Made by a program: the position numbers and the translations under genes
Shown here: positions 1 through 24,000 of the stretch, in pieces
How the letters are laid out: the number at the start of each line of letters is the position of its first letter
How positions within the stretch are numbered: position 1 is the stretch's first letter
Notes under the pieces: generated by a model
Database searches by the model: none
The model's input: only the letters and a program-made list of their open reading frames with translations
Told to the model about the DNA's origin: nothing
Source: Acidianus brierleyi
GTDB taxonomy: Archaea > Thermoproteota > Thermoprotei_A > Sulfolobales > Sulfolobaceae
Assembly (NCBI RefSeq): GCF_003201835.2
Contig: NZ_CP029289.2
Span: forward strand, 2,510,378-2,534,377
Direction: 5' to 3'
Length of the DNA stretch: 24,000 nucleotides

Positions 1-165
1 TGCTCCTGTCGGTTCGACCACTATTGTGTTTAGTTTCACTTTTAGTATTTCTTCATAACCCTTCTTGTTGTTCTCGTAGACCCTCCCCTCACTCGTTACT
101 AGATGATCTTTTGATATGTCTATTCCTAGGATCCCTACCTCTTTATCACACCTATATCCGTGCAT
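1..165 (-). CDS. IS110-family (DEDD-type) transposase/recombinase, N-terminal 55 codons only; the CDS runs off the left edge of the window
   Basis: Absent from the ORF track because it is short. Reverse-strand translation from ATG at 165-163 is open to position 1: MHGYRCDKEVGILGIDISKDHLVTSEGRVYENNKKGYEEILKVKLNTIVVEPTGA. The GIDxSK...hhhhE(A/P)TG pattern is the characteristic N-terminus of the IS110 DEDD domain (compare IS621 GIDTAKEKL...CIEATGTY). Confidence 0.75.
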   Translation of the reverse strand, partial: MHGYRCDKEVGILGIDISKDHLVTSEGRVYENNKKGYEEILKVKLNTIVVEPTGA

Positions 166-294
166 ATTATCACAATGTTCAGTCCGATAGTAGGGATTTG
201 TCACGCCCCCTCTCGAAGACTTTGCTTCAGTCAAAGGGTCGACCATGTTTCCCAGTTGGAGAGTATTACTCTCCCCAACTAATTAATCTATATA
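166..294 (-). ncRNA. 5' non-coding leader directly upstream of the IS110-family recombinase; candidate bridge-RNA-type region (extent uncertain)
   Basis: No plausible ORF. Contains an imperfect hairpin, agttgg(gg)agagt / actctccaact (about 258-284), and other short stems. IS110-group elements are known to encode their guide (bridge) RNA in the non-coding end upstream of the recombinase. Boundaries and transcription are not shown by the sequence alone. Confidence 0.3.
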
Positions 295-1012
295 GGTTCA
301 AAGGGGGCGGAAGACTCCATCCGTAAGGGTGGAGATGAATAGGCTCCACATGCTTCGCCTCTAACATGGCTAGGCGATAGCTTGAAGAGCCGAGGAAACC
401 ACTCGATAGAGGTTAACTTTAGGATCTTCACTTTGTATGTGTAATACTCTTTTTCTAATTCTTGAATTTTTCTATAATACGCGTTGTATTGTTAATTTTG
501 TTAGGAGATAGTGCGAACTAACTATGAGAACGTCCCCTTAAATTTTTGCACACTCCTACTCGGGATGTTGTCCCACATGTTAGATCGCGGGGGACGTATA
601 GCCAGCCTCCCACATGGGGTTTTATCCCCATGCCCACTTTCGGCTTGTGTTATTTTCTTGTTCTCTTTATAAAAGTTTTACTCTTGTAAGGCTTGTCTTC
701 TTGTTTAGGAGTGTTGTTCGTGAAAATCGCCGTAGGAGCCCCCTTTGTAGTTACATTTAAATACGTATTTTTCAAATATTCTCTTAATGGCAGTCACTGA
801 CGGAGTAAGCGTCACTGAGACGCCTTGGTTAAAGCGAGGGTCTATGTGGTACGCCTCTGCTCCATTCAACAGTCCCATATTGGGATACTGTGGGTTCACA
901 TTAGTGCTCGGGGTCGGAACGACCCTTAGTGCCTGTGGAGCTGAGACCTCTACCTTTGGCAAGCCTCGGCTTTGAAGCAGGAAGCCACGTCCGTTAGGGC
1001 GGAGTAGTTCAC
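295..1012 (-). repeat. GC-rich structured repeat, composite copy A: B-type interior (738-1003) plus C-type interior (341-737) plus shared 3' hairpin module (295-340)
   Basis: Read on the minus strand it starts GTGAACTAC (1012-1004) and ends ...CCCCCTTTGAACC (to 295). Positions 738-1012 are near-identical to 5203-5480 over about 250 nt; ORF-track peptides are identical on both strands. The ends of 341-737 match 9311-9493 (about 57 nt each side, 1-2 mismatches). Markedly more GC-rich than flanking DNA. Confidence 0.85.
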
Positions 1013-1883
1013 CATTGCCGCAATACCCCCAATTATACTTCTATTATTAAGAAGAAAAATGCCAGAGAGTATCAGATGGGCCGCCGAAGTAGGGAATAAG
1101 AAAAAAGTAGAGGAAGCCGTAAAGAGACTGGAGAAATGTGGCTTAGAACCTGAGGTTAATTTTGACGCAATTCAAGAAGACAAACCTACATTAAAGCAAA
1201 ATCTCAAAGCATTCTTCAGTAGGACATATGCTAGACAAGTAGCCTTCATTTTCTGGATTGGTGCAGCATACGCTTTGACAGTCAACTTAGTTTCAGTATA
1301 CTCTAGTAAGGTTCTCTCAGATTTAGGAGCTTCGTCCTTTGAATCCCTATTAGGTACTCTGAGTATAGATATTTTAGGAACTTTTGGAGTTTTAATAACA
1401 GTATTTGCGGCGGACAAATTAGGGAGAAAGGTCCTAGGCACACTAGGTTTTGGACTTTCTGCAATTCCATTGGCGGTACTTTACGTGGCCTATTTGATGG
1501 GTTTCCTATCGATTCCTTTAGTAGTAGCAATGTTCTCATTATTCTTCCTTATAAATGTAGGATTTGTAGGTACTTTACAATACGTTCCAGCAGGAGAAGT
1601 ATTTCCTACAAGATTAAGGGGACTATCAGTAGGTTGGGAGAAATTATTCGAATTCGGTTTAGCTTTGCCAGCATTGTCGTTGTATGCATTTCTAGGAGTA
1701 GCGAATTCATTACTTTATGATATAATAGTTGCAATAATTGCAGCAGCAATATATTACTTCCTCTCGTTAGAAACTAAACAAATGCCATTAGAAGAGATAC
1801 AAAGAAGATATACTGGAAATGAAGGAATACCTAGCTTTGCATTAAAAGACATAGCAAGAAGCAAGGATAAGGATAAGTTATAA
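1008..1883 (+). pseudogene. MFS sugar-porter-type transporter, C-terminal half only; truncated by the insertion ending at 1012
   Basis: ORF 1059-1883 begins MPESIRW (the PESPRW-like loop motif after TM6 of sugar porters), followed by about 6 hydrophobic segments. The frame is open upstream to 1008 (FTIAAIPPIILLLLRRK, TM6-like) and breaks exactly at the repeat terminus (1004-1012). No N-terminal half is present in the window. Confidence 0.7.
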
Positions 1884-1917
1884 ACTTTTTATATCTTTTT
1901 ACGTTTTATTTAACATT

Positions 1918-3012
1918 TTATATCAAGATTATTAAAAGAGATAATAAAGGGCCTATTATTAAACTATCTATTGCTAGCATGGGACTTCCTATGGATATTA
2001 CTATGCCCACAAATAAAGGCGCTATCATAGATCCTATCTGAGATATGGCATTAGCAAACCCCATGGAAGTTCCAGCGTTTTCTTTCCCCATTATTTTTAC
2101 GACTATTGAATCTGTAGGAGGTCTATACATAAAGGAAGATATTCCAAGTATAACACTGATTGGTATAAGGAGATACAGATCTCTTGTAAATGATATAATA
2201 ATTATTGAAATAATAAAGAGAATTAATGAGGTTTTAACTAGTTTAATATCCTCCATAATTCTCGAAAGTCTTTCTGAGAGTATTATAGAAAGCACTTGGC
2301 CTATTGCGTATAATATAAATAGAATTTCGGAAAGTTTTTCAGGTACATTATCGTAGAGGACTAAAAAGGGAAATAGCCACGACGACGTTCCCCATGTACC
2401 CCATAACTCTCCAGCTCTTATAATCGAGACCTTACCTACTCTCTTATTTAGTATAACTTTTCTAGCACTCTCTGATTTACCAGATTTAACATTAAGAAAT
2501 AACGATAAAAAAGACGTCAATATTAATCCTATGAATATACAGATATAGAAAAATTTCCAATAAATTAATATTATTCCAGAAAGAGTAGCTAAAATAAGTA
2601 AAACTATTGGAGCTGAACTTTCTAAGAGAGCTAAATATGGTGTTAATGGTCTTTCCAACAATGAAACTATTTTTACTGATGATGGGAAAAGTCCTGCTGT
2701 TAAAAGACCTTCAATAAAATACAATAAGTAAAGTTCATATATACTTTTTATAAATATGAAAAATGGTATAAAAATTCCTGAAAGTAATGCTGAAATAAAT
2801 ATTGATTTTTTTGGTCCTACCTTATCTATAAATATACCCCATAATATTGAACTACTTACGTAACCTACATAAAAAAGAAAGAGTACTGTTCCTATTTCAA
2901 CTGAAGTCATACGAAGAACGTAAGCAAAAGTTACTGCAACAACTCCCCAACTTAATCTTAAGGCTAATTGAAGAAAGGTTGCGGTCCAGCTTAAACCTAA
3001 AGAAAATCTCAT
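1918..3012 (-). CDS. MFS-type transporter (multi-pass membrane protein)
   Basis: 364 aa, hydrophobic throughout with about 10-12 predicted TM segments. Contains the MFS loop-like motif GIFIDKVGPKKS between TM2 and TM3. Confidence 0.8.
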   Translation of the reverse strand: MRFSLGLSWTATFLQLALRLSWGVVAVTFAYVLRMTSVEIGTVLFLFYVGYVSSSILWGIFIDKVGPKKSIFISALLSGIFIPFFIFIKSIYELYLLYFIEGLLTAGLFPSSVKIVSLLERPLTPYLALLESSAPIVLLILATLSGIILIYWKFFYICIFIGLILTSFLSLFLNVKSGKSESARKVILNKRVGKVSIIRAGELWGTWGTSSWLFPFLVLYDNVPEKLSEILFILYAIGQVLSIILSERLSRIMEDIKLVKTSLILFIISIIIISFTRDLYLLIPISVILGISSFMYRPPTDSIVVKIMGKENAGTSMGFANAISQIGSMIAPLFVGIVISIGSPMLAIDSLIIGPLLSLLIILI

Positions 3013-3423
3013 AAAAAATGAGTAGAATGAAGATTTTTAAATTTGTTTAAAGTTGGAAATACTTTGAAATGAAACATTAAGTTTTAGAACAAAACTTCTA
3101 ATGTATTACAAAAAATGGTAAAAAGGTATTCGATCAACTAATTTTTCATTAATACTCTCATCTTCTAAATACTTTTTATGAATATATGAATTTAACAGTA
3201 TAAATATTCATTAACGCTTACTTTTAGTAGGATAGTCTTTAAAAATTTTAAGATGAGATAAGTAACTAAAATTTTCTAGCGAACTCGTATGAAAAATTAT
3301 AAAGTTAACATTCTCAATATGCTAATTGAAAAAACATAAATAATCATTATTTAGTCTTTGAGATATAGATTCAGTTATTAAAACAGACAATGTAGACTAA
3401 AAGTATAAATATATGTAGATTTA

Positions 3424-3783
3424 ATGTATTATATGCAAACATGTCCCATGTGTGGAGCAAATCTGGTAGAAGGTTTAAGTTATTGTCAAGTATGTGGAGC
3501 AGACGTTAGTATATACGATCAAATATACCAGAGCATTCAAGGAGTTTCTCCATTTCAATCTCCAGGAAATCAACAAAATTTCCAACAACAAGACTTTTCA
3601 CAGCAAGGTTTTCAACAGCAGAATTTCCCGCAACAAGACTTTCAGCAGAATTTCCAACAACAAAATCCCCAGTATCAGCAAGGAATTCCTTGTCCTAACT
3701 GCGGTTTTATGAATCCACCAGACGCTAAAGTTTGTGGAAATTGCGGACAAGAATTAAAAAAACACCATCATCATTTCTTCTAA
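3424..3783 (+). CDS. Double zinc-ribbon protein with a central Q/N/F-rich low-complexity linker and a C-terminal HHHHFF tail
   Basis: CPMCGANLVEGLSYCQVCG and CPNCGFMNPPDAKVCGNCG form two CxxC...CxxC ribbons. The linker is QQNFQQQDFSQQGFQQQNFPQQDFQQNFQQQNPQYQQ. An alternative start is ATG at 3433. Confidence 0.75.
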   Translation: MYYMQTCPMCGANLVEGLSYCQVCGADVSIYDQIYQSIQGVSPFQSPGNQQNFQQQDFSQQGFQQQNFPQQDFQQNFQQQNPQYQQGIPCPNCGFMNPPDAKVCGNCGQELKKHHHHFF

Positions 3784-3814
3784 ATTTTTATATTTGAACT
3801 CACTTTTTATTAAT

Positions 3815-4549
3815 ATGCCAGAATACAGAATTCTTGGTTACGATATGCAACATGTAAGAGTATATTTAAACCAAGGTGAAATGGTTTACGGAGACGGAGG
3901 GCATTTAGTAGCAAAATCTCCTTCTATTCAAGTTAATTATGCAGCTCAAGGAGGAATAATAAAATCTTTTGAAAGAGAACTTACTGGCAGTAGATTCTTT
4001 ATAATGCAAATAATAGGACCTGGGGTAGCAGAATTTTCTTCTTTTCTTCCAGGAAGAGTAGTAAAAGTAGATCTTCAAGGTAATGGAATAAGAGTAGAGC
4101 ATAATTCTTTCCTTTTTGCAGAACAGGGAATTCAATATACAGCGGCATTAGATAAAATAACTGTAGGATGGTTAGGAGGAGAAGGATTACTGATGGAGCA
4201 TTTTACTGGACAGGGATCTGTATTTATCCATGCTTTAGGAGGAGTTAGCAGTTACGTTTTAAATCAAGGTGAAGAAATGGAATTTGAGGCCGGACATGTA
4301 TTAGCCTTCGATGATAATATGCAATATTCAATAACGAGGGCAGGAGGAATAAAAACAATGCTTTTTGGAGGACTTGAAAAGGAGGGAATGTTCTTTGTAA
4401 AACTTACTGGACCAGGTAGAGTATGGTTACATAACGTATCATTAGAACAGTTGATCTCTAAATTAAGATTAGTCGGTGGAGGCGGTGGTGGAGGTCCATC
4501 TCAAGGAACTCCTGACATAAATATTGGAGGATTCAACATAAATATATAA
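3815..4549 (+). CDS. AIM24 / TIGR00266 (DUF124) family protein with a C-terminal poly-Gly tail
   Basis: From MPEYRILGYDMQHVRVYLNQGEMVYGDGGHLVA through GGEGLLMEHFTGQGSVFIHALGG to GMFFVKLTGPGRVWLH matches the repeated beta-sheet signature of AIM24/DUF124. ATG at 3815 is preferred over the track's TTG at 3794. It lies 31 nt downstream of the zinc-ribbon gene. Confidence 0.85.
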   Translation: MPEYRILGYDMQHVRVYLNQGEMVYGDGGHLVAKSPSIQVNYAAQGGIIKSFERELTGSRFFIMQIIGPGVAEFSSFLPGRVVKVDLQGNGIRVEHNSFLFAEQGIQYTAALDKITVGWLGGEGLLMEHFTGQGSVFIHALGGVSSYVLNQGEEMEFEAGHVLAFDDNMQYSITRAGGIKTMLFGGLEKEGMFFVKLTGPGRVWLHNVSLEQLISKLRLVGGGGGGGPSQGTPDINIGGFNINI

Positions 4550-4561
4550 AAAATTATCTCT

Positions 4562-5086
4562 TTATGTTTTTATTTTATCAGGAAAATATTTTAGGAATTT
4601 AGTAATCTTTGGATCTATTATCACTCTACAATAAGGATAATTTCTATGCTTATCGTAAAAGTTATGATGATAATCCTCTGCCTCATAAAAAGCTTCAAAA
4701 GGCACAACTTCCGTAACTACTTTTTTCCCTATTTTCTTTTCTACTTCTCTTATTATTTCCTCTGCAATTTTTCTTTGCTCGTCATTATGATATAATATTA
4801 TAGATCTATATTGTGAACCAACATCGTTACCTTGCCTGTTTGGAGTTGTAGGATCGTGAATAGAGAAGAAAATTTCCAAAATATCTCTAAAAGAAATAAT
4901 ATTAGGATCAAAAGTAATTTGGACTACTTCAGCATGTCCCGTTTTGTCCGTACATACATCCTCGTACGTTGGATTAGGCACTTTTCCTCCAGAATATCCT
5001 GGTTTAACCTCAATCACTCCCTTAACTCTAGAAAAAACTGCTTCAGTGCACCAGAAACATCCTCCGCCTAATGTTGCTTTTTCCAT
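4562..5086 (-). CDS. msrA: Peptide-methionine (S)-S-oxide reductase
   Basis: N-terminal [12 protein letters not shown] active-site motif, plus [32 protein letters not shown] and [19 protein letters not shown], all canonical MsrA blocks. Confidence 0.95.
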
Positions 5087-5202
5087 GAAAGATATATGAA
5101 GTAGCTAAAATTTAACTTAGTGTTAGAAAATTTAAAATAGTTGTTTTGAAAAGATTTACTATAAACCTTTGATGAAGTTTTTGGAAAACGAATATTGTTA
5201 TC

Positions 5203-5540
5203 GTGAACTACCATGCCCTAACGGGCGTGGCTTCCTGCTTCAAAGCCGAGGCTTGCCAAAGGTAGAGGTCTCAGCTCCACAGGCACTAAGGGTCGTTCCG
5301 ACCCCGAGCACTAATGTGAACCCACAGTATCCCAATATGGGACTGTTGAATGGAGCAGAGGCGTACCACATAGACCCTCGCTTTAACCAAGGCGTCTCAG
5401 TGACGCTTACTCCGTCAGTGACTGCCATTAAGAGAATATTTGAAAAATACGTATTTAAATGTAACCACAAAGGGGGCAATCCATCTCCACCCTTACGGAT
5501 GGAGTCTTCCACCCCCTTTGAACCCCTTGTTCAGATAAAA
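5203..5540 (+). repeat. GC-rich structured repeat, copy B (simple form: 5' GTGAACTAC, B-type interior, 3' hairpin CAAAGGGGG...CCCCCTTTG, tail GAACCCCTTGTTCAGATAAAA)
   Basis: Near-identical to the reverse complement of 738-1012. Dense local stems are visible: ccatgccc/gggcgtgg, gggtcg/cgaccc, gcgtc/gacgc and caaaggggg/ccccctttg. ORFs are open on both strands, with a composition unlike the local proteome. Confidence 0.85.
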
Positions 5541-5610
5541 TACTATCGGTAAGGTATATTGACAATTTTCATCTTAAATATTTAAGAACCGCACTTCAGA
5601 TTAATTATTT

Positions 5611-6798
5611 ATGAGTGAGGATTTAATCAAGGCGCTAATCAACAACGACGAATTCAATAAGAAGATAGCTAGTATAGTCTATGAAAAAATTAGAAACGAT
5701 GTTATATTGAATAAATTTGATGATATATATAAAATATTAAATGAGCTAACTAAATCTGTCCAAAAGAACACTGATCATATAATCCTTATATGGGAGAAAA
5801 TGGATCAAACTGATAAGACTATTAATAACATTATACAATCAATTAAGGATAACACTAACGCTATAAAGGAGATGCAAAATGAGGTAAGAACGTTAAATAT
5901 TACAACACAAAAACATACTGAAGCTATAGAGTCTCTTCAGAAAAATATTGATTCACATACGAAAGCAATAGAGACAATGCAGAAAACGTTAGAAAAGCAC
6001 AGTGAAATCATCGAAACACATACGAAAGCAATAGAGACAATGCAGAAAACGTTAGAAAAGCACAGTGAAATCATCGAAACACATACGAAAGCAATAGAGA
6101 CAATGCAGAAAACGTTAGAAAAGCACAGTGAAATCATCGAAACACATACGAAAGCAATAGAGACAATGCAGAAAACGTTAGAAAAGCACAGTGAAATCAT
6201 CGAAACACATACGAAAGCAATAGAGACAATGCAGAAAACGTTAGAAAAGCACAGTGAAATCATCGAAACACATACGAAAGCAATAGAGACAATGCAGAAA
6301 ACGTTAGAAAAGCACAGTGAAATCATCGAAACACATACGAAAGCAATAGAAGAACAATCTAAGGCAATAGAGAAGTTACAAAATGCGATTTTTAGACTAA
6401 GTACAGAGATAGGTGCGTTTACTAATAGAGCAGGTAAAGGTCTAGAGAAAAGTATAATGAATATATATAGAGAAGCGTTAAAATTACATGGTATAGATCC
6501 TTCTAACGTTAAACATGGTAAAATAAAGGATACCCTAGGAATAATAGATAAGGATAAGGAGTTTGAAGTAGACTTTTATGAGACCGATGATTACGTCTAT
6601 GTTTTTGAAGTTAAGAACTATGCAGATGAGGGAGTTTTAGAACAAATGAGAAATAGAATTAAATTGTTTTCCGCATTATATAAAAAGCCTATAAAATTCT
6701 ATATTATATCTAACTTTATAGAAAAATCTGTAAAAGAAGAAGCAGAAAAAGAAGCAGCAATAATTATTACATCTCATGTTGTAGAAGACGAAGCATAA
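5611..6798 (+). CDS. Coiled-coil protein with a 21-aa tandem-repeat array and a C-terminal PD-(D/E)XK-like domain (resembles the archaeal DUF3782 + PDDEXK_10 architecture)
   Basis: 395 aa. The N-terminal two thirds are heptad-like (KAIETMQKTLEKHSEIIETHT x6). The C-terminus, EFEVDFYETDDYVYVFEVKNYA...KFYIISNFIEKSVKEEAEKEAAIIIT, fits a D...(D/E)xK nuclease-fold core. The family assignment is from memory only. Confidence 0.7.
   Translation: MSEDLIKALINNDEFNKKIASIVYEKIRNDVILNKFDDIYKILNELTKSVQKNTDHIILIWEKMDQTDKTINNIIQSIKDNTNAIKEMQNEVRTLNITTQKHTEAIESLQKNIDSHTKAIETMQKTLEKHSEIIETHTKAIETMQKTLEKHSEIIETHTKAIETMQKTLEKHSEIIETHTKAIETMQKTLEKHSEIIETHTKAIETMQKTLEKHSEIIETHTKAIETMQKTLEKHSEIIETHTKAIEEQSKAIEKLQNAIFRLSTEIGAFTNRAGKGLEKSIMNIYREALKLHGIDPSNVKHGKIKDTLGIIDKDKEFEVDFYETDDYVYVFEVKNYADEGVLEQMRNRIKLFSALYKKPIKFYIISNFIEKSVKEEAEKEAAIIITSHVVEDEA
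5954..6350 (+). repeat. Perfect 63-bp tandem repeat, 6.3 copies, in frame inside the 5611-6798 CDS
   Basis: Units start at 5954, 6017, 6080, 6143, 6206, 6269 and 6332 (partial, 19 nt). Each encodes HTKAIETMQKTLEKHSEIIET. The antisense ORF 5937-6326 also repeats exactly, which indicates nucleotide identity between units. Confidence 0.95.
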
Positions 6799-7010
6799 AT
6801 TTTTCAACTTTATTTAAAGATTTATTTATAAAAATACCATTTAATATTTAAATTTCAATGATAATAGTTCTTATTTAGTATGAACTACACAATACTTGTA
6901 TTGTATTTTATTATTTACAAGTTTTTAAATGATTAAACTATTATATTTATTTATGGTAACATGCATAATTTTATCAATTTTATTTAATTTATTTTTTATA
7001 TTTAATTATA

Positions 7011-7019
7011 TGAGGTGAT
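7011..7019 (+). promoter_or_regulatory. Shine-Dalgarno site for the 7023 CDS
   Basis: TGAGGTGAT lies 3-4 nt upstream of ATG 7023. It is complementary to the conserved archaeal 16S rRNA 3' end (AUCACCUCA). Confidence 0.55.
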
Positions 7020-7022
7020 GAT

Positions 7023-8387
7023 ATGAACGTAAGATCCTCAACCTTATATTTTATTGGAGCAATTTCATGGTTAGTCATTACTGGTTTAGGTGCTATGAAT
7101 CTTAGAACTTACTTATTGAATGAAGGATCGATAAAATTTGACGAAATATATTACTTCATGCTAACTTTACATGGAGATTCTGGAATGATAGCCTTTGTTT
7201 CTTTCTCATCTCTTGCAATTTCGATATTTCTAATTGAAAAATATTACAGTCTAAATTATAAAATTCTTAATAGTTTGTTTATAATAGCAAATATTGGAAT
7301 TATAATATACTTCTTAGGAGGCCCAATAATAGGATGGTATATGCTTTACCCTCTTTCTACACAATCATTCAATTTTATAGGTATTTACGGTAAATATTTT
7401 TGGATAAGCTATTTAGGAATATTTATATATTGTATATCAATAGAGACATGCTCAGTATATCTTTGGAAAAAATCAAATAATTTAATATTTATTACACTTT
7501 CGCTAATGATTTTCTCAATACCATTTCTCGGAGCCACAATGATACTTTATATTCTAAGTATTGTAAAAGGAATTTCTGTATCCCCTATAATTACCTCGTT
7601 CACGTTTTGGGAATATGGTTCACCCGATACTTATTTTCTCACTTTTTCAGTATTCGCATTACTCTACTATATCTTTAAACCTTTTTCAACAAAATGGACA
7701 TTGTGGTCAAAATATCCTCTCATGATATTGCCCTTTCTTATATTTGCTAACCATCTTCAAACATGGCCTATAAATCCGATAGTAAGAGAAGCTTCGGATT
7801 TCTTTACAATAATTCTTACAGGATTTCTTGCAATTTTATTTTTTAACTTAATTATTCCATTATTTAAAACTACAATAAATTCTACAATAGAGTTTTTAGG
7901 AGTTATTACATTAGGCGGATTTTTAATTTCGTCAATATTCTCCATAATATTACCATTTAATTTCTTTGATCCTATATTTCACAATACTTATTATGTTGTA
8001 GGAAGTTTTCACTCAATAATATGGAACTTCTTAATAACAGGATTCTTCTTGGGATTCTATATCTTTACAACTAATCTTGAAGAGAAGAAAGAATTAAAGA
8101 ACGAGAACGTAATTTTAAAGACTTCACTAATAACATGGTTAATTTCATCAACAATATTAAGCTATTTAATGATGTACTCTGGTTATGAAGGGTTAATAAG
8201 GAGAGAAGTCATTTTCCCTTCTAAATTCTTGCCATCAATGGATTTAATGACAGCGTTTGCGTTTATTGCAGTCACTGCAATAAGTTTGGCTTTTTCTATT
8301 GAACTTTCAAAATTAATAAGTGTTAAGATTAAAAAAATAGAATATAAAAAATTCCAAGCAAAAATTATGAATAAAATCCGTCATTGA
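7023..8387 (+). CDS. Heme-copper oxidase subunit I-like membrane protein (divergent; most binuclear-centre ligands substituted)
   Basis: Blocks align by eye to COX1: DEIYYFMLTLHGDSGMIAF (vs DQIYNVVVTAHAFVMIFF), GWYMLYPLS (GWTVYPPLA), FWEYGSPDTY (FWFFGHPEVY), FANHLQT (WAHHMFT), FHNTYYVVGSFHSII (LHDTYYVVAHFHYVL) and GYEGLIRR (GLSGMPRR). Confidence 0.8.
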   Translation: MNVRSSTLYFIGAISWLVITGLGAMNLRTYLLNEGSIKFDEIYYFMLTLHGDSGMIAFVSFSSLAISIFLIEKYYSLNYKILNSLFIIANIGIIIYFLGGPIIGWYMLYPLSTQSFNFIGIYGKYFWISYLGIFIYCISIETCSVYLWKKSNNLIFITLSLMIFSIPFLGATMILYILSIVKGISVSPIITSFTFWEYGSPDTYFLTFSVFALLYYIFKPFSTKWTLWSKYPLMILPFLIFANHLQTWPINPIVREASDFFTIILTGFLAILFFNLIIPLFKTTINSTIEFLGVITLGGFLISSIFSIILPFNFFDPIFHNTYYVVGSFHSIIWNFLITGFFLGFYIFTTNLEEKKELKNENVILKTSLITWLISSTILSYLMMYSGYEGLIRREVIFPSKFLPSMDLMTAFAFIAVTAISLAFSIELSKLISVKIKKIEYKKFQAKIMNKIRH

Positions 8388-8673
8388 TTTTTCGTTCTAT
8401 TTCTCCCAGAAGTTTAGAATTTATCCATGCTCTTCCAAAAGCACCTATATTTTCCTCATCTATAGTAACTAAAACATTATTTGGATCTCCTCTAACTCTT
8501 ACTAAAATTATCTCCTCTTTATGGAAATGTCCTCTCTTTATCCCTTTTATCATAAAATCGGTTGGTTGATTTTGATTTAACGTAATTTCCCAATCTTCGT
8601 CTTTTAATGAGTTTTGAATATCTTGAACTAAGTTTTGAATATTTATATTTCTATCAATAAATTCCCTTTCCAT
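8365..8673 (-). CDS. Hypothetical small soluble protein (102 aa)
   Basis: An ORF with local-proteome-like composition. It is convergent with the 7023-8387 CDS and overlaps its 3' end by 23 nt. No motif recognised. Confidence 0.5.
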   Translation of the reverse strand: MEREFIDRNINIQNLVQDIQNSLKDEDWEITLNQNQPTDFMIKGIKRGHFHKEEIILVRVRGDPNNVLVTIDEENIGAFGRAWINSKLLGEIERKINDGFYS

Positions 8674-8775
8674 AACTACATTACATGAAATTTAAATATA
8701 AAATTTTCGTAACATATTTACAGTTCTCGAAGTTTAAAACTATTTTCTAAATATAAAAAATAAAATTGTTTTATC

Positions 8776-9153
8776 TTATATTTTTCCCACAAAAAGCGTG
8801 TCAAGCTCCTTTTTAATATTTTCGAATTCTGTCATACACCTTATATATTCTTTATATTTAGTGATATATTCTCTTCCTTTTTCAGTTAAATAATACTCAT
8901 CTCCTCTCAAAGTTATATAATTCAATTTCTCAAGTTTACTTAAATATTTTGTAAATATGCCATAGTTTAAATTGGCTGCATACATGAGTTTAGTTTTTTT
9001 CTTTCCGTCACAATTCTTTAATATAGAAAACATAACCTCATAACAATCTCTCTTCTTTCTTATCTCGTTATGAGCATAAGAATCGTAATATTTCGCTCCT
9101 CTATTTATTAAAACGGAGGAAATCTCTTGGACTTTCGGCTCCTTTTCCCTCAT
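8776..9153 (-). CDS. Winged helix-turn-helix transcriptional regulator (archaeal HTH_45-like)
   Basis: YEVMFSILKNCDGKKKTKLMYAANLNYGIFTKYLSKLEKLNYITLRGDEYYLTEKGREY fits the wHTH pattern: recognition helix, then a beta-wing with a ...Y.LTEKG tail. Confidence 0.7.
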   Translation of the reverse strand: MREKEPKVQEISSVLINRGAKYYDSYAHNEIRKKRDCYEVMFSILKNCDGKKKTKLMYAANLNYGIFTKYLSKLEKLNYITLRGDEYYLTEKGREYITKYKEYIRCMTEFENIKKELDTLFVGKI

Positions 9154-9301
9154 TTTTCCACCATTCTCGACAAGTATTATTTACCTTTACGTTATATAGC
9201 TTTGTTTAACAAATTATAGAAATAAATTTTAAATTATACATTTTCAAAAAAATCATGTAATTTATTATTTAAAATCCAATTATATGATAGACCCCGTACT
9301 T

Positions 9302-9550
9302 GTGAACTCCTCCTACGGCGATTTTCACGAACAACACTCCTAAACAAGAAGACAAGCTTTACAAGAGTGAGACTAAGAAGACTAGGTATAGGGGAGGAGG
9401 TGGTGAAGGCCCTCAAGTTGACCCCAATCAAGTAGTTCCTTCGGCTCTTCAAGCTATCGCCTAGCCATGTTAGAGGCAAAGCATGTGGAGCCTATCCATC
9501 TCCACGGATGGAGTCTTTCGCCTCGTTTGAACCCCCTGTTAAGATAAAAA
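9302..9550 (+). repeat. GC-rich structured repeat, copy C (5' GTGAACTCC, C-type interior 9311-9493, shared 3' hairpin module, tail GAACCCCCTGTTAAGATAAAA)
   Basis: The first and last ~57 nt of the 9311-9493 interior match the reverse complement of the corresponding ends of 341-737, and the 3' module 9494-9535 matches 295-340. The middle differs (about 68 nt here versus about 280 nt in copy A). The 3' module also matches 5481-5526. Confidence 0.85.
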
Positions 9551-9621
9551 AAGTAAAATAAGTTAAAATTTTTATTTTATCTGTAAAATAAGTTTTTTTA
9601 ACTATAACAACATATTTAATT

Positions 9622-10416
9622 ATGAACAAAAAGGAAGGAGAGTTAATAATACAATTATTTAGAAATCCTTTACAGTCCTATAGAAGTATAGCAAAAGAAA
9701 TTGATGTATCAAACTCCCTCATAACTTACATGTTAAGAAGATCTTATTATTCTCCTATAACTAAAGATTTAGTTTTGAGCATTACTCCAAATTTTTTTAA
9801 CCTTTACAAATCAACAATAGTCTTCAAAGAAGACCCGGGAAATATACCTTATTCCTTAAAATTTAAAGGAGATAATAATACTTTTGTCATGATTTATGGA
9901 AAAAATTCTAATAATATTACAGAAATTTTAAAATCACAAGGACTTACTACATCGAACATTAACATGAGATATGACCCCGAACAACTAAAATTTAATTTTC
10001 TTTCTTTCCCTAAAAGGCTGATGGAATTATTGATAGCTGATCCAAACCAAGTTTTAGATTATAAAAAATTAGGAGAGAAAATGAATAGTCCTCCAGCTAC
10101 CATAAGAAGGTATATAAATTATTTTATTAAAAATAATATCATACAATTTTTTCCAAAAATAAATATTGAAAAGAACAATATGTATCTGTTTACACTTATT
10201 ACCCAAAATTTTCAATTATCGATGTCTTTATTAAGAAATTATTATACAATATTAAGACCGTTGGACAATTATGGACTAATACAAGGTATTATTTACGATG
10301 AGGAAGGGACTGCATTATTGGATAAATTAAAATCTTTAGATAAAAAAGTATATATTTCTATCCAATATAAATACGAGACTAATCAGACACCATTTATAAG
10401 ATTTCTAAAAAAATAA
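9622..10416 (+). CDS. Putative transcriptional regulator with two AsnC/Lrp-type HTH-like segments
   Basis: The N-terminus ELIIQLFRNPLQSYRSIAKEIDVSNSLITYMLRR and the internal ELLIADPNQVLDYKKLGEKMNSPPATIRRYINYFIKNNII both fit the HTH_AsnC pattern. Confidence 0.6.
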   Translation: MNKKEGELIIQLFRNPLQSYRSIAKEIDVSNSLITYMLRRSYYSPITKDLVLSITPNFFNLYKSTIVFKEDPGNIPYSLKFKGDNNTFVMIYGKNSNNITEILKSQGLTTSNINMRYDPEQLKFNFLSFPKRLMELLIADPNQVLDYKKLGEKMNSPPATIRRYINYFIKNNIIQFFPKINIEKNNMYLFTLITQNFQLSMSLLRNYYTILRPLDNYGLIQGIIYDEEGTALLDKLKSLDKKVYISIQYKYETNQTPFIRFLKK

Positions 10417-10417
10417 C

Positions 10418-10762
10418 TTAACTTTGTGAAACTTCCATTAAAGTCTTGAATATTTCATTAAAGTCTGCCTTCTGCATTTCTACAAATACTCCATAATTCC
10501 CCATTACACATACTGCGTAGTCTCCTGCTGCTACAGCCCATCCATGAAACGGAGTCCATTTCATTCCCGATAGTTTAGAAAAACCTTCTGCCTGCATTTT
10601 TCCCATTAATGTATTTGCTGCTACCATCATAGCTACCATTTCGGCTATATCCTTTGGTAAGTTTCCCTTATAGCTTACCAATTTTCCATCTATAGTATAT
10701 TCTCCTGCAGCTACTGCTCCCTTTAAGCCCATCAGACGATCTAATTTATCCATATTTATCAT
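10418..10762 (-). CDS. Roadblock/LC7-fold-like small protein (resembles the DUF2173 family)
   Basis: 114 aa: GAVAAGEYTIDGKLVSYKGNLP...MVAANTLMGKMQAEGFSKLSG...GWAVAAGDYAVCVMGNYGVFVE. The assignment is from recollection of the family pattern, not a search. Confidence 0.55.
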   Translation of the reverse strand: MINMDKLDRLMGLKGAVAAGEYTIDGKLVSYKGNLPKDIAEMVAMMVAANTLMGKMQAEGFSKLSGMKWTPFHGWAVAAGDYAVCVMGNYGVFVEMQKADFNEIFKTLMEVSQS

Positions 10763-11001
10763 TATTATAATGTATGTTTAGATTATATAAATTTTATGAA
10801 TAAAAAATTTTCTCTACTTAGTATTGAATATTAAATTATTAAATCTTTATATTGATATCTTCCTTTCACGTTTCTATTATTATAAGTTAGTTAAACCCAG
10901 TTAAAGAAAGACAAAATTTAAAAACTATATTATTTAGTTAATTTTATACAATCGGATTTGACACTTTACATTTATATATCGTGACTATAATATTTTTTCC
11001 T

Positions 11002-11403
11002 ATGAACCAAGAGATTATAAGAAGAAACCTTAATGATATTAAATCTTCAGGAATATTATTAGAAAAAATTCTCCCTAATATATATGTTAACAGATATAAC
11101 ATCTTTTCTGACATTTTTATAGTAAGCGAGAAAAAAGGAATGTATGTCCATTGTATGAAACATTGTATTAAAGGTACTGGTTGTGTCTTGTATGAAACAA
11201 CTCTAAGTGAGAAAATTCCAGATATTATAAACAAGGAATTTATAGAAAAACTAGAACTTAAACCAATTTATATTAGTAAAAAAGCATTAATATCAATAAA
11301 CACTTTGAGAGAAGCTTCAAATACTCTAAAGAAAGAAGAATTAAAAATAGCTTCAGAGAAAATAATTCAGAAAATTAATGAAGGATTATTTGACAATTTT
11401 TAA
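11002..11403 (+). CDS. Hypothetical protein (133 aa from ATG 11002; the track's GTG start is 10981)
   Basis: Composition is protein-like (K/I/E/L rich). Preferred over the overlapping antisense ORF 10944-11234, which is low-complexity and hydrophobic. Confidence 0.5.
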   Translation: MNQEIIRRNLNDIKSSGILLEKILPNIYVNRYNIFSDIFIVSEKKGMYVHCMKHCIKGTGCVLYETTLSEKIPDIINKEFIEKLELKPIYISKKALISINTLREASNTLKKEELKIASEKIIQKINEGLFDNF

Positions 11404-11496
11404 CTTATACGTTATAATTGAATTTTTCTCTTGTCAATTCTTTGAAAACTTTTGTCAAAGAATACCCTTTTAAGGAATACTAAATTATCCTAAAAT

Positions 11497-11799
11497 ATGG
11501 ACGATCTTACAAAAATAATTAAGGACAGAACAAGAAGAGAGATTTTACTTTATCTTCATAATAGAGGAAAAGCTACATATTCCGACATTCTTCATGATAT
11601 GAAATTATCTACAGGAAAACTAAATTATCACTTAAAAGTTCTAGAACCATTCCTCTCGAAAGAAAACGAATACTATAAACTTAATGATAAGGGCAATCAA
11701 TTAGCAGAAATAATCCTTAGTTTAGGAGATAACAAAAATTCCTCAGAAAAGTATTACCGCAATTCTTTGCTATTATTTCATTTATTCTCCTCATTATAA
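11497..11799 (+). CDS. ArsR/SmtB-type wHTH regulator domain; probably the N-terminal part of a frameshifted HTH-membrane fusion
   Basis: RTRREILLYLHNRGKATYSDILHDMKLSTGKLNYHLKVLEPFL is the classic ArsR HTH (xxLxYHLxxL). Confidence 0.75.
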   Translation: MDDLTKIIKDRTRREILLYLHNRGKATYSDILHDMKLSTGKLNYHLKVLEPFLSKENEYYKLNDKGNQLAEIILSLGDNKNSSEKYYRNSLLLFHLFSSL

Positions 11800-12308
11800 G
11801 TTCAGAGATTTTATATTCTTCTGGATTTTATATAATTTATTCTATTTCAATAATTACTTTATTAATATCTTCATTTCTAAATTATGTACAGGAAGAAGTT
11901 GAAGGTTTTGAAAATTTTATGATTTTATTAGCACTATTTTTCCCTTATGTCTTCTTCGTATTGAGGGGAAAAATTTTCAGTTTTTTACCATTATATTTAA
12001 TTATAAGCCCTTATTATCATAATATTACATTTAGTTACTATATTAATGAACTAATACCTACAGCAGTATATTATTTTGGAGTACTCCCAAGATTTGTGAA
12101 CTACAACGTAAGGTTGATGAGTATAGTTTGGGGAATAATTTTAATTGCAGATTCTTTATCTGGATTTATTGATTTGACTCCTTTATTACTTGGACTATCT
12201 ATTCTTGTAAATAAGGAATCAACATATAATTATAAATTGTTTTTATTAATTACCATAGTGTTAATAATTTCAGCTACGTTATTTAAAATATTTATTCTAC
12301 AGTATTAA
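11733..12308 (+). CDS. Multi-pass membrane domain (track ORF 11919-12308); the frame is open back to 11733 with no start codon
   Basis: This frame reads VLPQFFAIISFILLIISSEILYSSGFYIIYSISIITLLISSFL before the first ATG (11919), giving extra TM-like segments. It overlaps the end of the ArsR frame by 67 nt. Confidence 0.5.
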   Translation, partial: QKFLRKVLPQFFAIISFILLIISSEILYSSGFYIIYSISIITLLISSFLNYVQEEVEGFENFMILLALFFPYVFFVLRGKIFSFLPLYLIISPYYHNITFSYYINELIPTAVYYFGVLPRFVNYNVRLMSIVWGIILIADSLSGFIDLTPLLLGLSILVNKESTYNYKLFLLITIVLIISATLFKIFILQY

Positions 12309-12709
12309 TCTGGGTTTATGCTATAAAAATCAGTATTTTCTAATAGTATTCCCCTAGGTATTTTAGCAAATAGATATCTTAAGAACGGTAATGAGGAATA
12401 AGAAAGCTCTATATATTTATTTCCATCTATAAATAGTTCTATCTTATTTCTATAATGATCTACATAAGCTATAAAATTAGAGAATTTTAATAAATGGACT
12501 AAATCCACGACTGTTTTATCTCCTACAAGTAAGTGTCCAAAATTCTCTGTAAAATAGTCTAGGTCTACTTCTTCTACATCATAAACTATCATAGGTCTAG
12601 AAAATCTTATATTAATTCCTTCAAGGTCTTCTAATTGCCTTACTTCCCTTACTTTTCCATCGTAAATAAATTTCTTATCTTTAGTTAGAAACAGAACCTT
12701 GAAAGCCAT
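12305..12709 (-). CDS. Hypothetical protein (134 aa)
   Basis: An ORF with protein-like composition. Its stop overlaps the convergent 12308 stop. It is the last gene in the minus-strand run that includes the SWIM/AAA+ cluster. No motif recognised. Confidence 0.5.
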   Translation of the reverse strand: MAFKVLFLTKDKKFIYDGKVREVRQLEDLEGINIRFSRPMIVYDVEEVDLDYFTENFGHLLVGDKTVVDLVHLLKFSNFIAYVDHYRNKIELFIDGNKYIELSYSSLPFLRYLFAKIPRGILLENTDFYSINPD

Positions 12710-12861
12710 AAAATTTATGTGGATTTGGTATAATTTATAGTTTTCTTATGAAGATTATTAATAAGATATGAATATAGTCATTACAAATTAATATATATAC
12801 TATATATAGTCTATAGAAACTATATAGATCTAACAAAGTATTTTCGTCATATCATTTGCGT

Positions 12862-13083
12862 TTACTGTATTTTTTTATTACATCTTATTTTTCTCATGCA
12901 AATCTTTATATGTTTACAATTTCCTCTAATGGCGAAACCTTTGCAACTACAACTTGCTTTAACATATTTTCCAAGTTCTATCCTAACTATGTAACTCTTT
13001 AAAGGATTTTTCTCACTATTTATTGCAAACAAGTAAATTCTTGAATCCATATAATTTCTTTTAATTATGAGATATGGATACAT
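12862..13083 (-). CDS. Small SWIM zinc-finger protein (73 aa)
   Basis: YIVRIELGKYVKASCSCKGFAIRGNCKHIKIC fits the SWIM signature CxCx(n)CxH. Confidence 0.7.
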   Translation of the reverse strand: MYPYLIIKRNYMDSRIYLFAINSEKNPLKSYIVRIELGKYVKASCSCKGFAIRGNCKHIKICMRKIRCNKKIQ

Positions 13084-13115
13084 ACATTAAAAGTAAAGAT
13101 TTTAAAAAATCAGAC

Positions 13116-14471
13116 TTACCCGATATTATTTACAGTCTCATTGCCAGTTTTTTGTACAAAAGACAACGTGAACTCCTTAATTTTTTCTTCAAGTATTTCC
13201 GAATCTCCATGAAGTATTCTTATAGCTTCTAATGTAGGCACTTCTATTTTAGTTACTTTAGACTCATCTACTTTCAGTTTCATAGAATTTGTAATAACGA
13301 ACCTATTGCCTACAATGTACTCTTTTTTATCATGCTCCACTTTTTCCAATTGTGATAATAATTTTATATCTTCGTCTTCTTCCTTATCGTCATTCATCAA
13401 TTTTACAATTCCTACAAATGCTAAGTCGTCCTTTATAAAGAATATTCCAGCTACAATGTATTTCCCTTTAACTTCTATCCTTTTACCTCTTAAATGCACA
13501 TAAGATAATCCTAATTCTTTCGACATTGAGCTAAGGCCTTCTCTAATAAACTTCTCTAAATTCTTAGACTCATCGTCAGGATTCTTTAATGTATGTGAAC
13601 TCCTTAACTTTTCTTTTATGCATTCTGCATTATCACCGCATTCTTTATCAAATTTTTCTATCTGCGATTTAATAAACTGTAATATAGAGCTAACAGTATT
13701 TAATTCCCTTCCCTTCCACATTGAAAGTACTATTGGAAATATCTCTTCGCTTATAGGATTACAATAAGCGTCTACTATTTCTTTTATATCTTCTGGGGTG
13801 AGGGCACTATCGAGGGATATTCTACTTTCGTCCAATCTCCTCCTTATTGCAAGATCTGTAACCTTACTATAAGAATCTGTAGGTATTGCCATTATAACTG
13901 GTATTCCCAACCCTGCATTTATTAATCTATGAATTTTAGGAATGTGACTTTCTCTTACTTCGTCAATAAGTAACGCAACTTTAGTTATTCCGTTAAGGTC
14001 GGAAAGTAAGTTCAACATCCCGTCAAAGTCCTTATTATAGGAAAGGCAATAAATCCTCAAATATTTATCGTCGTATTTATCGCATACTTTTACTAACCAA
14101 TCTTCAAGTTTAGTTCCAGTAATTTTTTTCCAAAATGAATACCCGAATTTCTTCCTATTCTCATTTAAATAGTTAAAAGTTAATTCCTTCAAGTTATATG
14201 GACTGATTTTACTCCAAAATTCTTCCTCTATTTCACCCTTACTAGCTAGATCTAGGTAAAAGGACAACTCACTTACATTTTCTTGAGTTTTCTTTAATAT
14301 TGTAGTTTTACCCATTCCAGGCTGTCCTATTATAGAAGCTACATCATTGTTCTTTATAGCATCCAGAGTTTTTTGCAAATATTTTGTATAAGTAGGACCT
14401 ACCAAAATAACGTTCTTACTGTTCCATGTTGTCACTGTAACTTTCGGTATATTACATAACATTTCATTCAC
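13116..14471 (-). CDS. AAA+ P-loop ATPase of the Orc1/Cdc6 / archaeal-ATPase type with a distinct C-terminal domain
   Basis: Walker A GQPGMGKTT; Walker B ALLIDEV; sensor-1-like IMAIPT. LAIRRRLDESRISLDSALTPEDIKEIVDAY resembles the Orc1/Cdc6 box VII region. The likely true start is ATG 14462, preceded by GGGGTGA (14468-14474), 1 nt after the upstream gene's TGA stop. Confidence 0.8.
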   Translation of the reverse strand: MNEMLCNIPKVTVTTWNSKNVILVGPTYTKYLQKTLDAIKNNDVASIIGQPGMGKTTILKKTQENVSELSFYLDLASKGEIEEEFWSKISPYNLKELTFNYLNENRKKFGYSFWKKITGTKLEDWLVKVCDKYDDKYLRIYCLSYNKDFDGMLNLLSDLNGITKVALLIDEVRESHIPKIHRLINAGLGIPVIMAIPTDSYSKVTDLAIRRRLDESRISLDSALTPEDIKEIVDAYCNPISEEIFPIVLSMWKGRELNTVSSILQFIKSQIEKFDKECGDNAECIKEKLRSSHTLKNPDDESKNLEKFIREGLSSMSKELGLSYVHLRGKRIEVKGKYIVAGIFFIKDDLAFVGIVKLMNDDKEEDEDIKLLSQLEKVEHDKKEYIVGNRFVITNSMKLKVDESKVTKIEVPTLEAIRILHGDSEILEEKIKEFTLSFVQKTGNETVNNIG

Positions 14472-14967
14472 CCCTTCTCTTAATTATACCATATATGGAA
14501 CCTTTCCTAACATAACCTTCCTCTCCACCAGCAATAAAATCGTAATTATCTTCAATATGGCGCTTTAATTTAGAATAAAACTCTTCCTTGTCCATGCCCA
14601 ATTCTATCCTAATTGCCTGCAAATGTGCATATCCTAGATTATCCTTAACCTTGTCATATACAGCATCAAAAGTATCTTCACTAATTTTCTTTTTTTCTGA
14701 AATATATTCTTGTAATTTCCTTATTTCGTCTTTAATTTCTCTTATTTCGTTTAATATTATGTCAGTCTTATCTATCTCTAGAATTTCGTATGCTTTACCT
14801 CCTCCACTTTCAATTTTTCTAATTTTACCACTTTTTTCCATTTTTTCTAGTACGTTGAGAAGTTCTTCTCCGTCACACTTTAATTTCCTCTTAATTTTCG
14901 AAAAAGCTACTGGTTTACCGTCGTAAAGTTCCTTTAATGTAGCAATAATCTCATCCTCTGAAAGCAT
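14464..14967 (-). CDS. Two-domain protein: N-terminal wHTH plus a conserved uncharacterised C-terminal domain (paralogue of 15038-15598)
   Basis: N-terminus: IIATLKELYDGKPVAFSKIKRKLKCDGEELLNVLEKMEKSGKIRKIE (wHTH-like). C-terminus: FDAVYDKVKDNLGYAHLQAIRIELGMDKEEFYSKLKRHIEDNYDFIAGGEEGYVRKGSIYGIIK, shared with the neighbouring gene. Confidence 0.7.
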   Translation of the reverse strand: MLSEDEIIATLKELYDGKPVAFSKIKRKLKCDGEELLNVLEKMEKSGKIRKIESGGGKAYEILEIDKTDIILNEIREIKDEIRKLQEYISEKKKISEDTFDAVYDKVKDNLGYAHLQAIRIELGMDKEEFYSKLKRHIEDNYDFIAGGEEGYVRKGSIYGIIKRRGE

Positions 14968-15037
14968 GTCCTATATCTTTATTCAAATCCTTTAAATACC
15001 ATAAGATAAGTAATACTTTAGATTTTTTATGAAAAAA

Positions 15038-15598
15038 TTATTTTAACTTTATTATACCATACAGATTTCCTTTTCTCGTTAACCCTTCTTCTCCTCCAGG
15101 ATATAGCTGATATTTACTTTCTATATATTCCCCATACGTAGAATAGAAGGCTTCTTTAGTTAATCCCATTTCGATTCTTATTGCGGAAAGTTTAGAATAT
15201 CCGTCTGAATCCTTAGTCTTTCCGTAAATCTCGTCAAATTTCTTTGAATCTACAGTATTCTCCTTTAAGAGTATTTTTCTTATATCTTGAATATAATTTA
15301 TGATATCTGAAAACATTTCATTTATCTTTGGTTCATCAATTTTGTTTTCTTTAACCTCAAGCTTATTCTCCTCATGATCCTCGTTATTCTCTTGTTTAAC
15401 GTAATACAGTATAGAATTACCAGATTTTTCCTTAATTAATTTCCCTTCTTTTACTAACTCTTCTAAAAAGTCGTCTACTTGTTTACTTCTTCCTATTTTA
15501 TCCTTAATTCTCGTCTTCGGTACTTTATCTATACCTTCCTTCTGTAATTGAATTATAATGTTTAAAATATCTTCTTTAGAAATAGTTTTAGCCATCAT
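15038..15598 (-). CDS. Two-domain protein: N-terminal wHTH plus a conserved uncharacterised C-terminal domain (paralogue of 14464-14967)
   Basis: N-terminus: ILNIIIQLQKEGIDKVPKTRIKDKIGRSKQVDDFLEELVKEGKLIKEK. C-terminus: FDEIYGKTKDSDGYSKLSAIRIEMGLTKEAFYSTYGEYIESKYQLYPGGEEGLTRKGNLYGIIK. An acidic/lysine-rich linker lies between them. Confidence 0.7.
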   Translation of the reverse strand: MMAKTISKEDILNIIIQLQKEGIDKVPKTRIKDKIGRSKQVDDFLEELVKEGKLIKEKSGNSILYYVKQENNEDHEENKLEVKENKIDEPKINEMFSDIINYIQDIRKILLKENTVDSKKFDEIYGKTKDSDGYSKLSAIRIEMGLTKEAFYSTYGEYIESKYQLYPGGEEGLTRKGNLYGIIKLK

Positions 15599-15651
15599 GA
15601 ATAGTTAGCTTATATTAAAAAACTTAAAAAAGAGTAGGTTAAATATTATAT

Positions 15652-17229
15652 TTACTGCGGTTTTGCTGACAATCTTATTAACCAATAAATAGCTTTTATA
15701 ATTCCTACGGTGTTATTTAAATTTATTTTAGAGAATGTCTTAGAATATTCCCCTTTTGTTTCTTTAAGATTCCTGAATATATCGTCAATACTTGAAAATG
15801 TTTTATTAATCATCGTTTTCACCACGTTTCTTACAAATTTATTTCTAATTCCTCCTGTAAGTATTGGAATCAAATCCCTAGTTACCTTAAAATTATAATT
15901 CCAAGACATATAAAGTAGATCCCAATAGCCCTCAGGCAATGTCTCAGGTTTAGGATATGGGTTTTTAGAAATGTACGAAGTAGATATTGGAATAACGGGT
16001 AAAGGAAAGACCCAAGCAGTAAATTTATGATCAATAATTGACTGAACCAAATCCATACTCTCTCTAACGTCCTCCTCAGTTTCTTCTGGATATCCAATAG
16101 TCATAGTATAGCAAGGATATATGTAATAATTATTCATAATACCAGTAGCGTCAATAATTATATTCTTCCAATCCTTAGGAGTCCAAGGGAAAGCTTTAGC
16201 GGACATATATTTCTCAAATATTTTTTGACTGCCTGTTTCCAATCCAACTACTGGAGCTGCAGCTCTATCCACATCATACCTTGTTATTTCAGAAATAGCC
16301 TTAACTGTCTTAGGACTCTCCCTTACAGCTGGAGCAGAAATATGTGGAAACCATATACCGTCTACGCCCATTGCCATGACTTCTGAAAACAGTTTAACTA
16401 TAGCCTCATGATTAGTCCTTAACTTTGAGGAACCATAAAGCATTACATCGTCAGTTATGAACTCAACTCTCCTCCATCCACCTTTAATATTAACCTCAAC
16501 TTCCTTCTTAATTACGTCTATAGGTATAGATCTAAAACTCTCTGGAGTTATAGAACAGAATTTACATCCTCTAGGGCACCCCCTCGTAATCTGAACTTCT
16601 CCTAGCCTAGCTGGATTCTTAATAGGCGGTATATCATCTACTTTAGGATCCTTTCCCCTTACTACCTGAGGAACGTCTTCGTTCTCTATCATTCCTTTAA
16701 TAACTTTTGGTAAATCTACTTCTGCGTCCCTTAAAAATACTACATCTATCCATTCCGGTTTCCTTAAACTTAATTCCCAAGCTCCTGGGCCTCCAGCTAT
16801 AACCTTAAAATTAAACTTTCCTTTAAGGTCAGAGATCTTTTGCCCTAGTTCATCGAAAAATTGAGCCGTCCATGTTGGTCCTCCACCAAAAAGAAAACTA
16901 AGCTTCGCACTCACTGGATTCAGTCCAAAAGGATCATGAACAGTAATTCCTAGAATTCTCGTCTTTCCTGCAAATTTTTCTATTTTTTCTGGAGGAATAA
17001 CTGCTACATTAAATCCTGATTCTGAAAGGAGAGATTCTATTTTCCTTAGTGCGTAAGGAGCATATAACGCTTTTCCTTCCTTATCCGTCTTTACTTTAGG
17101 AGTGAAGAATTTATCCATGAAGAATCTTGGTACTAACCTAGACGGCATACAGGCTACATATCCTAGGACACTGGATCCACCGTAATCCGTGAAAGATCCT
17201 CTATCTGCTGAGAGGATTACGTCATACAT
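15652..17229 (-). CDS. Radical SAM enzyme with an N-terminal B12-binding-like domain (COG1032 class)
   Basis: Has the CxxxCxxC motif, VQITRGCPRGCKFCSIT. The N-terminal Rossmann-like segment is NVAVIPPEKIEKFAGKTRILGITVHDPFG. Only about 5 Cys in total, so a single Fe-S cluster is likely. Confidence 0.85.
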   Translation of the reverse strand: MYDVILSADRGSFTDYGGSSVLGYVACMPSRLVPRFFMDKFFTPKVKTDKEGKALYAPYALRKIESLLSESGFNVAVIPPEKIEKFAGKTRILGITVHDPFGLNPVSAKLSFLFGGGPTWTAQFFDELGQKISDLKGKFNFKVIAGGPGAWELSLRKPEWIDVVFLRDAEVDLPKVIKGMIENEDVPQVVRGKDPKVDDIPPIKNPARLGEVQITRGCPRGCKFCSITPESFRSIPIDVIKKEVEVNIKGGWRRVEFITDDVMLYGSSKLRTNHEAIVKLFSEVMAMGVDGIWFPHISAPAVRESPKTVKAISEITRYDVDRAAAPVVGLETGSQKIFEKYMSAKAFPWTPKDWKNIIIDATGIMNNYYIYPCYTMTIGYPEETEEDVRESMDLVQSIIDHKFTAWVFPLPVIPISTSYISKNPYPKPETLPEGYWDLLYMSWNYNFKVTRDLIPILTGGIRNKFVRNVVKTMINKTFSSIDDIFRNLKETKGEYSKTFSKINLNNTVGIIKAIYWLIRLSAKPQ

Positions 17230-17617
17230 AATGTAAAAATAGATATATCTAAAAAATAAACGTTTCTATAAAAAGTGTTTAAACTACGATTGAAGAAAAA
17301 TTTTTAAATTCAGTAGATTGAGAACGTATTTTATAATTTTTAAAAAAGTTCGATTACGAAATAACTCGTTTTCCAACATCGTTAAGATTTTAAAAGCAAT
17401 AAATCATTTTACTTATCTATAATTAGGTTCACTAAAGAATTTGTATTCCCATAAATTTATTTAGCAAATTATATTTCTTAATGAAAAAGATTATCAAAAA
17501 GTTTTTAAGCTAAAAAATATTTCAATTATATATGAGTTTTACTCAAATCCTCAAAATGAAATACAAGGGATAGAAAATCTTAGAAACGGATCGCTTTACT
17601 TAATAATATCAGCATTA

Positions 17618-18403
17618 TTGTTTATTGTAGGAGACTTTATAATATTTACTGTACTTGGAGCTATTGTAGTATATATAATATCATTTGTATTTGTATTCCT
17701 AGCATATTCTAGACTTAGAGCAGGATTCGGAATATTGCAAAGTAATGGAAAAAATACCGGTTTAGGAAGAACTGGAGCCACTTTACTGTTAGTAGGTATG
17801 ATATTGGACGTTATCGGCGCAATACTCCTATTAGTGTTCGTGGGCATAGCGTTCTTAGCAATAGGTGCAATAATAGTAATTATAGGAGAAATACTAGTAG
17901 GAATAGGATTATATAATACAGGAAATGCATATAATGACGGCTTACTTAAAATAGGAGGTATATTAGTAGCAATCATCGTAACGGCTTTCATAGGTTACAT
18001 TTTAGCATACGTAAGTTTAGGTGGTATATTAGATAAGCTCAAGAGTGGGTCTTTCGTACCTTCACCAACTTATAGTCAACCAGGTACGCAATATCCTGGA
18101 ACACAACCAACGTTCTCCCAACCAAGCAATATATACCAAATAGGTACCGGCAATTTAAAGGCCAACGGAGAAGCTTACGTAGCAATTTATTCCCCTACTC
18201 CTATTCAAATAGTTTCAGCAGAAATAGTAGGAACATCGATGATAAGCTCATCTATAACTCCAAATCTTCTATCGCCTGGAAGCAATAATGTTACGATAAA
18301 CTTCGGAACAATAACTGGATTATTGCCAAATAACACATATACAATAAAACTTACTTTAGCAAATGGACAGACTATTGATACTATTGTTGCCTATCAACCA
18401 TAA
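17618..18403 (+). CDS. Membrane protein (about 5 TM) with a C-terminal extracellular-looking P/T/S/Q-rich and beta-rich domain; possibly DUF973-like; the N-terminus is probably mis-started or frameshifted
   Basis: Hydrophobic N-terminal half, then SPTYSQPGTQYPGTQPTFSQPSN and a beta-strand-like tail. The track start is TTG. The same frame is open upstream to 17465 and encodes a plausible N-terminus (NEIQGIENLRNGSLYLIISALL). Confidence 0.7.
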   Translation: MFIVGDFIIFTVLGAIVVYIISFVFVFLAYSRLRAGFGILQSNGKNTGLGRTGATLLLVGMILDVIGAILLLVFVGIAFLAIGAIIVIIGEILVGIGLYNTGNAYNDGLLKIGGILVAIIVTAFIGYILAYVSLGGILDKLKSGSFVPSPTYSQPGTQYPGTQPTFSQPSNIYQIGTGNLKANGEAYVAIYSPTPIQIVSAEIVGTSMISSSITPNLLSPGSNNVTINFGTITGLLPNNTYTIKLTLANGQTIDTIVAYQP

Positions 18404-18827
18404 TGTCAATAACTAACACAAATACTATGTTTCGCAAATACCCATAAATCTAAATTATGCTCATTTTTTAACTATAATAACTATTTTTATGGAAGCTATA
18501 GTTATACTATGAATTCTAATTCCTTTCTTATTCCCCAAATCAGTAAAACATTCCATAATCTACTTCAACATTAAAAACTTAAGAAATCCCTAGAACTATT
18601 ATTTCTTTTAACTCCACTTTATTCCTATTTATAAGAACTGTAATATCCCAAAGATTTTTACAGAAATCATGCACTAATTTTAGGAATAGCTACTTTTTTT
18701 AAAAAAAAATGAATCATCCAGATTCTTTAATTTTAGGTTTATGGGACTCAATAGTTCTAGGAGAATTCATTTTTAATTAGGATATATGTTACCAATCAGT
18801 CTATCATTTATTATCTTATTAGGATTA

Positions 18828-18917
18828 TCAATGGTTATTTTAAGAGAAATGTAGGAATAGGATTATATAACTCAGGAAATGAATACAATGAAAAACTAAC
18901 TAAAATTAACGGAATTA
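18828..18917 (+). pseudogene. Decayed fragment paralogous to the 17618-18403 membrane protein gene
   Basis: agagaaatgtaggaataggattatataactcaggaaatgaatacaatga... aligns with 17888-17975 (ggagaaatactagtaggaataggattatataatacaggaaatgcatataatga...) at roughly three quarters identity. It carries a 3-nt indel and in-frame stops. Confidence 0.45.
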
Positions 18918-18926
18918 TGGTATCAA

Positions 18927-19262
18927 CCCAGTCTCATAAGGGGATACTGTAGGCTCACTGCTCGGAGTCGGAACGATCCTCATTGTCTTTGTAGAAATAT
19001 AAAAAATCTAATATGGTACTTGGAAATTTATAAAAATTATCATATAATTATCTAACTAATTACATTAAATCTTTACGAACCACTAATAACAAATAAAAAT
19101 TATTTTTACTAATTAGATTTTGGGTCTACCGTAACCAAGGCGGTGACGCTTACTCCGTCAGTGACTGCCATTAAGAGAATATTCGAAAAAAGAAGTATTA
19201 AGCCTTACAAAGGGGGCTATCTATCTCCACGGAGTCTTCCGCTCCCTTTGAACCCCTGATCA
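18927..19262. repeat. GC-rich structured repeat, copy D: decayed and rearranged (18927-18985 in minus orientation, 19131-19262 in plus orientation, AT-rich filler between)
   Basis: 18927-18985 matches the reverse complement of 5290-5350 with many substitutions. 19131-19262 matches 5384-5535, including the 3' hairpin (caaaggggg...ccctttgaacccctg), but has a 5-nt deletion relative to copy B (ggcgTCTCAgtgacgc versus ggcggtgacgc). Confidence 0.6.
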
Positions 19263-19358
19263 TAATAAAGTCTTATAGTGCAAACTTACAAGATTTTTGG
19301 CTCTTTACAGACAATATTCAACGAACAAAATTTAATATATGGATTTTTTATATCACTT

Positions 19359-21557
19359 ATGAAAGCTTACAAGATAATTTTTTCTGGTATAGTTCAAGGT
19401 GTAGGATTCAGGCCATTTATTTATAGAATAGCTGTTAAATCAGGAGTAAGAGGATACGTAAGGAATTTAGGAGGAAGCGAAGTAGAAGTCAAGATTGTAG
19501 GAAAAGAAGAAAATATAGCAGAATTCATGTCATTATTTTTCTTAAAATTACCTTCTCCTGCAAAAATAGAAAAAATTATAGTAGAAGATAGTGAAATAGA
19601 GAATTTTAAGGAATTCCAGATTTTAAAGAGCGGGAGCACAATTAAGGAAGTTGGAGAAATACCTCCGGACTTATCAGTATGTGACGAATGCATGAAGGAA
19701 GTTTTAAACGAAAAAGACAGACATTACATGTATCCATTTAATAGTTGCGCATACTGCGGACCAAAGTTTTCAATAATATATAAGTTACCCTACGATAGAG
19801 AAAACACTTCCATGAAAGATTTTCCTATGTGTTCTTCTTGTCAGAAAGAATATGAAGATCCGGAAAACGAAAGAAGATTTGACGCTCAAGGAATAAGCTG
19901 TCCAATTTGTGGACCTAAATTATTTCTCGAAGATATTAAAGGAGAAAGAATAGAAGGAGATCCTATAGCCCTTACTGCAAAGCTCATAGAAGAAGGAAAA
20001 ATAGTAGCAATTAAAGGCATTGGAGGATTCCACATAGCTATAGATCCGTTTAACGATGATGTAATTATAAGACTAAGAGAAAGAAAAAAGAGACCACAAC
20101 AACCTTTTGCCCTCATGGCAATCTCTACTGATGTCATAAAGAAATACGCAGAAGTGTCGGAAATAGAAGAAGAAATTCTACGTTCGCCGGAAAGACCAAT
20201 ATTACTACTCAAAAAAAGAGAATCAATTTCAAAATACATTTCCCCAGGATTGGACAGAGATGGATTTTTCCTTTATTATACTCCTCTACATTATCTCCTC
20301 CTCAACTCTCTGAAGAATAAAATTTCAGTGATGACAAGCGGAAATATTCACGGCTTACCTATGTGCATTGACGAAGAATGTGTTAAAGATAAATTGAAAG
20401 ACGTTGTGGATTACGTACTTTACCATAATAGGAAAATTGTTCACAGAGTTGACGATAGCGTAATGAGGATCTCATCACGAAGGATAATTATGTTACGAAG
20501 AAGTAGAGGATTTGCACCTACATGGATAAGAATAAAGAAGAAGGTGGAGCCAACAATAGCTTTAGGAGCAGAACTTCAAAACACTGGAGCAATAGCTTTT
20601 GACGATAAGGTTATACTCACACCTTATGTTGGAGATACTGACAAACTGGAAAACTTAGAAGAAATGGAAAACAGTATAAGGTTCCTTTTAAATACCTATT
20701 CAATAAAACCTAAATATGTAATAGCAGATAAAAATCCAGCTTATCAAAGCCTCAGACTAGCTAAAAAATTTTCAGAAGAATTTTCGGCTGAATTTTATCA
20801 AGTTCAGCACCATTTTGCTCATGGGTTAAGCGTAGCTGCAGAAAAAGGAGTAGATGAGGGAGTAATAATAGCTATAGACGGAATAGGTTATGGAGACGAT
20901 GGAAACGGTTGGGGAGGTGAGATAATAAAATTTGAAGGAAGTAAATATTCAAGAGAATATCACTTAAGGTATGTTAATTACGCAGGAGGAGACATAAACG
21001 CAAAGAAGCCCGATAGAATGTTAGCTTTATTCCTATCTAATTTCCTTTCGTGGGAAGAAATAAAAAAACATGTAAAACTATCTGAAAAAGAAATAAAAAT
21101 CCTAGAAATGCAATCAAAAAAATCGTCATTGTATACCTCAAGTGTTGGAAGATTTCTTGACGCAGTTTCGGCATTTTTAGATGTTTGCCATGAAAGAACA
21201 TATGAAGGAGAACCTGCAATAAAACTTGAGGCGATGAAAGGAAGAATATTAGATTTCGATTTCCCTATAAAAGGAGAAGAAATAGACACAATAGAAGCGT
21301 TCAAATGGTTTTTAAACAATAATTTAAGGAAAGAGGATATTGCTACAACCCTACAATATAAGCTAGGAGAAGCATTAGTTAATGCTGCCGAGAGACTGAA
21401 TCCGGAAAGAATCTTAGTTTCCGGAGGAGCTTCAGTAAACGAATATATATTAAAAGGTATATTAGACAACGCAAAAGCGGAAGTGTTAACGCTCAGTAAA
21501 GTTCCACCAGGAGACGGCGGAATATCTTTAGGTCAAAGTTACTTTAAAGTGTTGTAA
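19359..21557 (+). CDS. hypF: [NiFe]-hydrogenase maturation carbamoyltransferase HypF
   Basis: Acylphosphatase domain ([19 protein letters not shown]). Two zinc-finger pairs (CDECMKEV...CAYCGPKFS; CSSCQKEY...CPICGPKL). YrdC-like block ([16 protein letters not shown]), then a Kae1/HypF C-terminal block ([21 protein letters not shown]). ATG 19359 is preferred over the track's GTG 19278. Confidence 0.95.
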
Positions 21558-21574
21558 TATTCTATCGGATATAT

Positions 21575-24000
21575 CTTTCAATTCCTTTTTGGATGAAACT
21601 CCACTTTTTCGTAATTTCTCATAAAGCATTTAAAGATTTCTTTCAATTCCTTTTTGGATGAAACCCCGGCGAAGAGCCCTTGCTGGGCTCTCCCGGGTAC
21701 GAGGACTTTCAATTCCTTTTTGGATGAAACGTAGTTTAGGCGTAGAGTTGGAGGGCGTTATGCCCTACTTTCAATTCCTTTTTGGATGAAACTGCGTTGG
21801 TATGCAGAAATATTGCCTATAGTTACCGAAGACTTTCAATTCCTTTTTGGATGAAACAAATATTCAAACTGATAACGGCGGAATATATTTAGCTTACTCT
21901 TTCAATTCCTTTTTGGATGAAACGTATGGTATTATCAAATGGTGAAAAAAATGGGAAACGAAACCTTTCAATTCCTTTTTGGATAAAACTTGAGGACTTC
22001 CAGGGGGGATATTACTATATCCCCTACAACTTTCAATTCCTTCTTGGATAAAACTTATTCAACACCTGCAGCAAGGTATCCAGCTAATTCAACTTTCAAT
22101 TCCTTCTTGGATGAAACAAAAGGTCTAATTCAAAGAAAGAGCGTAAAGGATATCATAAACTTTCAATTCCTTCTTGGATGAAACATTGTAAATGGGTTTA
22201 GCCCAAGCATGTTAAGTCAAAATTCCTTTCAATTCCTTCTTGGATGAAACTTATGAGTTTAAGAGAGACGCCATAAGGAAGCTAATGGAAAAATACTTTC
22301 AATTCCTTCTTGGATGAAACAATGAATAAGTATGTGACAAACGGGTTCAGCCCGAGTATGATACTTTCAATTCCTTCTTGGATGAAACATACTATACGTA
22401 TCGTATGACGACGGGTTTGAAAAAGACTTCTTTCAATTCCTTCTTGGATGAAACACATGATGAATATGAACCGTTTGCAAGCGCTAAATTAGAAATCTTT
22501 CAATTCCTTCTTGGATGAAACCTGAGGTTATTGTCTTAAAACTTAATGATTTTGATAAGATAACTTTCAATTCCTTCTTGGATGAAACTTCTTCTCCTCC
22601 GACATGTCTCATTCACCTCTCATATTTAACACTTTCAATTCCTTCTTGGATGAAACCTGTTTATTTCTTTTAATTCCAATAGATTTTTTGTACTGATTCT
22701 TTCAATTCCTTCTTGGATGAAACCATTTAAATATTAGTTAGGTCTTAATGTAACATGATAAACACTTTCAATTCCTTCTTGGATGAAACAAGTGATGGCA
22801 AGGGAAGGCACAAAAATGATGAGTATTGACTTTCAATTCCTTCTTGGATGAAACCTTATATCATTCGGCTGTTCCTCTGGGGTCTATAGAAAAACCTTTC
22901 AATTCCTTCTTGGATGAAACTACAATACGGTTCATTACCAGACGCGTTAATAAAATCACTTTCAATTCCTTCTTGGATGAAACTCAAAATAAGTCAAATT
23001 TAGATCAACAATTAAATCAAATTTTCTTTCAATTCCTTCTTGGATGAAACTAAAATCAAGGGGGGAAATATGGTTGAGTTTAACAAAGCGGCTTTCAATT
23101 CCTTCTTGGATGAAACATATCGATTTGTCACATAAGAATTTTGACTTTTTAACTTTCAATTCCTTCTTGGATGAAACGTCCCTAAGTGAATTACTTAGGG
23201 ACATAGTGTTTGAATATATCTTTCAATTCCTTCTTGGATGAAACTTCCCAAAGAATGCCAATGGGTGGCGGAGCTGGAAAAAATTCTTTCAATTCCTTCT
23301 TGGATGAAACATAAATTCATTAACTACCGTAACCGTTGGGCAATATATAACTGCCTTTCAATTCCTTCTTGGATGAAACCTTAAAGAAATTGCAAATTGG
23401 GTTGGGGCAAGATCATTTAGCTTTCAATTCCTTCTTGGATGAAACATAATGACATACTAGTAATAGTGTACCCAAGTCTGCATGATATCTTTCAATTCCT
23501 TCTTGGATGAAACCTACTGAGCTCGAAAGTTTTGGGTGTGCCTCTGGGGTCTATCTTTCAATTCCTTCTTGGATGAAACAGTAAGGACTTACAGTGCGGA
23601 AACCGGGAAACCGGTGGCCTTTCAATTCCTTCTTGGATGAAACTTGCTACCTTCATTTGTGAGCCACCTCAACGACAATTATTTCTTTCAATTCCTTCTT
23701 GGATGAAACAGGAGGACTATAAACGCACTATATATTGACGTTGTAATGATCTTTCAATTCCTTCTTGGATGAAACACAAAAAGGGATGGAGGTTTTTTTA
23801 CAACCTCCTAAAAAAGACTTTCAATTCCTTCTTGGATGAAACTCTTCTGCTTCCATAAAATCATATCCAGCAAAAAGTTTTCGCTTTCAATTCCTTCTTG
23901 GATGAAACAGAAAAATTAAAGATAAAATTAGCTAAAGAATAATAAATCTTTCAATTCCTTCTTGGATGAAACCTATTTAGTGTCACAATGCAACGACTGG
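21575..24000 (-). CRISPR. CRISPR array, 37 repeats of 25 nt in the window (it continues past 24000), spacers 36-45 nt. Transcribed-strand repeat is GTTTCATCCAAGAAGGAATTGAAAG
   Basis: Repeats start at 21575, 21640, 21706, 21768, 21833, 21899, 21965, 22030, 22093, 22160, 22226, 22296, 22364, 22430, 22497, 22564, 22632, 22699, 22765, 22830, 22896, 22959, 23026, 23092, 23153, 23220, 23286, 23355, 23421, 23489, 23555, 23619, 23685, 23751, 23818, 23884 and 23948. The minus-strand reading ends in ATTGAAAG, the known 8-nt crRNA 5' handle source in Sulfolobales. Variant repeats at the 21575 end mark the trailer. Confidence 0.98.

What the first reader, a model, noticed from the sequence alone, without database searches (positions are those of the whole stretch)
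1..1012. IS110-family recombinase preceded by about 850 nt of GC-rich, hairpin-dense non-coding sequence: candidate archaeal bridge-RNA locus
The minus strand encodes the unmistakable N-terminus of an IS110 DEDD recombinase (GIDISKDHL...VVEPTGA), starting at 165. Everything upstream of it to 1012 lacks a credible ORF. That stretch is far more GC-rich than this AT-rich genome and is full of stems. In bacterial IS110/IS621 elements the non-coding end upstream of the recombinase encodes a bispecific bridge RNA that programs both target and donor recognition. No such RNA has been characterised for Sulfolobales IS110 members as far as I know. The upstream region here is several times longer than a typical IS110 left end. 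It is also built from modules that occur separately elsewhere in the window. So either the IS sits nested in another element, or the guide region is unusually elaborate.
Basis: partly seen in the sequence, partly recalled or inferred. Interest (0 to 1): 0.75.

Follow-up and report, generated by a model that had tools for sequence, protein, structure and literature searches.

The report
Nested transposons with candidate archaeal bridge RNA
The 850 bases upstream of the IS110 recombinase are not one giant guide region but three mobile elements stacked inside a broken transporter gene, and one of them, a recombinase-less IS110 remnant, carries a good candidate for an archaeal bridge RNA whose loops match its own insertion site.

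Summary
The raw observation holds. An IS110-family N-terminus sits on the minus strand of 1-165. It is followed by about 850 nt with no credible ORF, GC 45% against 31% background, built from repeated modules.

The ISC1228/ISC1229-like IS ends at 294/295.

Positions 295-1012 hold two other elements:
- 295-342 plus 739-1012 is a 338-bp non-autonomous derivative of a 1.33-kb tnpB-only IS605-family element. Its structured RE (omegaRNA-like) lies on the plus strand. It disrupts an MFS gene.
- 343-738 (minus strand) is an internally deleted copy of a second IS110 element, ISSto4/ISC1491-like. It is inserted at a CT core in the tnpB element's left end.

The second element keeps a 115-nt two-lobed RNA motif at 532-646 (minus). 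The motif is conserved in the left ends of ISSto4, ISC1491 and relatives. Stems are invariant. Loop sequences track each element's flank and termini:
- left target guide: 7-8 nt in 4 lineages
- right target guide: 5-7 nt
- right donor guide: 7-9 nt

The window copy differs from a full-length copy by only two bases in 300 nt. Both lie in the left-target loop and match its different flank.

A second, weaker bridge-RNA candidate overlaps the recombinase 5' end (151-238).

This is a new member of a known kind. No transcript or activity was tested.

The parts
1..165 (-). N-terminal 55 codons of an ISC1228/ISC1229-like IS110-family recombinase. The rest of the element lies left of the window.
   Evidence: Translation. 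It is 85% identical to degenerate copies L001/L004/L057, which continue into Transposase_20, E=1.1e-25. It is nearly identical to Acidianus brierleyi P0146.
166..246 (-). In-frame upstream extension (MVDPLTEAKSSRGGVTNPYYRTEHCDN) that may instead, or also, encode a short bridge RNA. Features: target-loop-like 5' loop 229-238, hairpin 215-228, 3' loop 208-214, left-donor-like ACUGAAC 177-183. The right-donor-like AUAUAGG at 151-157 lies just inside the CDS.
   Evidence: Compared with ISC1228 (L073), changes cluster at nt 8-16 and 33-38 of the 81 nt, with none between them and no codon-position bias. Twelve family proteins show two hypervariable patches around an invariant EAKSS. ACUGAAC equals the RE end ACTGAAC-G-CC. 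AUAUAGG is the reverse complement of CC-TATAT at the LE start. CCCUUUGA equals the left flank CCCTTTGA-A-CC. L001 and L073 do not fit on the target side.
247..294 (-). Left terminus of the ISC1228-like IS: TATATAGATTAATTAG at 279-294 and a 5' hairpin at 254-280.
   Evidence: Homology to L001, L004, L057 and L073 ends at 294/295, and each copy is preceded by CC. Fold gives z = -2.6.
295..342 (+). Left-end fragment of a tnpB-derived non-autonomous element ('B-type', IS605 family). Its first 16 nt (TTTATCTTAACAAGGG-type) are cut off by the ISC1228-like IS.
   Evidence: The same end is found in 52 metagenome loci and continues ...TTTGAACC CCTTGTTAAGATAAA in all of them. It matches window 5479-5524 at 96%.
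343..738 (-). Internally deleted, recombinase-less copy of a second IS110-family element (ISSto4/ISC1491-like, 'C-type'). It is bracketed by the core dinucleotide CT (737-738 and 341-342, read on the minus strand).
   Evidence: It is collinear with the full-length, frameshifted copy L039 4070-5585: 295-431 matches at 88% and 416-738 at 96%. An intact 383-aa recombinase of this lineage exists, P0003. Intact B-type copies read GGGGG-CT-ATCCATC across the insertion point.
532..646 (-). Candidate bridge RNA of the C-type element. Features: stem AAGCC/GGCU; left-target loop 630-641 (GAAAGUGGGCAU); hairpin 616-629; right-target loop 608-615; stem GUCCCC/GGGGAC (590-595 / 532-537); hairpin 562-574; right-donor guide GUAGGAG within 548-561.
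   Evidence: Alignment A3 and the RNAalifold consensus. MFE fold gives z = -3.0 with 0 of 200 shuffles as stable. Own covariance model scores 130 bits, the only hit in the window. Loop-versus-flank table. Two-base difference to L039 at 633-634.
666..674 (-). TTTTATAAA, a TATA-box-like motif about 20-25 nt upstream of the start of the RNA motif. It could be an internal archaeal promoter.
   Evidence: Read directly from the sequence. Function is inferred only and was not tested.
739..1012 (+). Body and right end of the B-type element: remnant of the tnpB 3' codons (..PLVPVELRPLP..QASALKQEA..*) and the RE. The conserved structured region 873-1012 is the expected omegaRNA scaffold. The element ends ...GTAGTTCAC at 1012.
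   Evidence: It matches window 5200-5477 at 98%. Full elements of about 1.33 kb encode a 411-412-aa TnpB with OrfB_IS605 (1.7e-20) and TNB domain (5.8e-22). In 17 RE copies, 30 consensus pairs are predicted and 5 have compensatory changes. In strain L002, 739-1007 is absent.
1013..1883 (+). C-terminal half of the disrupted MFS/sugar-transporter gene. The frame is open from 1014, and an ATG is called at 1059.
   Evidence: Pfam Sugar_tr E=9.2e-20, covering profile positions 191-451 of 452 only. Sequence read.

Best explanation
Window 1-1012 is a pile-up of three mobile elements in an MFS transporter gene.

(1) A 338-bp non-autonomous derivative of a tnpB-only IS605-family element inserted into the gene. 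It is in the plus orientation and its RE ends at 1012. Its GC-rich, hairpin-rich 3' part is the tnpB 3' end plus RE, where this family encodes its omegaRNA. Any guide would be read from 1013 onward.

(2) An ISSto4/ISC1491-like IS110 element inserted into that element's left end at GGGGG-CT-ATCCATC. In this copy it has lost almost all of its recombinase gene (343-738, minus strand). It keeps its roughly 300-nt left end, including a two-lobed RNA motif that I interpret as its bridge RNA. In this reading:
- The first internal loop pairs with the target. The 5' side has the same sense as the left flank plus the C of the core. The 3' side is antisense to the core plus right flank.
- The 3' side of the second loop is antisense to the core plus the element's own left terminus.
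- Without a recombinase, this copy could move only if an intact relative supplied the enzyme in trans.

(3) An ISC1228/ISC1229-like IS110 element (1-294, minus strand, continuing left of the window) inserted 49 bp away into the same tnpB-element left end, after TTTGAA-CC.

What is shown: the boundaries, the homologies, and the loop-versus-flank sequence relations. What is inferred: transcription, recombinase binding, and trans-mobilisation.
For: Boundary of the flagged IS at 294/295:
- Supported by four other copies in three contexts.

tnpB element:
- The terminal sequences occur in 52 metagenome loci.
- Roughly ten of these loci hold about 1.33-kb versions. The two whose ORFs were read (L043, L016) encode a 411-412-aa protein, and the L043 protein has the OrfB_IS605 and Cas12f1-like TNB domains.
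- The RE ends at ...TCAC in 17 copies, and 5 consensus pairs change on both sides.

Second IS110:
- L039 holds the same ends around an IS110 recombinase gene.
- CT lies on both sides of the insert, and intact tnpB-derived copies read straight through GGGGG-CT-ATCC.

Bridge RNA, structure:
- Across nine sequences from six lineages, all 17 modelled stem pairs are essentially invariant, while the loops are the most variable columns.

Bridge RNA, loop versus own flank:
- Left target: ISSto4 CCACACU/CCACACT at two independent sites; S. shibatae UGUCCUCC/TGTCCTCC; L039 AGUGAAC/AGTGAAC; window AAAGUGGGC/AAAGGGGGC; ISC1491 UCGCAAC/TCGCATC.
- Right target: S. tengchongensis GUACAAG/CTTGTAC; S. shibatae CAAAAG/CTTTTG; ISC1491 UAAUAG/CTATTA; ISSto4 AUAAG/CTTAT.
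- Right donor: ISSto4 GUGGGAGGA/TCCTCCCAC against GUAGGAG/CTCCTAC in all the others.
- A random 12-mer against a 14-mer shares 7 or more nt with p about 0.004. Off-diagonal pairs score mostly 2-5; the highest is 6.

Window versus L039:
- The only substitutions in the first roughly 300 nt are at 633 and 634, inside the left-target loop. They raise the match to the window's own flank from 4/7 to 6/7.

Published record:
- The published survey leaves the 'Detected Bridge RNA End' field empty for ISSto4, ISC1190, ISC1228 and ISC1229.
Against: - No stem covariation supports the RNA fold. All stems are invariant.
- No left-donor guide could be found.
- The window/L039 right-target loop (GGGAG) fits the actual right flank CT-ATCC poorly. 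It fits 5/7 only at L058's flank, CT-ACCCC.
- The S. islandicus copies L066/L067 do not match their left flanks, and their right ends are truncated.
- Rfam has no match. The published IS110 covariance models could not be run.
- No expression data exist.
- The flank of L039 is visible for only 6 nt plus the core.
- The window and the related contigs are metagenomic. Co-occurrence of an intact recombinase in the same genome is not shown.
Confidence: 0.8

Rival explanations
1. 166-1012 is a single, unusually long and elaborate bridge-RNA or guide region belonging to the recombinase at 1-165.
For: The region is ORF-free, GC-rich and rich in stems. IS110-group elements do carry their bridge RNA upstream of the recombinase.
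Against: - Homology among copies of this IS stops at 294/295 in three different contexts.
- 295-1012 is made of units that occur on their own elsewhere in the window and in more than 50 metagenome loci.
- A near-identical strain lacks 739-1007.
- There is no complementarity to the flank at 1013 onward.
Confidence: 0.02
2. The conserved motif at 532-646 is not a guide RNA. It would be a cis-acting leader, promoter or protein-binding DNA region of ISSto4-like elements. The loop/flank similarities would reflect protein-determined target preference plus chance.
For: Stems show no compensatory changes. No left-donor guide was found. Some copies (L066/L067, and the window's right-target side) do not match their flanks. 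No transcript data exist.
Against: - The variable positions sit exactly in the internal loops, while the stems stay fixed.
- Each lineage's loop matches its own flank and not the flanks of the others, on both sides of the core and with the strand polarity described for IS621.
- The right-donor loop co-varies with the element's own terminus in ISSto4.
- Two substitutions in 300 nt both fall in the left-target loop and track the changed flank.
Confidence: 0.15
3. For the flagged ISC1228-like element, 166-246 is simply an N-terminal coding extension of the recombinase. The element has no bridge RNA of its own in the window.
For: The frame is open from the ATG at 246, and annotators-357-aa proteins from that ATG in many Sulfolobales genomes. 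The target-side loops fit flanks only in the window copy, not in L001 or L073. The own model of the ISSto4-type RNA finds nothing here.
Against: - Differences from ISC1228 are packed into two blocks (8 of 9 and 5 of 6 consecutive bases) separated by invariant sequence, with no third-codon-position bias.
- ISfinder-derived ISC1228/ISC1229 proteins start at MAKGVIGIDVSK, without the extension.
- ACUGAAC and AUAUAGG match the element's right and left termini with bridge-RNA polarity. Both left-side guides stop one base short of the CC core.
Confidence: 0.4
4. 739-1012 is only a decayed tnpB pseudogene fragment. Its hairpins serve as single-stranded DNA signals for a TnpA-type transposase, and no omegaRNA is made from this copy.
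For: IS200/IS605 ends carry subterminal DNA hairpins as a family property (established knowledge). No TnpB gene lies in the window. No expression data exist.
Against: The full elements seen here carry tnpB only, with no tnpA in the roughly 1.33-kb units. The conserved structure extends about 90 nt beyond the terminal hairpin and has compensatory changes inside coding sequence. That is where TnpB omegaRNA scaffolds lie in characterised systems (family knowledge, not tested here).
Confidence: 0.3

Closest known systems
IS621 / IS110-group bridge RNA (Durrant et al. 2024, PMC11208160)
   Same: - Encoded in the non-coding left end, upstream of a DEDD/serine IS110 recombinase.
- Two internal loops, each closed by a stem and capped by a hairpin.
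- The 5' side of the target loop has the sense of the left target plus core. The 3' sides are antisense to core plus right target and to core plus left terminus.
- CT core dinucleotide on both sides of the insert.
- Targets a repeated genomic element.
   Different: - The host is archaeal (Sulfolobales).
- There is no sequence or Rfam match.
- The published survey records no bridge-RNA end for ISSto4, ISC1190, ISC1228 or ISC1229.
- No left-donor guide was recognised.
- A TATA-like box inside the left end suggests an internal archaeal promoter rather than a junction-formed sigma-70 promoter (inferred).
- The window copy has no recombinase.
ISSto4 (Sulfurisphaera tokodaii) and ISC1491 (Saccharolobus solfataricus), ISfinder IS110-family elements
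   Same: The recombinase of the full-length relative L039 is 51-57% identical to them. The left-end RNA motif aligns over about 160 nt with identical stems.
   Different: The window copy is a 396-bp deletion derivative. Its loops are programmed for the ends of a tnpB element rather than for the ISSto4 or ISC1491 target sites.
ISC1228 / ISC1229 (Saccharolobus solfataricus) and the Acidianus brierleyi IS110 protein P0146
   Same: The flagged recombinase N-terminus and its left end are of this lineage. Termini are CC|TATATAG... and ...CTGAACG|CC.
   Different: Only the first 294 nt are in the window. Whether its 5' region is a coding extension or an RNA is unresolved.
SMN1, the 320-bp non-autonomous element of Sulfolobus islandicus mobilised by ISC1733 (PMC3718332)
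   Same: A roughly 320-340-bp ORF-less derivative of an orfB/tnpB-bearing Sulfolobales IS. It is multi-copy and has no recognisable terminal inverted repeats.
   Different: Sequence identity to SMN1 could not be checked. The parent found here is a roughly 1.33-kb tnpB-only element, not a 1.73-kb one.
IS1111-family IS4321/IS5075 targeting Tn21 terminal repeats, and REP-targeting IS110s such as ISPpu9 with orphan ssr9 copies (refs in PMC11208160; PMC12288879)
   Same: These are IS110-family elements that home to the conserved ends or repeats of other mobile or repetitive DNA. ISPpu9 has additional copies of its small-RNA gene away from the transposase (abstract).
   Different: Here the targets are the termini of an IS605-family (TnpB) element in an archaeon. 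The orphan RNA sits in a deletion derivative that keeps both IS ends.

Membership tests
IS110 family (flagged recombinase, 1-294) | N-terminal DEDD (RuvC-like) domain, PF01548 | tested here: inconclusive
   The 55 aa in the window give no Pfam hit. The matching part of L001 scores 24.8 bits, below the cut-off of 29. Near-identical full proteins (P0146 and others) carry precomputed PF01548. The GIDxSK motif is present.
IS110 family (flagged recombinase, 1-294) | C-terminal Transposase_20 domain with the catalytic serine | tested here: met
   This part is not in the window. In related copy L001, PF02371 scores E=1.1e-25 and the ...ERSGK... motif is present.
IS110 family (flagged recombinase, 1-294) | No terminal inverted repeats; the same core dinucleotide at both junctions | tested here: met
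   CC precedes TATATAG in the window, L001 and L073. The RE reads ...GAACG-CC in L001, L004 and L073. The right junction of the window copy itself is outside the window.
Bridge RNA (IS110-group type) - motif at 532-646 minus | Lies in the non-coding left end, upstream of the recombinase gene | tested here: met
   In the full-length copies L039, L059, L065, L068 and L069, the motif lies 110-190 nt upstream of the start codon, inside the element.
Bridge RNA (IS110-group type) - motif at 532-646 minus | Two internal loops, each with a closing stem and a distal hairpin, supported by covariation | tested here: inconclusive
   This topology is predicted by RNAalifold and by MFE, z = -3.0. All stem pairs are invariant, so there is no compensatory support.
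Bridge RNA (IS110-group type) - motif at 532-646 minus | Left target guide has the sense of the left flank plus core | tested here: met
   Exact matches of 7, 7 and 8 nt in three lineages. The window scores 8/9, ISC1491 6/7 and S. tengchongensis 5 nt. All matches abut the core. Cross-lineage controls score mostly 2-5; the highest is 6. The window/L039 two-base switch tracks the flank. L066/L067 fail.
Bridge RNA (IS110-group type) - motif at 532-646 minus | Right target guide is antisense to the core plus right flank | tested here: met
   Matches of 7, 6, 6 and 5 nt in four lineages. The window/L039 lineage is weak: GGGAG against CT-ATC, and 5/7 against L058's CT-ACCCC.
Bridge RNA (IS110-group type) - motif at 532-646 minus | Right donor guide is antisense to the core plus the left terminus of the element | tested here: met
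   GUAGGAG pairs with CTCCTAC in six lineages. ISSto4 has GUGGGAGGA pairing with TCCTCCCAC, which is co-variation.
Bridge RNA (IS110-group type) - motif at 532-646 minus | Left donor guide has the sense of the right terminus plus core | tested here: not met
   No loop segment tracks the RE ends GTAGTGC, GTAACGC or GTGGAGC. Only the C-type shows CAUGUGG, and that does not co-vary.
Bridge RNA (IS110-group type) - motif at 532-646 minus | Transcribed, bound by the recombinase, and required for recombination; recognised by published covariance models | not testable with these tools
   No RNA-seq data or biochemistry are available. Rfam 15 gives no hit. The Durrant et al. models are not available here.
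IS200/IS605 family, tnpB-only group, and its non-autonomous derivatives (295-342 + 739-1012) | The parent element encodes TnpB (OrfB_IS605 plus zinc-ribbon/TNB domain) | tested here: met
   L043 5486-6724 scores PF01385 1.7e-20 and PF07282 5.8e-22. The window part aligns to the tnpB 3' codons and the RE.
IS200/IS605 family, tnpB-only group, and its non-autonomous derivatives (295-342 + 739-1012) | No terminal inverted repeats; similar subterminal hairpins at both ends in the same orientation; a fixed short motif 5' of the left end | tested here: met
   The LE carries CTCCACCCTTACGGATGGAG and the RE carries CCACGTCCGTTAGGGCGG.., on the same strand. The RE hairpin shows compensatory changes. Every copy begins ...TTTAT|C, with the flanks diverging before it. 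Absence of target duplication was not examined systematically.
TnpB omegaRNA (873-1012 plus) | Structured RNA overlapping the tnpB 3' end and RE, followed by a guide read from the flank | tested here: inconclusive
   A conserved structure has 5 pairs with changes on both sides across 17 copies. Transcription, 3' extent and TnpB association were not testable. No TnpB gene is in the window.

The most novel reading that the evidence does not exclude
Sulfolobales IS110 elements of the ISSto4/ISC1491 group, and probably the ISC1228/ISC1229 group, use bridge RNAs that published models missed. The window would then capture a 'guide-RNA MITE': a recombinase-less IS110 derivative that keeps a functional bridge RNA, has re-tuned its left-target loop by two bases to a new flank, and is mobilised in trans. 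Both IS110 lineages here would specialise in RNA-guided homing to the termini of an omegaRNA/TnpB transposon. That would be one RNA-guided transposon family parasitising another in a hyperthermophile.
Probability: 0.45. Interest if true: 0.7.

Novelty: new member of a known kind. Interest (0 to 1): 0.55.

Why it matters
Bridge RNAs have been characterised in bacterial IS110/IS1111 elements. For the Sulfolobales members listed in ISfinder, the published survey records no bridge-RNA end.

If the motif found here is what it appears to be, several things follow:
- The mechanism extends to hyperthermophilic archaea.
- There is a concrete RNA, with target and donor rules, to test alongside a naturally thermostable recombinase.
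- It gives a natural example of retargeting by two point changes in a guide loop.
- Bridge-RNA modules could persist in non-autonomous derivatives.
- IS110 elements could use the conserved ends of TnpB/IS605 transposons as landing pads.

For genome annotation, this is also a caution. GC-rich, hairpin-dense 'non-coding' DNA next to a transposase in AT-rich archaeal genomes can be a stack of nested elements whose structured parts belong to different guide-RNA systems on opposite strands.

Tried and rejected
- Rfam 15 on the whole window at gathering thresholds, and on 1-1100 at E up to 10. Only chance-level hits.
- Pfam on the ORFs inside the region (705-962 minus, 5169-5552 plus). No family.
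- Genome-collection scan with the 55-aa fragment. One locus only, a Marsarchaeota-labelled MAG contig holding a decayed copy.
- Homologue search with the 55 aa. Two short fragments only.
- Recovering the contig left of the window through neighbouring proteins. The 364-aa MFS_1 protein is not on record. The 119-aa protein is found only on short metagenome contigs that break in the repeats. The rest of the IS and the N-terminal MFS half were therefore not recovered.
- Viral-contig scans for the tnpB-element end and for the ISC1228-type hairpin. Nothing found.
- Plasmid collection tblastn with ISC1229. No match.
- My first idea was that 432-673 is a further insertion into a short MITE. L039 shows it is part of the parent IS110 left end, so this was rejected.
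- My early reading took CCCUUUGA and GGGGGCG in 166-294 as two independent target matches. It was down-weighted because the two loops are partly complementary to each other, and L001 and L073 do not fit.
- Search for a left-donor guide in the ISSto4-type motif. None convincing.
- The own covariance model of the ISSto4-type RNA does not detect anything in 166-294.
- Complementarity of 166-1012 to the MFS flank 1013-1052. No 8-mer match.
Full report
**The observation**

The minus strand of 165..1 reads MHGYRCDKEVGILGIDISKDHLVTSEGRVYENNKKGYEEILKVKLNTIVVEPTGA. On its own this fragment gets no Pfam hit. Three related, decayed copies (L001, L004, L057) continue into a C-terminal domain that scores E=1.1e-25 for Transposase_20. 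The fragment is also almost identical to residues 28-82 of a 353-aa Acidianus brierleyi protein, and to the ISC1228/ISC1229 group generally.

Upstream, 166-1012 has only short ORFs with no family hit. Its GC is 0.453 against 0.311 for the rest of the window. It is assembled from modules that recur at 5200-5540, 9310-9549 and 19132-19270. So the description is accurate, with two corrections. The frame stays open to an ATG at 246, from which relatives are annotated. And the most GC-rich part is structured in the opposite sense to the recombinase.

**Where the flagged IS ends**

Aligning the window with L001, L004, L057 and the ISC1228 copy L073 shows homology stopping at 294/295. In all of them, TATATAG(A/G)TTAATTAG follows a CC, and the sequence before that is unrelated. 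The right end, seen only in the other copies, is ...TTATTACTGAACG-CC. The IS110 unit ends at about 294, and what follows is something else.

**What 295-342 plus 739-1012 is**

A metagenome scan with the conserved end GGAGTCTTYCRCYYCNTTTGAACC returned 52 loci.
- In all of them the sequence continues CCTTGTTAAGATAAA before the flanks diverge. The window copy therefore lacks its last 16 nt, cut off by the IS.
- Roughly ten loci hold the two ends about 1.33 kb apart. In the two whose ORFs were read (L043, L016), the ends surround a 411-412-aa ORF. The L043 protein has OrfB_IS605 (1.7e-20) and Cas12f1-like TNB (5.8e-22) domains, which makes it a TnpB.
- TnpB runs in the sense of the window's plus strand.
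- Window 900-1007 still reads as its last codons (PLVPVELRPLP...QASALKQEA..stop).
- The element ends ...GTAG(T/C)TCAC at 1012 in 17 copies.

The window therefore holds a 338-bp non-autonomous derivative, 48 + 274 nt present. Its intact twin is at 5203-5540. It is the same kind of object as SMN1/ISC1733 in S. islandicus.

An alignment of the last 140 nt of 17 copies gives a consensus structure of 30 pairs, 5 of which change on both sides. This is where TnpB elements encode their omegaRNA (family knowledge). It explains the GC-rich, hairpin-dense look of 873-1012, on the plus strand.

The element interrupts an MFS gene. Sugar_tr profile positions 191-451 are encoded from 1014/1059 onward.

**What 343-738 is**

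This block is collinear with L039 4070-5585. In L039 the same two ends enclose a frameshifted IS110-family recombinase gene on the minus strand.
- Intact proteins of the same lineage exist: P0003 at 383 aa and P0004.
- The nearest named relatives are ISSto4 and ISC1491, at 51-57% identity.
- The window copy has lost the gene from about codon 9 to near the stop. It keeps the roughly 300-nt left end (738 down to about 441) and the right end (365-343).
- It sits in the tnpB element's left end between GGGGG-CT and CT-ATTCATC. Intact tnpB-derived copies read GGGGG-CT-ATCCATC. A CT core on each side is the IS110 signature.
- A near-identical strain (L002) has this element's left terminus joined directly to the MFS flank, GGTGAA-CT-CCTACGG. 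It lacks 739-1007.
- L039 and the copy at 9310-9533 also have GTGAA-CT on the left.

**A candidate bridge RNA**

The left ends of ISSto4 (L059-L064), ISC1491 (L069-L071) and the S. shibatae (L065), S. tengchongensis (L068) and S. islandicus (L066, L067, L072) elements were fetched. They align with window 500-658 (minus) over about 160 nt.

The consensus fold is two internal loops, each closed by a stem and capped by a GGGG-N6-CCCC hairpin. The window sequence folds the same way, with z = -3.0. All stems are invariant. The variable columns are the loops.

Reading the loops against each element's own junctions gives the pattern described for IS621.

Left-target loop (12 nt, 5' side) contains the left flank plus the first core base:
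- ISSto4: CCACACU = CCACACT, at two different sites
- S. shibatae: UGUCCUCC = TGTCCTCC
- L039: AGUGAAC = AGTGAAC
- window: AAAGUGGGC against AAAGGGGGC
- ISC1491: UCGCAAC against TCGCATC

Right-target loop (3' side) is antisense to the core plus right flank:
- S. tengchongensis: GUACAAG/CTTGTAC
- S. shibatae: CAAAAG/CTTTTG
- ISC1491: UAAUAG/CTATTA
- ISSto4: AUAAG/CTTAT

The 3' side of the second loop is antisense to the core plus the element's left terminus:
- GUAGGAG/CTCCTAC in most lineages
- GUGGGAGGA/TCCTCCCAC in ISSto4, which is co-variation

In an all-against-all table, the own-flank matches stand out from cross pairs, which score mostly 2-5; the highest is 6. A match of 7 or more nt has p about 0.004 per comparison.

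The most telling detail is in the comparison with L039. Over the first roughly 300 nt, the window copy and L039 differ by only two substitutions, at 633 and 634. Both lie in the left-target loop (GGG versus GAA). They mirror the difference between the two left flanks, GGGGG-CT versus GTGAA-CT.

A covariance model built from the alignment finds exactly one hit in the window, 501-658 minus, at 130 bits.

Weak points:
- There is no stem covariation.
- No left-donor guide was found.
- The right-target fit in the window/L039 lineage is poor. It is better at L058's site, CT-ACCCCGCCC, which is the tnpB element's right end.
- The rearranged S. islandicus copies do not fit.

Durrant et al.'s Supplementary Table 5 leaves the bridge-RNA field empty for ISSto4, ISC1190, ISC1228 and ISC1229. 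Full-text searches found no paper linking these elements, or Sulfolobales, to bridge RNAs. NCBI's generic name 'IS110 family RNA-guided transposase' appears on some relatives.

**The flagged recombinase's own 5' region**

Within 151-294 there are three pieces:
- a 5' hairpin (254-280)
- a loop-hairpin-loop unit (229-238, 215-228, 208-214)
- a second unit with ACUGAAC (177-183) and AUAUAGG (151-157) around a hairpin that contains the ATG at 165

Sequence relations:
- ACUGAAC equals the right terminus, ACTGAAC-G-CC.
- AUAUAGG is the reverse complement of CC-TATAT at the left terminus.
- CCCUUUGA equals the window's left flank, CCCTTTGA-A-CC.
- Both left-side matches stop one base before the CC core.

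Against ISC1228, the differences fall in two blocks (8 of 9 and 5 of 6 consecutive bases) with invariant sequence between them and no codon-position bias. Twelve family proteins called from the upstream ATG show the same two hypervariable patches around an invariant EAKSS.

This looks like guide loops. But the target-side loops of L001 and L073 do not match their flanks. The region is also an open frame. I rate this second candidate as possible, not established.

**Mechanism, shown and inferred**

Shown:
- the nesting order
- the junction sequences
- the CT and CC cores
- the loop/flank relations

Inferred:
- The tnpB-derived element entered the MFS gene first.
- The ISSto4-like IS110 then integrated by bridge-RNA-guided recombination at the CT in its left end, and later lost its recombinase gene. 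Alternatively, a deletion derivative was inserted in trans.
- The ISC1228-like IS integrated 49 bp away at CC.
- The 269-bp difference to strain L002 lies between two CT dinucleotides (GTGAA-CT... and GGGGG-CT...). It could be a recombinase-mediated deletion. This is speculative.

**Comparison and verdict**

Functionally and architecturally, the 532-646 motif behaves like an IS110-group bridge RNA. Three of the four guide relations are met and one is not. Expression and binding are untested.

It is best filed as a new, archaeal member of a known kind. It comes with an unusual carrier (a non-autonomous derivative) and an unusual target (termini of a TnpB transposon).

The original claim of an 850-nt guide region is wrong. 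The hunch about an uncharacterised Sulfolobales bridge RNA is probably right for a neighbouring element.

Noticed in passing
window 5203-5540: An intact 338-bp copy of the tnpB-derived non-autonomous element, in reverse orientation relative to the copy at 295-1012. It sits between a methionine sulfoxide reductase gene (4562-5086) and a coiled-coil repeat protein gene. At the IS110 target position it reads CA instead of CT.
   Followed up: partly
window 9310-9549: A second, shorter deletion derivative of the ISSto4-like IS110. It has lost the bridge-RNA motif and keeps only about 65 nt of the left end plus the 3' CDS remnant and right end. It is inserted at GTGAA-CT-ATCCATC in a minimal tnpB-element remnant.
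   Followed up: partly
window 19132-19270: A partial copy of the tnpB-derived element, with an internal segment plus the left end. It lies immediately upstream of a HypF carbamoyltransferase gene (19278-21557).
   Followed up: no
window 21562-24000: A CRISPR array of at least 37 repeats, CTTTCAATTCCTT(T/C)TTGGATGAAAC, with a period of about 61-70 nt. The first seven repeats carry T at the variable position and the rest carry C; two repeats read GGATAAAAC. The array runs off the window end. No cas gene was seen among the ORFs scanned.
   Followed up: no
window 5879-6445 (in ORF 5611-6798): Seven or more tandem 63-nt (21-codon) repeats at up to 97% identity, inside a 395-aa ORF. The ORF has only weak coiled-coil-type Pfam hits.
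   Followed up: no
L002 1-60 versus window 691-1020: A metagenome contig of a near-identical strain joins the IS110 derivative's left terminus directly to the MFS flank. It lacks window 739-1007. The missing 269 bp lies between two CT dinucleotides, so it could be a recombinase-mediated deletion or an independent history at the same site.
   Followed up: partly
L058 1238-1300; L013, L014, L040 (metagenome loci): There are roughly 60-bp 'minimal' forms of the tnpB-derived element: right and left ends fused at their similar hairpins. One intact ISSto4-like IS110 copy is inserted at the tnpB element's right terminus (GTGAA-CT-ACCCCGCCC). There it would separate an omegaRNA scaffold from its guide.
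   Followed up: partly
L066/L067 (S. islandicus) 1100-1200 and 2361-2450: Two S. islandicus genomes carry the same ISSto4-like element with identical, truncated right ends abutting another IS110 gene, but with different left flanks. Neither left flank matches the left-target loop. This suggests left-end rearrangements after insertion.
   Followed up: no
L001/L057 versus L004, loop at window-equivalent 208-214: Orthologous decayed copies of the ISC1228-like IS, all at the same left flank, differ in the 3' loop (GAUCGGGG versus GAAAGGG). L004's version matches the right junction seen in L001 over 10 nt (ACGCCCCCTT).
   Followed up: partly

Follow-up and report, generated by a model that had tools for sequence, protein, structure and literature searches.

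Several mobile elements close to those considered here have been described. SMN1 is a 320-bp non-autonomous element of Sulfolobus islandicus that is mobilised by the IS200/IS605 element ISC1733 (cited in PMC3718332). In IS605-type elements of S. islandicus, UUCAC precedes the guide, and TTTAA serves as the TAM (PMC11043419). ISC1229 and other IS110-family elements of Saccharolobus and Sulfolobus are present mostly as partial, decaying copies (PMC10883916). IS621 targets REP sequences, and ISPpu10 needs a target hairpin (bioRxiv 2026.03.19.712850); half-match recombination has also been described (bioRxiv 2026.08.31.748434).

Here, a family of GC-rich repeats (55% GC against a background of roughly 30%) was analysed in a 24,000-nt stretch of Acidianus brierleyi DNA, hereafter the window. 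An earlier reading made from the sequence alone (the sequence-only reading) had described them as modular repeats, in which a constant 5′ end and a constant 3′ hairpin module enclose interchangeable interiors, type 1 or type 2 or both, and all the repeat pieces that it listed were found where it had placed them. We consider it probable that the locus represents a TnpB-type MITE invaded by remnants of an RNA-guided IS110 element at a fixed CT beside its end hairpin, together with a second IS110-like insertion. The parts are all of known kinds, of which these are new members.

Four copies lie in the window, where the 3′-module pattern GGAGTCTTYCRCYYCSTTTGAACC occurs four times versus 0.00 expected (295-318 on the minus strand, 5501, 9510, and 19231, the last marking a fourth, decayed copy). 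Copy A, on the minus strand, comprises a type-1 body at 739..1012, with the RE terminus GTGAACTAC at 1012-1004 followed by MITE interior up to CAAAGGGGG at 747-739; a type-2 segment at 343..736 with CT cores at 738-737 and 342-341; and the LE module ATTCATCTCCACCCTTACGGATGGAGTCTTCCGCCCCCTTTGAACC at 295..340, which carries a subterminal hairpin and from which the outermost ~16 nt are absent. Copy B (5203..5540, plus strand) is an intact type-1 MITE of 338 nt, with the RE terminus GTGAACTACC at 5203, an uninserted site reading CAAAGGGGG-CA-ATCCATC at 5468-5485, and an LE module plus terminus that end with GATAAAA at 5540. Copy C (9302..9548, plus strand) reads GTGAA-CT-CCT, then type 2, a CT, and a short-loop LE module with its terminus. 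Copy D (18929..19269, plus strand) is a decayed type 1, of which 18929-18994 is inverted relative to the remainder; it holds an AT-rich insert that terminates in the repeat GATTTTGGGTCTACC (19116-19130) and is followed by the type-1 3′ part, and the hairpin of its LE module is shortened. This terminal repeat is also found in locus L058, where it forms an inverted-repeat pair, and in L002, where it is a single end.

Copies A (738-1015) and B (5200-5477) have 278 nt in common at 98% identity, while A and C share 65 nt at 95% (674-738 versus 9310-9374) and 103 nt at 88% (329-431 versus 9403-9505). Type 2 sits exactly between CAAAGGGGGC and ATTCATCTCC in copy A and directly after the 5′ 9-mer in copy C. 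The module had been taken for the end of the element, but B, C, D, and almost every one of ~80 related copies run on for ~16 nt past TTTGAACC, as CCTTGTTAAGATAAA; in copy A this tail is missing, since another element adjoins at that point. The 5′ 9-mer GTGAACT(A/C)C is indeed an element terminus, the RE one, but by itself is non-diagnostic: three more GTGAACTMC sequences, at 12096, 13168, and 13595, were rejected as copies, being chance matches in unrelated AT-rich coding sequence.

The repeat family is a non-autonomous, gene-less MITE of ~338 nt belonging to a TnpB-only IS200/IS605-family transposon, and not a generic hairpin repeat as had been supposed. Its constant ends are the two termini of the TnpB-type element, GTGAAC being the reverse complement of the right-end motif TTCAC; the former "3′ module" is the LE, the former 5′ end is the reverse complement of the RE terminus, and the orientation used previously was opposite to that of tnpB. 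Read with tnpB (plus strand for copy A), the element would run from a TTTAT-like target through an LE with its subterminal hairpin, the interior, and an RE hairpin to TAGTTCAC. In full-length elements (L003, and the one that a plasmid search returned, pHGQ25) the tnpB start codon comes immediately after the LE module, and full-length relatives carry the module directly 5′ of ORFs of 400-430 aa. The 403-aa ORF of L003 matched OrfB_IS605 (PF01385, 1.2e-18) and Cas12f1-like TNB (PF07282, 7.7e-20) and scored 248.8 bits on NF040570 guided_TnpB, whose cut-off is 100; similar ORFs were present in L014, L024, L039, L059, L065, and L073. In the loci examined, the tnpB genes had no visible tnpA beside them. 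Over its first 105 nt, type 1 corresponds to the 3′ end of full-length tnpB genes in >15 loci, and the TnpB C-terminal tail was detected in the type-1 body of copy A by tblastn (E=9e-19), a body that is 97% identical to Metallosphaera locus L001; TnpB homology was also looked for in the middle ~170 nt of type 1, and none was found there.

In tnpB orientation, both ends form hairpins in the predicted fold, CTCCATCC-GTAA-GGGTGGAG at the LE and CCACGCCC-GTTA-GGGCATGG followed by TAGTTCAC at the RE. The two are alike, with 8 bp and GTWA loops, and the element has no terminal inverted repeats. Every copy terminates in TAGTTCAC, giving an RE end of TTCAC. Across ~40 distinct flanks, conservation on the LE side ends after GATAA(A), which in tnpB orientation is (T)TTATC, and on the RE side it stops exactly at GTGAAC; no direct repeats were seen in the MITE flanks, and no true empty site was recovered, so that target and terminus are inseparable. 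Differently flanked copies, 84-98% identical, were found not only in the window but also in Metallosphaera yellowstonensis and many hot-spring metagenomes. Only M. yellowstonensis matched when species-representative genomes were scanned for the module pattern, and a phage collection and three viral-contig scans gave nothing.

The present MITE resembles SMN1 (PMC3718332) in size class (about 320-338 bp), in lacking a protein gene, in its IS200/IS605-type parent, and in its Sulfolobales host, but the parent here encodes TnpB only. No module pattern was found in Sulfolobus or Saccharolobus species representatives, and therefore the MITE family is probably distinct from SMN1. As in the TnpB7 elements of S. 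islandicus (PMC11043419), the RE ends in TTCAC, and the putative scaffold of a guide RNA would extend into the 3′ end of tnpB. The T-rich pentanucleotide on the LE side is TTTAT here, whereas it is TTTAA in those elements, and recognisable 3′ tnpB/RE sequence extends over ~105 nt in type 1, compared with the ~150-nt scaffold needed in S. islandicus (PMC11043419).

Type 2 is itself a bridge-RNA-guided IS110-family element, ~1.5 kb at full length (L054), and copies A and C hold gene-less internal-deletion remnants of it; both ends survive in each, the whole bridge RNA in A only. What had appeared as an interchangeable cassette is thus an IS110 element in the form of deletion derivatives. In copy A, the LE CCTACGGCG and the entire 5′ non-coding region (~320 nt) are joined to the last ~110 nt (ending in GCATGTGGAGC), the recombinase gene being absent, and the segment is 96% identical to the LE and 5′ UTR of the full L054 copy. 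In copy C, the remnant (9312-9491) consists of 64 nt of LE and the last ~134 nt, fused at the deletion junction TACAAG(A/G)GT; its 3′ part is the C-terminal coding end plus RE of the recombinase gene of L054 and L094, its second CT core is at 9492-9493, and it has neither bridge RNA nor type-1 interior. It reads GTGAA-CT-CCT-CCTACGG, with an additional CCT compared with L054 and L004. The ORFs within the type-2 ends of L054 match DEDD_Tnp_IS110 (2.4e-11) and Transposase_20 (7.5e-12). They are frameshifted, and the window is without an intact recombinase gene. An intact homologue (P0018), 98% identical, scored 254.9 bits on NF033542 "IS110 family RNA-guided transposase" and matched the IS621 transposase structure 8wt6 (E=2e-15). 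An alternative identity for type 2, a second TnpB-derived MITE with the same ends, was rejected, as L054 shows IS110 ORFs between the type-2 ends.

The insertion points of this first IS110 element are fixed. In copy A the junction is a duplicated CT, GGGGG-CT-[CCTACGG...GTGGAGC]-CT-ATTCATC, the duplication being deduced by comparison with uninserted copies that read GGGGG-CT-ATCCATC. The type-2 right junction GGAGC-CT-ATCCATC was identical in 11/11 type-2-bearing modules, which have nine distinct flanks, and 54 modules with 39 distinct flanks were uninserted at the same CT. Similarly, L054 reads GTGAA-CT-[...]-CT-ATCCATC, whereas the empty L020 reads GTGAA-CT-ATCCATC. The element has no inverted repeats, and an empty site has the 2-nt CT core once, an inserted one at each of its two junctions. 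Two sites may be distinguished. At site L, AAAGGGGG-CT-ATCCATC, the element inserts at a CT core 8 nt from the LE hairpin, and at site R, GTGAA-CT-ACCCC, at a CT inside the RE terminus; L094 and L105 have the same type-2 RE joined to CT-ACCCCGCCC, which is site R. The left junction at site L was seen once (copy A), because metagenome contigs break at these repeats. The fused "empty" mini-site of L020 and a solo left end in L037 also break at the same CT. This census of junctions bears out the proposal of the sequence-only reading that a nested, site-specific insertion with a fixed junction, and not random decay, produced the pattern.

The bridge RNA of the first IS110 element is kept in copy A at 518..650 on the minus strand, as defined by a two-loop consensus structure and by matches between guides and flanks. 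Within a closing stem AGCC/GGCU, and all on the minus strand, it comprises the left target guide GAAAGUGGGC (641-632), the inner hairpin CAUGGGG-AUAAAA-CCCCAUG (632-613), the right-target-guide position GUGGGAG (613-607), a donor-loop outer stem formed by ACGUCCCC (597-590) and GGGGACGU (537-530), and the right donor guide GUAGGAG (within 561-551). Two stems pointed out previously, catgggg-ataaaa-ccccatg (613-632) and acgtcccc/ggggacgt (590-597, 530-537), do exist and are part of this RNA. A TATA-like box, TTTTATAAAG, lies at 674-665 on the same strand; the promoter of the element appears to be this internal box, not one formed across an RE-LE joint. An RNAalifold consensus of seq­uences from this element and relatives in S. 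tokodaii, S. shibatae, S. islandicus, and S. tengchongensis (seven sequences, five elements) gave the two-loop structure with 29 pairs, three of which have compensatory changes; most pairs are invariant, and covariation support is thin. We infer that the bridge RNA is transcribed and acts in trans, and likewise the order of events and the mechanism of interior deletion.

The left target guide matched the element's own left flank at 8/9 positions in copy A, 7-8/9 in L054, 7/9 in S. tokodaii, and 8/9 in S. shibatae, with lower values off the diagonal; the guide of the S. islandicus copies does not match their left flanks, and that of the S. tengchongensis copy matches over 5 nt only. The register between this guide and the core differs by 1 nt between S. 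tokodaii and the pair formed by the present element and S. shibatae. Copy A and L054 agree throughout the first 300 nt of the IS except for two substitutions, GG versus AA at 103-104, which fall within the left target guide, and each guide version fits its own flank (GGGGGC versus GTGAAC). Targeting is probably at least partly RNA-guided: the 10-nt 5′ strand of the first internal loop, the left target guide, carries left-flank sequence. It should be mentioned that a longest-common-substring test of flank against whole-UTR RNA was by itself non-significant for most copies, the informative comparison being that at fixed positions. In the donor loop, GUAGGAG is the reverse complement of CT+CCTAC in this element and in S. 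shibatae, S. islandicus, and S. tengchongensis (7/7), and in S. tokodaii a C/U-to-G/A change accompanies the match, GUGGGAG being the reverse complement of CT+CCCAC (7/7). Right target guides matched in the relatives as well: AUAAG (5) in S. tokodaii, CAAAAG (6) in S. shibatae, and GUACAAG (7 nt) in S. tengchongensis. At site L, however, GUGGGAG of the present element pairs with the core of CT-ATCCA alone (2/7) and fits the element's own LE start better; canonical two-sided recognition therefore does not hold at site L. A left donor guide was searched for and identified in no family member, and no segment tracks the RE end; the near-match CAUGUGG was rejected as such a guide, since it shows no covariation in relatives.

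The guide rules seen here are those described for IS621 (PMC11208160). Like IS621 (PMC11208160; PMC11208158), the first IS110 element has a DEDD plus Transposase_20 recombinase, a CT core at both junctions, and a 5′ non-coding RNA with two internal loops, of which the 5′ strand of the first is in left-flank sense and the 3′ strand of the second is complementary to the core and LE start. It differs from IS621 in its archaeal host, the absence of an Rfam match, the misfit of the right target guide, the left donor guide not being found, and what seems to be an internal promoter. It shares with the ISC1229 group (PMC10883916) the family, the host order, and a prevalence of truncated or internally deleted copies; that work deals with neither bridge RNAs nor target sites, whereas here the remnants occupy one defined transposon site and one retains the whole RNA. 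As in the ISPpu10, IS621, and half-match cases, the insertion lies beside a hairpin in a multi-copy sequence, and one half of the target loop is apparently recognised. Unlike the targets of ISPpu10 and IS621, the multi-copy target here is the end of another RNA-guided transposon.

The element abutting copy A is a second IS110-like element, which occupies 1..294 on the minus strand and runs off the window edge; its LE boundary was set from three different left flanks. The sequence-only reading had linked type 2 to IS110 through the adjacent recombinase (246->1). An IS110-family element is indeed responsible, with a 5′ RNA guide that matches the left flank, but type 2 does not derive from the adjacent recombinase, which is part of this second, unrelated element at a different point of the same module. 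On the minus strand, the LE start TATATAGATTAATTAG (294-279) is followed by a 5′ stem-loop (279-255) given by the consensus structure, the target-loop 9-mer ACCCUUUGA (239-231), a match to CCCTTTGA in the adjoining module, then a hairpin (230-214), a 3′ loop (213-205), and the donor-loop guide AUAUAGG (157-151), the reverse complement of CC+TATAT. The RNA thus combines a 5′ stem-loop with a two-loop structure. In a matrix of guides against flanks, the diagonal values were 8-9/9 and the off-diagonal ones ≤4, and the spacing between guide match and junction varied by 1-3 nt among copies. The probable start of the recombinase is near the ATG at 165 (MHGYRCDKEVGILGIDISK...). Its 82-aa fragment in the window had no Pfam match, and a homologue (P0001) aligned from residue 64 to IS110 NCBIfam models (4.6e-8 and 3.7e-5), below cut-off because every known copy is ≤143 aa. 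The second element, unrelated to the first, would have inserted into the outer part of the copy A LE (TTTGAACC|), directed by its own guide.

Other origins of the repeat pattern were weighed against this reading. Cassettes could have been exchanged by ordinary homologous recombination or gene conversion between copies, IS110 activity playing no part; common ends of 46-65 nt could support such recombination, and the hybrid mini-elements L021, L056, and L029/L046, with junctions in hairpin loops, show that non-IS110 rearrangements also occur. We nevertheless hold this to be improbable, as the type-2 interior corresponds to an IS110 element that has a recombinase gene, is bounded by a 2-nt CT duplication and not by stretches of homology, and encodes an RNA whose guide matches the flank. 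That a single locus was segmentally duplicated and then decayed at random is scarcely credible: copy D is strongly decayed and rearranged, as such a history would have it, but the flanks of the copies are unrelated, whether in the window, in another genus, or across dozens of metagenome contigs, the census found fixed breakpoints, and full-length autonomous relatives exist.

A further proposal would make the GC-rich repeats structured cellular RNA genes with a variable domain. Their 55% GC stands out, and copy B folds with z-scores of -4.65 on the strand used by the sequence-only reading and -3.95 on the tnpB strand; but Rfam returned nothing relevant at the gathering threshold for the whole window or at E≤10 for positions 200-1100, the sequence is common to tnpB gene ends, and near-identical copies occur in Metallosphaera (L001 and L002), the elements therefore having spread between genera and not being host RNA genes. 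A tRNA scan of the window was also empty. We rate this proposal very unlikely, and any RNA role of the repeats would more likely be that of the transposon's own guide RNA scaffold. The reading that we prefer is that of a TnpB-type MITE invaded by RNA-guided IS110 elements.

Strain comparison, suggested by the sequence-only reading, did reveal a polymorphism. Contig L004, with 99.6% identity to window positions 1000-4712, reads ...CGGCAATGGTGAA-CT-CCTACGGCG... at the copy-A locus and is without the type-1 interior; extending the window leftward through a window protein yielded only a 3.7-kb contig, broken at the repeats. The architecture of C, L054, and L004 could have arisen by independent insertion of the first IS110 element into a pre-existing mini-element with fused RE and LE (compare L020), or by recombination between the two CT sites, R and L, that removed the type-1 interior; we put either route at a little short of an even chance. 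Independent insertion is favoured by L020, an unoccupied GTGAA-CT-ATCCATCTCCACGGGTGGAG mini-element whose LE is of the short-loop variant found also in C, L054, and L077, and by the left target guide GAAAGUGAAC of L054 and L106, which fits the GTGAA-CT left flank, but it leaves the origin of the mini-element itself to be accounted for. Recombination is favoured by strain L004, without type 1 where the window carries it, and by the mini-element junction GGAT-AG-TTCAC, the exact product expected from joining two cores. Against both routes, L004 is assembled in part only.

A bolder possibility, to which we attach only tentative weight and which is rather unlikely, is that the type-2 segment of copy A is a functional orphan bridge-RNA element, with its guide retargeted by 2 nt and mobilised in trans, and that CT-CT recombination by IS110 deletes or swaps the MITE interior. 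The recombinase-less derivative would then still express a complete bridge RNA, a change of two nucleotides would have redirected the left target guide from the RE terminus to the LE foot of the TnpB transposon, and recombinase would be supplied in trans by other copies. If true, this would be a natural case of an RNA-guided mobile element specialising on and remodelling another.

As a natural instance of an RNA-guided mobile element that targets another, the locus is unusually clear, and it shows that GC-rich "modular" repeats of AT-rich Sulfolobales genomes can be taken apart into known elements nested in one another. For annotation, ORF calls at the 5′ ends of IS110 genes can be spurious translations of bridge RNA, here MVDPL.... 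The comparison, made on sequence only, is evidence that archaeal IS110 elements share the two-loop bridge-RNA logic of IS621, and it offers a natural case in which two point changes retarget a guide between two sites separated by a few hundred bases. The natural insertion site next to a DNA hairpin, read through one half of the target loop only, bears on half-match and structure-gated bridge recombination. Finally, two different IS110 elements landed in the ends of a TnpB transposon, which would inactivate the host transposon and spare host genes.

GC content was about 30% across the window, with short islands of about 55% at the repeat copies, and the nearest relatives of the window's genes and elements were found in Sulfolobales genomes and hot-spring metagenomes. 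Copies A (295-1012, minus strand) and B (from 5203) had 278 nt in common at 98% identity, and copies A and C had two common segments, 65 nt at 95% and 103 nt at 88%. The 3' module pattern occurred four times where none was expected; the repeat pieces noticed in the sequence-only reading were thus real, and the fourth site exposed a decayed copy D (18929-19269). Copies B, C and D, and nearly every related copy, continued for about 16 nt (CCTTGTTAAGATAAA) past TTTGAACC, and in copy A TATATAGATT... stood in place of this tail. Three more exact matches to the 5' 9-mer GTGAACTMC (12096, 13168 and 13595) lay in coding sequence rich in AT; two share GTGAACTCCTTAA.TTTT. The three showed no further similarity to the family and were judged to be chance.

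Among species-representative genomes, the module was found only in Metallosphaera yellowstonensis, which carries two type-1 loci at 96-97% identity to that of the window and a third locus with the module immediately upstream of an opposite-strand 403-aa ORF. This ORF matched OrfB_IS605 and the Cas12f1-like TNB domain, scored 248.8 bits on NF040570, and is a TnpB; the same module and tnpB layout was present on the S. tengchongensis plasmid pHGQ25 and in more than 15 metagenome loci. Because the module lies directly 5' of tnpB, it represents the left end (LE) in tnpB orientation. The LE has a subterminal hairpin, CTCCATCC-GTAA-GGGTGGAG, within a longer AAAGGGGG/CCCCCTTT stem, and its outer conservation ends at (T)TTATC. 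The right-end (RE) terminus consists of the hairpin CCACGCCC-GTTA-GGGCATGG followed by TAGTTCAC, and the 5' 9-mer is its reverse complement. In the IS605-type TnpB elements of S. islandicus, the RE motif TTCAC is invariant and directly followed by the guide, with TTTAA as the TAM (PMC11043419).

Type 1 (338 nt; copy B, 5203-5540) contains the LE and start region, about 170 nt unassigned, and the last ~105 nt of tnpB with the RE; its first 105 nt matched the 3' end of the M. yellowstonensis ORF, and tblastn on this tnpB part gave E=9e-19. With TnpB-element ends and this tnpB match, type 1 is therefore a gene-less derivative of the TnpB element, the same kind of object, judged by description, as the 320-bp S. 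islandicus element SMN1 (PMC3718332). Both strands of type 1 folded far better than shuffles (z of -4.65 and -3.95), as would be expected of a guide-RNA scaffold and of transposon ends rich in hairpins.

A metagenome scan then yielded 82 loci, which were oriented and classified. One of them, L054, carried a 1.5-kb element between GTGAA-CT and CT-ATCCATCTCC, whose first 323 nt were those of copy A type 2 at 96% identity and whose last ~134 nt were those of copy C. Its middle held frameshifted ORFs matching DEDD_Tnp_IS110 and Transposase_20; an intact, 98% identical homologue of 383 aa (P0018) scored 254.9 bits on the NCBIfam model "IS110 family RNA-guided transposase" and matched IS621 transposase structures. 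These ORFs and the intact homologue show that type 2 is an IS110-family element (IS110 #1). Copy A type 2 (736->343, minus strand) lacks only the recombinase gene, and copy C type 2 (9312-9491, plus strand) retains 64 nt of the IS110 #1 LE and the last 134 nt, with TACAAG(A/G)GT microhomology at the deletion joint. The type-2 interiors are thus element remnants, not the interchangeable cassettes that had been proposed. Only ~62 nt of the IS110 #1 RE was left at three loci (L022, L030 and L036), and partial IS110 copies are common in Sulfolobales (PMC10883916).

Compared with uninserted copies, copy A read GGGGG-CT-[CCTACGG...GTGGAGC]-CT-ATTCATC, so the junctions agreed with the earlier description, with the refinement that the type-2 edges are a duplicated CT, as in IS621 (PMC11208160). 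We classed 90 module occurrences by their state at the CT beside the LE hairpin (site L). Fifty-four were uninserted (39 distinct flanks), and 11 had the IS110 #1 RE at exactly this CT (9 flanks). Five were RE/LE hairpin-loop hybrids (3 flanks), nine were too short at contig ends (6 flanks), and one was an empty fused site, GTGAA-CT-ATCCATC (L020; 1 flank). The other 10 (9 flanks) included three unrelated chance matches and a solo IS110 LE breaking at the site-L CT (L037). Arbitrary breakpoints were not seen among the 90, and the fixed junction proposed earlier held. At two loci (L094 and L105), the IS110 #1 RE was joined to CT-ACCCCGCCC, a second insertion site (site R) inside the TnpB-element RE terminus, GTGAA-CT-ACCCC. 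An extra CCT between the core and the IS110 LE start (CT-CCT-CCTACGG) was noted in copy C (9309-9314), in the comparison of L095 with L096, and at L101. Some copies of the same element have it and others lack it, and it may have come about by slippage or because the second CT within CCTACGG was used.

In IS110 #1 and its relatives (51-56% identical) from S. tokodaii, S. shibatae, S. islandicus and S. tengchongensis, the 5' non-coding regions aligned well and were predicted to fold into two stem-loops with an internal loop in each. Of the two stems noticed earlier in copy A, one is the first loop's inner hairpin and the other the second loop's outer stem. By the published rule, left flank plus core should be repeated in the first loop's 5' strand (IS621; PMC11208160). 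This strand and the element's own left flank were GAAAGUGGGC and CAAAGGGGGC-T in copy A, GAAAGUGAAC and xGTGAAC-T in L054 and L106, CAACCACACU and TCCACACT in S. tokodaii, and CAUGUCCUCC and CTGTCCTCC-T in S. shibatae, and a cross-comparison matrix of these guides and flanks was diagonal-dominant. Over the first 300 nt, copy A and L054 differed by only two substitutions, both within the left target guide (GG in copy A, AA in L054), each version fitting its own flank; we consider this the most telling evidence for the predicted guide. In each of the five elements, the 3' strand of the second loop was complementary to core plus LE start, and S. tokodaii showed a corresponding change. At site L, the IS110 #1 right target guide, GUGGGAG, paired with the core only, whereas relatives matched theirs over 5-7 nt. 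A left donor guide was looked for in IS110 #1 and its relatives and not found; the first loop of the S. islandicus copies did not fit their own left flanks, and the S. tengchongensis copy fitted over 5 nt only. Other IS110 elements are reported to recognize through one loop half (bioRxiv 2026.08.31.748434) or to depend on a target hairpin (bioRxiv 2026.03.19.712850). The S. tengchongensis relative (L104; CP146016, ~880-2400) sits inside a tnpB gene, beside a truncated 235-aa Cas12f1-like_TNB ORF, and its right target guide GUACAAG is a perfect match to the right flank CT-TGTAC. This locus suggests that the IS110 #1 lineage repeatedly targets TnpB elements.

The TnpB MITE has two CT sites, one per end, and joining them gives GTGAA-CT-ATCCATC, the L020 sequence; an IS110 placed between the GTGAA-CT and CT-ATCCATC flanks would produce the architecture of copy C and L054. 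Contig L004, 99.6% identical to window 1000-4712, reads ...GGTGAA-CT-CCTACGGCG at the copy-A locus, lacking the type-1 interior, so the type-1-bearing and type-1-less architectures are allelic in related strains. A short-loop LE was common to C, L054, L077 and L020. The type-1-less form may have arisen through deletion between the two CT sites or through insertion into a mini-element that already existed. Separately, ~70-nt mini-elements (L021, L056/L087 and L029/L046) had an RE hairpin arm joined to an LE hairpin arm through a GTWA loop, a rearrangement route other than CT-core junctions. Copy D, in which segment 18929-18994 is inverted, was broken by part of another element with the terminal repeat GATTTTGGGTCTACC (19116-19130); this repeat flanked, as an inverted pair, an AT-rich ~380-nt insert located in a hybrid RE/LE hairpin loop (L058) and adjoined a transposase C-terminus (L002). 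The TnpB-element hairpin loops thus seem to be the target of a third kind of element.

An IS110-family element accounts for type 2, as had been suggested, but the adjacent recombinase is not its source. Homologues of ORF 246->1 were short and domain-less, and in one of them (P0001) IS110 NCBIfam models aligned from residue 64. Three different left flanks set the element end at 294/295, and the 5' region was predicted to fold into a 5' stem-loop and two loop-bearing stem-loops. Each copy's own left flank was matched by the first loop's 9-nt 5' strand (CCCTTTGA in the window, GAGGGAAAC in L088 and L090, CGTGA(G/A)TTC in L089), with guide/flank scores of 8-9/9 on the diagonal and at most 4 off it, and AUAUAGG in the second loop complemented CC+TATAT, the core plus LE start. 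The flank-defined end, two-loop fold and guide matches point to the recombinase being part of a second, unrelated IS110-like element (IS110 #2, 294->1), putatively directed by its guide into the outer portion of the same TnpB LE. The N-terminus as annotated (MVDPL...) would be translated sequence of the predicted IS110 #2 RNA.

Elsewhere in the window, ORF 1059-1883 (Pfam Sugar_tr) starts at the PESIRW motif, normally mid-protein in MFS sugar porters, and looks like the C-terminal half of a transporter gene interrupted by the cluster of copy A and IS110 #2. ORF 5611-6798 (395 aa) contains seven tandem 63-nt units (5879-6445; up to 97% identity), each encoding a 21-aa repeat (HTKAIETMQKTLEKHSEIIET). 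A HypF-like ORF (19278-21557) directly precedes a CRISPR array (21575-24000) of at least 37 Sulfolobales-type repeats (CTTTCAATTCCTTCTTGGATGAAAC), spaced ~61-70 nt and continuing past the right edge of the window. The variant CCTTTTTGG, present in the first repeats (near 21575-21990), makes that side the probable trailer end; no cas genes were found in the window.

The components described here, an IS200/IS605 TnpB MITE plus bridge-RNA elements of the IS110 family and their remnants, are of known kinds, and their activity is inferred. What is new is the specific families, the fact that two IS110 elements target the ends of a TnpB transposon, a guide that differs by two nucleotides between sites, and a remnant that has lost its recombinase and retains a whole bridge RNA.

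Follow-up and report, generated by a model that had tools for sequence, protein, structure and literature searches.

A GC-rich element of Acidianus brierleyi is probably a miniature IS200/IS605 derivative, descended from a tnpB-only insertion sequence and retaining an omega-RNA scaffold

The window analysed here, a stretch of 24,000 nt of Acidianus brierleyi DNA, contains a GC-rich element of 332 bp, termed copy B. It is very probably a non-autonomous miniature element (a palindrome-associated transposable element or PATE; loosely speaking, a MITE) that derives from a tnpB-only IS200/IS605 element of ~1.3 kb of the Sulfolobales, retains the ends, the promoter and the omega-RNA scaffold of its parent, and would be moved and maintained by the steps proposed below. 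Judged by sequence comparison, the parts kept from the parent appear to be the left-end (LE) hairpin, the tnpB promoter with its start codon and a right-end (RE) segment of ~105 nt, while the body of tnpB seems to have been replaced by a structured module of 120 nt that is found in short copies only. A preliminary description of this DNA proposed either a stand-alone structured RNA or a MITE-like repeat. Both proposals have held up side by side: this is a miniature non-autonomous element with many copies, found in the window, Metallosphaera yellowstonensis and metagenomes of hot springs, and its GC-rich body is a conserved RNA structure. Instead of standing alone, the RNA corresponds to the omega-RNA end of a tnpB-only element.

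Copy B has msrA (4562-5086, minus strand; Pfam PMSR) on one side and, on the other, a coiled-coil ORF (5611-6798) that is rich in repeats. GC content is 0.44-0.48 in windows spanning 5101-5550, against 0.26-0.37 in neighbouring 300-nt windows, and the element itself is 48% GC. The GC-rich island reported between these two genes at 5203-5540 is therefore real as such, but its last nucleotides do not belong to the element, which ends at 5534 and is followed by a flanking TTTAT. The island had also been taken as a predictor of an RNA gene. However, the GC spike belongs to the element itself and goes with it to every site, including a 47%-GC-like Metallosphaera context, so that it is not by itself evidence for a host RNA gene. 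B carries only short ORFs, open on both strands as had been described (127 aa on the plus strand, 90 aa on the minus strand), and no transposase or nuclease gene.

Further copies are found within the window. Over 278 nt (5200-5477), B matches positions 738-1015 on the opposite strand at 98% identity, which agrees with the ~250 nt of near-identity first noticed between B and copy A. In copy A the ATG is at 787 and the right end at 1012 rather than 1015, with a predicted guide at 1013-1032. An insert of ~390 nt (348-737) lies within the loop of its LE hairpin, and copy A is truncated at 295, where an adjacent element cuts off the LE terminus and an ORF stub starts. This stub (1-165) is possibly IS110-like; Pfam and plasmid tblastn searches returned nothing for such an identity, and local tblastn gave only weak matches, to the RuvC motif of TnpB. 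Among the fetched loci, homologues of the 390-nt insert were confined to copy C and to metagenome contig L007, itself the sequence of this window.

A 55-nt terminal segment of B recurs at 9495-9549, in copy C, and at 19216-19270, in copy D. The right end of copy C reads ...GAGTTCAC, and its body matches the insert of copy A. Copy D has an alternative end, GTTACGGTAGACCCAAAATC, which is also present in the M. yellowstonensis loci L003 and L004, and it departs from B by gaps of 3 nt and 10 nt and a rearranged right end, not by the single 5-nt indel originally described. Fragment E, a piece of 66 nt, was absent from the preliminary description. The presence of five copies in 24 kb adjoining a CRISPR array suggests that this is a variable region of the genome.

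Table 1. Positions of copy B, its parts and related elements (window coordinates; tnpB-sense strand)
Feature	Position	Strand	Basis
Copy B, probable complete non-autonomous IS200/IS605 derivative (PATE); RE at 5203, LE at 5534	5203-5534	-	Ends match tnpB-carrying IS; boundaries set by family alignment
Flanking TTTAT (ATAAA on the plus strand), outside the element	5535-5539	-	Target/transposon-adjacent motif
LE subterminal hairpin CAAAGGGGG...CCCCCUUUG, inner stem CUCCAUCC/GGGUGGAG	5468-5520	-	DNA fold
TATA-like box TTTAAATA, centre ~27 nt upstream of ATG	5452-5459	-	Spacing shared by full-length IS and short copies
PATE-specific 5' module, ~120 nt, from the retained ATG (5428)	5310-5428	-	Conservation, predicted fold
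Putative omega-RNA scaffold, ~105 nt, shared with the tnpB 3' end of full-length IS	5203-5309	-	Identity and covariation
Pseudoknot arm 1, GAAC in the loop closed by stem GGGUCG/CGACCC	5295-5298	-	-96 to -93 from RE end
RE subterminal hairpin CCACGCCC-GUUA-GGGCAUGG (tnpB sense), last scaffold stem	5211-5230	-	Covariation
Pseudoknot arm 2, GUUC	5205-5208	-	-6 to -3 from guide/RE end; pairs with 5295-5298
Predicted guide segment of B omega-RNA GAUAACAAUAUUCGUUUUCC	5183-5202	-	DNA directly past RE
Copy A, same element	295-1012	+	Sequence match to B, inverted orientation
Copy C, related short element without omega-RNA scaffold	9302-9543	-	LE terminus and TTTAT flank shared with B
Copy D, 149-bp deletion derivative without scaffold	19116-19264	-	LE, degraded promoter, first ~38 nt of 5' module
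Fragment E, degenerate (76% identity), end of 5' module and start of scaffold	18929-18994	+	Sequence match

In the tnpB orientation (minus strand in B, plus strand in A), the element reads CTGAACAAGGGGTTCAAAGGGGG ... GGTAGTTCAC, with TTTAT on its 5' side and the flank on its 3' side. With few exceptions, the copies from the window, from M. yellowstonensis and from metagenomes have TTTAT or a close variant (ATTAT, CTTAT) to the left of their LE. No direct repeats flank B. Neither of its termini, CTGAACAAGG... and ...GTAGTTCAC, is an inverted repeat of the other, and within 5203-5540 no inverted repeat was found that joins the two. A classical MITE, with terminal inverted repeats of the kind related to a DDE transposon and a target-site duplication, was considered for B and rejected, there being neither terminal inverted repeats nor flanking direct repeats. 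The defined terminal inverted repeats that the preliminary description associated with a known MITE are replaced here by subterminal hairpins.

The LE hairpin, first noticed as the pairing caaaggggg/ccccctttg, folds as DNA at -15 kcal/mol (z = -3.2), a value equalled by none of 200 shuffles, and it is positioned directly upstream of tnpB in the full-length M. yellowstonensis elements L004-L006 and in the Sulfolobus tengchongensis plasmid pHGQ25. The RE hairpin is the ccatgccc/gggcgtgg stem picked out at the outset, which covaries across homologues, and is presumed to be the recognition hairpin of TnpA. A run of T residues lies directly past the right end of B. The TATA-like box is taken to be the retained tnpB promoter; a spacing of ~27 nt to the ATG is that expected of a Sulfolobales TATA box serving a leaderless transcript. 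Mean pairwise identity is 0.72 over the promoter and 0.70 over the LE.

The parentage of B is indicated by its relatives. When the conserved terminal hairpin was used to scan genomes representative of their species, five loci in M. yellowstonensis MK1 and one chance match were returned. L001 and L003 are short copies of ~340 nt, 96% identical to B. L004-L006 are elements of ~1.3 kb in which the hairpin end lies directly upstream of an ORF of 403-431 aa, and the last ~105 nt of this ORF, together with 6 nt more, constitute the other end of B. Thus the RE part (5202-5307) and the LE part (5426-5540) of B match both ends of these tnpB elements; with 5191-5560 as the query, positions 12-117 and 236-350 match positions 370-477 and 1585-1695 of L006, respectively. 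Over the scaffold segment, identity to L004-L006 is 93-95%. The sole ORF of L006 encodes a TnpB of 403 aa (Pfam OrfB_IS605, 1e-18; Cas12f1-like_TNB, 8e-20), the stop codon of which is situated 6 nt inside the RE end, the final ~105 nt being common to B. More distantly, the right-end part of B is ~73% identical to the 3' end of ORF409 of ATV (Acidianus two-tailed virus), annotated as IS605 OrfB, and its hairpin end matches the region upstream of a transposase on plasmid pHGQ25.

Metagenomes were also scanned, with 20 nt of the RE region as the query; this gave at least 120 loci, which to judge by contig names apparently derive mostly from hot-spring samples. With the M. yellowstonensis loci included, at least 128 family matches were counted; among those listed, 46 lie within long tnpB ORFs, 40 are short copies with the 5' module of B, 13 are at contig edges and 29 are degenerate or of other kinds. 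Short and full-length forms occur together in M. yellowstonensis and on single contigs, L112 among them. There is no tnpB or tnpA inside the 24-kb window; cognate tnpB genes were seen in M. yellowstonensis and on metagenome contigs. The occurrence of copies at least 96% identical to B in the AT-rich genome of the window, in M. yellowstonensis and in hot-spring metagenomes points, on sequence identity, to recent horizontal spread. Viral contigs scanned for the 5' module gave no match, and nothing therefore points to carriage of the short form by viruses.

Short copies and full-length insertion sequences start to resemble each other at about -107 from the RE end, so that B holds almost exactly one omega-RNA scaffold. 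The structure of this RNA was assessed in an alignment, A2, of 23 distinct short copies that covers them from the retained start codon as far as the RE end, and for which RNAalifold gave 62 pairs. With the pseudoknot included, 98.9% of 1418 cells form standard pairs, compared with 40-46% when the partners are slid by 1-3 columns, and in 500 column shuffles neither the observed pairing nor the covariation score was attained. Seven pairs are changed on both sides. A single-sequence fold of B is only mildly better than shuffles (z = -2.3 for the minus strand and -3.1 for the plus strand); support for an RNA structure comes from the family alignment and not from single-sequence folding energy.

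Individual stems vary in instructive ways. All those listed in the preliminary description are present in the sequence, but while two of the scaffold stems named there covary across homologues, the gcgtc/gacgc pairing and a long-range pairing of 12-mers are possible without being favoured by the family alignment. The stem GGGUCG/CGACCC, the loop of which forms the pseudoknot, shows a switch from C-G to G-C in seven sequences. The stem AGCUGAG/CUCGGCU turns into AGCUCCGCC/GGUGGGGCU or AGCUUCACC/GGUGGAGUU in other copies, and it encloses a hairpin that is unrelated in sequence between lineages and self-complementary in each (CC-UUU-GG, CCAUUGG/CCAAUGG or CCAGUAC/GUACUGG). In the RE hairpin all eight pairs vary, one on both sides and seven by one-sided G-C/G-U changes, with 98.4% of cells remaining paired; ATV and pHGQ25 have versions in which compensation is complete.

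The pseudoknot is formed family-wide by a loop GA(A/G)C that is complementary to G(U/C)UC, the A/G and U/C positions covarying. In A2 the variable pair is G-C in 14 sequences, A-U in 8 and G-U in 1, and in 109 unique sequences among the matches listed, short and full-length together, there are ~57 G-C, 31 A-U, 6 G-U and no A-C combinations. Part of this apparent covariation could reflect two co-inherited lineages. It is not just a matter of two co-inherited haplotypes, however, because there are mosaic copies, with a GGGAA loop and a GUUC tail in an otherwise GGGAG-type sequence, in addition to the six G-U cases. On the evidence of covariation, the scaffold with its pseudoknot is best read as an omega-RNA. 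The Rfam comparison that had been advised found no match at gathering score anywhere in the window, the regions of A and B giving chance-level hits only (E values of at least 1.9), and ARAGORN detected no tRNA or tmRNA in the window.

Similarity between copies ends immediately after the terminal ...GTAGTTCAC, and the 20-nt flank beyond it has a mean pairwise identity of 0.196, against 0.82 for the scaffold. By analogy with the TnpB literature, this flank would be the guide. The predicted guides of A and B, searched for in the window, matched only their own flanks. Copies C and D persist without a scaffold, and it follows that the scaffold is not needed for the persistence of every derivative.

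Upstream of the scaffold lies the 5' module, the best-conserved region of the element, with a mean pairwise identity of 0.88. It is predicted to fold into a long three-part hairpin and two small hairpins, with helices that are 97-100% paired and changes that are mostly one-sided exchanges of C and U. In the 40 short copies that carry it among the matches listed, it is found each time directly upstream of the scaffold. Local alignments of the module with any part of the tnpB genes of L006, ATV and pHGQ25 gave scores within the range of shuffled sequences. An origin of B by simple internal deletion was therefore rejected, as the module, lacking significant similarity to these three genes, is not derived from tnpB.

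The conservation of the module could mean that it has a function, or it could mean that there is no counterpart in the insertion sequences from which recombination might import diversity. Pursuing the first of these, it can be suggested tentatively, as an idea that we regard as rather doubtful, that the short copies are a distinct, horizontally spreading 'guide-RNA-only' family that parasitises TnpB, in which the module is a functional RNA domain acquired in place of the protein gene. Such a domain might stabilise the transcript at high temperature, steer its processing or its loading onto TnpB, or allow the short copies to out-compete the omega-RNAs of full-length elements.

An opposite view of the element is that of an inert relic, a decaying transposon fragment with no functional RNA, the conservation and apparent structure of which result from recent spread and from inheritance from the parent insertion sequence. 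Many copies are evidently young, A and B being 98% identical and the M. yellowstonensis copies 96% identical, derivatives C and D persist in spite of having lost the scaffold, and conservation of the module could stem from the want of a recombination partner. Against this, copies differing by up to ~20% retain 98.9% of the pairs through compensatory and G-U-preserving changes, the pseudoknot is kept in diverged copies, and the promoter spacing and exact ~105-nt scaffold recur in 40 independent short copies among the matches listed. An inert relic is consequently judged unlikely.

It could also be asked whether B, or its promoter, has been co-opted by the host, yielding a regulatory RNA whose transcript could act on or read into msrA. 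The RNA strand of B is indeed co-directional with msrA, which lies 117 nt downstream, and copy A likewise points into an adjacent transporter ORF. However, near-identical copies are found at unrelated sites in other genomes, msrA has an AT-rich upstream region of its own and nothing is specific to the B locus, making recruitment by the host very improbable.

A small-protein gene is scarcely plausible either. The retained ATG opens an ORF of 62-80 codons (MAVTDGASVTETPRLKRGS...) in most copies, and it could be taken for a functional product on the grounds that 22 of the 23 aligned copies keep the frame open, often up to where the element ends, and that three indels in its first half are all multiples of three. 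Over the first 31 codons, however, a fraction of 0.21 of the alternative codons is synonymous, compared with 0.24 expected at random, the other two frames behave in the same way, and the variable sites are spread over the three codon positions as 12/8/9. Frame-shifting length changes in the variable hairpin lead to differing C-termini; some copies have stops at codon 39 or 65, and there is no Pfam match. A protein-coding reading of both the 127-aa ORF of the plus strand and the ORF of the minus strand was accordingly set aside, no codon-like constraint being apparent in the latter. The view that this is not a gene for a protein agrees with the preliminary description, and the period-3 conservation that it named as a sign of coding is not seen.

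Least plausible of all is a structured RNA on the plus strand, the strand on which the element was originally read. Scored on the same consensus structure, 98.7% of pairs form on the minus strand and 83.8% on its complement, the lower value arising because 219 G-U cells turn into A-C; the structure must therefore belong to the tnpB-sense strand, which is the minus strand of the window. Against shuffles, a single-sequence fold of B does slightly better on the plus strand, but the family alignment overrides this z-score, and both the promoter and the ATG face the opposite way.

Alongside what is observed of the element (anatomy, homology, TTTAT flank, copy number, RNA structure and strand), a life cycle can be proposed by analogy with work on IS608, ISDra2 and ISGst, in which mobilisation, transcription, the use of TnpB and cleavage of the donor site would proceed as follows. 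A Y1 TnpA encoded elsewhere in the genome would mobilise the miniature derivative as single-stranded DNA, and insertion would take place 3' of TTTAT without target duplication. From the retained promoter, a leaderless RNA of ~226 nt would be made that crosses the right end into the flank. TnpB supplied by a full-length copy would bind the scaffold in trans, with 16-20 nt of flank serving as the guide, and would then cleave the emptied donor site (for B, TTTAT joined to GATAACAATATTCGTTTTCC; the target would begin with TTTAT plus GATAACAATATTCG...). Recombinational repair following cleavage would restore the element.

What appeared to be an orphan structured-RNA gene is thus explained as a transposon derivative, and for this reason B should be entered in annotation neither as a cellular ncRNA nor as a 127-aa hypothetical protein. 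It provides a well-defined TnpB-less element from a thermophilic archaeon that retains exactly the omega-RNA scaffold. The family offers a structure and pseudoknot supported by covariation, a TTTAT motif and predicted guides, all of which are directly testable with TnpB proteins of the Sulfolobales. B is a selfish element of a known kind rather than a new cellular RNA gene or a new class of RNA; the 5' module is the one part of it that could hold something new.

Among known systems, the PATEs of Haloquadratum walsbyi derive from IS605-type/IS1341-type transposons (PMC3119063). In common with the B family, these elements have no terminal inverted repeats, share near-terminal hairpins with tnpB-carrying insertion sequences, offer no room for a transposase and are present in many copies; some retain the end of tnpB that encodes the C-terminus, and their palindromes receive insertions of other small elements, a situation also seen in copy A here. 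They differ in belonging to another phylum and in being unrelated in sequence, and in the B family the retained end is a structured RNA with a pseudoknot, preceded by an extra 5' module that is absent from the parent insertion sequence. PATEs often encode omega-RNAs that would require TnpB in trans (Meers et al. 2023; PMC10055086). The PATE-like elements of Geobacillus stearothermophilus described in the same work are similarly gene-less IS200/IS605 derivatives with an LE, an RE and an omega-RNA in need of external TnpB, and the role proposed for them, guide-directed cutting of the emptied donor site, is the same. They are bacterial, however, and use other motifs, and the activity of that family has been demonstrated experimentally, whereas the B family is known from sequence.

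A parallel to the parent is provided by the solo-tnpB insertion sequences of Sulfolobus islandicus REY15A. Their left end is marked by TTTAT, and their RE is conserved, with hairpins near its 3' end and a non-conserved guide after it (Xu et al. 2023; PMC10640517). Compared by description, the B family shares the TTTAT, the conserved, hairpin-bearing RE and the variable flank beyond it; in contrast to B, the REY15A elements are full-length and carry tnpB. The protein that has been tested biochemically, SisTnpB1, belongs to the tnpA+tnpB branch and has the motif TTTAA (PMC10640517). The omega-RNA of ISDra2 has a scaffold of 116 nt with four stems and a pseudoknot joining -5 to -3 with -103 to -105 (Nakagawa et al. 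2023; PMC10097598). In both cases a scaffold of ~105-116 nt runs to the right end, with several stems and a pseudoknot that links a position near the guide to a loop ~95-105 nt upstream. There is no similarity in sequence, and the likeness is architectural, deduced for B from covariation rather than from a solved structure.

As reported by Berkner and Lipps (2007, cited in PMC3718332), ISC1733 mobilises SMN1, a non-autonomous element of S. islandicus that is 320 bp in length. On the points covered by that citation, SMN1 resembles B in size (320 versus 332 bp) and likewise depends on an IS200/IS605-family element, and its host belongs to the same taxonomic order. At 1733 bp, going by its name, ISC1733 is longer than the ~1.3 kb parent of B. 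We take it to carry tnpA as well as tnpB. By size and IS200/IS605 dependence, as far as the cited account describes these, B may belong or be related to SMN1. Non-autonomous IS200/IS605 derivatives that carry an omega-RNA are thus a known kind of element, represented in haloarchaea and in Geobacillus, and the solo-tnpB type of the parent is known from S. islandicus.

The sugar-transporter ORF that begins 46 nt past the right end (RE) of copy A, one of the related IS200/IS605-derived PATEs, is a gene truncated N-terminally, and the insertions on its left may have disrupted it. The RNA predicted for copy A (region 787-1058) is directed towards this ORF. Likewise, that predicted for copy B (region 5087-5428) is directed towards msrA, which lies on the same strand and has its start codon 117 nt downstream of the RE of copy B. 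Read-through of both predicted RNAs into the adjoining genes is possible.

Features neighbouring the PATE copies in the window
Feature	Position	Strand	Description
ORF stub and leader	1-294	-	55 aa, MHGYRCDKEVGILGIDISKDHLVTSEGRVYENNKKGYEEILKVKLNTIVVEPTGA; continues past window start
Insert of ~390 nt	348-737		inside LE hairpin loop of copy A
Sugar-transporter ORF	1059-1883	+	profile match, positions 191-451 of 452 only
Seven tandem repeats	5879-6445		63 nt (21 codons) each; inside ORF 5611-6798
CRISPR array	21562-24000		at least 37 repeats; extends to window end

On its other side, copy A adjoins, precisely at its shortened left-end (LE) terminus, the 130-nt leader of an ORF stub, and this leader contains a strong hairpin. 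By eye, the stub looks like the N-terminal part of a DEDD transposase of the IS110 family; it gave no match by Pfam or by tblastn against plasmids. If it does belong to the IS110 family, the leader would occupy the expected location of a bridge RNA, and the target of insertion would have been the end of another transposon.

Copy D, a deletion derivative, shares an alternative right end, GTTACGGTAGACCCAAAATC (19116-19135 in copy D), with two Metallosphaera yellowstonensis copies, the short L003 and the full-length tnpB-bearing L004, and in all three it replaces the 3' arm of the RE hairpin. After it, L003 and L004 have what appears to be the end of another IS with a 352-aa transposase-like ORF. 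GTTACGGTAGACCCAAAATC may represent either the footprint or the terminus of a second element whose target is the RE hairpin.

Fragment E, a degenerate piece of the element, is immediately preceded by a 76-nt sequence (18851-18926) that recurs, with 74% identity, within ORF 17618-18403 (17897-17972), which suggests a pseudogene remnant beside transposon debris. The ORF adjoining copy B is coiled-coil-like, and its tandem repeats are up to 97% identical. Directly after hypF (19278-21557) lies the CRISPR array, whose repeat, CTTTCAATTCCTT(T/C)TTGGATGAAAC, is spaced at 61-70 nt and carries T at the variable position in the first six or seven repeats and C in later ones; there are no cas genes within the window.

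Portions of the insert in copy A are found again in copy C, a related element (9310-9374 and 9403-9505). Among 129 fetched loci the insert had no homologue except in L007, a metagenome contig carrying the window's own sequence. The insert recalls the small elements of Haloquadratum that are inserted into PATE palindromes (PMC3119063).

What the first reader, a model, noticed from the sequence alone, without database searches (positions are those of the whole stretch)
12862..15598. Co-directional SWIM / Orc-Cdc6-like AAA+ / twin wHTH cluster of unknown function near the CRISPR locus: candidate undescribed system
Four minus-strand genes are tightly packed. Two are paralogous wHTH-plus-unknown-CTD proteins (15038-15598 and 14464-14967). 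The third is a 451-aa AAA+ ATPase whose likely ATG (14462) lies 1 nt after the upstream TGA, with its GGGGTGA ribosome site inside the upstream gene; this indicates translational coupling. The fourth is a 73-aa stand-alone SWIM zinc finger, 32 nt further on. The ATPase has Walker A/B and an Orc1/Cdc6-like box VII segment. Its C-terminal 130 residues (YVHLRGKRIEVKGKYIVAGIFFIKDDLAFVGIVKL...EYIVGNRFVITNS) are not a canonical Orc winged helix and look like a small beta-rich, possibly nuclease-fold-derived module. I do not recognise this combination of nucleic-acid-binding proteins with an NTPase as any named defence, partition or replication system. It lies about 6 kb from a large CRISPR array, in a region rich in mobile repeats.
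Basis: inference. Interest (0 to 1): 0.7.

Follow-up and report, generated by a model that had tools for sequence, protein, structure and literature searches.

The report
Conserved Sulfolobales ATPase/DNA-binder operon, plus local extras
The four genes are real, but only two of them (a double winged-helix DNA-binding protein and an Orc/Cdc6-like AAA+ ATPase) form a unit found in every Sulfolobales genus examined; published work on Sulfolobus acidocaldarius links that unit to cell division, not to virus defence, and its biochemical function is still unknown.

Summary
The window is Acidianus brierleyi chromosome. All four ORFs, the 1-nt stop/start junction, the GGGGTGA ribosome site and the SWIM finger are confirmed.

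The "four-gene system" does not hold. In 13 loci from about 10 Sulfolobales lineages, only the 167-aa protein and the ATPase are always adjacent, with conserved translational coupling. The second winged-helix paralogue, the SWIM gene and the 134-aa ORF occur only in A. brierleyi and two close relatives. T6 terminator tracts and separate TATA boxes set them apart as separate transcription units.

The core pair is orthologous to S. acidocaldarius Saci_1229/Saci_1228. The literature reports these as induced at mitosis/cytokinesis and repressed after UV; they remain uncharacterised.

- **ATPase:** an orphan AAA+ family with nearest folds Orc/Cdc6, STAND and MuB. It has six invariant cysteines and an unidentified β-rich C-terminal domain.
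- **Partner:** winged helix, coiled coil, winged helix.
- **Promoter:** an aCcr-box-like palindrome sits at a fixed position upstream of the TATA box.
- **Mobile elements:** stand-alone copies of the partner's C-terminal half occur in ARV3, ATV2 and plasmid pDL10.
- **Defence:** no defence-system signature was found.

Most likely this is a cell-cycle-linked, ATP-driven DNA-binding complex.

The parts
14464..14967 (-). Core gene 1: 167-aa partner protein (wHTH_B; orthologue of Saci_1229). Layout: N-terminal winged helix, long coiled-coil helix (residues 67-92), then a highly conserved C-terminal winged helix.
   Evidence: ORF. 36 orthologues across Sulfolobales. AF2 pLDDT 86.5 with two wH domains and a long helix. 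Foldseek hits to wH regulators, PSV gp04 and ScpB. Invariant residues cluster in the C-terminal half. Exact match to A. brierleyi AWR95497.1.
13116..14462 (-). Core gene 2: 448-aa AAA+ ATPase (orthologue of Saci_1228), starting at the ATG at 14462.
   Evidence: ORF; start fixed by the alignment. 52 homologues, all Sulfolobales. AF2 pLDDT 83.9. Foldseek top hits are ORC/Cdc6, NLR/STAND, RuvBL and MuB. Exact match to AWR96041.1.
14468..14474 (-). GGGGTGA Shine-Dalgarno-like site inside the end of wHTH_B, 5 nt upstream of the ATPase ATG. The stop and start codons are separated by 1 nt.
   Evidence: Sequence read. An equivalent purine-rich stretch and an overlap-to-6-nt junction occur in 13 of 13 loci.
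14301..14327 (-). Walker A motif (GQPGMGKTT).
   Evidence: Invariant G49-T57 in 25 sequences.
13959..13976 (-). Walker B motif (LLIDEV; D170 and E171 invariant).
13836..13844 (-). Invariant R210-R211-R212 (DLAIRRRLDE): the box VII / arginine-finger region.
   Evidence: The position after helix 207-215, before strand 217-219, comes from the AF2 model.
13239..13511 (-). β-rich C-terminal domain of the ATPase (about residues 321-411). It carries a conserved polar cluster: Y324, H326, R328, K330, E379, H380, T394, N395. The fold is not identified.
   Evidence: Secondary structure; conservation; no PDB sequence relative.
15009..15017 (-). Palindrome AGTATTACT, about 10 nt upstream of the TATA box of wHTH_B. 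It matches the published aCcr-box consensus.
   Evidence: The core GTAWTA lies at -48 to -51 from the start codon in 8 of 12 orthologous promoters (5 lineages); background is 0.15 per 80 nt. Consensus taken from PMC9976878.
14991..14998 (-). TATA box (TATTTAAA) of the wHTH_B-ATPase operon, starting 31 nt upstream of the ATG.
   Evidence: Sequence. Equivalent GGTATTTAAGG-type boxes are seen in the orthologous promoters.
15032..15037 (-). T6 tract directly after the wHTH_A stop codon. It is a likely archaeal terminator separating wHTH_A from the core operon.
   Evidence: Sequence. That oligo-T tracts terminate archaeal transcription is established knowledge.
15038..15598 (-). Lineage-specific paralogue wHTH_A (186 aa), with the same wH / coiled-coil / wH layout.
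   Evidence: ORF. Only 3 clusters in 5.8 billion proteins, all from the A. brierleyi clade. It branches outside all B orthologues, next to pDL10 ORF96. dN/dS 0.05-0.14.
13104..13109 (-). T6 tract after the ATPase stop codon. It overlaps a TATA-like TTTTTTAAAATC about 25 nt upstream of the SWIM ATG.
   Evidence: Sequence.
12862..13083 (-). Lineage-specific 73-aa stand-alone SWIM zinc-finger gene (CxC...CxH). It is probably not part of the core unit.
   Evidence: Pfam SWIM E=3e-5, above the gathering score. Present only in L016 and L017. dN/dS about 0.1. No phage match.
12305..12709 (-). Lineage-specific 134-aa ORF with no detectable family.
   Evidence: No hits. Present only in L016 and L017. 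dN/dS 0.09-0.15.

Best explanation
The real functional unit is a two-gene, translationally coupled operon: the 167-aa tandem winged-helix protein (14464-14967) plus the 448-aa AAA+ ATPase (13116-14462). It is the A. brierleyi orthologue of S. acidocaldarius Saci_1229/Saci_1228. It is a chromosomal module present in every Sulfolobales genus sampled, and in S. acidocaldarius it is expressed around chromosome segregation and cytokinesis.

Proposed mechanism (inferred, not shown):
- The partner protein dimerises through its central coiled coil and binds DNA with its variable N-terminal winged helix.
- Its strongly conserved C-terminal winged helix docks the ATPase.
- The ATPase then assembles on DNA as an arginine-finger-dependent oligomer, in the manner of Orc/Cdc6 or MuB, and acts as an ATP-driven switch or remodeller of chromosomal DNA at the M-D stage.

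The second paralogue (wHTH_A), the SWIM gene and the 134-aa ORF are insertions specific to the A. brierleyi clade and are transcribed separately. At most, wHTH_A is an alternative adaptor. The locus is not a defence system.
For: Shown here:
- The pair is adjacent in 13 of 13 loci from Acidianus, Ca. Aramenus, Metallosphaera, Sulfurisphaera, Saccharolobus, Sulfolobus and a distant metagenomic lineage, while the flanking genes differ.
- The stop/start junction runs from a 4-nt overlap to a 6-nt gap, with an SD-like stretch, in 13 of 13 loci.
- Both genes are under strong purifying selection (dN/dS 0.03-0.04).
- All catalytic AAA+ motifs are invariant.
- In the AF2/Foldseek comparison the top hits are ORC/Cdc6 (7jgr_A 4.5e-6; 2qby_A 9.4e-6; 1fnn TMq 0.39) and the MuB filament (8xvb, TMt 0.56).
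- More distant family members hit AAA_22 above Pfam's gathering score and ATPase_2 below it.
- The partner model is wH / long helix / wH. The helix region gives coiled-coil-type profile hits.
- The ATPase is absent from the phage and plasmid collections.
- No PADLOC family fits.
- The neighbours in the window are housekeeping genes.
- Orthology to Saci_1228/1229 rests on exact accessions AAY80574/AAY80575 next to the photolyase gene Saci_1227, whose published primer maps in L014.
- A conserved promoter palindrome lies at a fixed position in 5 lineages.

From the literature:
- Saci_1228/1229 are repressed 4-fold and 2-fold after UV.
Against: - No biochemical or genetic data exist for either protein.
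- The expression data are for S. acidocaldarius only and were read second-hand. The primary paper, Lundgren & Bernander 2007, is not held.
- Foldseek TM-scores to ORC/Cdc6 are low (0.31-0.39), so the clade assignment is loose.
- DNA binding, the B-ATPase contact and oligomerisation are all inferred; no complex model could be run.
- No sensor-2 arginine is conserved in the lid.
- The promoter motif is short and AT-rich. The degenerate consensus occurs 47 times in the window against 32 expected, so only its positional conservation carries weight.
- A-B-ATPase-SWIM-orf134 synteny persists in two relatives at dS 0.4-2.3, so some functional link of the extra genes cannot be excluded.
Confidence: 0.6

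Rival explanations
1. The pair is a transcription-regulator module. The winged-helix protein is a classical repressor or activator (it is annotated GntR/Lrp/HxlR-like in some records). The ATPase is a STAND-type signal-sensing switch that controls it, like MalT or AfsR split into two polypeptides. The pair would then regulate a cell-cycle or stress regulon rather than act mechanically on DNA.
For: - Weak nSTAND3, NB-ARC and NACHT hits for the ATPase and its distant relatives.
- NLR and Apaf-like structures are among the top Foldseek hits.
- The partner's best structural matches are MarR/ArsR/Lrs14-type regulators.
- The invariant cysteines and the conserved polar pocket in the C-terminal domain could be a sensor.
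- Another Orc1/Cdc6 paralogue, Orc1-2, is known as a regulator in Sulfolobales (established knowledge).
Against: - STAND hits are below the gathering score and cover only the P-loop (24.4 vs 27.2 bits).
- There are no sensor repeats.
- The N-terminal, presumed DNA-reading winged helix is the less conserved half, while the half with no obvious DNA role is nearly invariant.
- No target genes are known.
Confidence: 0.2
2. All four (or five) co-directional genes form one novel nucleic-acid-targeting system (defence, partition or mobile-element maintenance) linked to the nearby CRISPR locus.
For: - The order A-B-ATPase-SWIM-orf134 is retained in two related genomes at dS 0.4-2.3, although other flanks changed.
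- All five genes are under purifying selection.
- The C-terminal half of the wHTH family is also found in two viruses and a plasmid.
- The SWIM-orf134 block is AT-rich and looks like an insertion.
Against: - SWIM, orf134 and wHTH_A are absent from 10 other loci that keep the core pair.
- The wHTH_A family has only three clusters, all from this clade.
- T6 tracts and separate TATA boxes divide the cluster into separate units.
- There is no meaningful PADLOC hit.
- The ATPase is found in every genus sampled, on chromosomes, and is absent from the phage and plasmid collections.
- Only the A. brierleyi window has a CRISPR array nearby, with HypF in between and no cas genes.
Confidence: 0.07
3. The pair is a specialised replication-licensing or helicase-loading module: an Orc1/Cdc6-derived ATPase with a Cdt1/WhiP-like double winged-helix partner. 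It would act right after division to reset origins.
For: - ORC/Cdc6 chains are the best structural matches.
- The partner has two winged helices, as Cdt1/WhiP does (the comparison is from knowledge, not tested).
- The reported expression peak falls just before G1/S (PMC6101591).
Against: - No Cdc6_C winged helix and no Pfam or NCBIfam Orc/Cdc6 hit.
- The C-terminal domain is β-rich.
- Sulfolobales already have three Orc1/Cdc6 proteins and WhiP (knowledge).
- TM-scores are only 0.3-0.4.
- In none of the 13 loci is the pair next to a recognisable replication-origin gene, going by the called genes.
Confidence: 0.08
4. The ATPase is the archaeal counterpart of the HrpA-type DEAH helicases, as suggested in the literature for Saci_1228.
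For: Statement in PMC6101591, citing earlier work.
Against: - No helicase, DEAH or HrpA family appears in the Pfam, NCBIfam, PDB-sequence or Foldseek results.
- The fold is a single AAA+ module, not a two-RecA-domain SF2 core.
Confidence: 0.02

Closest known systems
Saci_1228 / Saci_1229 of Sulfolobus acidocaldarius (P-loop ATPase plus 'GntR-like' neighbour; induced at mitosis/cytokinesis, repressed by UV; PMC6101591)
   Same: Orthologous pair: ATPase 57% identity over 99% of its length, partner 56%. Gene order, tight junction and domain layout are the same.
   Different: A. brierleyi adds an upstream paralogue (wHTH_A) and a downstream SWIM/orf134 insertion. Expression has not been measured in A. 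brierleyi. The published 'HrpA-like' and 'GntR' labels are not supported by the profiles or folds found here.
Orc1/Cdc6 replication initiators (e.g. PDB 2qby, 1fnn, 2v1u)
   Same: AAA+ core with Walker A/B, sensor 1 and a box VII arginine. Best Foldseek matches (E 5e-6 to 1e-4). Both have a helical insertion between strand β2 and Walker B, where the initiator-specific motif sits. The Orc/Cdc6 proteins work together with winged-helix DNA binding.
   Different: - No C-terminal Cdc6 winged helix; instead a β-rich domain plus helices.
- The DNA-binding wH domains are on a separate polypeptide.
- An 80-residue helical insertion, six invariant cysteines and an invariant N-terminal peptide.
- No sequence-profile membership.
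AAA_22 / archaeal ATPase_2 (PF01637, e.g. PABY2304, PDB 2qen) and STAND NTPases
   Same: Distant family members score AAA_22 above the gathering score and hit ATPase_2, nSTAND3 and KAP more weakly. 2qen and NLR/Apaf structures are among the Foldseek hits.
   Different: The window protein reaches no gathering score. It has no DUF234-type or repeat sensor domain. The family is tiny: 40 representatives at E<=1e-3 among 1.84 billion.
MuB / TniB-type AAA+ DNA-bound filaments that work with a separate DNA-binding partner
   Same: Best target-normalised structural match among the AAA+ hits (8xvb, TMt 0.56). The logic of an ATPase plus a separate DNA-targeting protein is the same.
   Different: No transposase or mobile-element context; chromosomal and order-wide. 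The similarity is confined to the ATPase core.
Tandem winged-helix proteins (ScpB 'kite' subunits, PDB 1t6s/2z99; PSV gp04, 2vxz)
   Same: Two winged helices in one small protein; whole-chain Foldseek hits at E 9e-4 to 4e-3.
   Different: TM-scores are only 0.25-0.3. A long coiled-coil spacer is present here. No SMC or kleisin partner is encoded nearby.
aCcr1/2/3 cell-cycle regulon of Sulfolobales and its viral hijackers (PMC9976878, PMC13199686)
   Same: The promoter carries a palindrome (AGTATTACT) that fits the published aCcr-box consensus. As with aCcr1, viruses and plasmids of Sulfolobales carry small homologues of a host cell-cycle-linked protein, here the partner's C-terminal half.
   Different: [quoted passage not shown] Binding has not been tested, and the S. 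islandicus orthologue could not be looked up in the ChIP tables.

Membership tests
Saci_1228/Saci_1229-type operon (Sulfolobales ATPase + tandem-wH pair) | Full-length orthology of the ATPase to Saci_1228 (AAY80574) | tested here: met
   57% identity over 99% coverage to the cluster that contains AAY80574. All motifs and the six Cys residues are shared.
Saci_1228/Saci_1229-type operon (Sulfolobales ATPase + tandem-wH pair) | Partner gene immediately upstream on the same strand, with a coupled junction | tested here: met
   13 of 13 loci. Identity of the S. acidocaldarius genes was fixed through the adjacent photolyase gene Saci_1227.
Saci_1228/Saci_1229-type operon (Sulfolobales ATPase + tandem-wH pair) | Cyclic expression at M/D phase and repression after UV | not testable with these tools
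   Known only for S. acidocaldarius, from PMC6101591. No expression data are available for A. brierleyi.
Orc1/Cdc6 initiators | AAA+ core with Walker A/B, sensor 1 and a box VII arginine | tested here: met
   Invariant GQPGMGKTT, LLIDEV, PT198 and R210-212. ORC/Cdc6 are the top Foldseek hits.
Orc1/Cdc6 initiators | C-terminal winged-helix DNA-binding domain (Cdc6_C) | tested here: not met
   The AF2 model shows eight β-strands plus helices after residue 320. There is no Cdc6_C or Orc hit in Pfam or NCBIfam, and the CTD profile finds nothing in the PDB.
Orc1/Cdc6 initiators | Sequence-profile membership | tested here: not met
   There is no Orc/Cdc6 family at E<=1. Whole-chain TM-scores are 0.31-0.39.
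STAND NTPases (NB-ARC / NACHT / nSTAND) | NTPase domain scoring above the family threshold | tested here: not met
   nSTAND3 scores 24.4 bits against a cut-off of 27.2, over 33 residues around the P-loop only.
STAND NTPases (NB-ARC / NACHT / nSTAND) | C-terminal sensor repeats (TPR, WD40, LRR) or a fused effector | tested here: not met
   No repeat families were found. The model shows a compact β-rich domain.
SWIM zinc finger (PF04434) | CxCxnCxH motif and a profile score above the gathering score | tested here: met
   23.9 bits against a cut-off of 19.6, E=3e-5, residues 31-59. The sequence C-S-C...C-K-H is visible.
Known anti-virus defence systems (PADLOC-DB) | A component matching a defence-system model | tested here: not met
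   There are only weak partial hits: AbiTi at 18 bits over 52 helical residues and mad8 on the P-loop.
Known anti-virus defence systems (PADLOC-DB) | Patchy, island-like or mobile distribution | tested here: not met
   The core pair is in every Sulfolobales genus sampled, on chromosomes. It is absent from the phage and plasmid collections. Only the accessory genes are patchy.
(D/E)xK catalytic residues on the central strands | tested here: inconclusive
   The strand residues at the expected places are variable. The invariant residues are E306, R310, Y324, H326, R328, K330, E379, H380, T394 and N395. The isolated domain could not be fold-searched.
ScpB / kite tandem winged-helix proteins | Two consecutive winged helices | tested here: met
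   In the AF2 model the wH domains span residues 4-62 and 97-164.
ScpB / kite tandem winged-helix proteins | Fold-level match and an SMC/kleisin partner | tested here: not met
   Foldseek gives E 2-4e-3 with TM 0.25-0.27. No SMC or kleisin gene is seen in any of the loci.
aCcr (RHH) cell-cycle regulon | aCcr-box A(T/G)G(A)TA(G)A(T/G)TACN in the promoter | tested here: inconclusive
   There is a full match in the A. brierleyi clade, M. sedula and M. yellowstonensis, and a one-mismatch match in Saccharolobus and S. acidocaldarius, all at -48 to -51. The box lies upstream of the TATA box, and the degenerate pattern is common in AT-rich DNA. Binding is not testable here.

The most novel reading that the evidence does not exclude
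The conserved C-terminal winged helix of the partner protein is the handle by which the cell-cycle ATPase is recruited. Sulfolobales viruses (ARV3 gp05, the ATV2 124-aa ORF) and plasmid pDL10 (ORF96) carry stand-alone 'coiled-coil + C-terminal wH' copies as decoys. These would titrate or redirect the host ATPase and so manipulate the host cell cycle, much as viral aCcr1 homologues do. wHTH_A of A. brierleyi would then be a captured, domesticated copy from a mobile element, which now gives this lineage a second adaptor for the same ATPase.
Probability: 0.15. Interest if true: 0.75.

Novelty: new variant of a known kind. Interest (0 to 1): 0.45.

Why it matters
Sulfolobales are the main archaeal model for a eukaryote-like cell cycle. 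Most of the machinery that couples chromosome segregation to division in these organisms is still unknown.

This pair is a concrete candidate for that missing machinery, for five reasons:
- It is present in every Sulfolobales genus sampled and is under strong purifying selection.
- It couples an AAA+ ATPase to a DNA-binding partner.
- The literature reports its S. acidocaldarius orthologues as transcribed at mitosis/cytokinesis.
- It has a conserved promoter element that resembles the aCcr-box.
- Its partner has homologues in viruses and plasmids.

Genetic tools already exist in S. acidocaldarius and S. islandicus, so the question can be tested directly.

For the genome scan, the practical lesson is that co-directional packing near a CRISPR array wrongly suggested a four-gene defence system. 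Comparative context reduces it to a two-gene core plus lineage-specific passengers.

Tried and rejected
- **Saci_1225.** I first suspected the partner was Saci_1225, a UV-induced, TFB3-dependent gene. This was rejected: gene order relative to the photolyase Saci_1227 and accession order show the pair is Saci_1229/1228. The S. acidocaldarius promoter also lacks an exact ANTTTC motif.
- **Genome-collection scan.** The scan with the ATPase alignment was swamped by the P-loop pattern and returned only 2 loci. Contexts were gathered by exact-protein look-ups instead.
- **Other collection scans.** The viral-contig scan with the partner alignment and two metagenome scans with paralogue ATPases found nothing. 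The genomic context of the divergent paralogue clade (S. tokodaii BAB65863 and others) therefore remains unknown.
- **Zα reading.** The N-terminal wH resembles Zα (32% identity over 59 residues; Foldseek TMt about 0.8). I rejected this reading: by my own reading of the sequences, the Zα tyrosine and tryptophan are not conserved and the aligned Asn varies across orthologues. Pfam z-alpha scores only E=0.32.
- **PADLOC AbiTi hit.** Rejected: 18 bits over 52 residues of a helical linker.
- **PD-(D/E)xK reading of the ATPase C-terminus.** No catalytic triad was found, and the profile search against the PDB returned only a spurious 20-residue RecA match.
- **SegC.** SegC (SSO0033) and the proteasome/CCTF1 papers were checked as possible identities. 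They concern different genes.
- **Essentiality and ChIP data.** For S. islandicus these could not be retrieved. Supplements were either not held or were truncated before the relevant genes.
- **Lundgren & Bernander 2007.** This primary paper is not held.
- **Rfam scan of the window.** No hits.

Full report
**Source and observation.**
The proteins of the cluster match Acidianus brierleyi chromosome entries exactly: AWR95495-AWR95498 and AWR96041, on a 2.95-Mb contig. The four minus-strand ORFs are at the stated coordinates.

An alignment of 25 ATPase homologues shows that all begin M-x-C-x-I-P. The true start is therefore the ATG at 14462, not the GTG at 14471. That ATG lies 1 nt after the TGA of the upstream gene, and GGGGTGA lies 5 nt upstream of it.

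The SWIM gene starts 32 nt after the ATPase stop codon and passes Pfam's SWIM threshold. The two winged-helix proteins are paralogues: 35% identity, and both hit phrog_38850. A CRISPR array of at least 37 repeats starts at 21562.

**What is conserved.**
The ATPase has 52 close homologues, all from Sulfolobales: Acidianus, Ca. Aramenus, Metallosphaera, Sulfurisphaera, Stygiolobus, Saccharolobus, Sulfolobus and Sulfuracidifex. Identities range from 42% to 91%.

I fetched 13 orthologous loci and searched them with all the window proteins.
- The 167-aa protein and the ATPase are adjacent in all 13.
- Flanking genes differ from genus to genus. Examples are glucoamylase and encapsulin in Saccharolobus, MFS transporters and a protein kinase in M. 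sedula, and photolyase in S. acidocaldarius.
- The stop/start junction runs from a 4-nt overlap to a 6-nt gap, always preceded by a purine-rich Shine-Dalgarno-like stretch.
- SWIM, the 134-aa ORF and the 186-aa paralogue wHTH_A are found only in two close relatives of A. brierleyi, whose ATPases are 87% and 91% identical.
- A search of 5.8 billion protein clusters finds wHTH_A in three clusters only, all from that clade.
- In Ca. Aramenus the order is radical SAM, partner, ATPase, DUF2173. The A. brierleyi lineage therefore acquired wHTH_A on one side and a 2.3-kb block on the other. That block is AT-rich (25-26% GC against 31%).

All five genes are under purifying selection (dN/dS 0.03-0.15), so the extras are real genes. 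However, a T6 tract follows the stop codon of wHTH_A, and another follows that of the ATPase. wHTH_B and SWIM each have their own TATA box at leaderless distance. The cluster is therefore best read as four transcription units, of which only wHTH_B-ATPase is an operon.

**Link to published genes.**
In S. acidocaldarius the pair (AAY80575, AAY80574) lies next to a 1293-bp photolyase gene. The published internal primer for Saci_1227 maps inside that gene. The pair is therefore Saci_1229/Saci_1228.

Schult et al. (PMC6101591) make three statements about these genes:
- They are repressed about 2-fold and 4-fold after UV, independently of TFB3.
[quoted passage not shown] The primary cell-cycle paper is not held. 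I found no later functional study. The paper's 'HrpA-like helicase' and 'GntR' labels are not borne out by any profile or fold result here.

**The ATPase.**
No Pfam, NCBIfam, PADLOC or PHROG family is reached. Only P-loop-level hits appear, and there is no PDB sequence relative.

A profile search of 1.84 billion representatives gives 40 hits at E<=1e-3. They fall into three groups:
- the orthologues;
- a divergent paralogue clade also confined to Sulfolobales (S. tokodaii, S. ohwakuensis, M. tengchongensis, M. javensis, HS-7);
- a few proteins from Thermoprotei MAGs.

Those distant members score AAA_22 above threshold, and ATPase_2, KAP and nSTAND more weakly.

The AF2 model (pLDDT 83.9) has the following layout:
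- an AAA+ α/β core;
- an approximately 80-residue helical insertion between strand β2 and Walker B;
- a helical lid;
- a β-rich domain (about residues 321-411);
- two terminal helices.

Foldseek ranks ORC/Cdc6 first (E 5e-6 to 1e-4), followed by NLR/Apaf STAND proteins, RuvBL, MuB and DnaA. Whole-chain TM-scores are only 0.3-0.4.

Walker A, Walker B, a sensor-1 Thr and an RRR box VII are invariant. So are six cysteines and an N-terminal peptide that is modelled with low confidence. The C-terminal domain has an invariant polar cluster but no PD-(D/E)xK triad, and its fold remains unidentified.

**The partner.**
The AF2 model (pLDDT 86.5) shows an N-terminal winged helix, a 26-residue helix, and a second winged helix. 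The helix region attracts coiled-coil proteins in profile searches.

Structural neighbours are MarR/ArsR/Lrs14-type regulators and, over the whole chain, tandem-wH proteins: PSV gp04 and ScpB. Nearly all invariant residues lie in the C-terminal half.

That half also exists as a stand-alone ORF in three mobile elements:
- Acidianus rod-shaped virus 3 (gp05; 41% identity; Foldseek E 2.6e-9);
- Acidianus two-tailed virus 2;
- plasmid pDL10 (ORF96).

In a neighbour-joining tree of the C-terminal halves, wHTH_A falls outside all wHTH_B orthologues, next to pDL10 ORF96. It is therefore not a recent tandem duplicate. The ATPase itself has no match in the phage or plasmid collections.

**Promoter.**
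When orthologous upstream regions are anchored on the start codon, the core GTAWTA appears at -48 to -51 in 8 of 12 promoters, representing five lineages. It lies about 10 nt upstream of the TATA box. The background rate is 0.15 per 80 nt on both strands.

In A. brierleyi the element is the palindrome AGTATTACT (15009-15017). This fits the published aCcr-box consensus (PMC9976878; PMC13199686).

Two cautions apply:
- The degenerate pattern is common in this AT-rich window: 47 matches against 32 expected.
- Most published aCcr1 sites lie downstream of the TATA box.

Only the positional conservation is evidence, and the binding factor is unknown.

**Context and defence.**
The rest of the window encodes MFS transporters, AIM24, MsrA, a haem-copper oxidase subunit, HypF, a B12-type radical SAM enzyme and DUF2173. 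There is no cas gene, and no PADLOC family fits. The other 12 loci were not scanned for CRISPR repeats; among their called genes the only defence-related Pfam marks are a faint Cas_NE0113 hit in L008 and PIN toxin-antitoxin pairs in two loci. The defence-island reading is not supported.

**Interpretation.**
Shown:
- a chromosomal, translationally coupled two-gene operon in every Sulfolobales genus sampled;
- an intact AAA+ catalytic set;
- a tandem-wH/coiled-coil partner;
- orthology to Saci_1229/1228;
- lineage-specific accessory genes.

Inferred:
- The partner dimerises and binds DNA.
- Its conserved C-terminal wH docks the ATPase.
- The ATPase oligomerises on DNA as an ATP-dependent switch or remodeller around segregation and division.

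The main rival is a split STAND-like transcription-regulator module. Weaker rivals are a licensing-factor paralogue, the four-gene system and the HrpA idea. The most novel reading not excluded is that the viral and plasmid half-proteins are decoys for this machinery, and that wHTH_A is a domesticated copy.

**Verdict.**
There is a real functional unit of unknown biochemical function with an Orc/Cdc6-like ATPase, but it has two genes, not four. It is an order-wide chromosomal operon rather than a defence or mobile system. It has been noticed before, though never characterised.

Noticed in passing
window 5954-6350 (inside ORF 5611-6798, + strand): A 63-nt unit is repeated 6.3 times with 100% identity, giving perfect 21-aa repeats in a 395-aa coiled-coil-like protein with no real Pfam family.
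   Followed up: no
window 5370-5570, 9440-9600, 19113-19300: An approximately 170-nt repeated element lies just upstream of three + strand genes. It includes a 48-nt block that is 98% identical between two copies and a hairpin, CCATCTCCACGGATGGAG. It has no Rfam match. It could be a shared promoter/leader or a MITE-like element.
   Followed up: partly
window 21562-24000: The CRISPR array runs off the end of the window. The first seven or so repeats read ...CCTTTTTGG... and the later ones ...CCTTCTTGG..., so the degenerate (older) end faces HypF. There is no cas gene in the window.
   Followed up: no
window 10900-13100: A low-GC block (25-26% against about 31%) holds SWIM, orf134, a 129-aa membrane ORF, a 100-aa ArsR/DUF7347 regulator and a 140-aa ORF. 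It is absent between the ATPase and DUF2173 in Ca. Aramenus (L006), and its content varies in L016 and L017. It is a small hypervariable insertion site.
   Followed up: partly
L012 2173-2478 (ARV3 gp05); L013 2959-3333 (ATV2); L011 2350-2640 (pDL10 ORF96): Two Acidianus viruses and a pRN-type plasmid encode stand-alone homologues (96-124 aa) of the coiled-coil plus C-terminal winged-helix half of the host partner protein. They keep most of its invariant residues.
   Followed up: partly
window ATPase 13116-14462 (residues C6, C130, C142, C237, C278, C284 in 451-aa numbering): There are six invariant cysteines in a cytoplasmic AAA+ ATPase family, which suggests a metal or Fe-S site or a redox switch. 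No model coordinates were available to check whether they lie close together.
   Followed up: no
L003 9368-10849 (M. sedula): A 493-aa Ser/Thr protein kinase gene follows the ATPase after 30 nt in M. sedula. Cell-cycle kinases are known in Sulfolobales, but I did not test whether this one is an orthologue of any of them.
   Followed up: no
window 12789-12829: Nested AT-rich palindromes (CTATATAG-type) lie in the 152-nt spacer between SWIM and orf134. They may be an operator or simply low-complexity sequence.
   Followed up: no
Proteins P0135, P0136, P0138, P0139 (S. tokodaii BAB65863, M. tengchongensis QKR00883, M. javensis, Sulfolobales HS-7): A second, divergent clade of the same ATPase family exists as an extra copy in some Sulfolobales genomes (E 1e-66 to 1e-88 against the family profile). 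Its gene neighbourhood could not be retrieved.
   Followed up: partly
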